A stretch of 63,081 nt of DNA, counting the filler, from Salisapilia sapeloensis CBS 127946 (Eukaryota > Protista > Oomycota), in the NCBI GenBank assembly GCA_023334545.1. It is 9 parts of 9 records of this genome, joined end to end, with 100 filler letters (N's around TTAATTAATTAA, not from the genome) between each part and the next. Parts side by side here need not be neighbours in the genome. Positions count along the whole stretch, not along the records: positions 7,260 to 14,017 come from JAADVB010000546.1; 8 more parts are not named here. One strand, 5' to 3'. This document shows, in pieces, positions 1 through 63,081 of this stretch (the first letter of the stretch is position 1; each line of letters opens with the position of its first letter). Below the pieces are notes generated by a model. It made no database searches and was not told the origin of the DNA. It saw only the letters and a list, made by a program, of their open reading frames with translations. A program made the translations under genes and the position numbers.

Positions 1-6
1 ATACGC

Positions 7-507
7 GTGCACGCTAATGGCGACGAGGAAGCGTACGCCACAGAAATAAGGAGGGCCTTTTCGCATCCCCGGTCCGATGTAACCCCTACCGACTTCGCCA
101 AAATGCAGGCCCAGATGAAGCACACGAAGGGTGCGGTTGGTGTGCCCACGCACGCGCCCGACTTGGCCCATACTGTTGCAAAAGATGTGGCCGCTCAGCT
201 TCAACCTCTCTTCGACAATCAAATGAAAGAAATCAGGAAACACTTCGCGAATGAACTAGCCAAGATTTGCGTGCTGGCAACTTCAACTGAGATTCGGAAA
301 CGCAAGCGTGCTGCTGAGGAAAGCGATGGTGAGGAGGACGACGAGGATGAAAGTGAGTCTGACGAAATGTCTGGTGCAAAGAAAGCTCCACGTCGCTCCA
401 AAGTGACCCCAAAGCCCCCACGCACGTCATACAAGGAATCAAAGCATCCGGCTTCGTCCTCCGTCACGTGCTACGTCGACTGGAGTCGTGGAAGACAAAG
501 AAGGTAA
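7..507 (+). CDS. Hypothetical protein fragment with acidic/basic low-complexity tail; 5'-truncated, possibly continuing after an intron
   Basis: 166-aa ORF at the contig start with a helical segment, EESDGEEDDEDESESDE and KKAPRRSK tracts, and a GTAAGT donor-like site at its end. No family motif recognised. Confidence 0.3.
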   Translation: MHANGDEEAYATEIRRAFSHPRSDVTPTDFAKMQAQMKHTKGAVGVPTHAPDLAHTVAKDVAAQLQPLFDNQMKEIRKHFANELAKICVLATSTEIRKRKRAAEESDGEEDDEDESESDEMSGAKKAPRRSKVTPKPPRTSYKESKHPASSSVTCYVDWSRGRQRR

Positions 508-1327
508 GTAACTTAATACATCATGCGTCTATAAAAGACTTCTAGTGTGATATTGAGAGATTGAATGAAATCTTGATGCCAATGGATCGCAACTACAAAC
601 TCTGGTCCGGCCGCTTCCGTTAGCTTTGTCGTGACGCTTTTCCGACTGTGATTTGCTGCGATACCAAACAAGTCTTCCGGATCATCCAACTTTACCTGCA
701 TCGAAGTGTCCTAATCAGTGGATTTAAGAGGAAGCATGGAAAAGTCAACGATTCAAAGAAGAGGTTTAGGAACAACGATACCACGCAAGCCGTTTAGCTG
801 GATGCCGACATGGCAATGCAACTCCTCTTCGTTCCAAGTGTAAACGGCTTTTGCCATCTCAGTGCATGCCACCAGCGTGTCTTCTGGCAAAAGTCATCTG
901 AAGCGTCCGATTGTTCCTTGCTTTTAGATTGTCGTAGCGATGCAACGGCGTCGTTTCCACCAGACTGTTCAGCAGTATCCACTTGCGCATTTTGTACGAA
1001 AAAGACACGAAGGCGTACACGGAGAGTCGGATTCGCATCATTCCGCTGAGATCGAGCAGCATCCAAGTCGGTCGCCGTCCGCTCCGCGAGTGCTCGTTGC
1101 CGGATCACTTCTTCAAACAGTTTACACCGAACGTGCTGCATAATAAAAGCAACATGCAGCGTCACATCCTCTAGGTCAGTACGAGAATGCATGTAGCTAA
1201 TGCTCGGTCGAGCAGGTGACAAGGGTCTCTCTGTCACTTGATCTTCACTATTCTCATTCGGAAGGTCATTCAGGCCAAAGTTTTGCTGTCCAGAAGCTAC
1301 AAACATCAAGTAGTGATCATACATAGC

Positions 1328-3660
1328 CTAAAGAGCTAAATCTGCCATGGAACATGCAATATGGAAGCGAGAAAGAAGACGCGGATTATCTAGTGTCACA
1401 TGGTTCGTAAACATATCTTGTAAATGCACACCAATCTCCAGTGGATTTGCTAGCGCACTTGCATACTGCACCTCGTCCTTTAAATGCGACGACAAGGTTG
1501 TGCAGTGGACATTCATACCCGTCGCGCGTACTTTTTTACAGTCGACACGAACAAAGATGCATGTGTCGGACCGTTTGATGGCGCTATCCAGTCTCTGGTC
1601 AAAGACGACTTTCTTCACACGCTTGGCCTCTCCTCTTTTTCACCATAGTAGTGGATAGCACACAGGATAATGCTCCAGCTCGAACGCCTCGGTCTGCACT
1701 TTATTATGACTTCTTCTATTTGAAGAGGTAGAATCACCGTCGGGCTCACCTCAGACACTTGGAAGGTCACACTGTCTTGTTGTTCACTCAGAAATAGCTG
1801 CGTAGCATTCATTAGTGTCTGACTGAGCATAGCACCAAGAATCCCTTCAAAGAGGTAGCCTACTAGCTCCAGTATCTGCTGGTGGAAGTAGACTACACGC
1901 TCAGGCTGTACATCAAGACAGACGGACGATGGGGTAGAGTCGGAAGAATGGTGCGTCTACCACAAAGAGACGAGTGCTTCCGACTAGCCTTCGGTACAAG
2001 CAGATTCGGTGAAGCCGAATAGAAGCGAATAGAAAGCGTCCTTCGCCATACTCAAGTTCATTGCAACGACTTTTTCCAACGTACCATTGACTCTATACAT
2101 CACCTCGTCCAAATCTGGGCACTCGGGCAAGTACACCGCGCACCCGTGTCGTTGGGTGATAGCTGCAGTAGCTGCCTGTCTTGGTCATCCTTGTTCAAGG
2201 TAATGCTAAAACTCACCAACGACGCTCGGACGTAGATGAGTGGAAGGGCTTTCTGTGTATCCGACGCACTGTCACTACATCCTTTTGTCCACTACCATTC
2301 TCTTCTTTAGCACCATGATCACCAAAAAGCTCTTCAAAATCCTGCATATCCACTCTGTTCATGTGATGCTGTAGTGCCTTCGTGTACGACATGAGGATGT
2401 GATACAAGAGAGCCATGATCGATGGATTCCATTGAACATGAAGCACGTTAAACTTCACATCCACTTACATCTGACTCGCACTTTTGTTCACGTCCGTTTT
2501 CATCGGCAAGTCTCGATCCTGTGGATACACAATGACGTCCACGGACACCAGGTGCGTGTCCCCTGCATCTCCAGTCGAGATCAGTTCATGGTATTTAGAC
2601 GACGCGTCGTGCAACTTGTCTTCCATAAAAACTGACTGAAGCTTTGCACTGAATGTATAGTAGGTCGAAAAGATAGACGCGGCAAAGGCAGTGCCGACGA
2701 CTTTGACGACGAAAGCAACCTTCCCTGCCGATTCTCAATTGCAGTTGCATCTTTTCAATCGACAGTTCAACAGACCAGGGGTATGGTTCATACGACGCGT
2801 CTCGGGATGTAGCAATACTCTCAGATACGCTTATGGACTGCATGAATGACAAATTGCTCTCGACGTTTTGTGGAGATGACTCGCTTTGATTCTGCTTTTC
2901 ATATGCAGCTGTGGCGGACAAACGGATGCAATCGATAGCAGTTGGTCGCTGCTCACCTGCAGCGACTAAGATCTATGGAATCGTCGCTTGCAACGTGGCA
3001 TTCAGTGTCTCGTCCAACGACAAGACCTTCGTTCGAGGCAAGGCGCGACGCTTCGTCGGTGTCAGACCAAGCGTGCGGATGCCAAACGACACACTCAGAT
3101 CTTCCAACACTCGGTCGTAAACACCGTAGGACGCATCGACACTTGCACTATCAAGCTGATCGAGAGAGTATAGTAGCTTACGAATGTTATTCGCTCCCAT
3201 GCGCCAGTGGTAATGTGGCATTTGCTACAGTGTCTCTACTTGGTCATGCAACACCAGCGCATCTTCATTCTGAAACGAAAACTTACTTAAATCCAATAAC
3301 ACGACACTTGCTTTTGGGTTATGCACCATCTCTGGTATCACAAGCACTAGTGCTTGTAGATCTACTAGAACGTCATACTGCAGCTTTTGTTTACCAGTAA
3401 GCATTGTCGATAGAAACACTTCTTCTGCTTCTCGATAAAAGATCCAGTCGGAGACAGAGTACGTTGCAAACATCCACATACGATCAATCTCTTCCTCTTG
3501 CATGACACCCATAAAGAAGTCTGCGATCTGCATCAGAAACGTTGGATCCATCATCACTTGCAGTGGCATGCATACCAGGCGTAAGCATGACGATGACAAG
3601 TCGTCTTTGTTTTTCGGTCCATTTAATCGAACCGATAGGTCTGCACATGGTACTGACTAT
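1328..3660 (-). pseudogene. VPS13/chorein-like internal fragment, disrupted
   Basis: ORFs 3225-3599, 2973-3221 and 2595-2921 share one frame, separated by single TAG codons. After a frameshift near 2620-2650 the frame continues (ELISTGDAGDTHLVSVDV...QM*VDVKFNVLHVQWNP). Segments LRLVCMPLQVMMDPTFLMQIADFF and YDVLVDLQALVLVIPE...VVLLDLSKFSFQN resemble VPS13 repeats. May extend to ~800. Confidence 0.6.
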
Positions 3661-4088
3661 TCAACTTGCCGTGTAAGGTGGCAGGAAGAGTGTCCTTGGC
3701 GCATCTGTTGAAGATCTGGATTTCTCCAGCAGTCCTGTCGTAAAGCTAGAACGCATGTGCTTTTAGTCGGTAGATTAGCTGATGGCACCATGCTGATACC
3801 CCATTCAGCTGCTGTATCTGGGACCATTTAAGCGATTTCAGTCCATTGGCCGCAAGTGAGTGTTCCTGCTGCCATTTATCTATTAGTCGAGCTAGATCGC
3901 GGACGTCATCGTCACCAGCCTTCTTTATGCCCACTTCTTACATTGACGTCGTTGGGTCTTGCGTGTCTGGGTCCATCGTCTGTTGCCTGCCCACATGCAC
4001 ACCATTCGCGCCAGTGCGGGGTGTGGATGAATTGATAGAGTCTCAACCATGTGACCTAGTTCGGCGTGTATGGAGTCGTGTAGTTGCT

Positions 4089-5190
4089 CTATGGCGTCTG
4101 ACCAGCAGTGTCCGTTGAGATTCGTGCGTACGGCGGGTCTCCAGGATGCATTGATACAGCGAGCTGCGGATTATTTGGCTTGACGGTGTACGTGACCTGA
4201 GTCGTGTGATTGGGCGTTGTAAGAGATTGCGGATACTTAGCCAAGAGTGTTCTCACGAGAAGCTCCACCTGTTGGCAGTAGCGCTTCGAGCATTTGTGTG
4301 GGCGCATGAAATATGTAAACCTGAGTCTCCTGTGCGCTACAGGCTTCCAACGCACGCTGTTCTTGAGTAGCTGGCCTTGCATTCTGAGTAGCGAAAACGC
4401 ACGCTGGGTGTTAGTAGCTGTGCCGTCTGCTTGTAAAACGCCCATGGTGCTGAGCACTGCATACGGCAGTCACTCCAGACAGGTAACTCGAAGCTTGTCC
4501 TCGATAGTGCAAAGAGTCTCGGTCCATATTGAGGAAATTACAAGCAGGTGTCCGTCGATAATGAGTCCTTGCGCGTCCGGCTCCATGACGAGCAAATCGA
4601 AATATGCAGTCAGGGTACAAATGGCACGAACGCAGGAAGGCATGAATTCGTGTGTCAACTCTCCTCCTGCAGCCACCAGAGTCTTTGCGCCGGTTTGTCA
4701 TAGAGTGCCAGAGTACACGCGGCCCGGGCTGAGCCCGGTGATTCCTAGTGTAAGATACCGGGCGGGCGGACTGGAGTTCAGTCGTCGGGGCAGGAAAATG
4801 TCGCCTAAAATGCGTTATATGCATTAGCAACCGAGTGCGAATAGCTGCGATTCTGTGTTCCCAGTTCGCTGCATCCATCGCTCCTGTGCCTACTTGTACG
4901 CCCAGATAGCGCGTTGTCGGCGTGGGCGCAAGGACTGGTATGTTGTGAAAGCTACTTGCGTGCACCTTGTAGACGGCGGGCAACCGAGAGATCGGTCGGT
5001 AGTCAAGTGGATCCATGGAAGCCCCATTCTTCCGAAGGGGTCTAAAGAGGGCTCCATTCAGCGCTGCTGGGATGATTCCGGTTTTAAACCAATGATGACA
5101 CTAGCGCAGGCCGAGAGCAATAGCTGAAGAGTTGCAGCTTTAAAAACACTGGAGGCCGAAGTCTTCACATGCGTCGGCAAGTTGTACACA
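4089..5190 (-). mobile_element. Non-LTR retrotransposon (LINE-type reverse transcriptase) remnant, internally deleted
   Basis: Minus-strand frame reads HHWFKTGIIPAALNGALFRPLRKNGASMDPLDYRPISRLPAVYKVHAS, matching the LINE RT N-terminal motif GxxPxxW...PxxK.G...DPxxYRPISL..xxYK. It is followed shortly by TTRYLGVQVG (YLG motif). Downstream frames are broken. Confidence 0.75.
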
Positions 5191-5216
5191 TGGAGCCTGG
5201 AGCTTGGAGCTTGGAG
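5191..5216 (+). repeat. Heptamer tandem repeat (TGGAGCY) x~3.7
   Basis: TGGAGCC TGGAGCT TGGAGCT TGGAG read directly. Confidence 0.85.
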
Positions 5217-5694
5217 AACGCCCGAGGACTGACAATCATTTCGTGGAGAAGCTCGTATTTATTCCAGCTCTAGGTTGCAGTCCGAGCTACGTTCTTTCTC
5301 AGACGCCCATATTTTCTGTCCTACTTCTCCCTACCTGTGGACTATTCGTACGTCAACGACTTTGCCTCACGCAGATAACACTCCTTATTTCTATGTTCGA
5401 TATATGCGAAGCATATCCGCCCGGCTTTTCGCTTACTCGAGAACTTCCAGCGCTGACTGCATCTAGCGAGGTTTATGTTGCGGCAAGTGAAGACATGGTC
5501 AAATGGAAGAAAAACGTGCGACGAGCCTCTTTGGGAAGTTTAATCGAGTGTGGAAAAGTTATAAGAAACAAAATATTTATACAATAGTTTTTGACTCATC
5601 ATTTCATTGTTCTGGCACTCACAGCAAAATTCGCAGGCCAACACACGAGCGCTCTTGTTCCAATTGAAGGCTGCAACGTTGACGTTTGTAGAAT

Positions 5695-7115
5695 ATGACA
5701 AAGATTACACCACCTTTTCTCGTCCTTGTTGGCGGCAAGCAGCCCGACGAAGAGACTGTAGTTGCTCTGGCACTGGAAATTGCCGCTGCTAGTGATGGTG
5801 CAGCTGGAACGAGTACGTTTTGCTTGGACACGAATAATGAGGCGTTAAGTTGCCGCGGTAATGTCTACCGATCGACAGGAAGCAAGCTCTGTTTCTGCGC
5901 TCATGAACTGACAGGGCTCATTATTGGCATGGATTACCGTTGGCGTGTGCGGAGAGTCTACGAATCTATACGCCAAGATGAAAAACTCGAACCTCTTTTT
6001 CATGATCGGAGCCACCTGCAGCTGCAGCATATGTGGCGATTGCTCTCAAAGCGACATACTGACCTTAATGCATACGAAGTCAGTCGGTCCAAAGCGTTTA
6101 CCCGAAAACCATACAGCGATGACGAACTACAGGCTCTTATTGATTGCTATCATGGTCTTGCGATGGCAACGCTAAATGCATCAAGATCCTCCAAGACCTG
6201 GAATTTAAAGAAAGACTAAAAGATCGGAGCACCGCACAAATCAAATTGAAATTTAATCGCTTAAATACTTTAGGTAAACTCGGCGAAACGAAGGTTAGCC
6301 AGAACGAAGAGCAAAGCAGCAATGAGGAAAGTTGTCTATCTACTCAACAGGAAGATCAGTATCAGTCTCCAGTGGCACATCTGCAACAGCAGCAGACGCT
6401 TTAAGCGGAGGGACAGAGAACGATCGAGCTGAATTGTCTGCAGACCCACGGTCCTTCCAAAGATCCTAATGAGCATTATCAAACTCAGCGCAAATCTCCT
6501 CCGGAGATACCTACATCTTCTAATGAGAGGTACGGCAGCAATGAGTAATACAGTAAGGTGAATGCTGAGCCGATACTACCCGCTACCGATGCTCTTACTT
6601 CCATGAACTTGCCTCTCTTTTCCAAAGCAAACAGTGGAAGTGTTGGTGATCTGTACGAATGTCTTGGCAAAATTGGGTATGTGAGAACACGGAAGCGTTG
6701 TTGGTGCCCACGTGAGGAGACGGCGCTCATTCTTGGAATGCAGCGTCATTACGACAAACTTCATCCTTTTGCTGAAACTCTAAAAGACCAAGATCTTGCA
6801 GACTTGTTCCGATCACGTGTCTGCGATCAACTCAGCCATAAATGGCGTGATATTGAACATAAGCGTCCTAAGCTATCCATTTACACAAACCCACGGAACA
6901 GTTCTCGAAAGCTCCAGTCATTCACGAAGGAGAAATACAAAGCAATTATGGATGGAATCAGAAAGTACAAACAAGAGCCTTTCTTGTGGGCAGCTATTCT
7001 AAAGGACGAACGATTTGGCCCTATCTTGCACAATCGACACAGAGCTGCTCTTCGTGATAAATTCCACAGACTCATTTCTGCGAAGACTCGGAGGCTGTTG
7101 CTCTTGCAGAGATGA
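5695..7115 (+). pseudogene. Protein with four tandem telobox/TRF-like Myb (SANT) repeats; one frameshift and two in-frame stops
   Basis: Repeats include WCPREETALILGMQRH...RSRVCDQLSHKWRDI, FTKEKYKAIMDGIRKYKQEPFLWAAILKDERFGPILHNRHRAALRDKFHRL, and YSDDELQALID/..KILQDLEFKERLKDRSTAQIKLKFNRL (split by a frameshift at ~6150-6170). ORFs 6144-6404 and 6558-7115 are the same frame, interrupted only by TAA at 6402 and 6546. Confidence 0.7.
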
Positions 7116-7159
7116 CATACTCGTTGGATGTATACCTAGAGTCGATGGCGGGGGGGGGG

Positions 7160-7259
7160 NNNNNNNNNNNNNNNNNNNNNNNNNNNNNNNNNNNNNNNNN
7201 NNNTTAATTAATTAANNNNNNNNNNNNNNNNNNNNNNNNNNNNNNNNNNNNNNNNNNNN
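7160..7259. other. Artificial contig linker N44-TTAATTAATTAA-N44
   Basis: Six-frame stop linker, identical at eight places. Confidence 0.99.
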
Positions 7260-7751
7260 GAGATGGAGAAGGTCGGCAAGCTCATGACGCGTCTGAACAG
7301 CTATGCGATTCAAACATATTTCCTCATGAAGGACGACAACGTGGTCCATCCAGAGGAGTTCAAGCCCAACAAGGTCACTGGTATCTTCTTCGACAACAAG
7401 TCAGACTACGCGACGTGGTTCTCTGCTGAAAAGTATGCCATCCACGGTATCCAGATGCTTCCGGTGTCAGCCGTCACGCCGTATGTGCGCACTGCACAGT
7501 TCGTCCGTGAGGAATGGGATCAAGTCCTTGCGAATGTGAACATCGTGGCCAGTCGTGATAAGACAAATCCGTGGCTCTCAATTCTGTACTTAAACTACGC
7601 TTCAATCAACCCGGATGCTGCTATAGACGTCTTAAAGGACGCTGCCATGGATGACGGCCTAACACGATCCTGGGCTCTTTACATGTCTCTGTCGTATAAG
7701 AATCAAGCTAGGCAGACATCACTGACAGACCTCGGATTGATCGGTCTTTAA
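7260..7751 (+). CDS. Endo-1,3-beta-glucanase, glycoside hydrolase family 81 (3' part)
   Basis: NKVTGIFFDNKSDYATWFSAEKYAIHGIQMLPVS and DDGLTRSWALY are GH81 C-terminal motifs. 5' end cut by the gap. Confidence 0.88.
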   Translation, partial: EMEKVGKLMTRLNSYAIQTYFLMKDDNVVHPEEFKPNKVTGIFFDNKSDYATWFSAEKYAIHGIQMLPVSAVTPYVRTAQFVREEWDQVLANVNIVASRDKTNPWLSILYLNYASINPDAAIDVLKDAAMDDGLTRSWALYMSLSYKNQARQTSLTDLGLIGL

Positions 7752-10289
7752 GACTCGAAACTGAATAAAAAAGAATTGTCCGTTCAAATGAAAGTTCTCC
7801 ATTCTTTTGCTCTTGTCTACGCTGCAATGCGTTGGGTGTATACTTTTGAAGAGGCGAGCAATTAAGGTAGCATTCGTGCTAGTTTGGTAATCAGTTGAAT
7901 CATTTTTTGTGACAAAGAATTATATTGAGTTAATAAGGTAATCAGTGGAATCAGTCATCCACTTGTCATGATCTCTGACTCTATGAGTCCCGAAACATTC
8001 TGCTCGAAGTGTAGATTACTGGTTAACGGTCCAAGCATTGCAACTTAGACGATGGTGCCTACAAGTCACAAGAAACGTCAACCTTATTCACCTCAAGTAA
8101 AACGAAACGCGATATACCAGAAACTTTCTTCATATTCAACTCCTACCGCAAAGAAGAAAACTACCAACTTAACGTCCTTAATGAAGTCCACGACAGTACT
8201 ACGACTTGATTTTAAATACCGCCGCTGATTTATGTGGCGTTGGAAGTACTTCGTCCACGTAAATTAATGATAAATCAATAGAGAAAATCCCCTATGCATG
8301 TTCTTTCCTCCAATATGCAAAATATATCACCTGGACATAAGTCAAGCCGCAATACAGCTTACATCATAAATTTAAAAAGTGAGAAGGAGAGCATGGCCTG
8401 CCAACTGCTAGGTGAAGACCAAGTGAAGGTGATGCTCGGCACCATCGTCTGTGGCATGGTTCGGATGCGTGCCTATTGTCGTATGGCGCTTACACATAAC
8501 CGACTCTAATGGAAAGCACATATTCGGGCATGCTAAACCGCACATGAAAACATTCAAAGATGTCTTCTTAGAGGTGTCGAAATCCCGCGGCATCTTCTTG
8601 ACCAAGTTGAAGGTATGAGTACCCAGGCATTGGCAATGACGTCAGAAGGAAACTCAATGCAGCAAGTGGGCAGTAACCGCGAAAACAATGAAAGGTAACT
8701 TAAAATATTTTATGGCCCTACTTTTCAATTAATTTCTGCATGGTCCTGACGACAGAGGGAGTATTGGCTCGCCAGATGCGAAGCATTCACAGACAAATGA
8801 CTGTGCGTTCGTAATTTTAGAGAAGCAGGTTACCGCAAAACTCCTCCACGCATCATTTGTGTCCGTGATGGTTGTCTGGATCCAAATCGAGTACCCGCCG
8901 ACTGAGAATTTGCCGTACAGCGAAGTTAAACTTTGTTTAATGAAGAATGTGCGCGTATGCATGGTACTACACCGATCCCAGCAAATGACAAAAGCTGTTC
9001 CGTAAGTTTTTTATCTTCTATAACTGATTTTTGTATTGTATAATTATTATTTTTGTACGTCTAGATTGAAAAAGAAAATGATAAATCGAATTATGAAAGT
9101 GAAAGGTACGCGTATATCCCATTCTACATATTCTTATGTTGTTTAAAGTATTTCAAAGTTCTAGCTCTCTATACGGGCGTGACAATTATACCATCCTAAT
9201 GATAGAAACGACATCTTGGGATGATCTCACGTTAATACTTGTATGTCAAGTATAAAATCAAGACACACGAAGTAGACGTTAAGTGTATGAAGACCAAGGT
9301 GGTAAAAGATCGTCTCAGCTCACATCCGGAGTCAAGTAGCTTTAAAGTTATTTGCAAGTTCCATGCGTCATTCCGAACTGACATCGACAGGAAATTGACG
9401 CTGTAGTCGACTTATCGACAAAAACTTATGTTCCACAGTAGACTTAGATAATTGTGCCACTAAGTCTAATCTATTTGTTTTCTCTTTAGCGTTACGAGTT
9501 TTTTGTCAAGAGTATGGAACGCTGTACGCTGGCGATTGTTTACTGTTACATATTACAATACCAACTATTGTAACAACTTCATTCTTGTAACTTCAACTAG
9601 TTGCTGCCGCCCGCTTTGCGAGTGGTTTAACATGTTAGGATGGACGAAGGAGCAAAGAGTATTTTATATTGTTGTGCTGCAGCAACTATATTGCATAGAA
9701 TTAAAGATGCGATCGAAAATCGAAATATAGACTTGTTTCCATCTTACATCATGCGTTCTGTAGGTCGTGTTCGCGCTAACTATCAATTTGGCCTAACTGA
9801 GACTCACATTTTGTAACTCCATTACCGATAATCGAATTATACGATTCTGTATTTGCTGAGAATAGCCGATTTTGATTTGCTACTTGCCCACGGAAACCTA
9901 GCGAAACACTTTAATTCAAAGTGCTTGCCTATCTAGGAGTACAGAAGCAAATGCTCGGTAATGTCAATGAACACGTCGCTTTATATTGCTAATACATTTC
10001 ACCTCTCGTGCTCCACCCTATGTTAAAATTGAGTTTTCAGTTGCCATGCTCACTATGGCGCGAGTTGTATAATATTTGCAACACATATGAGAGTCTCTTT
10101 CGGAACAAATGATGCCTACATCGATATACCCACTGGACATAATCTACCTGTTACGTCGATTTGGAAGAGAAGGATTCAAGAGGCTTGATACCGATAAAGC
10201 TTTCACCATGTATGCTCAATTTATATCTATTATTCCTTGCACGATTCCCGATTTTATGCTGAACGAACTTGGCCACAGTCTCTTCTTGT

Positions 10290-10860
10290 AGCCGTGACGT
10301 CTATATTACCACATACTGCCATTGAACTACCATGCAACCACGCCGTTCGGCTCAACTTCACCACACCACTGCTTCACTACGCCACATATATCTGCATCGC
10401 CACTACGCCTCCTACTCTACCATCGACGCCGTCACCTTCCATGATACCACTCCAGCAAAACACTACATCACGACCTTTAGACACACCTTCACACCCTCGA
10501 TGCTAAGAAACCCTCCACGCCACCATGCTGTCATGCCACCGCGCCTTGTGCACTACGAACCATACTTACTCGCTCAAAATTTATATTCCACCACTTCATT
10601 CTGCTATCTTACTACTGTGCCCCACTCAAATTTGCCATGCTATCGCTCAACTCTACAGCATCAATCATAAAACACCTCCTTATGTCAGTAGATCATTTCT
10701 ATTTCTATCCATTTGTCTACTTCAAAACATATTTACAATATGTCACACCCTACCTTCAAATTACCACGTAACTACTTTATTCTACAACGTTAATAGTGTC
10801 TTCACCTCCTCATGTACACCCACTATCATTACTTTACACGATTATCTACATACAAAACTT
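10290..10860 (+). repeat. Strand-skewed C/A-rich, G-poor low-complexity tract
   Basis: Runs of CACCAC/CTAC/CCAT; overlapping ORFs translate as H/T/P/Y-rich junk. Boundaries approximate. Confidence 0.7.
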
Positions 10861-13760
10861 ATATTAAAAATACCACAGACAAAAATTCTTTGTTACCCAT
10901 TTAAAAATTCTAAGTCAATAAAATGTAATGAAGACCTTTTAGCACGTCGATCTACAAGTCAATATAAATATAAAAAAAAATTTAACACAATCAATTGCAG
11001 TCCTGTTGAAAAAATACTAATACAAACCAACAAAAGTATTGCGTTCATTCCCATTTAGAATCTTAAAAAAATTGATTAAATACAAATCAGTAAAATAAAC
11101 TTATACTGAAAAAAATAAATGTAAGATTGCAAGAAACTATTGAGTACATCTAACACAACTGTAACTAGTTAAGAGCATAAAAACACTGTAAATTAAAATA
11201 CAATCACATACGTAGAAAGCAAAATTTTTTTTGAGTTTTATTTTTTTGAAAATAAAATTGTTTAATAATCAAAAAGATAACACAATATAATTTCTCTACA
11301 TATAAAATAAAAACAGCACATATCATACAAATTTAGTAAAACATTTTTAAAGAGCAATATTGTAAGTTAGATATTAAAAGTATAAAGAACATTTAAGTAA
11401 TACGTTTTGAACTTTAAAAAGATGTTTTTATGATACAACTGTGATTGTTCACGTATAACAAACAACACAGGATGGTAAAAAACCATAATCATTTTCAAAT
11501 TTATTGTAATGTGGAATATGTATGTTTATTTTAACATTATAAGATTGATTGTTTTTGCAAGCATTTTTAGAAGAAAGTTGAATATTTACAACCACTCATT
11601 ATAAAGATTGTTTATTTAACAATTATAGCGGTAGTTTTTAAAACAGCCTTACAAAATATATTCGAGATTCTTTGTAAGTACTGTAATCACATCATGATAT
11701 AATGTTAAAATTAAAAAAAAAAAAAGCAATTATATAAGTAAATAAAGTAGTTTAAAAAAAAATATCTTTAAAAAAATTAGAACAAATATATTAAAAAGCT
11801 TGTGTGAACAACGACTTTATGTAAATTATCTCTACACTTTTTTTAAAGAAAAATTAAAACACAAATAGTTTAAACATCAGTAGACCTTTACAAAATACAC
11901 ACTTCTTTGTATAATAGAACTGTTTATATGTTTTTAAAATTTTAATAAGCAACAAATTTTAATTTATAAATATAATAACCTTTTTAAAGTACCTATTTTT
12001 AAAATAGTATATTTGCAACATACCATTAAAACAATTTTAATATACACGTTGTAGTGTACACAAAGTGTTTTAACACACATAACACAAACCTTAACATATG
12101 AATTTTTTCTTTCTTTATTAAAATTGATGATAATAAAATTTTGTTATATATATAGACTAATAAGCTTCTTAAGTTGAAAAATTTTGGTTTTGTAAAAGTG
12201 TCATATACATCAACAGTAAATGTTTAGTTGGTATCAGCCCATCTGTAATGTCAAAAAAAAATTTCATAGTATAACAAGTAACTTGGATAAATCGATATTA
12301 CAAAGTACAAAGGGTATTGACTGGGCTAATTTAAACATTTTGATATATTTAACTTGATAATGTTCGTTGACTTTACCAACTTTTGCGTAATAGTAATATT
12401 ACTATCTGTATTTTGTTTTCCTTCTTTTTTAATAGAATAAGATTTATTAAATGATTTAAAATGACACAGTGCAGTTTAACGTACTTTTTTTATAAATTTA
12501 ATTGTATACTGTTTGTGTTTAAGACGCTTTTAATCAGTTAGTGCCGTTATATTTATTTTATATTAGAAAATAAAACAACATAAGCATTTTAAATATACAA
12601 ATTTATAAAAATCAAATAATGCAAATATGTAATTATTATTAAATCTAATTTTTTCATCGCTAGCTTTTATACATCTCTTTATTAATAATAGGGTACCCGT
12701 TGACAAGATATTAGACTAAAGTGATCGCTTACACTTCATAACAAAGTGTCTATTATAGTGTATTTATTGTTTCTCACAAAAATAACCATGTGCAAAATGA
12801 TATATATTATGTTGATTTTGTTCAGTTAAAAATATATTTTGTAAGAAGTTTTTCTTAAGAACTTAGCATAAGACGTTTCACATGCATATTAGTTACGGAA
12901 GTATTTTGTCTTCACCAAGTGCATGTTAATTTATATGACTGCTTTTAGTATATTTGTTACATGATATGAAATATTTAACCAGTTGTTGCCTATAATTGTA
13001 CTGTTTTAATTATTAATGTACAACAACAAGGTGCAACGTGCCTGACGTTGTAAGTCTAAATTTTATAGGAAGCTTTTTACGTCAAATTAAATAATCTGTT
13101 TACACATGACTAAACAAGAGTTTTAAATTCATTTACTAGAATGTTAGCTAAACAACAGATGCAAATGTAGTAGTAGTATGCTTTTTTTGTTATATGCAAA
13201 ATATTTTTTAGCATTTAAAAATTAAATCGACACTGAAACATGAACAACTTGTAAAAATGATCAAGTGTATCGCTACTTCGATATATAAAAGTTGACTGTT
13301 TATCTATTTTTTATACAATTCTTTGCTTTAATTCTTTACTCTATCAGCATAGGTGTCAGTTCCTTTAACTGTTTCCTTATTAGGTTGTTATTTGATGTAT
13401 GTAAAAATTTTGACCACAAGTTATGTCTTAACCTTTTAAGCATGAATTGTCTCGGATAATACACGTGTCATGTACATCATTCTAAACTGATCTACGTGAA
13501 TGTCTAAATTTTTTAGCTGTAGTTTTGTAATCGACTGATAGAGTTATGCATTTAATTTATGCTCTTGTATTTACTTTCTGTTCTGACGCAACTAGCAACA
13601 CGAGCTTTCGTATTACTTTCTCTGTTGGAGCCTATAAACAATAATGGTTAAACTACTTTCTACAATCATCGATTTAAGTAATTTGACTACAAATTTTGAA
13701 AATCGTCCAAAAGCTTGTTTTCTTTAGCAGCGATGATTAGTTCTTAACGCTATTTTTTGC
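10860..13760. other. Extremely AT-rich, ORF-less island (possible hypermutated relic)
   Basis: Hand counts give 43/240 G+C at 11701-11940 and 46/240 at 12421-12660. No ORF of 60 aa or more in any frame between 11058 and 13855. Long A and T runs. Boundaries approximate. Confidence 0.85.
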
Positions 13761-13769
13761 TACATGGTA

Positions 13770-14017
<248 letters not shown>

Positions 14018-14117
14018 NNNNNNNNNNNNNNNNNNNNNNNNNNNNNNNNNNNNNNNNNNNNTTAATTAATTAANNNNNNNNNNNNNNNNNNNNNNNNNNN
14101 NNNNNNNNNNNNNNNNN
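14018..14117. other. Artificial contig linker
   Basis: N44-TTAATTAATTAA-N44. Confidence 0.99.
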
Positions 14118-14619
14118 AGACAGTCTGATATTGATTTGTGGGTATAGTCAGTGAAAGCTAGCTTGAGGCTAGATTTCCTTGATGGTGCGAGCGATCCGCT
14201 CGCGATGGTAACCGATGAACTTTCGATCATCGCAATATCTGTCTTGCTAAGTAGTATTGAAACTCACGTTTTCTTTTGGATCCATTGAAAACAACTCCTG
14301 CAGCGCCGAATAGAAGCCGGATACTGATGATCGCATCGAAAGCAGCATGGATTACATTTATAATATCACAAAACTTTACAGATTTCATTTGCTGTTAGAT
14401 CATTATTACTAAAGACTCTGTGATAGAAAGCACAGCTACGACTAGAATACATGAAGATAGCCGAATGCAAATCTATCCCTAACTTCTTATCCTGGAAGTA
14501 GAGCTGAAGCTTTCATCATGTGTATTCCAGCCAATCATTATATCCAACGACATTATTTCCACCAATACGTGTACTCCTTCTTGACAGCAAAACAAGCAAT
14601 CGAACAGATACATCTATCG

Positions 14620-15724
14620 ATGGACTCGTTTACGACCTTCCCTAGCTCTACTGAGCTCGATAAAGAGCGTTATGGTCTCACGCAGGCGGAGGAGGAGCGA
14701 TATGACAGCTTCTTCCAAAAAATATCTCATTCAAACGGGAAAGCATCACGCAACTCCGCCTTTGACTTCTTTCGCAAGTCCGCATTAAATGAACAGGTGC
14801 TCTCCATACCTCTACAATGCCTGCTACTCGTGCATTTATTATATATTATGCATTAGAAACTACAAGACTTGGTGGAAAGTGTCAAGTCGCTTCAATTACA
14901 TCCTTCCTCGGAATTGAATCGATCCGAGTTCATCGCAGTCATGCATCTAATTGTTTGCATGACAAAGCGCGGCTTACCTGAGCTCCCGCACTCGTTCCCA
15001 GTCTCCCTATTCCCAACACTAAACATGTCTCCTACGCCATCTGCAGCTGTAGATGAAACTCCATCACTTCTCTCTCCTCCATCTCACGACAAACGAAGCC
15101 AGCCATTCTCCCTTGAAGACGCTACCTCCACTTCCAAATCCGTTGACCAACTCACGAACGCTACATCTCTTACCCAGCTCCTGCATACTGCTGTATATCC
15201 TTCTGTACATTTCAATTTTGCAGCGTAGTAACTAGTATTCTCTATAGAATGAAACGCAGTCGAAAGTGTACGATGGAGTTAGTCAAGTAGACGCCTCGTC
15301 CTCTGAAATACTTCAGAACCTCCAGCAGACACTATATGCTTTAGTCCGTAGCATTGAAAATGACTTTGACGTAACGATCCCAGCGTCTGCCAAGTCCCTG
15401 GACAATCTCCATGAACTCAGTACGATCTTACGTGATGAAATCTCCTCTATTCGACAGGAAGTTCAGAGCCTCCAGATCTCGCATCAGATGCAAACGGCCG
15501 TGTCAGATAGTGTGTATGATACACCGACCGAGGAAGGAGACCAGTTCGAAAGCATCGCTAGTCTCAGCAGTGAGCTCATGCAGCTCCAACAGCAGATGCA
15601 AAGGCTGCAACTACGGAAGGACGAGCTATTACAACAAGGTGCCAAGGTAGAACGCAAGAGTAACAAGTACGTCGCTGTTCCATCAGATGGGAACAACATG
15701 TTTCATGCTTTGGGTAGCATGTGA
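14620..15724 (+). CDS. EH (Eps15-homology) domain protein with C-terminal coiled coil; three exons
   Basis: LTQAEEERYDSFFQKI...AFDFFRKSALNEQ spliced to KLQDLV...LNRSEFIAVMHLI...GLPELPHSFP resembles an EH domain. Two phase-0 GT-AG introns join ORFs 14518-14856, 14869-15228 and 15266-15724. Confidence 0.65.
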
Positions 15725-15745
15725 TCACAAGTCTAACACGTCTCT

Positions 15746-17292
15746 TCAACTTTGATATTGATCGCTTTGAGCTTTAAGTGCCGCGTGTAGTTCTTCCAAG
15801 TCATCCGGACTCATGCCATTCCGAATGTACTCGTACCGCACTCTCGCTTCCATCTTGCCTTGCATACTAGTCGCATACTCACTTAAGAACGTTCCGACTC
15901 GAGTCGATAACGCTAACTGACTCATGCCATCCACACCTTGGCTTTCAGAAGCATTGGACAGGTAGAAAGGATGAGTAGACCATTGGTAAATCGAATCAGC
16001 TGACGACATGGTTTCCATCGTGTCTTGGAACACTGTCGATACGTCAGAAAAAGCACCTCGTAGTCGCACCTGTCTTCCATACAGCTTCGTGATCGTATCA
16101 GATGAAGCGGCAGGTAGTAGCGAATGGTCTTGCCATTGTCTTGCTACGTCTGGCCACTGGTGGAGACTGTCGTCCTTTGTTCCAAACAATGCTAGACGAT
16201 CTGTATGTGTCTTGGGAAAAGCAGCACTTAGGTCCAACACGTTAAAACTACTTGCCATCCCGTCTACGATACCATACTCGAAGCGCTTGTTGCTATAAGT
16301 GGACAATGCAATGCCCAAGGCAGTAGCGACGGATGAACTCTGACTGTATAAATTCTCTTGTGCGTGTCTCACACCAGGAGATGTATACATTCCGATCGGA
16401 AAGACAACGTCAGATAAGTGGGAAACATTTACAAAGGAAGATGCAAAGTTAATGTTGCGTCTCGCATGGAGTTTGCCCATGTCACGAACTTCATCGTGAC
16501 TGTAGGAATCGGACAATGGGTATTCGTAATCATTCAGAATGGATAGTTTCACAGCGTTTCGGACTTCATCGCTGAGGTACGTGAGTACTTCCTGGGCTAG
16601 CCCGCCAAAGGAAGAAGTGGCATCTACCATCGTTTGGATGCAACGGATGCTGTCGCTTTCTTCCAGGATCGTGCGGAGCCGATCTTCAATCGCGTCCATA
16701 GTGTCGACGGAGATGTTGCCACCACTGCTGGATAAAGTTCCTTCGTAGTAGTTGTGGAGTGGGAGGTGTGAACGGAACTCGTCGATTTCGAATAGATTGT
16801 CTGCAGTGAAGAGAGACCAGTCCCAGCGACCACTAGACTCAGTATCATCCATCACTTCACCTTCGCTCTGGTCATATACCTCGACATTGCCGCTCCTACA
16901 AATGTGTTAATAAACACAGATAAACTTTCGATGGAGTTTAATACCAATTGGAAGCTTCGTCAGCGTCGTTTGGCTTCGGTCTGGACATGGTCCGGCGACG
17001 GATGCGGCCTACATTAACATATTTGCATTAGATGGATTGTTGGATTGATGGTATATACAAGTAAAGTACCCTTTGCTTCGAAAGCAAGCACACGCGCTGA
17101 GCTATCACTGGCGTTGGACGCATCGACAGCCTATGATTGCATTTAGATTTTAATTACACCTGTGAGAATTTAAACCAAAAGTGAAAGGACATTAGCGTGG
17201 CCATTAGCTTGCTGCAGTTTTGCCCACTGGGTGCCAATGGCGGTTGATGCCGTGCCAAATTCGAGGCGAAGTGTCTCCGATCCTGTGCTCAT
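15746..17292 (-). CDS. MSTO1: Misato/DML1 tubulin-FtsZ-like protein; spliced 5' end
   Basis: RWDWSLF, EDRLRTILEESDSIRCIQTMVDATSSFGG match Misato. The putative first exon MSTGSETLRLEFGTASTAIGTQWAKLQ aligns with the Misato N-terminal motif. Confidence 0.8.
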
Positions 17293-18090
17293 GTCGAAAT
17301 GTACTTCTTAGATGTCAAATTGTTTTGTCCAATGGTAGATGTATATTTTGAATTTCATCCAATCCGATTGAAGAAAGCTAGGATCTCCATGCATGCAGGT
17401 TCGTGAAGGCATCGTTATCCGTGTAGCGATGTACTTTGTCCATCTACGATCTATTTGATCATATGATTACCCTGAAGCGGTATATATGTATTCAGACAAT
17501 GATTTTGGAAGCATAAAAGATGATAGTGAGTTGTGACAGGATAGAAGTCCGTCTAGTAGATACGCTAAGTAGTATGCGTCAGTCATGCGAAGCGCCACTC
17601 CCAAGGTATCGCTCTGTAACACATATAACATGACGTATCCTTGCGCTGCAATTTTCTCTGTATGTCCTGCTATAAGAAAGTTTTCGAATGTGATGACTAT
17701 AAACGTACGGTGCTACTTGCTAAATGCTTTTCGTTGAGTACCGCCGTAACTTCGTTCACCCTTTCGACTTTATAATGCCAGACGTACATGTAGGAATCTT
17801 GAACTAGGCAGAATGGAAATTAAGTTTTATGCTGGGAGAAACTCTTATGTAACTGGCACCATCATCGGGATTGATCGGTGATATTGACATGGCAGCTCAA
17901 CTGTTCTAAACTTGCTTGATATCTACCAATTTGCTGTCTTCTAGTCGACTTTTTAATTGAGAGTACGTCGTGCTTACTTAACTATAACATTTGCAAACAG
18001 ATTGATACTTGAATGTTTAAACTGCCTCTATCTGTGTATATGCGAATTATCCTAGGTCCATACATCGCTACTCGTACTTCGAAGTTACCA

Positions 18091-18106
18091 CTTCATTCTA
18101 TAATTC
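18091..18106 (+). promoter_or_regulatory. Oomycete Inr+FPR core promoter element (near-consensus)
   Basis: CTTCATTCTATAATTC versus consensus GCTCATTYBNNNWTTY, ~50 nt upstream of ATG 18159. Confidence 0.55.
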
Positions 18107-18158
18107 GCAGTAACCACGAAAGCTATTAGCAACCCGATTCCGTTCACATCGGCTTGCA

Positions 18159-18929
18159 ATGCCGCTTTCATACTCCCCTGCCGTGTTGGTACTTGTCTTG
18201 CTCACAACGCTCATACCAAAGGATGTCGTCTCTTACGCTACTGTCGGAGATGAGGAGCGCAGCGATGATGGATCCAATAGCTTTAATAGTGGAAGCATGT
18301 CTAATAGCTTTGATGATGAGGATGCATCCGGTAGCCAAAGCAAGGTTAGTGGCTTCGTAGGTGAAGATGAACCGTCAGACTACTGTCTGAATCATGAAAC
18401 GGCCGTGGTCGACATCATTGGAGAATTTCGATTCAAAAATAATTTGGATGAGCTCGAGGAGGACCCTAAGCTTACCCAAGTAACACAATATAATGCCCAG
18501 CAGATGGATGTTCAAAGCCAATTTATACAGCTAACGATGGATCAAGCTGGCAAGCAACTCGCTGAATATAACATTATAGGCATTTGCGAGTCTTTCCTAG
18601 ATTTTAACAGAAAACCACAAGATCTACCGAACTACATACTCGAAAGAAATAGTCAGGCAAGAAACCTTGTGAGTAGTCACAGTACAACTCATTATGGTTT
18701 TGGCTGTTCCGGAAAGTATACCGTCTACTACGTGTGCAATCTCAATCCTCCAATCTACAGTGACGGCGAAACTGAAAGTGGGAGCGGATCTGCAAATGAG
18801 AGCGCCATTGGAAGTGCAAGTGGTAGTCAAAGTGAAGCTGGTCTTGATTCTATCGATGATGATAAAATTGGCGTCGAGGGCGAAGTAGGCGATGAGGACG
18901 ATGGTGATGAAGATGCTTCTGCATTCTAA
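18159..18929 (+). CDS. Secreted protein with divergent CAP/SCP (PR-1-like) domain and acidic Ser/Gly tails
   Basis: Hydrophobic N-terminus. VVDIIGEFRFKNNLDELEEDPKLTQVTQYNAQQM and ARNLVSSHSTTHYGFG match the CAP helix and strand pattern. Confidence 0.6.
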   Translation: MPLSYSPAVLVLVLLTTLIPKDVVSYATVGDEERSDDGSNSFNSGSMSNSFDDEDASGSQSKVSGFVGEDEPSDYCLNHETAVVDIIGEFRFKNNLDELEEDPKLTQVTQYNAQQMDVQSQFIQLTMDQAGKQLAEYNIIGICESFLDFNRKPQDLPNYILERNSQARNLVSSHSTTHYGFGCSGKYTVYYVCNLNPPIYSDGETESGSGSANESAIGSASGSQSEAGLDSIDDDKIGVEGEVGDEDDGDEDASAF

Positions 18930-20795
18930 GACAAAATTATGGTACAGGACGTGGTAACGTAGACAGGCAACAAGTGTTCCCGATCATTGAGTGGGCTTAT
19001 AAAACGAAACCGAGTATAAGCGTGAAGTACAGTTTATAAACTCTAAATCGAAGCTGGGAAATCATAATTTCAACCAAAAATTATAGTAAACAGTAGGTGA
19101 ATGCTTTAGTGTATGCATTGCCTGTCAATTTCTTGACTACCTGATTGCAGATAGCTTAAAGTTGCGTCTATCATGTAAGCTTCAAAGAGCTTCTATTGCT
19201 TTAAAGAACTATGTCAATGGAGTTTAATAGGCTGCATACAGAGCTTCGAAGGAAGTGCAAGTCTTATAAGTATATCTATGCCATTAGTCAGGCTTGTGCG
19301 ACGAATGGTTAAACTAATTTTTGTCGTAGCTCTTGCTGGTCATTGGTTTCGTAGTGTAGCTTTACTTTCAGCAGCAAATTAAAATATCATACAAGAAATG
19401 TCTTCCGTTCAGTAATTGAGTTGTCACCATTAATCGAGTATGTCGTTACGCAACCACATTGATCGCGCAAAATACTCTGGTATACAATTCCATTCTTAGG
19501 ATACCACTGCAACTGGTTTACTTGCAACTAGATCAATCCTCCATTTTTAAATTGGGCTCTCAAGTATTTTGATATGTACAATTAAGGATCGTTCTAGTCA
19601 TAGATATAAAAATTTGAATGTGATAGGTCGATCTTCCTTCACTCGCACTATGACTTCGTTGTGTCAACCAATTTTTAAAAAGTCTAGGGGTGTGCGAAAA
19701 GAAGGTCTGGATTACGAGCATTGCCAGAGAACCACGCTTTGCCTTCTTATCTCGTTATTTGTTCATAGAAAATGAGACTTCTTACGCAGTAGATTAATGG
19801 GAACCCACTTATTTTTAAGGACGATTAACGTGTGTATTTAGACTTTTAAATCTACTAGCTAATTGCATGGCTCTTGCAATCTATAAGAGGGTCACTCTAC
19901 AGCGTGAGCAAGTGCTGTAGCGGAAATGTCCGCGCAAGCTCCGTTGTCGCCTAGGTGGAATCGAAGGTCGTGTTGTCGAAATGGTAAACCACTGAAGCTA
20001 AAAAGTATATAAACTTATTACGCATGTTTAACTATCATTGTTTAGTTTTATTTATCTTTACAAAAGTGGAAATGATAAGAACAGGAACGCAATCTTTGTT
20101 ACATAAGAGAATAGTATCAATAGAAATGACCGAAAAGACCTACTAAGCGCAAATGTTCCTAGTAGACATGTGATTTATTGTCCAGGTGCCAGTCTGCTTC
20201 ATATCATTGCTAAATGACTCTATTTAGCCGATCGATTGACACTTACATATATTTGCAGTCTCGATGAAGGAGCTACACTATTTGAACTTTACGACACCAC
20301 CCTTTCAGTCTGTTGGTTTGCAGCCGTTTATGCCGTGGATGGGTTACATGAGGCGTAGCTGATTTGCGAATGCACTCCGTTACACTGGTTGTGGTAGTCC
20401 AAAGACTTCATTCATGAAGAGAGCGAGAACTAGCTAGCCTGTCTGTACATTGAATACGAGAGTAGGAATACCTTTAAAAAGATATTATTTCAAGGCTGAT
20501 CTTGCTACCTCTTGCTACCGCCACTTTTAAATCAACGTTTGAAATCAATGAAGTCTCTCTTATTGGAAAAGACTTGCGTGGTGGTTGGTGAGAGTGGGTC
20601 TTAAGTAACTGATTCAGCAGTGACACATTTGCATAAAAGCGCTTCAATACACTTTTTCTAGGCACAATATAAACAAGTGAAGCTAATGGAACCCATAACA
20701 TAGTTGCGTACATGGTGATCTAATTCTTCTATTTGACACTTAAATCCATATACTGCATTACTCTTCGACGTGATCTCATTCTAACTGTTAGCTGT

Positions 20796-22741
20796 CTATT
20801 TTCCTTGACGGAGGAATGCATCCAAAGGTCCAACCTTTCGCTTCTTAGTTGGTTTACTATTTAATGCACTTGCCTGGGATTGCGTTCGCTGGCCTCTACT
20901 TAACGCGACTGCCACATGGTAATCGCTATGTTCTTCTCTAGGCACATGAATCTGTCGACGACATTCATCACAATAAAAACCTTCACCTTCCACTTTTCGT
21001 TCCGCTTGCTCTTTCAAATCAACTGCAGTTTGCTCATTCGACAAGAGAAACCTTGCTATCGTGCTTTCCTTACTTCCATTCTGTTTACTCCCCATGATCT
21101 GATTCATTGTCTTAAACTCTTCTTCCATCGGATGCTCTTCGCCTTTACTTCCATCCGATGGAAGAGTCTTGGTAGAAAAGAAAGATGTGATACTACTATT
21201 CGACTTTCCTCCATCCAACTCGACAAAGTCTTTCAGTGACATGGCTAACGATACGCATGGTAATAGCTGATCTTGTCCTCGACTCTCCAGAGCTGACAAT
21301 GCCGCCGCAGCCAATGTATCCTTTGTGGATGTTTGAGAGAATGGCATTCGAATGGGAGGAGACTTACTGACGTTGGCGCATCCACACTCCAGGATAACTT
21401 TAGTTGGAAACCGACCATTGTCCACCTTTTCCTTTTCGACGCGAAGAAGAACTGCATTCGAGAGCAGATGGATCCAATACTCTAGCTGCTGCATAGTCGT
21501 CAAAGCCGGTGTCTGTCTAAAAAGCTTCATGACGTTAATCACACGCATGAAACTCTTTGTCCAGTCCACTGGTTCATCTCCATCATCTCCTCTGCACACG
21601 CGTAGAGCGAATGCAGCTGCTTTCGGGCCAATCGAAGAGCTTAGGTCTTCCAATGTCAAGTTATCCACAAGCGCTTGAGCTGTCACCTGTGCTTTATCTG
21701 ATTCATTTGTACTGGAAGATGAAAAATGCGATAGGTATATCTCTTCTAACTGTTTTCCTAATTTGCCCCCGAGACCTCGAATCTGTCGAATCGGGTACGT
21801 CGCCATGAAAGACGTCAGGAAACGTGGAGAGATGACCATTTGGCCATTCGGTTTATTCATCGGTGACGCGAGCTTCGCTAATAGCTTGTTTGGCGCAATG
21901 CCAGTGGAGCTAGTAAAACCAAGCGTTTGGAATATCTCTTGACGTATCTCGCGAGCGATGGTCGCGCCTGCACACAGTAGTTGTTCTTGGTGGTTTAAAG
22001 GGAAGGATCCGGATAAGATTTCTTGGTCATTGGATACGCCAAACACTTTCGTATCACTGTTTTGACTATCGAGGCAATAGTCGGATAGGAGACTATCGTC
22101 GGTCTTTGGCTGTTTTAAAGCAAGATGAGAAGGTTACGTGATGGTTTTATGATAACAGCGTACATTTTGTCGCTTTAGTCGTTCAGCTGCAAGGTCTGAA
22201 ATGTCCAAGTAGGCTTCATCGACACTTCCTTTTTCACAAATAGGAGCTCGTTTTCGTAAGACATCGAAGATCTCTTTGCTTGCATCTCGATATCGTTGGA
22301 GGAAGGCCATTTGATTCGCACGATCAAAGAGTTTACCACTACGATTTTCACCCAACGTATCTACATGAGGCTATAAGATGGATTAGTGCAACTTCTTGGT
22401 ATGCAAAATGTGAACAAGAAGCATACAAGATGGAGATCTGGGCATTTCCGCTTAGCTTCCCAACTCGGTTCACCTATTGAAATATACACAGCTAAGATGC
22501 AAACACAATGGATAGCTTGTAGAGTGAATATACTTCGTGAAATGCCGAATTTCCTAGCAGGATAGTTAACAGCGAGCAGTGCACCCCATTGTTGGACGGC
22601 CAACGGTGCTTCTTGCGGAAGACCGAGACGCCGTGTTTCTACTTGTGCATAGAAGCAATCCAAGTCGAGATGGACGATTACTCGATGCTCGGCTTTAGGC
22701 TGATCTGACTTGGATGGACTACTTGTTCGTCTCTTCATCAC
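20796..22741 (-). CDS. POLH: Y-family translesion DNA polymerase eta; multi-exon
   Basis: VIVHLDLDCFYAQVE, LAVQQW, AVNYPARKFGI, RYRDAS, EKGSVDEAYLD, STGIAPNKLLAKLAS..NKPNGQ, C-terminal UBZ (CDECRR...EHSDYH) and PIP-like LDAFL. Confidence 0.92.
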
Positions 22742-23539
22742 GATATTGGCGGGAAATTCGTTGTAGTTGTTGTGGTATATTTAGCTTCTGCTTAATCTAC
22801 GTCTACTTTTGGAGCTTGGTGGAAGAGGCCTCAGTCATTCCGTGGAAAGGAGTGTAGCTTACTCGACCCTTTCACAGTCTTTTGGTGGGAAACCTGTCAC
22901 TCAGGTAGTCGAGAATAGCAATTCTCGTGATTTCGGCGGGAATTATGCTCGTCGTCTTTGGTACAAAAGTGGTATTTTAACTGGGCTGGATCCCATTATA
23001 GGTATGTTGGTCATCGATGAGAGTTTTAGTAAGTTAACACTGTAGAGCGTTGACGATGCATTTCCTTATTTTTTTAGATGTATCAATCTCACTTGTGGAC
23101 GGGTAAAACTTTAGAAAGGCAAATCATGGTTGTCCATGAACTCGTAACTGGATATATTATTGATGGTCGAAATGGAACTGATGACTAGTTTCTCGACTTA
23201 TCAGTCTAGCTTTATGCAAAATTGTTTGCCTTCTCCTTTGGTGCAATCAGTAGATACTTTATTCATTAAAGATGATACTAATATAAGAAATAAAAGTGAA
23301 AGAAACGAGGTGTAAATTTGAGGCCAGGTTACCACTGCCAGTGTGCTATGCTTTCCTTTCTGCCTGGGCCAAAAATCAGTATTGCAAGTCATTAAACAAT
23401 CCTTAGAACTGCTTGGATTCGATTTATTATAGCAAAAGCTTTCATTCAGGCAGAGGGGTTTCTAGAATTTCCCTCTGCTTATGTGTTCCGGTCCTGCATT
23501 TCGCATCATTCTTCATCGTGTTTATTCATTGTTTTTAAA

Positions 23540-24330
23540 GTCCAATCAATCAGATTAGTCCCTAGCTCAAAGTTCAGAGATTTCAATTTTGCTACTGAGC
23601 AGTTTTGATGCAGACAAGGTAGCATAGATCAATGGTACTCCTTCCGTGATGATAAGTAGGACTTCAGAATTGCCTTTGCAATCTGCATTTCAAATTCCTT
23701 TCACCTGGGAAAAAGTCCTAGGACCACTGTAGCTACATGTCTGCGCACCATTTGTCGTTAGCGTATACACGGTCGATCGTAGCCGATTGAACCGAACCAT
23801 CTTACTCAATCTCAAAACTGTGTCATATCCATAAGTTTCCCCAGTGGATTGCGATCTACTTGCCACGTTTTCCATCATGGTTATGAAAGTGAATTTGCTG
23901 GGCTTGGGAAGTTTAATCAGGCCAATGTCACTTCCTTGACTTATACATTATGCCAATCTCACTTCGGTCCAGCAATGCTTCCTGAGATTGCGAAAGTTTC
24001 CATCGACGTGTAGTTCATAAAATTAAAGCGTAAGTTCCATCCTTAATACAGCGTGCAGCTCTAGGGACCCATTGAGGTTGACCAAATACACCGTTGGACA
24101 CAGTTTCGTGTGCACTAATTTTGGCAATGCACGAAATCTATTCTTCTCCAAAATCTACACAATTGGTCCATTAATGCTGCTTACAGCTGGATGCGAATTC
24201 GTGTCGTTAATAGAAACAACTTGGCTGTCGTTCGACAGGCCGTTGGAAGTCACTTTGGATAAAATGAGAGTGCACATGACATGGAAAGCATGCTGCTCTC
24301 GATTAGTAATTTGATTTATAAGCATTGTAT
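23540..24330 (-). pseudogene. Trypsin-like serine protease pseudogene, paralog of 28067-28942
   Basis: Manual translation gives INGPIV*..., GVFGQPQWVPRAARCIKD, QGSDIGLIKLPKPSKFTFITMMENVASRSQSTGETYGY and DCKGNSEVLLIITEGVPLIYA. These are collinear with the intact copy (INGQIV, GVLIRPEWILTAAHCIKD, QGNDVGLLQLIKPSIFRPVAMLEHAESRTQSIGTAYGY, MCPGDSGGPLMIEESEPLVYG). Stops and frameshifts present. Confidence 0.85.
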
Positions 24331-24584
24331 TTTGTAGAGTATTCTACTTGTAACCACAGAGCACTCTGTGCTACATCAAAGAATGCCGCATCTGACTAAC
24401 TTTGTAATTTAATGTCTTGCACCCAACCTATATGACTCAATGAGAAGGATTTACTTTGAAACTTCGAACTTTTTGAAAAATAAATATGTAAAACTTATTA
24501 TTATAAATGTTAATAATTCAATGAAGAACTGTCAAACAAAATGAGAATTTAAAACGAGAGGATTCAGTTTACAAGTGGCGTCTA

Positions 24585-27185
24585 TCATTTGCAGCCTAAC
24601 CAGGCCTCGACTTCCGGATCACAAGGAGGACCTATCTTTCTCTTAATCTGCTGTTTACGGTGCTCGAGGAAGATTGGGTTTTTAATGCACGAAATTGCCA
24701 TCAAGCGCCGATTGAAGCAAATTGATGGTGGCGAATCCGCATCTAAAGAGCATTGCTTGTACATCATACCATCGCAAACCTTTGTGTTTTCTTCGGTTGG
24801 AATTGAAAAGATAGCTTCCATAGACGTATCTATTATCCCGCAAACGTATAGATTGAATTGGTCAAACAGCTCCAGCATCCTTGGAGATGCTCTACCAATG
24901 CTTGAAGGCAAGCACGAGGCTCGAGGATCGTCGCTGAGTGGATCTGCTTGACAGTATGGATGATCTGGATTACACTGTCCAAGATATCCATTGCAGCACA
25001 GTGGAGCGTGCAGCACGATTGCGAAGAAGGTCAGATCAGCCTCTTCATTAAGACTGGGAAGAGTACGTAGCTTTGGGGCATGTATAATTGTGAATGCCTT
25101 TAGATTGAGCACTTTGTCGAAAGATGGTAGACTTGTAAGCGAATTAACTGAGACGATTGTAAATGCCCGAAGACTAATAAGTCCATCCAGAGATGGTATC
25201 TCTCGAAGGTGAGGATGCACACCAAGATGAAGATAGGCGAGACGATGCTTATTATCGAAAAAGTTGGTAGGTATGCGAACAAGATTGGTATCTTCCATTT
25301 TGCCTTCGATATGCCTAAAAGCGAAAGTTACATAGGTATATAGAGAGGTTGTAGTCTAGTTACGTACAATATTTCAAGATTCGAGAGTGCGCTGGCCCAG
25401 TCAGGTATTTCCATCAGCCCAGTGTACATTAGGTGTCTACGTGTTTAAGTAGAATATCATCATGTGAGAAGAGAATGATACAATATTTTCCAGCTTCACG
25501 TACATTTGCTGCAGGTTTGTACAAGCATCCATTCCTTTTGGCAGTTCTTTCACAGCTCGATTGACAATCTTGAGAATCTGTAGATCCCCTGTCTGAGTCA
25601 GCGCTTTCAACTTTTCTGTAGCGTCCTTGGGTTGTATCCACTCATTATAACTCTTAGGAGCTTTTTCAACATCTACAAATCCAAGACAAGGGCAGTTTTC
25701 CGTCTTTCGCCAGTGATAGGCATAAACAACGCACTCGGGATGATGTAAACAAACAGCTTCAGAGCGCTTTACAGCCTCCATAGGAATCGCAACTGCGAGG
25801 GCAGCGCAGACTACGAATATTATCGCTATTATTCGAGGTACCTCTATCTGTTTGCGCTTTCTGTTTTCCACAAAAGCCGGTTGTGAACTCGTCTTAGTGC
25901 TCTTCGCTTCATATATTAAAGTCTCCGTGATACGAATCAGGCGATAAGATGATGATAAGTGCAGAGCTATTTGCAATGCAAAGTCTGATATGTGACGAAT
26001 GCGAAGGGTGTTGAAGCTAACCAGAAATTGCGTTGTTTCTATAGGGTCAGCTGCAAGTCTAGCGACGCGGCGAAGGTTTCCACGTGGAATTACCTCATTG
26101 TTTAAAGTAAGCATATCGTGGTCCAATTCCAATCTTGAGTAGCAAAAGAAGAGAGTAGTCATTGGAAACCCGATGGCAACCATAGAGTCGAAGCTATAAG
26201 GATTGACCGTGTTAAGCAGCATATCTATGATCAAGAAGCACATACGTACACGAATCCGATTACAGCTTCAGTGAACGACGATATACGTCGTCCGCATAAT
26301 ATGAGTCCAGCATATGAGATAGAATTACAAAAAATCAACGCTCCACAGGCGTACATGAGTTCTAGGGAACCCGATTTCATAAGTCGATAGAGCGCTGTCG
26401 ACTGCAGTGTGATATCGAAAATTTCCTGGCTGATGTTCTAACCAAACGATTTAATCAGCTGAGGTGTCAGAACATATAGAACGAACATTTAACAAACCAG
26501 TACATACCCATAGACGGCGATATGGCCCCTCATAATCCAAAACATCATTGACAGGACGAAGAAGAAATGATGCTTTTCGTAAGAAAGTCTTCTTTCGAAT
26601 AATTCGATGCTGCTGCTTAAAACTCGACTTTGTTGCACTTCGAAAGACAAGTAGAACGAGCACTTTCGCATATAACAACGCAACCACTATCAGACTGATA
26701 ACACTCAAGACCATGAGTTCAAAATTTGACTTTCCAATCAGCCAGAATTCTCCATCATCATAGTCTGAAGTACCCGTTAGAACATTTGCTGTCTCGTTTG
26801 GATACATATTCAGTGCGATGAGCCATAGGACCCAAACGATAGACTTAATGCTGAGAGCTAGTAGAGGAGGCCCATAGAGTCCGAAGATGCCAATGAAAGA
26901 AAAGTTAGTTTTTCTAGTGACAACAGTTTGACTCTGTGATCGTTGATCGTTATTCATATTTGGCCCAGGAATGAATGGTATCGGTGCAACTGCAGATCGC
27001 TTAACAATAGAGCAATTATCTTCCAAGTGTTCCGTTACTGTGTCAACACCAAAGGCAGTGTCCCTATTTGAAGTCCTTTTTTGTTTTTCCTTTCCTTCCT
27101 TCGTCATTTTATCTTCGTTATCGTTAGGCAAGCTGGAATGTATACTATTTGTTTGGGCTGATCCTAGATACTCTACTTGTGCCAT
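24585..27185 (-). CDS. Oomycete WLGC-family multi-pass membrane protein with LRRs and Cys-rich C-terminus; five exons
   Basis: Ends CDPEVEAWLGCK; LRR segments (LTSLPSFDKVLNL). Four GT-AG introns with consistent phases join ORFs 26451-27185, 25437-26243 and 24585-25298 via two short exons (NISQEIFDITLQ..., HLMYTGLMEIPDW...). Confidence 0.85.
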
Positions 27186-28066
27186 ATAAAAATTGTTAGA
27201 AAGGGTCTAGGTAGGCAAGGATGCATAAACCAACCTTGCTGTTCTTTGCTATAAAATCGCTTCAACTACTCCACAAGAGCAATCCTACTGGCTGTGGTAT
27301 TTGACTGAGCGTAGCTAAAATCAAATAGACAATGCCTCTGCACCAGACTATGTGAGCGTAGTTCTGGCGCAGTCTATTTATAAGTTGAATAGAGTATGCG
27401 TAAGCTAAATGGAGATATCCTATATGTTTCAGATCACACCTCCATATTTTCTTTACGTCGTACTGTCACCAAGGGTGATATGCTTTCCTTGAGTCCGCTG
27501 AGGCAAGTCCATCGTACACACACGTATTCACCTAGTTCTAATTCAAGATTTGATAGCTAAATATTAACAGATCTTCTAGCTCATCGACTCTAGGTAAATT
27601 GTTGTTTTCTACACTGATATCGAAGCCGATTGAATTAGAAATTAAAAGTAAAGCAAGCTACTGCTTTGATCAATTAATCCTTCTTTTGCTTTCTTAATTA
27701 CCACAGGTCCCACAGGACTCCGTTAATAACGGCTGGATGTTCTCTGAGTGGGGCTTAGCAAACTGTTAGTGGTTGCTAGATGTCCTTGAAAGATAATAAA
27801 GGGTCCATAACTCTCTTCGAGTACACGCTGGTGCAAATTCTTCCCAAGTTTATGTCTACCAGTTCAAAAGTAGCAGACAATTGTCAGACTTTCGTCCATG
27901 TCATGGCCTGTAGACACCCTGCTCATCATCTTTAAATTCAATATAAAAGACAGAATAGTTGCGATGGAAACATTAGACCAGGTTACCATTGTCAAAGCCT
28001 CACATCTGGTTTCATGGCAAAGCTCAAATCATCTTCTTATTCCAATTCGTTAAGCATTGTCCATGA

Positions 28067-28942
28067 CTACTTGGTTCCATCATTATGGTTATATGGCAGT
28101 GGGTGCTTAGCACCATTCTTCAGAATAGCTATATATTCCGCATCTTGTGCTTCATACTTGTTGATGGTATCCACAATCCATCTATAGTGATGTGGTACTA
28201 GCTCGAATCGTGGGTGTTGATTCTTACTTGTCAGGCATGAACGAGCTGCGGATTGTATACCATATACGAGCGGTTCACTTTCCTCGATCATTAGAGGGCC
28301 ACCAGAATCGCCAGGGCACATTCCGTCTCTTTCTTCTTGTACTAGAGGGCAGAATACTGTTCTAGGGAGACCTTTAGGACACATGTCGTAATCATTCCAT
28401 GTAAGTTTTAGTGAAGTCGTCCGTAGCTTCTTTGAAGTGACCAACTTATCCGATCGGACATGTCTGCCATAACCATACGCTGTACCGATTGATTGAGTTC
28501 GACTTTCCGCGTGTTCCAACATTGCAACGGGACGGAATATGCTTGGCTTGATCAGCTGAAGCAAACCAACGTCATTCCCTTGAGGAGATTTTTCAATTTT
28601 ATAATATTCCGGTCTAGGTATACCTCTCTTGCTTTTTAACGTTTCTTTGAATGTGCCATTCCTTAAAGTTACAGTTCTCCTTGTATCTTTGATACAGTGG
28701 GCAGCTGTAAGGATCCATTCAGGTCGGATAAGTACACCAGTACATCGCGATCCACCTCCTGTGATTTTAGCAACGTATGGAACTTTATTTCGTTGCTTGA
28801 ATGGTACGATTTGGCCATTTATACGGTTTGTAGCTGGTTGGAAGGTTGTCGCATTGATATAGATAGATGGGGCATGGAAAGAGATGCTCGTAGAAGCGAA
28901 CGACGTAGAAATGATAGTGAACAGCAAGAGAAGTTTGAGCAT
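28067..28942 (-). CDS. Secreted trypsin-like (S1) serine protease
   Basis: Signal peptide MLLKLLLLF; catalytic triad motifs LTAAHC, NDVGLL, GDSGGP. Confidence 0.92.
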   Translation of the reverse strand: MLKLLLLFTIISTSFASTSISFHAPSIYINATTFQPATNRINGQIVPFKQRNKVPYVAKITGGGSRCTGVLIRPEWILTAAHCIKDTRRTVTLRNGTFKETLKSKRGIPRPEYYKIEKSPQGNDVGLLQLIKPSIFRPVAMLEHAESRTQSIGTAYGYGRHVRSDKLVTSKKLRTTSLKLTWNDYDMCPKGLPRTVFCPLVQEERDGMCPGDSGGPLMIEESEPLVYGIQSAARSCLTSKNQHPRFELVPHHYRWIVDTINKYEAQDAEYIAILKNGAKHPLPYNHNDGTK

Positions 28943-30848
28943 AATTGCTTCGACGGATGAATCAAATAATGGTGTGATGGTTTCACGCGAAAGTGAAATC
29001 CAATAGTTCCCTCTTAGCACGCCATGAAAATCAATCAGACAATTTGTACATCTGACAGCGTCATCGCTGGGCCCACAGCTATGAAATCCAAGGGTAAAAC
29101 TAAGAGCCTACAAGCTGAAAAGCTGTTGATCGTTAGTTATAGCAAGTTTTGTTGTATGTAGGTCAAGATGTTTAGCCTATGTCGTTTGATGTGGAACTTT
29201 TATGAGATGGTAGTATACGAGTTATCATGGCTGTCAGCATTGGAATAAGCGAATATAATGTGTCAACTAGATACACCATTTCTATGATTTGGTGTTTGAG
29301 GTCTAAGACAATAAAGGTTGGTCGAATGGTTTAAGTAGACTTCTTTGTAGTTTAATGAAGCTGTTCAAGCGGTGTAGATGCCTATCTGAATCGAACGGAC
29401 TAAACTATCTCTTGAACTGTTCGCCCGTTTGTAGTTTAGTTAAAGACACGCAGATGACACGGTTCTGACGTATGCCTCGCACTATTTGGGAACTTTCTTA
29501 GCCTTTAATGTCATTGCATTGTAAATGATGGGCTTATGATGTAACGTAAGACCGCCTTTGTACACAAAAGATCTGGAATGTCTTTGTCTGTATCAATAAG
29601 GGTTCCACTGCCCTCAACTAGCTTGGCAATTTCTGTAGTAATTCAAATCTAATAGTATTTATTGTTGCAAAGCCAGAGGTATATTAACGTCTGTTTAGTC
29701 TACGTGTACCCTCGGAGCCCACCTCCGGTAGGCTTAACCATTCCGAGAAATGGTGTTGTACGTAATCGATTTGTTCAGAGTCAAATGACTGGAGTGAGAC
29801 CGCTAATTGATTCCAGAGCTCCAGATGCTGTGACCTGCGCTCTTTAGTGACAATGGTTGATACCGGTGGCGCAGTCAGCAGTATTTGCACTACTTGACTG
29901 CGCTCCCTGACCTCTTCGCAGATCCAGTGGAATGTCTTTAACCACGTTTGCCATTCGGTATGCTTTAATGACGCTTGGTTGTTCATGGCTCGAAGTTTCT
30001 TCCCTTTGTAAGGACAGTTGTGGATAAGTCGCAGTGTTGTCGGTTTCTCTCTGGAGTGCTTCCTGGCTTCTCTTTTAAATCTAATAGGAACCAGTTATTA
30101 CCCAAAGATGATCTAATGAATATGGCTTTAAGCTGATGCATCATTCAAATTTACTCGCGTTTTCCTCATCATTTAAAGATGTGTCATCTACTTTTGTATA
30201 CGTGGAGCCCCCACTGCATCTTGGATGAAAATATGAAAGTGTAGCAAGAGCTTTGTAGAATTTTAACAACATCCATGCACTAGCTAAAGTGCTAGAAACC
30301 TACTCCAACGAGTGATTGAATCCCAATTATTAAAGGCGTAGTGTGGGGAAGACTACATGCATCAACTTGATTGAATAATTCTTCAATTGATTGCTATGAT
30401 TGAAACGAAGTGAACTTAGATCTTGCAGAGACTGTAGTTCAAAGCAGATATTGGATCTGATCTACCAAAAGAGAAAGAATACTGAACACATGAGTCTCCT
30501 AGACTTGGATTTACAGCTTCCGAACGATCATTTATCTGCACATCTATTGAACCTAGATCCATCCAAGCGATTCCAAAATTCTCCTCAGTCATGGCATAAA
30601 AACTTTATAATTGCCTTCTTTATACGCACCAAATCAAATTGTCGCTACGTCTTTCAATAAAACTTAAACTCAGGCATACTTGTCATCATCCTTGTTCTTG
30701 AAGTCAAAGCATTAGCGAAACCTTATCGGCTTAAAACTCGAACGACCTTTTAAGATCTGTTCGCCACCGTTTCGTCTTATGCAGGTTCAATTCTCTTCCA
30801 AGCATTCGTACAGGGCACACTTTTATAAGTTCATTATATTTACCAACA

Positions 30849-32996
30849 ATGGTAGCGGAGTCCCTTGAAACAACCTGGAAGCAATTATTGGACCCATGGG
30901 TCTCTACACTTCGCGGCCGCGTTCGCATTCACACTCGCCCCGGTGTCTCTCGCCGAGTCTATGCAGACTGGATCAGTGTGACGCTTTGCGCCGGTGACTC
31001 TGCTACTCGCCTCACACGTTTGCAGCAGGCCATTCGACTTCTATCTACTCTCGCCCTTATAGATACCCGGGCTTTCTGGGAAGCCGTCGTTTCGGCCAGT
31101 GTCTGGCCTCGTTCCGCCAGCACTGATGCCGAGCTTCTTCACGGAAGCCCATTTCCCATCCCGTTCGTCCTGTCGGCTGATGCTAGCTCTAGTGCGAGGG
31201 GAGGTCCTCGTCGAGCCACTGTCTTTCGTTCGTTCTTTGAAAAAGCAAATGCATTTGACAATCTAGATGAAGATCCGGAAGTACTTACTGTAGAACGTAA
31301 ATTACTAAGTTACTGGTGGCAGACGTTAGATGAGTGTGCTTTGAGAGGCGAGTCGGATGAACCGGTATATCTTCGTCATCGCAAGTGGCAAATACCTATC
31401 GGATTAGAATTTTCTACCGGTGGAATCGGTGGAGAAGACGGACAAAGCTTTTATAAAGATGTCTTACAGAGTGTCCAAGAGACACAACAAGCTATCCCGA
31501 GTGTCTCGATCGATAAGAAACAGTGGACAGATTGTGAGGCGCAATGTGCTTGTGTACCAAGTGATAGAGATGCACTAGACATCAACCTGATCTCTCTTGC
31601 TTCCAATGACCAAATGACAGACGACGTCCTCTCCCTAACACCTCCTCCCGTACGCTTCCAACTACAGTTCGTTCGCATTTTACCGCATCTAACGACACTA
31701 AAAGCCGATGACGCCGAGATGCTCATGCGTCTACTGCGCTTAGTGCCCATGGGCGAACTGCGGCTTGCGTCGTCCATGGAGTACAGCGGTCCGTGTCTCG
31801 GTCGCACCTTGCGTGAGCTCACAGCTGCTGCGCTTGGTCTAGCACTAAGTCCGTCTCTTCAAATCATGTCTAAACCACTGTGGCTCGCGGCTGGGTCTCC
31901 GTCCAACGCGAAAGAACCGACTCGAGACGGTCCGAAGACCATATCGATGGATCCGTTACAACGAGACGGAAGTACCTTTCTCCACCTCTGTAGTGCTTTA
32001 CCATACTCCACTTCCGTCAAAGAGTTGCGACTCCAAATGCGATGTCGAGACATCGGCATCGCCCATTGGCAACGTCTTGCCTATGCTCTCTTTAGCTGTG
32101 AAAGCAATCGATCCATACGTCGTATCACGATCCTCGGCGCAGAACTCACGGCTGATCATGTGAATGCTATGCTTCGTGTCATTCGGTCGTCCAAGCCAGG
32201 TCGATTGCTACGTGAAGAGGCAGTACTGTTCCAAGAAGACATCAATGACTATGCTGCGAGGAGTCCTCTAACGTGCAGCCATCCAACGCACAACATCACA
32301 TCTGTCACCATTGCTATGCGTGTCTTGGATGCAGTTGCGTTCGAAGCGTTTATAGATCTTCTCATGGAGATCGGACAGCCCATTCGTCATCTATCGTTAC
32401 GCCTTATTGGGCGGAGCATGTTCGCTTATCCTGTTGTGTTAGAACAAATTATACGTGCATGTCCAAAGCTAGAACGACTAGAAGTAGATGGCATCCAGAT
32501 CACACAAGCACAGGACATTGCGAACGGATTTAACGTCCCACGATGTAAGCTCCAGGCTTTGTCCTTGTGTGACGTCGGCTTGACACCTGCCGTCTTTGTC
32601 CATTTGATGGATGCACTGGCAGATAAATCACATGCGATCTCTCATTTGTTGACAGAGCTCAGCTGTATGTCTTTAGTGGACTCGTCCATGGACCAGTCGG
32701 CCGTGGAAGCTTGCTTGGCGATGCTGGATAAGAACCATCGGCTCCGGTGTTTAGAATTATCCATGTACCCTGTACTACAACATCACTATGGTCCTCAGTT
32801 GACGGCACATAATGGAGATACATTATCTCTCCAACGATTGCCAATGCCCATCAAGTCGAGATTAGCGTTCATGAGCGTCGTTCGTCGAAAGGGGCCAGAA
32901 GACGTTTCGACGTACATTCTGTCGACCGACGTGTTACAACACATCTTTGACTATGCTGCTGAAAATGCTAAACGAAAGATTCGACTAACGTATTGA
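30849..32996 (+). CDS. Oomycete hypothetical protein with C-terminal RNI-like leucine-rich repeats
   Basis: 715-aa intronless ORF. Repeats such as CPKLERLEV, LQALSL and LRCLEL; C-terminal RLAFMSVV...ILSTDVLQHIFDYA. Confidence 0.7.
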   Translation: MVAESLETTWKQLLDPWVSTLRGRVRIHTRPGVSRRVYADWISVTLCAGDSATRLTRLQQAIRLLSTLALIDTRAFWEAVVSASVWPRSASTDAELLHGSPFPIPFVLSADASSSARGGPRRATVFRSFFEKANAFDNLDEDPEVLTVERKLLSYWWQTLDECALRGESDEPVYLRHRKWQIPIGLEFSTGGIGGEDGQSFYKDVLQSVQETQQAIPSVSIDKKQWTDCEAQCACVPSDRDALDINLISLASNDQMTDDVLSLTPPPVRFQLQFVRILPHLTTLKADDAEMLMRLLRLVPMGELRLASSMEYSGPCLGRTLRELTAAALGLALSPSLQIMSKPLWLAAGSPSNAKEPTRDGPKTISMDPLQRDGSTFLHLCSALPYSTSVKELRLQMRCRDIGIAHWQRLAYALFSCESNRSIRRITILGAELTADHVNAMLRVIRSSKPGRLLREEAVLFQEDINDYAARSPLTCSHPTHNITSVTIAMRVLDAVAFEAFIDLLMEIGQPIRHLSLRLIGRSMFAYPVVLEQIIRACPKLERLEVDGIQITQAQDIANGFNVPRCKLQALSLCDVGLTPAVFVHLMDALADKSHAISHLLTELSCMSLVDSSMDQSAVEACLAMLDKNHRLRCLELSMYPVLQHHYGPQLTAHNGDTLSLQRLPMPIKSRLAFMSVVRRKGPEDVSTYILSTDVLQHIFDYAAENAKRKIRLTY

Positions 32997-33190
32997 AAAG
33001 AACGATGCACCTTTGTTGTAAATATGGAGCTAGGTAGATGTTGCATCGAGTTCGAGGTCTAGGGCGGTCGGTAGGGTTTGATCTGTAGGGTGTACCAGTT
33101 GTGTGCCGTCTGAGGTACTCTAATCTTCAAGTACGCATGCGACGAGGGAGATAGCTGGAAGAAAGAGCCTATTGAAATACGACGACAGAG

Positions 33191-35089
33191 ATGACCTTTA
33201 CACTTATAAGTGAAGATGATGCTGCTGCACATGACCGTGTGGCACATACAGGTGAAGGCAAGACTGTAGCGGTGTTCAAGGAAGACGGCGTCATCGTTTC
33301 ATCTCGATTCGACGGAGGTAATTTATCCCGTGCAGACCGCGTGGGGGAAGACTGTTACGACTTGCATGTTCATGAGGATGCTGGAAAAGGTCGAACAGGG
33401 TATACGACATGGTTTTACTTTCAAGTATCCGTTCGATCGACGGACGAGCGTGCTTCGAATGCACTGCCTCGAACGCTCCAATTCTCTCTTGTGAATATGA
33501 ATCCACAGCGAGGACTGTATCATCATGGCTATTCGATCATGTACCGATCAACCAATGGCATGAATGCGTGTGACTGTCCACATCGTACTGCAATGTCACA
33601 TGACGACGGTAGCTGTGGCTGTCCTTCCTCTTGCTGGGAAGGCACAACGGAAATGGGAGATATGTGGGACCGTATCACAACTCCACTTCAATTCGAAACT
33701 GTACGACCGAATGGTATTAGTAAGCAGGAGGAGTGTTCCACTCGAGGAAAGCTCCGATCACCTACTAAACGTAGACAAAGTGCTACGTCATTAAAAGGTT
33801 CTCAGCTGCAAGAATGGCTCGATACGAGACGACGGATCACATTCACGTACACCATTCAACACCCTCACCATGAGGTCGTTCGTTTTGCGTTTTGTTATCC
33901 ATATTCCTTTGATCTTGTCCAACGACAATTGAGCCAATTGGACACGACGCTGGGTTCAAACACCCATTCGAATACGTCAGATAGCATGTACTATCATCGG
34001 GATGTACTGACTCGATCGCTACAAGGCATACGAGTGGACATACTGACGCTATCGTCAAGAAGAGGGATACTAGCAACACATCCACCTACGTTACCAGCTC
34101 AATTCGATTGTCATGAAAAACGGACAGTTATCATCTCTGCTCGTGTACATCCAGGAGAAACACCTGCCAACTTCATGCTGGATGGAATGATTCACTTGCT
34201 AACCAGTTCGACGGATCCGAGGGCAGTAGCTTTACGTGACCATTTTGTGTTTAAAATTATTCCAGTGCTGAATCCGGATGGTGTCTGTCAAGGACACTAT
34301 CGTACGGATACTCGAGGTGTGAACCTTAATCGAGTGTATGAACAGCCAGACGCTAATCAAGAGCCTGCTGTCTATGCTCTAAAGACATTGATTACGGAGA
34401 TAACGCATGACTATCGTCGTGCAGGTGTAGAGTCACCTGAAACTAGTGTCGTGTACATTGACTTGCATGCGCATGCGAATCGGCGTGGCTGTTTCTTCTT
34501 TGGAAATAACTTTATGGAGAAAAGAGAGAACCAGGATCTCGTCAAGAGACAGATCCAGACGCAACTGCTGGCGAAACTCGTTGGACTCTACTCTCCTTTC
34601 TTTGATTATGCTGCGTCTTCGTTTGATAAGAGTGAAATGTCGAAACAAGACCTTCGGGCGAATGGAACTGCGACGGCATCACGATCCGGAAGCAGTCGTG
34701 TGGCACTATACAAAGCGACTGGACTCACTCATGTTTATACGCTCGAATGTAATTACAATGAAGGAAGACAGAACACGTCTGTCATTCCAGCTCGATCAGA
34801 TATAATTGTCGACAGTAAAGCAGGCGGGAAGGTGAAGGGAGCAAGTCAGTCGCTACAGAAAGCTCGACTGTATACGAAATTTACACCTGAATCCTGGCGT
34901 GACGTTGGTACTGGTGCTGTTTTGGCTCTTTTAGATTTATTCTACATTTCGACAGGAACTTCTCGCATCTCGTCTTCAACGTTTGGTAGCATCGATGCCA
35001 TTCGAAAGGACCTTCGGACCGAAGTGCAGCAAAGTTGGGGAGAAATGAAGTCGAAACGAGAGAGTACTTCGAATAAATCCAAGATCTAA
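33191..35089 (+). CDS. Cytosolic zinc carboxypeptidase (M14D; CCP/AGBL tubulin deglutamylase, CCP5-like)
   Basis: SRFDGGNL, WFYF, FAFCYPYS, SARVHPGE, IIPVLNPDGV, GHYRTDTRGVNLNR, IDLHAH, YTLECNY. Confidence 0.92.
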   Translation: MTFTLISEDDAAAHDRVAHTGEGKTVAVFKEDGVIVSSRFDGGNLSRADRVGEDCYDLHVHEDAGKGRTGYTTWFYFQVSVRSTDERASNALPRTLQFSLVNMNPQRGLYHHGYSIMYRSTNGMNACDCPHRTAMSHDDGSCGCPSSCWEGTTEMGDMWDRITTPLQFETVRPNGISKQEECSTRGKLRSPTKRRQSATSLKGSQLQEWLDTRRRITFTYTIQHPHHEVVRFAFCYPYSFDLVQRQLSQLDTTLGSNTHSNTSDSMYYHRDVLTRSLQGIRVDILTLSSRRGILATHPPTLPAQFDCHEKRTVIISARVHPGETPANFMLDGMIHLLTSSTDPRAVALRDHFVFKIIPVLNPDGVCQGHYRTDTRGVNLNRVYEQPDANQEPAVYALKTLITEITHDYRRAGVESPETSVVYIDLHAHANRRGCFFFGNNFMEKRENQDLVKRQIQTQLLAKLVGLYSPFFDYAASSFDKSEMSKQDLRANGTATASRSGSSRVALYKATGLTHVYTLECNYNEGRQNTSVIPARSDIIVDSKAGGKVKGASQSLQKARLYTKFTPESWRDVGTGAVLALLDLFYISTGTSRISSSTFGSIDAIRKDLRTEVQQSWGEMKSKRESTSNKSKI

Positions 35090-35740
35090 TGTACAATACT
35101 TTTTAATCTTACAGTCGTCATGCTTTCTATTGATGCTGGTTTGGTATCTACAATATTTACTACATGATGGGAAGCATGCGTTAATGGGTATTCGGCAAGG
35201 TTACTATATACAAACGTCATGGACGACTTGTAACGGCAGGAAACGGATGTGCCCTTCGCTACGAAGAGTCGGATAAATCATTAGCAGTGGTTTCGAGGAA
35301 GGCGTCAGGCATCTTGCTACCGTCGTTTAGAAGTGAATGGGCACACCAACCTTCTAACGAGCCACTTTTGATTGAAAAGTGACGATCTGCTGGAGCTAAG
35401 GGGCTTATTACTCGTTACGACGTTCTGGTAACCTCGACCTGTTACGCATGACTGGTAGAGTGGAAACTTTCGAGTTACTACGCTGAAGTTGCGTCGACTC
35501 TTTCCCAGATAAGAAGCTTTCTGCCAATTTCTCGAGTATCTCAAATAGCGCGATAGGACAGTCCGAGGTCTGTTTCTCCGACACGACTGTACTTACTATG
35601 GAGGTTTTTACCTGGCTGCGATTTCTTCTCTACATAAATTTCTTCTGCGACTTTGCAATCATTTGTCTTTCCTGGCTAAGGGCATATATCTGTTGAGATT
35701 TTCAGTCCTTCATTCAGTCTTTTCAGTTCCCACGACAGGC

Positions 35741-37138
35741 ATGCAGAGCGATAGCAGTGTCATAAGAGCTCTATCGCCGAGTCGAGGGAATTGGAGTGGT
35801 ATATCCTCTACATCATGGAGTTCTAGTAATCAGACGCGCAACATGAATCCAACACTAAGCTCCCCAGCATGGAGATCGCCATTGTCGTCGCAACATACTC
35901 GATGGCACTCCACACGCTTCGAACAAATTGGTTTCGCGCGAGAGAAAGAGATGAAGACAACACTTGAGACACCAACTTCGACCGATCGACATTCCAACAT
36001 ACGATCAAGCCTTCAGCATCCATTCGCCATGCTCGGCAGTAATCGTGCATCTACACCATCTCGCCCTGTAGCTGAAAAGGATGAAAGCGCTTCAAAAGCT
36101 TTACCCACGCTTTTCATGCGCTTTATATGGGGAGTCATCGCTAGCTGCTTTATCGTTCACTATTGCGGTCTCTTGCTCCTCTTTACTCCCATATATCGAA
36201 AGAGTGTTCACCCATTTATCGCGAGCTATATGCACTTTGCACTCCCACCAGTTCTTCCTAAAGAGAGTTCCACCACACTTGTCTACGTGCTTGTGATTGG
36301 AGTTGTCCCGACTTCGCTAGCTTCCATCTTATGGTGCATCTTTCGTCGAAATGCTACTCTTCACATACCGTGGAAACTAGACACGATTTGGACGAAGCTC
36401 TACCAAAAGCCTTTGATCAGAGTGCCTTCCTGGGATAGTGAATTAAGAACGTTCGTGTGGCGCGCTAAATATTTCGACATGAGTGTCGCGGACATTGTCT
36501 TGATGACTCTTTTCTTAGCCAGCAATGTCTTTATCTTCATTCAAGTTTTGGAAATCAAAGTGCTAACAGTGTCAGCACCGTCAGCAACGTTCTCGATACG
36601 AAACGTTGGTAAAGCATCGGGTCACGCATGCATCTTTTCGATGGTCTGGATGCTTCTATCCGCCTGCCGACGCAGTTTCTGGCAAGAGTTCTTTCACCAA
36701 TCTACCAGTCATTCCAGTTGCTCCCAGTACCACAACTGGATTGTCATGGTCGTCTTCGTCCTTGCAACCTTACATGTCCTATGCCACCTTTTAGTCATAC
36801 AGCTTGGCCAAGAGTCAGTAAGTAAACTCATGTCGGGCTTTAGCTCCATGCTCCGCAAGCAATCGGTCGAGGATGCCAATCCAGCCATCATAGCTTATGG
36901 TGAACTCGCATTTTGTGCCTTGCTCTTCCTTGCATTCACCATGTATTGCACTCGGTACCAATTTTATCGACGTTGTTGTCTTCTTGGAGTGAAGAAGACG
37001 AGACAGCACGAGTCTCCAGCTATGACTTTATTACGCAGGTTTCTTGCTACTTTCGGTTTATTTCTGCTTTGCGTTCACTACCCACCGACTATCGTCTGGA
37101 TGACACCTCCTCTTGTGCTTTACGTCAACAGCGCGTTC
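35741..37138 (+). CDS. Ferric reductase/NADPH-oxidase-like transmembrane protein (5' part)
   Basis: Multiple TM helices; GHACIFSMVWMLLSACRRSFW and YHNW...LHVLCH heme-His pattern. Cut by the gap. Confidence 0.7.
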
Positions 37139-37238
37139 NNNNNNNNNNNNNNNNNNNNNNNNNNNNNNNNNNNNNNNNNNNNTTAATTAATTAANNNNNN
37201 NNNNNNNNNNNNNNNNNNNNNNNNNNNNNNNNNNNNNN
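37139..37238. other. Artificial contig linker
   Basis: N44-TTAATTAATTAA-N44. Confidence 0.99.
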
Positions 37239-39831
37239 CGAGTGGCTTTTACGTCTACCTACTAAGCTGGAGAGCTGTGTGTGTATTTAGAGAACTATTA
37301 CGACTACCCAGATTGAACGATTGCAGCGCACTTTTATCTTATCGGCATAGTTGAGAAGCTCGGATGATTGGAGCAGGAATTCGGAGCGAAAGTGGGTGCT
37401 TTGATGAGGTATGCCAATCTGATCGCTCGTAGTGGGCATGGAATCCGGTAAAAGTACAGAGAGAATATAATGGGCCTTATAAAGATAGATATTTAATAGT
37501 TATCGATGAACATTTTCCTATTTCTTCATCTCCCACCTGGTAAGCTCCAAGTCAAAGCACGGTCTCTTCTAACCTTAAGTGAATCAGAGTACTCGGCAAC
37601 ATCATTATATTTTCTACCTTTTGAAGTAGCGTGAAATCTTGCGAGGAAGAGAGCTGTAGTAGTTAGATCGAAGTATTGACCTAAAGCCATGGACGCGCTG
37701 AGTGCCGAATCAGCAACATGGGGGATCCACACTTTGTACTTCTAGTCATGATGATCGAATCGGGCAATTTCGCGTTCGTTGAGAATAGCTAATTTTTCCA
37801 GCTTGCCATTGAAAATCTAACGGAGCACATTAATATAGCTTTCCCGCTAAAATAGGAGTACAAAAGCAAGTGATCGTTCGTCTTTGATGCAATCAGGACG
37901 AAACAATCTTCGAAAAGACTTCAAGGCATGCTAGGTGTTCAACATGTGCAAATTGAAAAAGCGCGCGAACGACTTGGTAAGCTCTTCGCTTTATTTGCGC
38001 TCTTCAGCTCTTCGCTATTATTTCGGAACAGGCTCAGTGCAGTTTTGGACGGAATAATTGAGCGATATTTGTAACTCGCACTGTACTCCGTCTCACTGAA
38101 ATGGCGAAGAGCTCACTAGCGCAAATAAATCGAATGCAACTTCAACCTGGGTGACTTCCAATGATATGCTCGACACTCTTCTCTGCTAAAACATGACAAA
38201 GGAATAGACAATATTTGTGGATGGGGAAGGAAAGGTACATGACAATGCAAGAGTAGGAAGAACTGGCAAAGACTTGAGCATTGATTCCAATTACGGTTTT
38301 TGTGTCTTTGTTCGCAATCCCTTGATTGGCTTGCATGATACCCCAGCACCGCTCAACGACAACAGCCTATATTATTACTTTTAAACTCTTGGTTTCAAAG
38401 CATTCATTGCTGGCACAAAAGCGTTAACGAAGAAGAGGGATCAACTATCGCCAAGCATCGCGAATCCGGTCAGATAAGACTATGATCCAATGCCGTGCTA
38501 ATACTCGTTCTTTATAAAACCATTTCGGATTTCCTTCCCGTAGTTACCAGGCGATCACAACCGAAGGAATCGAACAAGTTTACGATGCTCTCGTGCTTAT
38601 AAGTGGTAATGACAAGATTTCCAGCCGTCTGCAAGTGGTGCATCGCAAAGTGTTCGACACCTTCAACAGCTACACTGATAGATTATTTGTTTGGAGTTCG
38701 TTGCGTCAGCTATATTTATATCTAGAGCAATTCCGTTCGAAGTGAAGGCGACTAAAGGACTAATTTAGTTCAGGGCGATCTACTCGGGATAGTAACAAGA
38801 ATTCAGGAGTACTATTTGAAGACTTTGGTCGCTGGATTTAGTGAATAGAAGAGGCAATACCGCATTCCATTTTGAAGTAAATACAATGATATATCAAATC
38901 TCATCGAGGAAACTGCAACGCGGCTGAGTTTGGGATTACTGTCACCTCCGTCTACACCACTGGTAGCTCCTACTGCTTACTCTCTACAAAATATAATGAA
39001 ATATGACTCAATATCGAAGGTGTCGTAGCAGGCGATGCAAGCGTAATGATGATTGACAATAGCATGTCATACAATAGCAAATCATAAGAGTAATAAACAA
39101 GCTTCGCTGCTGCGTGTCGATTCTCGTAAATAGTGTCTTTCTCGTATTAGCTGACCTCCAGACTACTATAACAGGTGTTCATGTCAGTTGCATTTGACAA
39201 TATCTCTCGTTGATCGCCAGAACAGAATATCGCTTCAGCTTTTATTCTATTGCTGATTACGACCTACAACTGCTCATGGTAGCGAATGAGTGGACATTTC
39301 GACCAGGTGAAGTTGCAAGTCTGTTTGCGTGTCTCAAAGCTAAATTTTGCTTGTCGTATATTGCAACACATATACTTTCCAAAGATGCTAAAGAAGGCCC
39401 AGACGGGTGTGATCATCCCATGTGCATATCTGTGTACGTACTGACTCGCTACCATTGCGTCCAAGACTACGATGGGTGATCGAGTATGCTTCCTGTTTAT
39501 CGTCTTCTCACTTTATAATTTATTGCTTCATACGAGGTTACCATGCAGAAGTAGACTATATGGAGGCACACTTCATGACCCGCATACCTGGCCTTCCTAC
39601 TCGAGCGTGTTAAACTAGCTCGTGTGCATTTCTGTTTGAATGATTCTGTCTCAGATATCCGCACTGAGGATACATATCCGATATCGTAATCGTATCTCGG
39701 GCAAATCTTTTAGGATAGTAGATGACAACGAAGATCGAAACTTCTGCCGTTTTTAAATATCTATAAGCTTGTCAATTCTCTATTTGCGTCGAACTGCACA
39801 CTCCAGAGTTTCCAAGTTACTAATTTTAGCC

Positions 39832-41037
39832 ATGCCGAAGTTTATCAATCCGAAAGTCGAAGCCTTAAACAAAGCTTTGGATGACCTCATTGCTGACCCT
39901 CCAGCACCGGATGAGGTCGACCAGGCTCGATGCGTGGAACTTCTTGACAAGATGGACAAGCTGCGACCTCAGATCGAGCCACCAAATCTTACCGCTTTTA
40001 AAATGGCTACAACTTCTCCATTCCTCGGTGCCATCTACGTCGCGATTGGCATGGGCATCTTCGATGCACTCGCGATGGACAACGGAAGCATTAAAACCGC
40101 TGATGAGCTCCATAAGCACACGAAAGGAGATAGAAGCCTGCTCGTTCGTATCATGCGCGTCTTGATTTGCAAAAACTTTGTGAAAGAAGTAGGAAAAGAA
40201 ACCTACCAGCCACTTCCACTGGCTTTGATCTGCACCTCTGGCTCCGCTGCAGAAGCTCGCTTCCTCCACTATGAAGACCTCACTCAAATTGCTGGACACT
40301 TCCGAGAGTTCTTTGAGAAGCATGACTACAAAGATCCAGTAGACGGTTGGGATACGCCAGCACAACTTGGCTGGAGAACTGATGAACATTTCTTTGACTA
40401 CATCGCAAAAATCCCTGAGAAGCAGCAAGCATTTAATAAGGCTATGTCAGCGGCAAGGACCACGCCGAATGAAGAGTGGTATGACCTATTTCCAGTGGAA
40501 GAGAAATTGCAAGCATCACCAGACAGTGTTGTCTTCGTGGATATTGGTGGTGGTGTTGGTGCCGATATGCTTTCGTTCAAGGATAAATATCCAGAGCTAC
40601 CAGGCAAAATGGTGCTTCAAGACTTGAAGGTCGTACTCGACGATATCAAAGAGCCACTACCGGACGATGTAGAGGCACAAGCCGTTGATTTCTTCGAACC
40701 GAACCCGGTTAAAGGAGCCAAGTGCTACTACATGCGCACTGTCCTACATGATTGGCCGGATATGCAGGCAAGGAAAATCTTGCAGAGTGTCCACGAGTCC
40801 ATGAGTGATGATTCGATTTTACTTGTGAACGAATCAATTCTACAAGAGACCAATGTACCGGAAGGCTCGGCGTTGTTGGACATGGTCATGCTCGGGTTTT
40901 ACTCATCCAAAGAGCGAACAGAAGCGGATTGGCGTTCACTGATTGAAAGCGCTGGATTCAAGATCAAGCAGTTGTACGTCACTAGCTCACATGGCGTCTA
41001 CGGCAACACTGGCCTCCTTGAATGTGTCAAAGCGTAA
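39832..41037 (+). CDS. SAM-dependent O-methyltransferase (Methyltransf_2), fungal secondary-metabolism type; intronless
   Basis: FVDIGGGVG, LQDL, DFFEPNPVKGAKCYYMRTVLHDWPD, ERTEADW. ATG at 39832 preferred over TTG at 39769. Confidence 0.92.
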   Translation: MPKFINPKVEALNKALDDLIADPPAPDEVDQARCVELLDKMDKLRPQIEPPNLTAFKMATTSPFLGAIYVAIGMGIFDALAMDNGSIKTADELHKHTKGDRSLLVRIMRVLICKNFVKEVGKETYQPLPLALICTSGSAAEARFLHYEDLTQIAGHFREFFEKHDYKDPVDGWDTPAQLGWRTDEHFFDYIAKIPEKQQAFNKAMSAARTTPNEEWYDLFPVEEKLQASPDSVVFVDIGGGVGADMLSFKDKYPELPGKMVLQDLKVVLDDIKEPLPDDVEAQAVDFFEPNPVKGAKCYYMRTVLHDWPDMQARKILQSVHESMSDDSILLVNESILQETNVPEGSALLDMVMLGFYSSKERTEADWRSLIESAGFKIKQLYVTSSHGVYGNTGLLECVKA

Positions 41038-42425
41038 AAGAGCTTGCTCAGATTTAAAGTAATATCAAATTGGATTTCTTTGTCATTTCTTCCGATTATT
41101 GTTGTGTTTCCATCCTTAGTAGCCTATCTTTTCCAATACATCAATGTGTCCTATGATAACTCAGTCTATGGTACGATAAAGCTAAATACATTAGATAGTG
41201 AAATTCAGCCTAACAAACACAACATACGGGAGTTAAATGATGCTAAACGCAAAAGCTGTACATAACCCTTCTGTGTTTTTATCTCGTATCTAGTAGCGTG
41301 CTGCTGATAATGTGAATCTCTACTATCAAGACCGGTATATGCGAGTGCTGTTCTTAATCTTAATCTTTGTGACACTTACCTAGGAGGTTCCACATGAAAC
41401 GGATATCGTCAGACCTGCTTGACAGCAATCTATTGATTCGACTTGCGGTTACAACAGAGAAGGAAGAGCTTCGAGCTCACCTTTTGCTGTCTTTATGTGG
41501 ACTTGTCAGGAGAATTGATCTACAGTAAAGACACCCGTTTTGAAACATCTACTTTTGTTATCTCTGCGCGAAGATAAGAAAAGCCTTTATGAATAAAATC
41601 AAGTTTCCAGTAGTATCTAGTTTAGGAGAGTACAGTATAAAGTTTCAGACATAAAGGAATGGTGTTCTTCGTGGTCACGACGATTTCAGTCATATAAGGA
41701 ATTTGTTACTCTATTTACCAAAGTGGTGACTTCTCGCAATACTTTCCAGCTAGAGCAGCAAGCTTTAAAGCTTCTACTGTCGGTCAATCTCCGCGGAGCT
41801 AGATCTCTCTTTAAGTAGAAATATGTGTATAAATACAACTAGAAGATACCTCTTTAGGATCCTTGTATGCAAATCTACAGCTGCTGGTGAGTCAAAGATT
41901 CAAAATTATATGTCGAGCCCCTGTGACCATATACAGTGCAAAGACCACTTTGCCTATTGCTTTTCGCTGATACATATACCATCCTATGTCGAACGTATGT
42001 CATAACTATCTGCCGACGCAGAGCACGAACTTCTTTGTGTTTCAGTCTATTCCGTCCAAATCTCATGGCCCAAACAACAGTGAAGATGCCACTTGATCGA
42101 TCCAACATACGTTTAATTCGACTGGCAGTGTAAAGCAAGTAGATTGGATCATGTTTCAACAAACGAGACTACAAATAAAAGTTAGTTTTATCAAGAAAAC
42201 TTTTCGCGCTAAAACAAGCCATTCGATTCGCTTAAATCAATATTTACAACGAATCTGATGGCATCAATAACCTCCATGAAGCAATAGTACCCTCTTTAAA
42301 CCGATGACACCTTATCATCTGCACACCAACAGCCATGCCACGAGACGAGAATCGCCAACGTAAGTCCTTCCTTCCTCTCTCTCCTATTCAATTTCTTATA
42401 CGAAAGCAGCTCATATTCATGATCC

Positions 42426-43715
42426 ATGATGTATGTAGGCTCTAGACTCACTGACGAGGACGAGGATGGCAACGTCGTGGAGTTCACGACGACCAAGGAC
42501 ATCCAAGTCTACCCAAGCTTTGAGAAAATGGGTCTCAAGGAAGACCTTCTTCGAGGCATATACTCCTATGGTACGTATATCCTCCAAATATCTACGTCAC
42601 GACATTCTATCTTGCAGAAATACTTATAAATTATTTATTTTCCTATAGGTTTTGAAAAGCCGTCGGCCATCCAGCAACGAGCTATCAAGCCCGCTATCCA
42701 AGGTCGAGATGTAATCGCACAGTCGCAATCTGGTACCGGCAAGACGGCTGTCTTCTCCATCTCCATCCTCCAAACGCTGGACTCTGCATCCAACGAAACG
42801 CAGGCTCTCGTCATCTCGCCCACGCGTGAACTCGCGGAGCAGACACAGAAGGTCGTTCTCGCGTTGGGAGACTACGTCAACGTCCAATGCCACGCCTGTA
42901 TTGGTGGTAAGAGCGTTGGCGAAGACATTCGTCGCCTAGACCATGGCGTCCAGGTCGTGTCCGGTACGCCTGGTCGTATCTTTGACATGATTCGCCGACG
43001 CAATCTGCGCACGCGCAACATCAAGATGCTCGTGATTGACGAAGCTGACGAGATGCTAAACAAGGGATTCAAGGACCAGATCTATGACATCTATCGCTAT
43101 TTGCCACCTTCGACACAAGTCCTTCTAGTCTCCGCGACTATGCCACAAGATGTGCTGGAGCTCACACGTAAATTTATGAACGACCCTGTGAAAGTACTCG
43201 TGAAACGTGACGAGCTGACTCTCGAAGGCATTCGACAGTACTTTGTCGCGGTTGAGAAGGAAGAATGGAAATTTGATACTCTGTGCGACTTGTACGACAC
43301 GGTTACCATCACACAGGCTGTCATCTTCTGTAACACGAAACGCAAGGTCGAGTGGCTTACGACCAAGATGCGAGAAGCGAACTTTACTGTCTCGAGCATG
43401 CACGGAGATATGCCACAGAAGGAGCGCGATGCGATCATGCAAGAGTTCCGAGCAGGTAGCTCTCGAGTGCTCATTACGACAGACGTATGGGGTCGAGGTC
43501 TTGACGTTCAGCAGGTGTCTCTAGTCATTTGCTACGACCTTCCGAACAATCGAGAGTTGTACTTGCACCGTATCGGTCGATCCGGTCGTTTCGGACGGAA
43601 AGGTGTGGCCGTGAACTTTGTCAAGGACGATGACATTCGCATCCTTCGAGACATTGAGCAGTACTACAGTACACAAATCGATGAGATGCCGATGAACATT
43701 GGAGAGCTCATCTAA
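42426..43715 (+). CDS. EIF4A3: DEAD-box helicase eIF4A-III (exon junction complex); intron 42571-42648
   Basis: [14 protein letters not shown] spliced to [12 protein letters not shown]; [31 protein letters not shown]-terminal DEMPMN. Splicing gives 403 aa. Confidence 0.96.
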
Positions 43716-43794
43716 CGTCAAGAAACACTTTTTTTCATTTTCCAATCTTGTATTCATTTGTACGATTATTCAGATTATTTCATTAGCTATTTTT

Positions 43795-46330
43795 TTAAAT
43801 ATAATCTCGACCCAAGTAGATGCATGATAATTCATTCGCACGTGGCTGTAGATCAAATTGCGTCCAATGCATGTTTGGACACTCAGGTGAAGACGGTGTA
43901 TGTGGCGTTAAACGTACACATAAGACATCATTCGTAAACATATCCACGACACGATCAATGCGAGATGCACGAAGCTTGTTACTACCGAAACTCACAGACG
44001 TCGGGACGACTTCCACTACTCTTTCAGACCCTTCGACCTGGTTTTCAATGAAAATTGACATATTAATGTCACTACTGTGCATCACCACGACGTTGACTTG
44101 GTATCTACCTTGCTGGCGCACTCGGATGACGTTGTTGTCCAACTGGACAAAGGACGTTGCTACCTCTAATTGCACCGGCCATGATACAAGATGGATCGGT
44201 AGCTCTTGCTCGTCTCGACTGAGCACCAAACTCGTCGTCTTCATCCACTCCGATGTTGCGTGTAAACGTCGATTACGTAGTCTAGACGCGACGGAAGACA
44301 CGTCGTCTGGAGTCGGTGTGACGGACGCGGAAGCCTTTGTCTTCCACTTGGATATTTTCATCTTACTGATTAATGCTTCTGTCTCTAGACTCGTGCATTT
44401 TTCCTTCAAATCTTTGTAGTCTCGTTGGAGTTTATTTACTTTTTCTTGATGCGTAGCTCGATTTGATTCAATTTTAGCTTGGTACCCTTCCAATTTCTTT
44501 TGACACTTTTTTAGATTCATCTTCATCTGATCATACATCGTCTGTAGCTCTCTGTTTTCCTGTCGTAACGTCGCATTTGCACCTTGTAGCACTGGAATAA
44601 GTCTATCTGCGACGACAGGACGCATGTGCATTTGAAAGGAGTATGAAAAGAAACTAACGAGAGGAAATTGGAGTTCTAGCAACATACTTCCGTCACTGCT
44701 AGTCGGATGTAAATCCAAGTGACACTCTTTGTGTTTAGAGGATGTATCCGATCGTCCATCAAGCGAGGCATCGAGTTCCTCAAACCCATGCACGAGAGCT
44801 TCCAGGATCTTACCAGAAGGAATGGGACAGTCCACCGTGAGATTATTAAAGTCACGTACGCTGCACTCATACTGCATCTTATCTTCTTTCTCCATCCACA
44901 TCACCGTCTTCCCGTTCGTTACTTTCAATGCAACTCGATACCTTTCCGATGACCGAGATGGGAAGACGATAGATGCTTTGTCCAAATACTCCCCATCAAC
45001 GACACTACTTGTAATCGACTCCTTCTCTATCTTGCTCTTGGTATTCCGCGAGCTTTTCGCTGGCGGAGAAAAGATTCTACCATTAGTGCCTTGTGGAGAT
45101 GAAACGGAAGAGCTATTTGCTGCAGGATGAAGCATCGAGTGCGTCGCTTCTACTGGTTGAGATGCAGATACAGTCGCTTCGACAGACCAATGTGGCTCCG
45201 AGACCGTTTGCTGCGACGATGGGATATTCAGAAAAGAGCTCTGTGGTTCAGAAGTGAACGTATGCGCTGATGTCGTTGGTTTCGATCGCTTTGTCGGAGG
45301 TTTACGAGGTGGTGTCTCACCCACTTTTTCCTCTTCAGTGCATTGGCTAGATGGACGTTGCGTGCCATTGCCTTTGGAGGACGATAACGAGTGGTGGATG
45401 GCTATCACCGGAGGTTTGTTAGATCCTAAACTCTTTCTCGCAGTGATTCGAGCATCTTTCTTGCCTCGTCTTTGCTTCCGACTCGCATCTGTACTTAACT
45501 TTTTCGTTGGTGTATCCATCGGATTAGCGCCGACCACATCGTCGTCATCGTCTATACTAAAACTATTTTCATCTGCACTCTTTGGATCATCAATCGAAGG
45601 TTGTAGTAGCCTCAGCCGCTTCGTTCCTAATTTCTTCGGTTGCTTCCTGGATGATGGTTTCGATCCGTTTATCTTTGATGGCTCCTCGTTCGAGTCATCA
45701 CACAGATCCACGACCGGGATATCGCTTTGATACATGGATGGCCGCTTCCGTAGATTCTTTCGAATCGAAGGAGTATTGGACGTGGTGTCTTTCGTCGGAC
45801 TCTTGTCTGGCACGATGACTCCTGGAGGCGGATCAATCCCACCGGCAAAGACAGCAGCTGGATCATACGGGGGTATTTTTCCAAACAATTTCTCCGCGAC
45901 GGCGTACTTGACTAATCCTTTTTCAGCATAGACATAATCAACGCCTTCGACGCCATCCTTGATGGTTTTCCCAGGTCGTACGTAGTACCAATCGTCATCC
46001 AATTGATTCTGCTGCTTCGGGCTATACCACTTGCGCTTCTTGTATTCATCCCATACGTCCTTAAAGTTATACAGTCCGACTTTTAAGGCACCTATATCCA
46101 GATAAACGCAGATACAGCGAGCGTAAGCAAGCGAGAATGGTGCGAGAAGATGGAATTAGAAAACTTGTTTGAAAAAAATCAATTGAACGAAGGAATAAAA
46201 AGAAGATGTGATCCGTACGTTGCGCAAGTTCCCCACTCGGCTTCGTAAGTCGTCGAATAATATCTATATTGACTTTCTTTTTCCCTTCATACGTCATCTC
46301 GGTGGTAGACAAATCAACGTCTTCACACAT
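43795..46330 (-). CDS. Multidomain hypothetical protein (WYY..PG motif, disordered region, beta-rich head plus coiled coil, C-terminal beta-sandwich)
   Basis: 735-aa ORF extended by a phase-1 intron (46092-46218) to ATG 46330. Coiled coil LRQENRELQ...KCTSLE. Confidence 0.7.
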
Positions 46331-46430
46331 CGTGACTTTCACTCTGCCCCCATGCACTCGTGTTCACAACGTCTTGTTCGAATGCTGGCATGCAAACGAT
46401 TTGCAAACAGTATTGTTCGAAATTCGACCA

Positions 46431-47468
46431 ATGACGAATAGGTTCGGATCTTCAAACGGTAGAAAACGGGAAGGTCGACAGGGGATGCGAGGGACGAAGA
46501 AGAGTCGAAAGGCGAAGGCCACTTCTAAATCTACTTGGAAAGACACATCTAATAATCCACCCAACATGCTCAATTACGCCCCAGACGGATCGGAATCGAC
46601 CTATGAACACTGTCACGAACGTCCTCAGCTCTATCAGCATGATTCTTCTCAGTCGTACCCGACTGCGTATCTATCGACACCAGCGAATGGTATGCAACTA
46701 GTGTACCCACAAGCTCACCAGATGACACCTCCGAATGTACCCATGGCAGCAAATACGACTTCGTACGCTTCCATGCTCCAGCAAATGCCTTTAGATGCTC
46801 GCTCGGAAGAGACTTATAGCACTTCGTCTCCAGCAGCGAAACATCCTTCACCAGCAAACAATATGAAGAGACTGAAAAGGTCGAGAGAAGACTTAAATCA
46901 GCGTGAAAAGGAGCGTATGAGTAAATTGAACAATCGGATCTCGGAGCTTCGAGATGTCTTGGATGATGCTGGTATCCAAACGAAAAAGAATAAGCAGTCC
47001 ATTCTCGATAATGCCTTTTACTACATCGACATGCTGCGTAACAATCTCATCGTAGCGAAGCAAAGGGCTACGACTGCCGAGTTGCAAGTCCAAAAGCTGC
47101 GTGAACAAGGTACTTCTACCTCGGATTCGTCATTAGCTGAAGTATGCTTTGAGCAATCTGTACGGCCAAAGATGGTCGTGGATGTCTCTTGGCATCCAGT
47201 CTTGGTAAATGACGCTTTCTTGGAACATGCTGGCGTGCAAGACAGAAAAGCTTTGGAAGGTTTAAGTGCAGAGCAACTACAAGCTTATATCTCAAATGAC
47301 CCAAGTAGCTTCCAAAAGGCAGTGGAACGAGCGCAGACGACATTCGAGTCCCAAAATGTTCGAGTGACAACGTCGAAAGGACATTTCCTCTTGATCGTAG
47401 GCACCATTCAAGGTGGTTATCTGGAAATGGAATTCGTACCACTGGAAATCCACGCTGCTCTGGGATAA
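46431..47468 (+). CDS. bHLH transcription factor with C-terminal PAS-like segment
   Basis: DLNQREKERMSKLNNRISELRDVL...KKNKQSILDNAFYYIDML is a bHLH. FEQSVRPKMVVD..WHPVLVNDAF is PAS-like. Confidence 0.8.
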   Translation: MTNRFGSSNGRKREGRQGMRGTKKSRKAKATSKSTWKDTSNNPPNMLNYAPDGSESTYEHCHERPQLYQHDSSQSYPTAYLSTPANGMQLVYPQAHQMTPPNVPMAANTTSYASMLQQMPLDARSEETYSTSSPAAKHPSPANNMKRLKRSREDLNQREKERMSKLNNRISELRDVLDDAGIQTKKNKQSILDNAFYYIDMLRNNLIVAKQRATTAELQVQKLREQGTSTSDSSLAEVCFEQSVRPKMVVDVSWHPVLVNDAFLEHAGVQDRKALEGLSAEQLQAYISNDPSSFQKAVERAQTTFESQNVRVTTSKGHFLLIVGTIQGGYLEMEFVPLEIHAALG

Positions 47469-48786
47469 TCAAGAAATGCATTTCGTTGAGTTGATTTGGA
47501 ATCATGTTTGCGTATATCTCAAGAGAAGCATGTTTTATTCTTTATCCTTTGGATGTACACGAGTTTGAATGGATAGTAGCGACTTTGTTCTATGTACTTG
47601 TAATCTTTTGACAGTATAGAGTTGTCTATGGCGTCTTGGATGTTTAACTATCCTCCAGAGCATGTTCAAAATGATTTATACATTCCATTGGGTGAGTGTA
47701 TGAAAAGATGTAGGCTTTGGAGCTCAGCTATGAAGATGCATTGCTATTAGGCTAGGAGACGACTAGACAATGAATTTGAAATGAAGCTGACAGGTTGGTG
47801 TAGTCGACTAGAGGCTGATGAGATTATGAGAGATGAGGTTGGAGGAGCACGGTGATAAGACAGGAGGAGGCAGAGCTTATTCTTATGCTCATCTTTGATG
47901 GTCATCCGAGCTATTTATAAGATGACAGGAAGCAGACTAGGAAGAGGTGGGTACATGTATAGTCGTGTGAAAGTAGCGAAATCTTGTAAAGTAGATACGT
48001 GCTTTGCATTTTTAGTGTAGCGTCAATGGCAAGGGATAGATCTGCTGAGGAGCTTTCAGACTGGACTTGAAGATCTAGTTGTCGTCTTGAATTTCAACAT
48101 GCGTGCATGCAACCAATTATAGATGACAGTACTAAAAGCGTGGTAGTAGCGAATACATCAAGATGCAGTTGAATGGCACGTGCCGACTACCTACCATCGC
48201 TTGTCATGGCATGTGTCGGATTAATCGCGTTATCGTCGCATGTGATTATCGTCTTTAAAAATTGCATGTATATGTGCATAGAGGCTAGCAACCAGAAGGC
48301 AAAACTGATAGAAACCTGGAAAGCAATTGTAATTGAGTGTAGAAACACAAGACAGCGGTGAATGAAACGAGCAATAGCATACGCTCACATGAGAGTACCA
48401 CTTTAAGATCTACACATACCATCCTCGTCCTAAACATTCGCATCCAATGCATGTAAACCACCCTTCTCAAATCGCTTAATCCATCCCCTTATCTTTAAAA
48501 TTAAATACAACATGCTCAACGATCCACATTTCCACTCCATCACTTACCATACCAGCAACATATCTCCAGCACAGAACCCACTCCACATAAGATGATGCAA
48601 ACGAAAGATCAGTATCCTCCCCTACCTCCAGAATGCATGCATCTTGCATCTCCTAAAATAAGTTCATCCTCGAGCCCACGTCCTCTACTCCAATCTTCCT
48701 CTACCGTCCTCTCATTGGCTAAAATCGATTTCGCGGGTTCTCGATCCAACTTGAAAAAAGGCGCCAAACGCCCTTCGAGTCAAGTT

Positions 48787-48802
48787 GCTCATTTCCTCTT
48801 TT
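48787..48802 (+). promoter_or_regulatory. Oomycete Inr+FPR core promoter
   Basis: GCTCATTTCCTCTTTT is an exact fit to GCTCATTYBNNNWTTY, ~50 nt upstream of the RNR ATG. Confidence 0.8.
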
Positions 48803-48851
48803 GCGCGCCAACCGACAAGCAGTCTTCCAGCTTCAAAGCAACTCATCGAAA

Positions 48852-51212
48852 ATGTACGTTGTGAAGCGCGACAATCGCAATGAAGACGTCAAGTTTGATA
48901 AGATCACGGCACGCATTGAAAAACTTTGCTACGGCTTGAACCCGGAATATGTCGATCCGATCGTCATTGCGCAAAAAGTTGTCGCTGGCGTCTATCCTGG
49001 TGTCACGACATCGGAGCTGGATGAACTTGCCGCTGAGACCGCTGCTTACTGTAGTACGCAGCATCCGGACTTTAGTAAACTCGCAGCTCGTGTCGCCGTG
49101 TCCAACTTGCACAAGAACACGAACAAGGTTTTCAGTGAAAACATTGAACTTTTCTACCATAACAAGCATGAGAAGAACGGTCAGGATGCTCCATTGATTG
49201 CAGATGACGTGTACGAGATCGTCATGAAGCACAAGGAGGAGCTCAACTCGGCTATTATTCATGACCGAGACTTTGACTATGATTACTTTGGCTTCAAGAC
49301 TCTCGAGAAAAGCTACTTGCTGCGTGTGAACAACAAAATTTGCGAACGACCGCAGCAAATGATCATGCGAGTCGCCGTCGGTATTCACAAGGATGACATT
49401 CCATCTGTGCTCGAAACGTACGAGCACATGTCGCAACGCTACTTTACGCACGCGACACCGACATTGTTCAATGCCGGTACGCCACGTCCACAGCTCTCGT
49501 CTTGCTTCTTGCTTTCCATGAAGGACGACTCCATCGAGGGTATCTACGACACACTGAAGCAATGCGCCTGCATCTCGAAATGGGCTGGAGGCATCGGTGT
49601 TAGCATGCACAACATCCGCGCGACGAACAGCTACATCCGAGGCACGAACGGTACGTCAAACGGTATCATCCCGATGCTCCGTGTCTTCAACGACACTGCT
49701 CGATACGTGGACCAGGGAGGAGGAAAGCGAAAGGGTTCCTTTGCAATTTACCTCGAGCCGTGGCACGCCGACATTTTCGCTTTCTTGGACTTGCGCAAGA
49801 ACCACGGCAACGAACTCCACCGTGCTCGCGATCTCTTCTACTCTCTCTGGATTCCTGATCTCTTCATGAAGCGCGTTGAAGAAAACGGTGAGTGGAGTTT
49901 ATTCTGCCCGAATGAAGCTCCAGGCTTGTACGATTGCTGGGGTGAAGAGTTCGAAGCTTTGTTCGAGAAGTATGAACGTCAGGGTCTTGCACGTCGCACC
50001 ATCAAGGCTCAACAACTGTGGTTTGCGATCTTGGAGGCACAGATTGAAACCGGTACGCCGTACATGCTCTACAAGGATGCTTGCAACCGCAAGTCGAACC
50101 AACAGAACCTCGGTACCATCCGATCGAGCAACTTGTGCACAGAAATCATCGAGTACTCGTCTCCGGATGAGATTGCTGTCTGCAACCTGGCTTCCATCGC
50201 TCTGCCACGTTTCGCCGAATCGGGCGAGTTCGACTTCCAGCGTCTGTACGAGATCACCAAGATCGTCACGCGCAACTTGAACAAGGTCATTGACGTGAAC
50301 TACTACCCGGTGCAAGAAGCATACAACTCAAACATGCGCCACCGACCGATCGGTCTCGGTGTCCAAGGTCTTGCTGATGCATTCATTCTCATGGGCTACC
50401 CGTTCGAAAGCAAGGAAGCTCGTCAGCTGAACAAGGATATCTTCGAGACGCTTTACTTTGGTGCGATGGAAGCCTCAATGGAAATCGCCCAGAAGCTCGG
50501 TCCGTACGAGACATACCCAGGTTCTCCCGTCAGCAAAGGCATCTTCCAGTTCGACATGTGGGGTGTCACGCCGGACTCTGGTCGCTGGGACTGGGCCGGT
50601 CTCAAGGCCAAGGTTGCTCAGCACGGTGTCCGCAACTCGCTCTTGCTAGCTCCCATGCCAACTGCTTCGACTGCTCAGATCTTGGGCAACAACGAATCTA
50701 TCGAAGCGTACACTTCGAATATGTACAACCGTCGTGTGTTGGCTGGAGAGTTCACTATCGTGAACAAGCATCTCATGCGGGAGCTCATTTCCCTCGGCAT
50801 CTGGACACCAGAAGTCCGTAACCAGATTCTGAACGACGGTGGCTCGATCCAAAAGGTTCGATGCATCCCGGATGACGTGAAAGAAAAGTACAAGACGGTG
50901 TGGGAGATCAAGCAAAAGTCTGTCATTGATATGGCTGCCGACCGTGGCGCATACATCTGCCAGAGCCAGAGTATGAACGTACACATTGCCGACCCCAGCG
51001 TCAGTAAGCTCACGTCCATGCACTTCTACGCGTGGAAGCAGGGTCTCAAGACGGGCATGTACTACATGCGTGGCCGACCGAAGGCAGATGCTATTCAGTT
51101 CACTGTCGACAAGGCTGCAATTGCCAAGGGTGAGAGGGACTATGAACAGCAGCAGTTGGCTCAGAAAGGTCAGCCAGAAGAGGAAGAGGAGTGTCTTATG
51201 TGTGGCGCATAA
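48852..51212 (+). CDS. RRM1: Ribonucleoside-diphosphate reductase large subunit (class Ia)
   Basis: ATP-cone [49 protein letters not shown]-terminal CLMCGA. Confidence 0.98.
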
Positions 51213-51758
51213 GCGTGCTCTTTGAAAGCCATTAGCCTCCAGTTCTACTTAGTCATGACGTGCCGTACGGAGCAATGATTTTTAGTATGTATATCAAATC
51301 ACATTCTCTTTTTGGCGTCAGCACTTGTCTACGTTCTTTGCTTCTTTCTGGATATGGTGGTAAATCATCGAGGATACTCATTTAGGATAACTAGGAATTT
51401 GATAATGGAGAAGAGTACTTGTTGGATGTTGTAGAATAGTGTTTTACTTAATAAGAATTTCTATATTTTTGATAAGCATATGATGGAAGGATGTGGTGCT
51501 GGAACTGACACGTGCATTGGTACTGCATTTGGAGACAGCATAATTCTCAAGCATAAAGCAGAGGCTACTTTAATTGTTGTCATCAAAGAATGAGCTCGCA
51601 AGACTTGGAAATTCTTGAAGGTGGAAGATGTTTGACAGATTTGGTAACGTAGCGTCATCTTCAGCTCTAGCATTGCAATGCACTGTTCTCCTTTGCATCA
51701 CAAGACGAATCCGTGTACAGAATTTCGTCAGGTTGGTATCTCGACGATACGTGCATTA

Positions 51759-51858
51759 NNNNNNNNNNNNNNNNNNNNNNNNNNNNNNNNNNNNNNNNNN
51801 NNTTAATTAATTAANNNNNNNNNNNNNNNNNNNNNNNNNNNNNNNNNNNNNNNNNNNN
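51759..51858. other. Artificial contig linker
   Basis: N44-TTAATTAATTAA-N44. Confidence 0.99.
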
Positions 51859-52071
51859 CGTATTGTGGAGTGTGCTGGAGGTGAGGCAGAGACTAAAGGG
51901 TCTGCGAAAGAAGGGGATATTGTCATCACGACGGAAGCAGCTCTGGCTACCGTCACTGCGCAAAAGGCAGTGGCCAAAGTCGACAAGAACCGCCTCTACG
52001 CACCCGAACTGGTGCTGAGAAGTATTTTACAGCAGCATATAAACTTAAATGCATGGTTTTTAGAAATGTAA
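51859..52071 (+). CDS. 3' end of an unidentified gene
   Basis: Open frame from the contig edge with coding-like codon usage; no motif. Confidence 0.3.
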   Translation, partial: RIVECAGGEAETKGSAKEGDIVITTEAALATVTAQKAVAKVDKNRLYAPELVLRSILQQHINLNAWFLEM

Positions 52072-53745
52072 GTACTCGATCTTGTCGTCGAACAAATCTA
52101 GTTTATGGATTCATCATCGCTTTATCGTATTCGAGCTCGAAGGGTAGACTAATGGACGAAGAAGAAGTAATCTGATCTACAACATTTTTGCTCATAAAAT
52201 CCACTTGAATAAGTAGCATAACTATCTACATGTGAGACTGACAGCGCATGAAGGTATAGCTACTCTTGTTCATCTGATTTGAATATCCGGAGGTAGCAGT
52301 ACATGGGTTAAATGAACACGACAAGATATCTCGGTATAGGCGGCGGATACTCGTTCAACGAAGGGCAAGTTAAATAAGGCCCTGGGAGGGCACAACTCTC
52401 TAAGATACGGAGCGACTACAATTTCGAGTAGTATGGTTGCGACGAAATACGAGATACTGATACATTTTCTAAGTTTCCGTATACAACGTTTCGCTCGTGA
52501 GGAATAACTGACAAATTTGTCGGAGGCCGCAGTCTATAACTTGGAAGGCATATCGCTTTCCTTGCAGCTCTTGTAAGAAATTAAAGTATTCTGAGGAACG
52601 TCACATACTTCATAGGGGATGCTTACCACTTCAATTTTTACTCGTAGGTGATCTGACTGTAGAGGAGTAGAAACGAGGGCGTCATCGGATAGAGCTTGGT
52701 AGAGGAGCGAGGGCGAAGGTACGAAAGAAAATTTTTTCAAGGTGCTACTTTCGCTAAAGTTGCTGATTGCTAGAATGATAGAAGCGCCATGGAGACGCGT
52801 CGGGTGGAAGAATAGCGGGAAACGCTGGCGTCAGATAGCTACGCAAGACGGATGAGAATGCACTAGCGAAGGCTGGAACGATAATGGATGTTTGGATTGT
52901 AAACGCAAGGTAGGATAGTCCATGATGGTGAATGAGAAGCTCCTAGAGATAGATTTAACTACAAATCGGATGCGAGCGATTGTAGACCGATTTCGCTGAA
53001 CTGAGGAACGTTTTTGTTGAAAGGTGGTAAACGATCTTGTGCTGCGTTTCCAGCATCTACAAGATGGATCAGAAACAAGTTCAATGGCACGCGTTTGATG
53101 CATTGAGCATCATACGAACTCGCTATCTCTTTCAAAGTTGATCGTATCGGACGCATCTCGAAATATTTGTTCGTGATCGAAGTAAAAGGTAAACGGTCAA
53201 GGCAGAGAAAATCAAGTAATACCCCATTCATATCTTCATAATGGACGTATCTGACCAAGATATGAGAAAAAAGATGCCGCATGTGCCACCTGCACCCTTC
53301 TCGTGTTAAAGCAGCCATCTCCCAGCAAGCGCTGGATTTGTTCGTGTCGTGCGTCCATTTTGCTCTTTATTACGGCACTTGAAGATCCCTCACTTGGCAC
53401 GCTCTGATTGGCCAAACCGATCAGGTAACACATCGTCCGCGTCCCTCTAAAATCGCGGAAAGCCAGATACCGTAGCACATGCCTCTAGGCATTGCGTCGC
53501 CCAGCTGCTTAATCCCTATCTCGACAGTACAGTAGGGCAGGTAGTTGGCAATTAGACTCCTTCGCCACACCACGTTCTTCTTCCACCAGGACTTGTGCAC
53601 TTCGTGTATACGACGCTGCCGCAGACGTAATCTAGTGTGCAGCGTTTTAAACACTCCACACACTCGCAGTAGCATTCTGTCAATTCTTGGAAAAACACGC
53701 GCTGGAAGAGCCAGGGAACGACTCTAGTCGCTCCAGTACGCAGCG

Positions 53746-54324
53746 ATGAGTCTCACCATGTGGAGGTTCAGGCGGAACAAGGCGGCGAACCAGCAGTCTG
53801 AACGCACCACGCGCTTCCCTCTTCTCCATGCTGTCAAGGCATGCATGCCGACACTGCGCGGCTCGATTCATCAAGTTGTCGTGGCAAAGTTCTCTCCCTC
53901 CGTCGATGCTACTAGTGTCGAGTGCTCCCAAGTACCGCTCCAACCACCGTCCAAGCACACGGAGAATGAGCGCCCCTCGACCCCAGGCACGGCCAAGACT
54001 GATGAGGCAGACGACGTATGGGCGACGGTCGACGCGAACTCTCCTGTATTCGCTGAGACTCCATTCTTCGATGAGCCGATCACAGCGATTGAAAGCGAAA
54101 TTAATGAACTGGTCGACACGAAAGACATTCACTTTGAGATGACGTCGGACGGGTGTGGTGGTGCCTACTTTATTCGCAAGGGACAAAAGGAAGTCATCGG
54201 CATTTTCAAGCCTCGTGACGAAGAGTACATGGCGCCGAACAACCCGCGCGGATACGCTGTCGAGAATGCTGTGGTGGGCGTATCCGACCACCCGACGAAC
54301 CCTGGCTTCCGTGTCGGGAACGGA
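53746..54324 (+). CDS. Type II phosphatidylinositol 4-kinase (gamma-like), 5' part
   Basis: SDGCGGAYF, IGIFKPRDEE, APNNPRG. Cut by the gap. Confidence 0.85.
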
Positions 54325-54424
54325 NNNNNNNNNNNNNNNNNNNNNNNNNNNNNNNNNNNNNNNNNNNNTTAATTAATTAANNNNNNNNNNNNNNNNNNNN
54401 NNNNNNNNNNNNNNNNNNNNNNNN
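54325..54424. other. Artificial contig linker
   Basis: N44-TTAATTAATTAA-N44. Confidence 0.99.
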
Positions 54425-54895
54425 CCTGCATACGGCCGCTACTCTACAGCGCACACATTGAAACGAATTGACTTTGCCTTGAAAGAGGTCCGTCTCACTT
54501 CCAGCGCCGTCGTGAAGATTTGTATCACCGGTTCATGCGGCTTTACAAATATTCGCATTAATCAGCCTTTTCGTATGATATAGTGAGTGCAAGTAGAAAT
54601 ACGTCTCAGCAAGAGATGGGTACCGGATCCTGAAAGGACGGAAACCTAGTGCAATGGCACGAAGTGATCCACGGCCCTAAACTACCTCCAACGACTTTGG
54701 CAGCTCGACTACCTATAGAGTGACTGCATTTGGATCCTACGTATCCGTAATATGCAGGGAGGAAACACCGGTGATACTCAAATTTCCCAATTATCTTCGA
54801 TGTAAGAGACGCAGGCATGGTCTCTCACCATCGGCGCCCACGCCCGAGAAACGAGCTCACTCCCAAATTTCAACTGAACGCAACAAGCTCTTCAA

Positions 54896-55711
54896 GTGGA
54901 AATGCTGTGCCCAACCACATACCTGACCACACTCTTCTCAGCTTGCACTGGCAGGGGTCGCAAAGCATTAACCTGCTGCCTATCCAAAGCGCGTCGCTGG
55001 CGTTCCAAGTGCGCTTCCATTTTCTCTGTTGAACACATGAATATGCCTCCACCATCCACGGAAGAAGACCTGAAGATGCTGGCGGATTCCATCATCGACA
55101 TCCTACCGAACATTGCGCTTACGGAGCAAAGCAGTGGCGAGGAAGACCCAGACCAAGAGACTGTCGTTGATAAGAATCCCAACCAAGGCGAGGTTAGCGC
55201 TCCATCGTACGTATCTGAACCCGAGAAACTGGAAAAAGAAGACTACAATGCACTGGCTGAACCAGAATGCATTGCGATTGACGTGCCATCGGTCGCCGTG
55301 ATGACCGCGTCTCTGACTCCTCCAACCAGTAACTCGTCTGTATCGTCAACGAATTCGTACGAATTAGCTGGAAAACAGCCAAAGGTGAAGAGCGTGCGCT
55401 TCTTATTGCCGGACGGAGCTGTCGTGAAGCCAACGCCGATTAAACGAACTGCCGTGTACTTGGCCCCTATCTCCCCCAACGGAAAGTGGACGGACTGTAT
55501 CTTGAGGACGAACGACTCGAAGCCAGCGTACTACTGCAACAAGGCAATGGCGAAAAATCTGGAAAGCACAATCCGGTCCAGTCCGCTGGAGCGTTTGCGT
55601 GGCGTAGTCGAGAAGAGGATCAGCTCGACCAAGACCAAGCTGAGAGCAAAGTCGAAGTGGTCGTTCAAGATGAAGAAACGATCAACACCAGCATGCGGTG
55701 AAGACGTCTAG
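54896..55711 (+). CDS. Hypothetical protein (acidic/Ser-rich centre, basic C-terminus)
   Basis: 271-aa ORF with coding-like composition; start uncertain. Confidence 0.45.
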   Translation: MEMLCPTTYLTTLFSACTGRGRKALTCCLSKARRWRSKCASIFSVEHMNMPPPSTEEDLKMLADSIIDILPNIALTEQSSGEEDPDQETVVDKNPNQGEVSAPSYVSEPEKLEKEDYNALAEPECIAIDVPSVAVMTASLTPPTSNSSVSSTNSYELAGKQPKVKSVRFLLPDGAVVKPTPIKRTAVYLAPISPNGKWTDCILRTNDSKPAYYCNKAMAKNLESTIRSSPLERLRGVVEKRISSTKTKLRAKSKWSFKMKKRSTPACGEDV

Positions 55712-56158
55712 CTTCCAGACTAGGAAGTGCAGCTATATGTAATAGTGACAAGAATACGACATGTACCCCAACTAGAATACAACAGCATTTAACGTTCAAC
55801 TATGCATGTACTTCACATGGATCCATCTACTCCGATAGCTCTTCTAAGAGATTGCAGCGTTACAGCCTAGACATCCAAGGTCATGTAGGTCTGAGAAAAA
55901 ACATCTACTTCAAGGGTGAGGCTGGAGATACATGAGAGCAGTCGAGTGAATTTCAAGTATTGACCAGCATAGTCAGAATTCAAGGCTTTATTCCTTATGC
56001 CGTCTACTAGAACGGATAGTATAGGAGATACTTTCGCTGATAGCGGCTATATCTAGAGTTTACAGTAGTTCCTGATATCTCATTAGTCTTATTCTGCATC
56101 TTATTCTTGACACGGTGAGTCAGCTCATATTCGCCTACACTTGCATCGGAACGCATAG

Positions 56159-57631
56159 ATGGACATAGATAAGGCACGGACTCGACCACGTGCCCCAATT
56201 CGAGCGTATGAGCGCTTATACTCTATGGACGCGACGAAGAGCGCGGTCGTGGTGCACATTGCGGCACTCAAAGGTCCGATCGACGTCTTGCTCAAGAACG
56301 CACCACGAGCGATTCAAGCTACGTTCAATCGCCATCCACGCATGCGTGCGCTCAAACTACGAGATGAGTTCGCGACCGTGGAAATCGTAGAGCACATTGA
56401 CCTAGCAGATGTGGAGGAGCGATCTCTCCTCGTCGTACACGATGTAGCGTCCGATCCGATGGACATGTCGTGGGAGGCATTCGCCGAGCAAGAGGTGCAC
56501 AAGACGTTTGATCGGTGCAGTCAGTTCCCCTTCCGAGTCACGATCATGGCAGATGAGACGAACGAACAAGCAAAGCTGATGCTCTTCTCGGACCACTACA
56601 TGTCGGACGGCATGTCTGGAGCAGTCGTGATACACGACATACTCGAGGGTGTGTGTTCCATAGAACATGGAGAAGCAGTTACAGAGGTAGAAAAGAGCCT
56701 TCGACCTCCCTTGTACGACCAGTGGCTGGAGTCATCTCCTCTGCAGAACATGCTTCGGCGCTTCATCATCCACATGTTCGGTAAGGAGACGTACAAGTGG
56801 GACATTGAGGACGCGCGACGCGCAGTCGCATTAGGCGAAGACCAACGTGACTTTACGGGCGTTCCATTGCCAGATAACCACACGTCTCTGTTGTTCGCGA
56901 CGGGCAGTGCTGCCAGCAAAGACGCGATGGTCGTCAAGTGCAAGGAGGAGAGGGTGACGATCGGCGGAGCTGTCGTCGCGGCTCTCTTCACTACCTACGT
57001 CATGGACTATCTGGAGCATGAAGGCGACCCAAACGACCCGTTTTCATTGGGTATCGGAGTAGACTACAATATGCGACCGAGGGTTCCGGACCCCATGGAT
57101 GCAGACGACGTCGGTTTCTTTGTGTACTCTCGAGACGTTGACTTCCTCTCCAAAGAAGGGGTCCAATTGCGTCAGACTGGGTTCTGGGATCTAGCGAGAC
57201 GGTGTAAGAAGGAGGTGGATGGAGGTCTAGACGGGTTCTCTGCTGCTTTTGGTTATGTGTTTGCAGACCAGTTCTTCCACGACCAACGTTCGAATGCGTT
57301 TTATGCCGACATAACTATCCCTGGGTGTGGTCTCGGGGACACGTCCGTTTCGAATCTCGGACGATATCCTTACGATCTAGAGTATGACGTTGGAAACGAT
57401 CGGAAGCTGCTTGTCGATGGGTTTTACTTTAATGCTGCCAGTCGTACGATCGGCACTCCGTCCTGCTTCTTTCTCTGCTGTACGAACCAGATGAACTATG
57501 GCATGAAGCATCGCTATGAGCGTGGTCGAGGCAAGGCTATCTTTGATAAAGCTGTGGTCATGCTAGAAAGCATCGCGACGGTCACGTCGAGTGAAAGTGT
57601 CTTTGCTCTGGCTGAACGCATGAAAGTGTGA
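56159..57631 (+). CDS. CoA-dependent acyltransferase, alcohol acetyltransferase/condensation-domain-like
   Basis: FNRHPRMRA, FPFRV, active-site SDHYMSDGMSG (HxxxDG), VDYNMR, SVSNLGRY. Confidence 0.82.
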   Translation: MDIDKARTRPRAPIRAYERLYSMDATKSAVVVHIAALKGPIDVLLKNAPRAIQATFNRHPRMRALKLRDEFATVEIVEHIDLADVEERSLLVVHDVASDPMDMSWEAFAEQEVHKTFDRCSQFPFRVTIMADETNEQAKLMLFSDHYMSDGMSGAVVIHDILEGVCSIEHGEAVTEVEKSLRPPLYDQWLESSPLQNMLRRFIIHMFGKETYKWDIEDARRAVALGEDQRDFTGVPLPDNHTSLLFATGSAASKDAMVVKCKEERVTIGGAVVAALFTTYVMDYLEHEGDPNDPFSLGIGVDYNMRPRVPDPMDADDVGFFVYSRDVDFLSKEGVQLRQTGFWDLARRCKKEVDGGLDGFSAAFGYVFADQFFHDQRSNAFYADITIPGCGLGDTSVSNLGRYPYDLEYDVGNDRKLLVDGFYFNAASRTIGTPSCFFLCCTNQMNYGMKHRYERGRGKAIFDKAVVMLESIATVTSSESVFALAERMKV

Positions 57632-57815
57632 GCAAGCTATGGAATGTAACGAAGTAGACCTTGTTTGCAAGCTGTTCTTTGGATTGATTACTTTAACTTT
57701 CTCATTAGAAAGCTTTGCCCGAAGCGAAGTGCGGCCAGCGCTGGTCTGCATTCGCGTCGTAAATTAATTCGATTAAAAAATGAAAATGATAAAAAGGGCA
57801 ACCTGTAAAAACCAC

Positions 57816-57859
57816 TGTCGACGCGTAGGCTCGAACCCGAGAGCTTTCCTTTATAGGTC
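57816..57859 (-). other. tRNA-like 3' fragment (B-box GGTTCGAGCC), degenerate and cut by the gap
   Basis: Reverse complement reads ...CTCGGGTTCGAGCCTACGCGTCGACA. T-stem pairs poorly and the 5' half is absent. Confidence 0.3.
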
Positions 57860-57959
57860 NNNNNNNNNNNNNNNNNNNNNNNNNNNNNNNNNNNNNNNNN
57901 NNNTTAATTAATTAANNNNNNNNNNNNNNNNNNNNNNNNNNNNNNNNNNNNNNNNNNNN
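57860..57959. other. Artificial contig linker
   Basis: N44-TTAATTAATTAA-N44. Confidence 0.99.
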
Positions 57960-58046
57960 AGAGGCGTGGTCCCACGGACCGTCGGGGGCGCCAAAGTTCA
58001 CGGCGCCGGCGCCGATGATGGCGGTGCGGACTCCAGAGGCAGACAT
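57960..58046 (-). CDS. NAD-binding Rossmann oxidoreductase (Gfo/Idh/MocA-like), N-terminus only
   Basis: MSASGVRTAIIGAGAVNFGAPDGPWDHAS. Cut by the gap. Confidence 0.6.
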
Positions 58047-59091
58047 GGTGGTAGGTGGTTCAGTCGGGGTTGATGCACTTGGGCGCTCGAAGGCAAGTTG
58101 CAGAATGAGAAGGCTGGAGCTCGCCTGACGTGGCTGGAAGCACGAGTGACGCGTGACGGCCAAGATCTTAGGAAGATATAGCCTGTGCAGCTTCAACTCG
58201 GCCGACGAGTCTGCGTCTCACTTCGAGCCGGAGCTGGCATATTTCGTCAGCGCCGAGCGCATCCACAGGCCGTCTTGAAGTTGGCGCACGCTGGTTTCCA
58301 CGCTTTCCGCTGCGGACGGTGGTACTGACTGGAACAGATGGGCCAGCGCGGAGCAAAGCTTGAACGCTCGAGCGGCGGCTTCCTCCCTGTTGGCTGCTTC
58401 CTGCTTAGGCTGACGTCGAACGAACAAGCGGTGATTTTTTGGAATCAGGATCTACTTTTTGGATGTATCCGACGGCGTCCGCTGAAGACACGTCGTGCCT
58501 GCGACCTGCAAGTCGACTGGGGTCACATGGACTGCGCCAAGAGCAGCGTGAGTCGCGTTGGTTGCCAGTTGGACGCGAAGATCGCTCGCGCGGTTTTCGA
58601 CTGCATGGGCCTCCGTCCATTCTTGCGTTTCCACCCGTACTGCTCCCAGCGCATCTCCTTCCATGCCAGTTGAATTTCGACGATGCAGCTCAGGTGCATG
58701 TCGCTCTTAACACGCGAGGCAGGCACCGGTCGATCGACGAGAGGGTCTTGCCCTGGCGAAGGCAGACTGCACTGGAATGAGCTGCGTTACACACGATGAC
58801 TGCGAGCACCGCCGTAGTCGTATGCGCCTACCGCGTGAAGGAACACAGCGCCATATCCAAAGCGCTATATCCAAAGCCCCATCTGTCTTGAAGCCCAAGT
58901 CGGTGGAGGCTGGTAGTCAGCTGGCGTGTAGTCCTGCACTTTGTACAGATATTTCATATCCAAAAGCTCAGGGTCGAGTCCGGCCCTTGGTGTCTGTAAG
59001 CTGACCAACAGGGAGCCCCTTTGTTGTTGGAGGAAGCGAAAGTTATGGACGTGTCCGAGTCCGTGGATGGGGCCGCCCGTCACGCGCTAGC

Positions 59092-59126
59092 TACCAGTTA
59101 CCAGTTACCAGTTACCAGTTACCAGT
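59092..59126 (+). repeat. Perfect heptamer tandem repeat (TACCAGT)5
   Basis: Read directly. Confidence 0.95.
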
Positions 59127-59374
59127 CACCCGCTGCTTGCCAGCGCAGACGCGAAGGAAGCGAAGAAGAGGCGGACAGAAAACGGTACGTTCATCAGGCA
59201 GTAGACGAAGTTCAAGTGGCATGTCACGTGTTCTTCCTTTCCCGATCCAGCGAAAAATTAATGCCGTCGCTTGCGGTCGCCTCCAGCAGCTGCACCACAA
59301 TCGTCCGATAAGACCCGGGTGCTTCGAAGGAGTTGCGCGTCGCAAACGGCTCTTTTCGCTGTCGCTTGTCGGCA

Positions 59375-59390
59375 GCTCATTCGTGAATTT
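59375..59390 (+). promoter_or_regulatory. Oomycete Inr+FPR core promoter
   Basis: GCTCATTCGTGAATTT is an exact fit to consensus, ~55 nt upstream of the SWEET ATG. Confidence 0.8.
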
Positions 59391-59445
59391 GCCCCCGCCG
59401 CACCGCCGCCGCACCTTCTTGCTCGTGCTCTGACAAACATACGCC

Positions 59446-60150
59446 ATGGCCTCGGACGCCGCCGAAGAAACCATCAACGTGCTCGCCACTATCGCGACGG
59501 CGACCATCTTCCTGAGCATGATCCCGGAACACTTGCGCATCGTGAAGAGTAAATCGACGCAGGGCGTCGCCTTCTTCCCTCTCGTCGCCATGTTCGTGCA
59601 GTCGCTCTTCTGGGTCCTCTATGGCTGGGCGTCCCATTCCGTATGGCCTCTCAGTACGGTCAACGCGCTCGGCGTCGTCATGGCCATCGTCTACTGGGGC
59701 TGCTTCCTTCCGTTCGAGAAGGAGTACAACAAGCGCTACTACGGGTACATTGCCGTGGCCGTCCTGTTCATGGTCGCCATGGTCATCTACACCGTCGTGA
59801 GTCCTCAGGACCGCGACTACCGTGCCAAGGTCGTTGGATACATGGCCAACGTCGCCGCCATCATCATGTTCGCTTCGCCGTTTCTAGCGATGAAGGAGGT
59901 GATCACGTCCAAGCATTCGGACTTGATTTCGCCTGGCATGGCATTGACCGGTATGGTCAACGGTGCGCTGTGGTCTGCGTACGGGTTCATGCAGAGCGAC
60001 GACTTTGTTCTGGTGCCCAACTTTATCAACGCTTGTCTGTGCCTCATCCAGCTCATCCTCATCGCCGTGTACCCGCGTAGCAAGGCGAAGAAGGGAGCCG
60101 AGCTGGAGCAGGACGACAAGAACGAAGACTTGATGGAGAATCACGCCTAA
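59446..60150 (+). CDS. SWEET: SWEET (MtN3/saliva) sugar transporter
   Basis: Two MtN3 repeats: KSKSTQGVAFFP...WVLYG...VNALG and MFASPF..MKEVI.SK...WSAYG...FVLVPN. Confidence 0.93.
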   Translation: MASDAAEETINVLATIATATIFLSMIPEHLRIVKSKSTQGVAFFPLVAMFVQSLFWVLYGWASHSVWPLSTVNALGVVMAIVYWGCFLPFEKEYNKRYYGYIAVAVLFMVAMVIYTVVSPQDRDYRAKVVGYMANVAAIIMFASPFLAMKEVITSKHSDLISPGMALTGMVNGALWSAYGFMQSDDFVLVPNFINACLCLIQLILIAVYPRSKAKKGAELEQDDKNEDLMENHA

Positions 60151-60238
60151 GACGGTGTATGCCGACAAATTGATATCTCGATTGGCTTGTCGTTGGTAGA
60201 TACGTGAGCTACTAGACCGAGTAAGAATATTAATTTAC

Positions 60239-60338
60239 NNNNNNNNNNNNNNNNNNNNNNNNNNNNNNNNNNNNNNNNNNNNTTAATTAATTAANNNNNN
60301 NNNNNNNNNNNNNNNNNNNNNNNNNNNNNNNNNNNNNN
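60239..60338. other. Artificial contig linker
   Basis: N44-TTAATTAATTAA-N44. Confidence 0.99.
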
Positions 60339-60710
60339 GTGGTATGATGATGCGAAGTACGAATGTGTGGTGTTTGTGGATGCGTCGATGTGGTGTGGTA
60401 TGATGTTTGGTGTGCATATGTGTGGAAGAAGGAGGAAGTGAAGTGAATGTGTGTGTCGAATAGGTAGGAGTATGTGTAGTTGGTTAATAGTGTGGAAGGT
60501 CTAGATCGATGTTGCAGAAGGTAGTGCATTGATATGGTGTGGTTCATGTTGTTGAAGAGTGGAAGTAGTTTGGAAGTATGGTGTGGATGTCAAGCATATA
60601 GTAGTATGATGAAAGAGTATGTGTAGGTGGAAGTAGTGTGTGTGAAGTAGAATAATAGGGTGATAGGGTTTGTGACCCTAGAGGAGGTAGAAGGTTATAG
60701 GGTTTAGTAT
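60339..60710 (-). repeat. Strand-skewed tract (G/T-rich on plus, C/A-rich on minus)
   Basis: GTGGTATG/GTGTGG/GAAGTAG-type low complexity, almost no C on the plus strand. Confidence 0.75.
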
Positions 60711-60717
60711 GGTGCAC

Positions 60718-61015
60718 TCTCGCCAATGAAGGATCGGATGAAAAATCTAGCCGGCAGATCTTTTGCTCGTTTAAAAAAAATCTTGTAGACCCCATTTTGG
60801 AAGTTCAACTCGAAGTATGTGACGAGAAATCGTCGAAAAACGGAATCTATATGTTCTTAAAGACAAATCTCGCCACTGAAGGATCGGATGAAAAATCGAA
60901 TCCTGCAGATCTTTTTCATATGTCAACAGAATTATATAGGGTCCGGTTTGGGTGTTCAACTCGACGTCTGTTACAAGAAAAACGCGAAAAACTGGTGCAG
61001 ATATGGTCTAATTCG
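60718..61015 (+). repeat. Two diverged tandem copies of a ~150-bp unit
   Basis: TCTCGCCA(A/C)TGAAGGATCGGATGAAAAATC at 60718 and 60868; GTTCAACTCGA at 60803 and 60954; GCAGATCTTTT and GAAAAAC in register. Confidence 0.85.
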
Positions 61016-61944
61016 CTACTGCTCGATTGATTTTTAGAAATAAAGCATGATTCGTGATCGCAATGGTCAATTTAGTAGGGGTAGCACCATTCTGAATTTG
61101 CAAATACGCAACATGTGGCGAGTTTGTCCCGGATTACTATTGCTAGTCGAGCAGGCAGTTGTGGGGCGTTGTGGTATCGTTGGTGAGTATTTGTAGTATC
61201 ATCGGACGCAGAATTTTATGGTCTCTGCGTATGATCTGACAGATGTTGTTAATGAGACACTAATTATGAGACAAATGGCGAATCTTTATTGTGGGACAAT
61301 TTGACTATTCGAATTTCGTAATTTATATGTCATCGGATGTATCACTTTTCAGTGAATCTAAAAATGTGCTTGATGTGTGTGAACAAGGTCTGTGGCGTAC
61401 ATAGCGGGCAGAAACGCAAGCTTTATAGTATGTGTCCAAGGCTTATCTTCTTTACATGCAAAGTGGAAGCTAAAAGAATAGAGCGGTAACTCTATTACAG
61501 GGGAGGGTAGTTGAGGGTTGGATCTGGGGAGCATGAGTTGTTGATGGCGAATTCGATCATGAGCTAATTGAGTCTGTACTTAGGCAGATCCACGGTAGAC
61601 GACGTAGATCCTGATAGATATCTATAAAGGACTACAAGGATACAGAGATATCCATGAAAGACGACGTAGATACACACAATGATCTAGTACCTTGCAGACG
61701 AAGAGTATAAGACTCAAACAGAAAGGCAACATCGAGTTCTAGATGCATACGAGATACGAGTAGAATAGAAGAAAAGGTAGGATGACGAAAGATACGACAG
61801 CGCTAATACGGAGAAGTGAAGTCCAGAGAAAGAACCATCTTTGAGATAAGGAGACATCAATTTGAAACCTGCTTCATAGGCGGTGTTACGGAGGCATTGT
61901 AGCCATCTAGTGGTATGCGAATTGTTAGTGGAGAAGGCCGATAA

Positions 61945-62044
61945 NNNNNNNNNNNNNNNNNNNNNNNNNNNNNNNNNNNNNNNNNNNNTTAATTAATTAA
62001 NNNNNNNNNNNNNNNNNNNNNNNNNNNNNNNNNNNNNNNNNNNN
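61945..62044. other. Artificial contig linker
   Basis: N44-TTAATTAATTAA-N44. Confidence 0.99.
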
Positions 62045-62265
62045 TATCGAACGAGCGCAGTTGAAGGTGCTGAGCTATAATCTTTCAAACCTTTTTCTCG
62101 TAGAATTGTCTTTGATGTGTCGATCTTTTCTCGTCTACTGTCATGATGGACTTTTGACGACAAATTCATCACCAAGGGTCTGCGAAGAACCGTCTGAGTA
62201 TTTCTTGGATCAATCGCCATCCAAGTCCAGAACTTTTTGAATTTTGGCAGTTTGCCCTCAAGCCA

Positions 62266-62281
62266 ACTCATTCCGCGTTTT
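62266..62281 (+). promoter_or_regulatory. Oomycete Inr+FPR core promoter
   Basis: ACTCATTCCGCGTTTT, 15/16 match to consensus, ~47 nt upstream of ATG 62328. Confidence 0.7.
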
Positions 62282-62327
62282 GCTCCGAAGTACCGACAAC
62301 TTTACAGCCTCTACTCGATCGACAAAC

Positions 62328-62540
62328 ATGGTAGCTCTGACCAAGTACATTCTAGCTCTAGCCTTGCTGGCAGTTGCTTCGACTTCTGCCCAAGAAGAAA
62401 GCAACGACGTGCAAGAGTCTGAAAATGCCGAGTATCGTCGCTTCGGTGGAGGCAGATATGACGATCGGTGGCGCCGCAACCGTTGGTGGGATAACCGCTA
62501 CCGCAACCGTCGGTGGAATGACCGTCGTCGTTTTGACTGA
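62328..62540 (+). CDS. Small secreted Arg/Trp-rich peptide precursor (70 aa)
   Basis: MVALTKYILALALLAVASTSA signal peptide, acidic spacer QEESNDVQESENAEY, then RRFGGGRYDDRWRRNRWWDNRYRNRRWNDRRRFD. A core promoter lies immediately upstream. Confidence 0.8.
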   Translation: MVALTKYILALALLAVASTSAQEESNDVQESENAEYRRFGGGRYDDRWRRNRWWDNRYRNRRWNDRRRFD

Positions 62541-63081
62541 GATTATTCAGCATACGAATGAAGCGGCCGCTGAAAACAATCAGTCGCCGCGAGGACGGAA
62601 ACTTCGGAGAGAACAGTGACTGATAAGGACAATGAATGGACTTTAGCTTTCAACTACTCTTTCCTTGCTTAGTATGATGCATCTACAATGTAGAGAAGCA
62701 ATCCTGAATTTGCAACTTGTCCAAGTAAGGTGAATTGTCACTATCGTTTGTGCCGAGGCTACAATTAAGTTTAAACTACGGATATGTAATACAAACAAAG
62801 GCAATCCTATTTGAACTAGTAAATCTGCACTTGCTTAAAAGCAAGCTTCCAAATGATAGTAAGGTAAATTCTACCTCAGTTGCGACTGCTTCGCAACAAG
62901 CAAAATTATAAATAGCTATTTGTCTGGGTATCGCGCGTATTTATCAATGCCTGGACACTTCCTCCTTCTGCTACGTGCCAGATTCTACCGTTGTAGTAAC
63001 TCATCCAAATTAGCCAGAGCTTTTCATTAAGCATGACTTTCTAGTTGTTTTCTAGTTCTCGAAGAGAAAAGGCGGCATTAA

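Follow-up and report, generated by a model that had tools for sequence, protein, structure and literature searches.

A 2.9-kb AT-rich island lies between two gene-bearing flanks of a 6.8-kb genomic piece of the oomycete Salisapilia sapeloensis. Our preferred reading, held tentatively (probability about 0.4), is that the island is an unconstrained spacer eroded by mutation that is ordinary for this genome, being AT-biased and favouring dipyrimidines. Within the island C is retained preferentially after purines and G before pyrimidines. This context bias is genuine, though it amounts to no more than two- to three-fold. No coding, repeat or organelle signals were found in the island, and a transition model with a weak preference for a 5′ pyrimidine fits its composition. 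The window, i.e. the whole stretch of DNA analysed (63,081 nucleotides, filler included), joins nine parts of nine records of assembly GCA_023334545.1; the piece described here comes from JAADVB010000546.1, and all positions are counted along the window (Table 1).

Table 1. Features of the 6.8-kb piece, in window coordinates.
Feature	Position	Strand	Remarks
GH81 endo-1,3-beta-glucanase gene, 3′ end	7263..7751	+	Left flank; 50% GC, normal composition
40% GC DNA, 2.5 kb, no recognisable gene	7752..10259		GC 0.397
C-rich, G-poor block adjoining the island	10260..10829		C 34%, G 10%
AT-rich island	10830..13759		24.5% GC; no repeats or coding signal; C kept preferentially after purines
MYST-family acetyltransferase gene, start	13765..14017	+	Right flank; truncated by the end of the piece

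The piece starts within the GH81 coding sequence and ends inside the MYST gene, and a fragmented assembly is inferred from its being cut within genes at both ends. Both flanking genes are oomycete-like and lie on the same strand. The left-hand gene, whose stop codon is at 7749-7751, matches the Pfam family Glyco_hydro81C (PF17652, E = 1.2e-41, profile positions 210-349 of 349), and its closest relatives are oomycete GH81 fragments sharing 51-68% identity with it. The right-hand gene, with an ATG at 13765, matches MOZ_SAS (PF01853, E = 4.4e-14, profile positions 1-35) from approximately 13881; GT donor-like sites were read from the sequence at 13810 and approximately 13991. An earlier note on this DNA, prepared by reading the sequence alone, had named GH81 and MYST flanks, and the Pfam matches bear this out. 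The GH81 loci of Pythium insidiosum and Peronosclerospora sorghi have no MYST neighbour, which made synteny unusable, and a metagenome scan with the GH81 fragment returned no match, nor did exact look-ups of two ORFs.

Between the GH81 gene and the island there is little that can be recognised. The 63 stop-free pieces of at least 30 aa between 7740 and 10720 gave zero Pfam matches, a word search with the 90-aa open piece at 8733-9002 found no homologue, and neither a tRNA nor a credible Rfam match was found in the 40% GC DNA (ARAGORN, Rfam). The C-rich block that follows has a GC skew of -0.47 to -0.66 and all three of its plus frames are open. It has no family match in Pfam, and its ORF has no homologue by word search. 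Two intron-like stretches beside the MYST exons are also approximately 40% GC, as read by eye rather than counted with a tool.

The limits of the island were taken from a three-segment likelihood split of the piece, which gave boundaries close to the 10860-13760 proposed earlier and a GC content of 0.245, against 0.419 to the left and 0.496 to the right. The 18-19% GC first reported describes the core of the island, where 200-nt windows lie at 18-21% and the lowest value in any 240-nt window is 17.5% (at 11705), but not the island as a whole, for which the mean is that given in Table 1. On the right, GC climbs gradually ahead of the MYST exon (0.24, 0.29, 0.30, 0.36), and at the edge itself it jumps from 0.30 to 0.48 at 13760, where coding sequence begins. 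The left edge, at approximately 10830, is a step in GC and also in purine/pyrimidine skew, the C-rich block being pyrimidine-rich (-0.21 to -0.27) and the start of the island purine-rich (+0.13). Transitions cannot create a step of the latter kind, and the island is therefore a sequence entity separate from its left neighbour, which makes an insertion or an assembly join possible. Inside the island, AT skew switches sign near 12100-12300, the plus strand being A- and C-rich to the left and T-rich to the right. The relationship between AT skew and GC skew is non-significant (Spearman -0.29, p = 0.12, 29 windows at the 100-nt scale). Low-complexity runs are present in the island, among them an A13 run at 11714-11726.

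On the plus strand of the island, 230 of 364 C (63%) have a purine before them and 227 of 347 G (65%) have a pyrimidine after them. Pooling both strands gives 457 of 711 C preceded by a purine (64%; expectation 50%; z = 7.0-7.7), and none of 500 shuffles reached the observed value, even with shuffling in 20-nt blocks. A local-composition artefact arising from A+C-rich and G+T-rich patches was rejected, since a z of approximately 7 survives shuffling in blocks of 200 down to 20 nt. The depletion of YpC and GpR beyond composition, which had been proposed from sampled counts, thus holds in full counts, although the sampled values of 70-72% were somewhat high. Similarly, CC and GG are scarce relative to GC (55 against 58, where 2:1 is expected), a real shortfall that the sampled counts of 3 against 8 had overstated. 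As the earlier note had it, CpA is not depleted; it is enriched: 170 of the 364 C are followed by A (47%, against an A frequency of 38%), an odds ratio of 1.23. The symmetrised odds ratios are lowest for CC/GG (0.63) and GA/TC (0.74) and highest for GC (1.33) and AC/GT (1.27), with the remainder at 0.87 (CG), 1.12 (AA/TT), 0.81 (AT) and 0.89 (TA).

The proportion of pyrimidine sites occupied by C is 0.311 where the 5′ neighbour is a purine and 0.177 where it is a pyrimidine. When both neighbours are considered, the proportion falls from.344 (R_R) to.272 (R_Y),.197 (Y_R) and.160 (Y_Y), with an odds ratio of 2.0-2.1 for the 5′ neighbour and 1.3-1.4 for the 3′ neighbour. Among the TCN contexts, TCA (0.82) and TCT (0.78) are the least depleted and TCC the most. 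The bias is co-extensive with the island: in 300-nt windows, the fraction of C preceded by a purine is 0.56-0.75 within it; beyond its edges most windows lie at 0.44-0.58, and the fraction climbs locally to 0.57-0.63 at 9360-9960. The C-rich block beside the island is rich in YpC and is unaffected (CC 0.89). The 40% GC flank follows the same rule more faintly, with a P(C) of 0.325 in the Y_Y context against 0.39-0.43 elsewhere (p = 8e-5, 0.013), and this points to a genome-wide mutational tendency. No such bias was seen at two other oomycete loci (0.41-0.52); none of their windows is below 36% GC, however, and they therefore provide no proper standard against which to judge AT-rich oomycete DNA.

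C-to-T change on both strands was simulated from starting DNA of 40-50% GC, with k denoting the fold preference for a 5′ pyrimidine. A k of 2-3 reproduces all ten dinucleotide odds ratios. For example, the simulated ranges were 1.07-1.13 for AA, 1.14-1.25 for AC and 0.77-0.89 for AT (observed 1.12, 1.27 and 0.81), and 0.49-0.68 for CC, 0.70-0.82 for GA and 1.34-1.80 for GC (observed 0.63, 0.74 and 1.33). With k of at least 10, as for a strict YpC enzyme, 77-98% of C would be preceded by a purine and the GC odds ratio would be 2.4-3.4, against the observed 64% and 1.33. The idea that C-to-T change at YpC sites on both strands shaped the island therefore survives as a weak, two- to three-fold preference, whereas strict YpC specificity overshoots. 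A stationary composition or a weakly specific enzyme would be just as compatible with this fit.

The pattern of purines and pyrimidines (R/Y) is invariant under transitions, and this was the basis of the tests for relic coding sequence. R/Y period-3 power was 0.15 over the whole island, and across 24 windows its median was 0.35 and its highest value 2.5, amounting to no signal; as controls, the GH81 exon scored 5.3 and 13 oomycete coding windows had a median of 2.7, the test being moderately sensitive (46% of coding windows above 3.0). YRR (stop-class) codons numbered 107-125 per 966-967 codons in the six frames, which is within the surrogate range, and no frame was depleted. The 47 stop-free pieces of the island gave no Pfam match, the best E-value (0.037) being at chance level. 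With the R/Y period-3 and YRR-frame tests and the Pfam scans of the 47 island and 63 left-flank pieces all negative, a relic coding sequence was rejected, and the former coding origin envisaged in the earlier note was not upheld. Its statement that the island lacks ORFs of 60 aa or more is correct for start-to-stop ORFs wholly inside, but a 177-aa ORF from 10525, in the C-rich block, extends 200 nt past the left edge, and the minus strand has, at 12029-12223, a single stop-free stretch of 65 codons that lacks a start. The peptide that it offered as an example was located at 11264-11302 in plus frame 2.

An origin as a former mobile sequence, also envisaged earlier, found no support. Terminal direct or inverted repeats in the island did not rise above chance, no tandem or dispersed repeats were found within it, and hidden duplications in the 6.8-kb piece were at shuffle level by repeat finders and by a scan in the R/Y alphabet. 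A transposable-element relic is thus not supported, the 47 pieces also showing no transposase, RT or integrase homology. A NUMT or non-coding RNA was rejected: ARAGORN reported 0 genes, and hence no tRNA in the island, Rfam gave no rRNA and a single chance-level miRNA match outside the island, and Pfam gave no match to mitochondrial protein genes.

Under the preferred reading, the island would be a gene-free intergenic stretch just upstream of the MYST gene and free of constraint, and its source may be an older non-coding sequence that is now unrecognisable. Accumulated G:C-to-A:T change would have brought it to approximately 24% GC, C with a 5′ pyrimidine being lost perhaps two to three times faster than C after a purine, with a smaller added effect of a 3′ pyrimidine. 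Such a neighbour effect would be expected of ordinary spontaneous or damage-driven C-to-T mutation, possible sources being deamination or mis-bypass at dipyrimidine photoproducts, or the deamination of transiently single-stranded DNA. Selection holding the MYST exon would give the abrupt right edge at 13760. We infer that the starting GC was normal, that transitions were the agent and that mutation of the kind general to this genome, and not a dedicated enzyme, was responsible. A drift of unconstrained DNA to 24% leaves the singling-out of the island unexplained, as the non-coding DNA at 7752-10259 stays at approximately 40% GC.

A dedicated, YpC-preferring cytosine-deaminating defence, whether RIP-like or AID/APOBEC-like, acting on a repeated or foreign copy would be a more dramatic origin for the island, and we regard it as very unlikely. 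The depletion of TC and CC, the enrichment of AC and GC and the excess of TT/AA are what YpC-to-YpT change is expected to produce, the transition model matches the full dinucleotide profile, and the bias is confined to the island in windowed counts. RIP indices are nominally positive (TpA/ApT = 1.10, threshold 0.89; substrate index (CpA+TpG)/(ApC+GpT) = 0.96, threshold 1.03), but are unspecific in AT-rich DNA, and the enrichment of CpA means that this is not classical RIP. Moreover, the fitted preference is well short of the depletion predicted by k of at least 10, and the order of the TCN contexts, with TCC spared the least and the most spared being TCA and TCT, which APOBEC3A/B classically target, is unlike these enzymes. 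The neighbouring C-rich block, for all its YpC sites, is untouched, the 40% GC flank carries a weak version of the same rule, and there is neither a duplicate in the 6.8-kb piece, even in R/Y space, nor a transposon domain in the 47 pieces. The weak preference, the TCN order and the faint rule in the flank likewise speak against the genome defence suggested in the earlier note. The note knew of no established RIP-like process in oomycetes, and our literature searches likewise turned up no report of one. Similarly improbable is local hypermutation of the island, as a member of a wider set of such sequences, by a cytosine-deaminating process whose 5′-pyrimidine preference is loose, although the fit with k of 2-3 leaves room for a weakly specific enzyme. 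A functional chromosomal element is unlikely too. Here the short, non-repetitive GC trough would be a regional centromere, replication origin or matrix-attachment region, with its low GC selected or self-maintaining. A unique 2.9-kb sequence of 24.5% GC, set between genes amid DNA of 40-50% GC, suits this idea, and the sign change in AT skew matches the polarity of origins or divergent transcription units, although the coupling of the skews is non-significant at the 100-nt scale. Short, simple AT-rich centromeres are reported for the diatom P. tricornutum, also a stramenopile, and for P. falciparum (PMC7082073). However, the centromeres so far characterised in oomycetes, by CENP-A ChIP-seq in Phytophthora sojae and via Copia-like enrichment in Globisporangium and Peronospora, are long with abundant Copia-like elements, and those of P. 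sojae range from 115 kb to >270 kb and have normal GC (PMC7082073, PMC11139960). A chromosomal element alone would also leave the neighbour bias unexplained.

It is quite improbable that the island reflects a chimeric join, or DNA of an intrinsically AT-rich source (organelle, symbiont, host or virus) that was inserted between oomycete genes or placed there by mis-assembly. The truncation of both flanking genes by the ends of the piece and the double step at the left boundary are in keeping with such an event, low-complexity runs such as the A13 run could mislead an assembler, and oomycete mitochondrial DNA has a GC content of approximately 22%, similar to that of the island. Nevertheless, the island contains no tRNA, rRNA or organelle, viral or bacterial protein-family signal, the rise in GC on the right is gradual before the exon, and the two flanks are alike in being oomycete-like and on the same strand. 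It is highly unlikely that the island belongs to the MYST gene, as a long, AT-rich intron or as its 5′ leader, with N-terminal exons further upstream. MYST proteins usually carry a chromo domain or zinc finger, and position 1 of the MOZ_SAS profile is reached only approximately 120 nt past the island with no chromo or zinc-finger exon before it; the right half of the island is also T-rich on the plus strand. Yet none of the 63 left-flank pieces matches chromo, Tudor-knot or zf-MYST, the ATG at 13765 coincides exactly with the jump in GC, and the other intron-like stretches in the piece, read by eye, span a few tens of bases each and lack any AT-richness.

If mild dipyrimidine-biased C-to-T change is the organism's general neutral pattern, as the preferred reading of a worn-down spacer has it, the island offers a convenient record of that pattern and is in other respects ordinary. 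Were such islands to occur once per chromosome, they would be diatom-like, point-like centromeres in an oomycete lineage, in contrast to the long transposon-rich centromeres of Phytophthora. Should they instead be mutated copies of repeats, this would be evidence that oomycetes, in which no mutational genome defence is known, possess one. Loose 5′-pyrimidine hypermutation, if true, would represent the first RIP-like defence beyond the fungi.

The island resembles several known systems in part. It shares with fungal RIP and AT-rich isochores (Neurospora, Leptosphaeria maculans) the form of an AT-rich, gene-free, non-repetitive-looking block beside genes of normal GC, and a composition, including both RIP indices, compatible with massive G:C-to-A:T transitions. 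Fungal RIP, however, acts on duplicated sequence and targets mainly CpA, such that CpA/TpG is depleted and TpA enriched, whereas the island has CA/TG at 1.23 and TA at 0.89, follows a two- to three-fold 5′-pyrimidine rule and has no detectable duplicate or transposon relic in the piece. With the AID/APOBEC deaminases, which act on single-stranded DNA and prefer TC or CC, it shares the depletion of TC and CC relative to AC and GC and the excess of TT/AA. These enzymes have a strong, fixed 5′ preference and nearly exhaust their targets at high mutation load; the effect in the island runs in the right direction but is far weaker. As regards strand-coordinated runs, the left half is A- and C-rich and the right half T-rich, but the skew correlation given above is non-significant. 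UV-type mutagenesis consists of C>T change in dipyrimidine contexts (PMC12887450). The likeness here is that C is best kept between purines (R_R 0.344) and worst in pyrimidine runs (Y_Y 0.160), that the 5′ neighbour has the strongest effect and that TCC is the most depleted trinucleotide; it is a likeness of end-state composition only, and UV-type change would leave the confinement to 2.9 kb unexplained. Finally, whereas known oomycete centromeres are long, Copia-like-rich and, in P. sojae, of normal GC, the regional centromeres of diatoms and Plasmodium are kilobase-scale, unique, low-GC sequences between genes, and the island has a GC trough of just this kind.

A three-segment likelihood split of one of the joined parts (7260-14017, JAADVB010000546.1) placed an AT-rich island essentially where the earlier note had located it, with a GC content of 0.245 against 0.419 to its left and 0.496 to its right. 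GC content lies at 17.5-21% in the core (mean 24.5%), no start-to-stop ORF of at least 60 aa is found wholly within the island, and it holds 21 A or T runs of at least six bases compared with 4 in the left non-coding stretch. The longest homopolymer of the island is a run of 13 A (11714-11726).

Features of the part containing the AT-rich island, in window coordinates
Feature	Position	Details
GH81 endo-1,3-beta-glucanase, last exon	7263-7751	PF17652, E = 1e-41; part starts inside the exon
Non-coding flank	7752-10259	2.5 kb, 40% GC, downstream of GH81 stop
C-rich, G-poor block	10260-10829	C 34%, G 10%; GC skew down to -0.66; directly left of island
AT-rich island	10830-13759	2.9 kb; likelihood segmentation
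MYST acetyltransferase, first exons		MOZ_SAS domain from ~13881, E = 4e-14; part ends within gene

The GH81 and MYST genes are separated by 6 kb in three parts, without a recognisable gene. Among the relatives visible to the search, those nearest to the GH81 fragment are oomycete proteins (51-68% identity), which marks the source as oomycete-like but distant from every sequenced species that the search covered. A metagenome scan with the fragment as query gave no match, and exact look-ups of two ORFs returned no record. Synteny with this region is absent at two other oomycete GH81 loci (Pythium insidiosum and Peronosclerospora sorghi), which contain no windows below 36% GC and so offer no AT-rich baseline. 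The MYST exons were searched one by one rather than as a joined model. A candidate start (ATG 13765) lies ~120 nt before the MOZ_SAS domain, with GT donor-like sites at 13810 and ~13991, and the 6 kb upstream yielded no exon for a chromo, Tudor-knot or zf-MYST domain; the gene may be an N-terminally short form, a copy without its 5′ part, or one with far-upstream exons. Several open pieces of 55-93 aa occur in the flank, some ending at GT donor-like sites (e.g. 8433-8615 and 8733-9002). None gave a Pfam match or a homologue in word searches, and the flank may represent an orphan gene that is spliced, or no more than spacer. It also carries a 17-nt direct repeat (7886-7902 and 7937-7953, 16/17 identical, 51 nt apart), which lies ~135 nt beyond the GH81 stop.

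Across the whole island, with both strands pooled, 457 of 711 C residues (64%) are preceded by a purine, where 50% would be expected (z = 7.0-7.7). None of 500 shuffles reached this excess, even when shuffling was confined to 20-nt blocks, which rules out patchy local composition as its cause. The bias described in the earlier note is therefore real, and co-extensive with the island, if slightly overstated by hand samples of 70-72%; the deficit of CC+GG relative to GC is also present but had been exaggerated (3 vs 8 by hand, 55 vs 58 in full counts). Symmetrised odds ratios were 0.63 for CC/GG, 0.74 for TC/GA, 1.27 for AC/GT and 1.33 for GC, the remainder being CA/TG 1.23, CG 0.87, AA/TT 1.12, AT 0.81 and TA 0.89. 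Trinucleotides in excess were ACA (1.70), GCA (1.58) and GCT (1.40), and the most depleted were TCC (0.40) and CCG (0.47). By purine/pyrimidine (R/Y) class, which transitions do not alter, C still occupies 31.1% of the island's pyrimidine positions that follow a purine and 17.7% of those that follow a pyrimidine, the equivalent figures for the flank being 41.5% and 37.9%. When both neighbours are considered (5′_3′), C retention in the island declines from R_R (0.344) through R_Y (0.272) and Y_R (0.197) to Y_Y (0.160), with an odds ratio of ~2.0-2.1 for the 5′ neighbour (p = 1e-7 to 1e-10) and ~1.3-1.4 for the 3′ neighbour. A faint version of this rule exists in the flanking ordinary non-coding DNA (Y_Y 0.325 vs 0.39-0.43, p = 8e-5), suggesting that the bias is not unique to the island and is a general property of mutation or composition in this genome.

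C-to-T change was simulated on both strands until GC content reached 24.5%; the initial sequences were surrogates modelled on either the 40% GC flank or the 50% GC coding ends. When YpC changes 2-3 times as fast as RpC, the simulation yields both the 64% figure and the whole dinucleotide profile (AT deficit, AA/TT excess, GC = 1.3). Rate ratios of at least 10 overshoot: 77-98% of C would be preceded by a purine, the odds ratios of CC and TC would be 0.4-0.5 or less, and that of GC would be 2.4-3.4. The YpC-favouring transition erosion put forward earlier is thus quantitatively tenable as a weak neighbour effect, but not as the near-saturating footprint of a context-specific enzyme. The compositional observation itself is real and statistically solid. 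We tentatively suggest, with a probability of roughly 0.4, that the island is unconstrained intergenic DNA which would have been worn down by the ordinary AT-biased, dipyrimidine-favouring mutation of the genome. This reading does not by itself account for the contrast between 24% GC in the island and 40% in the adjacent non-coding DNA, which keeps the finding mildly interesting.

Transitions leave the R/Y class of a base unchanged, so the R/Y string of the island represents its state before any C-to-T or G-to-A erosion. A period-3 R/Y signal is a property of coding DNA. Its normalised power is 0.15 for the island overall (24 windows, median 0.35, maximum 2.5), 5.3 for the GH81 exon (reached by 2 of 500 shuffles) and a median of 2.7 for thirteen 600-nt coding windows from two other oomycete loci. 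Sensitivity is moderate for any single window, with 46% of coding control windows exceeding 3.0; nevertheless, values are uniformly low over 2.9 kb, and the island is unlikely to be mostly ex-coding in origin. Every stop codon is a YRR codon, and genuine reading frames contain few of these: GH81 has 12 among 164 codons in its true frame vs 14-26 in the other five. The island has 107-125 per 966-967 codons in each of six frames, and Markov surrogates contain YRR-free runs as long as its longest (65 codons). Transitions would not hide a duplicated segment in R/Y space; there, the top-scoring matches in direct and inverted orientation (100, 200 and 400 nt) equalled those of shuffled controls. Moreover, none of 47 stop-free island pieces of at least 28 aa matched Pfam, no tandem repeats or repeat families rose above chance, and no tRNA or Rfam match was found in the island. 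Taken together, these negative R/Y, Pfam, repeat, tRNA and Rfam tests provide no evidence for a coding, transposon or organelle origin. The erased coding sequence envisaged in the earlier note finds no period-3 R/Y signal, YRR-poor frame or Pfam match in its favour, and the erased mobile element no Pfam match, repeats or R/Y-space duplicates.

At the right edge GC content climbs slowly through 0.24, 0.29, 0.30 and 0.36. A step up to 0.48 follows at 13760, with the ATG five bases further on; the island gives way at the point where selection on coding sequence sets in. That the island instead belongs to the MYST gene, as an intron or leader, is very improbable. At the left edge the drop in GC coincides with a plus-strand switch from pyrimidine-rich to purine-rich sequence (R/Y skew -0.27 to +0.13). 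Such a switch is beyond the reach of transitions, so island and C-rich block are separate sequence entities, and ~10830 is a junction of two unrelated sequences, by insertion, old rearrangement or conceivably the assembler. An artefact or foreign DNA is an improbable source of the island. The C-rich block is open in each of its three plus-strand frames (89-183 aa), with no Pfam match, homologue or detectable tandem repeat. It is full of YpC yet without depletion (CC 0.89, TC 0.85), so a YpC-directed process did not spill into it. A functional GC trough, such as a centromere or origin, is unlikely. The plus strand of the island is A- and C-rich in its left half and T-rich in its right, AT skew turning from positive to negative near 12100-12300, and such polarity occurs at replication origins or divergent transcription units. 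However, its amplitude is modest and its coupling with GC skew is not significant at the 100-nt scale (p = 0.12). Oomycete centromeres characterised to date are long, with an abundance of Copia-like elements, those of Phytophthora sojae, identified by CENP-A ChIP-seq, being of normal GC content (PMC7082073), and those of Globisporangium ultimum and Peronospora effusa were placed mainly via Copia-like enrichment (PMC11139960). Diatom and Plasmodium centromeres, unlike those of oomycetes, are short, simple and AT-rich (PMC7082073).

Targeted hypermutation is a decidedly doubtful explanation. As the earlier note had it, CpA is not depleted; it is enriched (CA/TG 1.23), which separates the island from classical RIP. 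Textbook RIP indices are nominally positive by the usual thresholds (TpA/ApT 1.10, substrate index 0.96) because AC/GT is more enriched even than CA/TG, and these indices are unspecific in AT-rich DNA. Full-text literature searches found neither RIP-like nor APOBEC-like mutation described for oomycetes, and no AT-rich isochores either. The proposed deaminase or RIP-like defence was supported by no test run, and its strict form is contradicted by the weak context preference. TCA and TCT, the classic targets of APOBEC3A/B, are the least depleted of the TCN contexts in the island, unlike the pattern those enzymes leave. The graded survival of C, best when isolated between purines, is at least as close to dipyrimidine-context C>T mutagenesis of the UV type (PMC12887450) as it is to deaminase editing.
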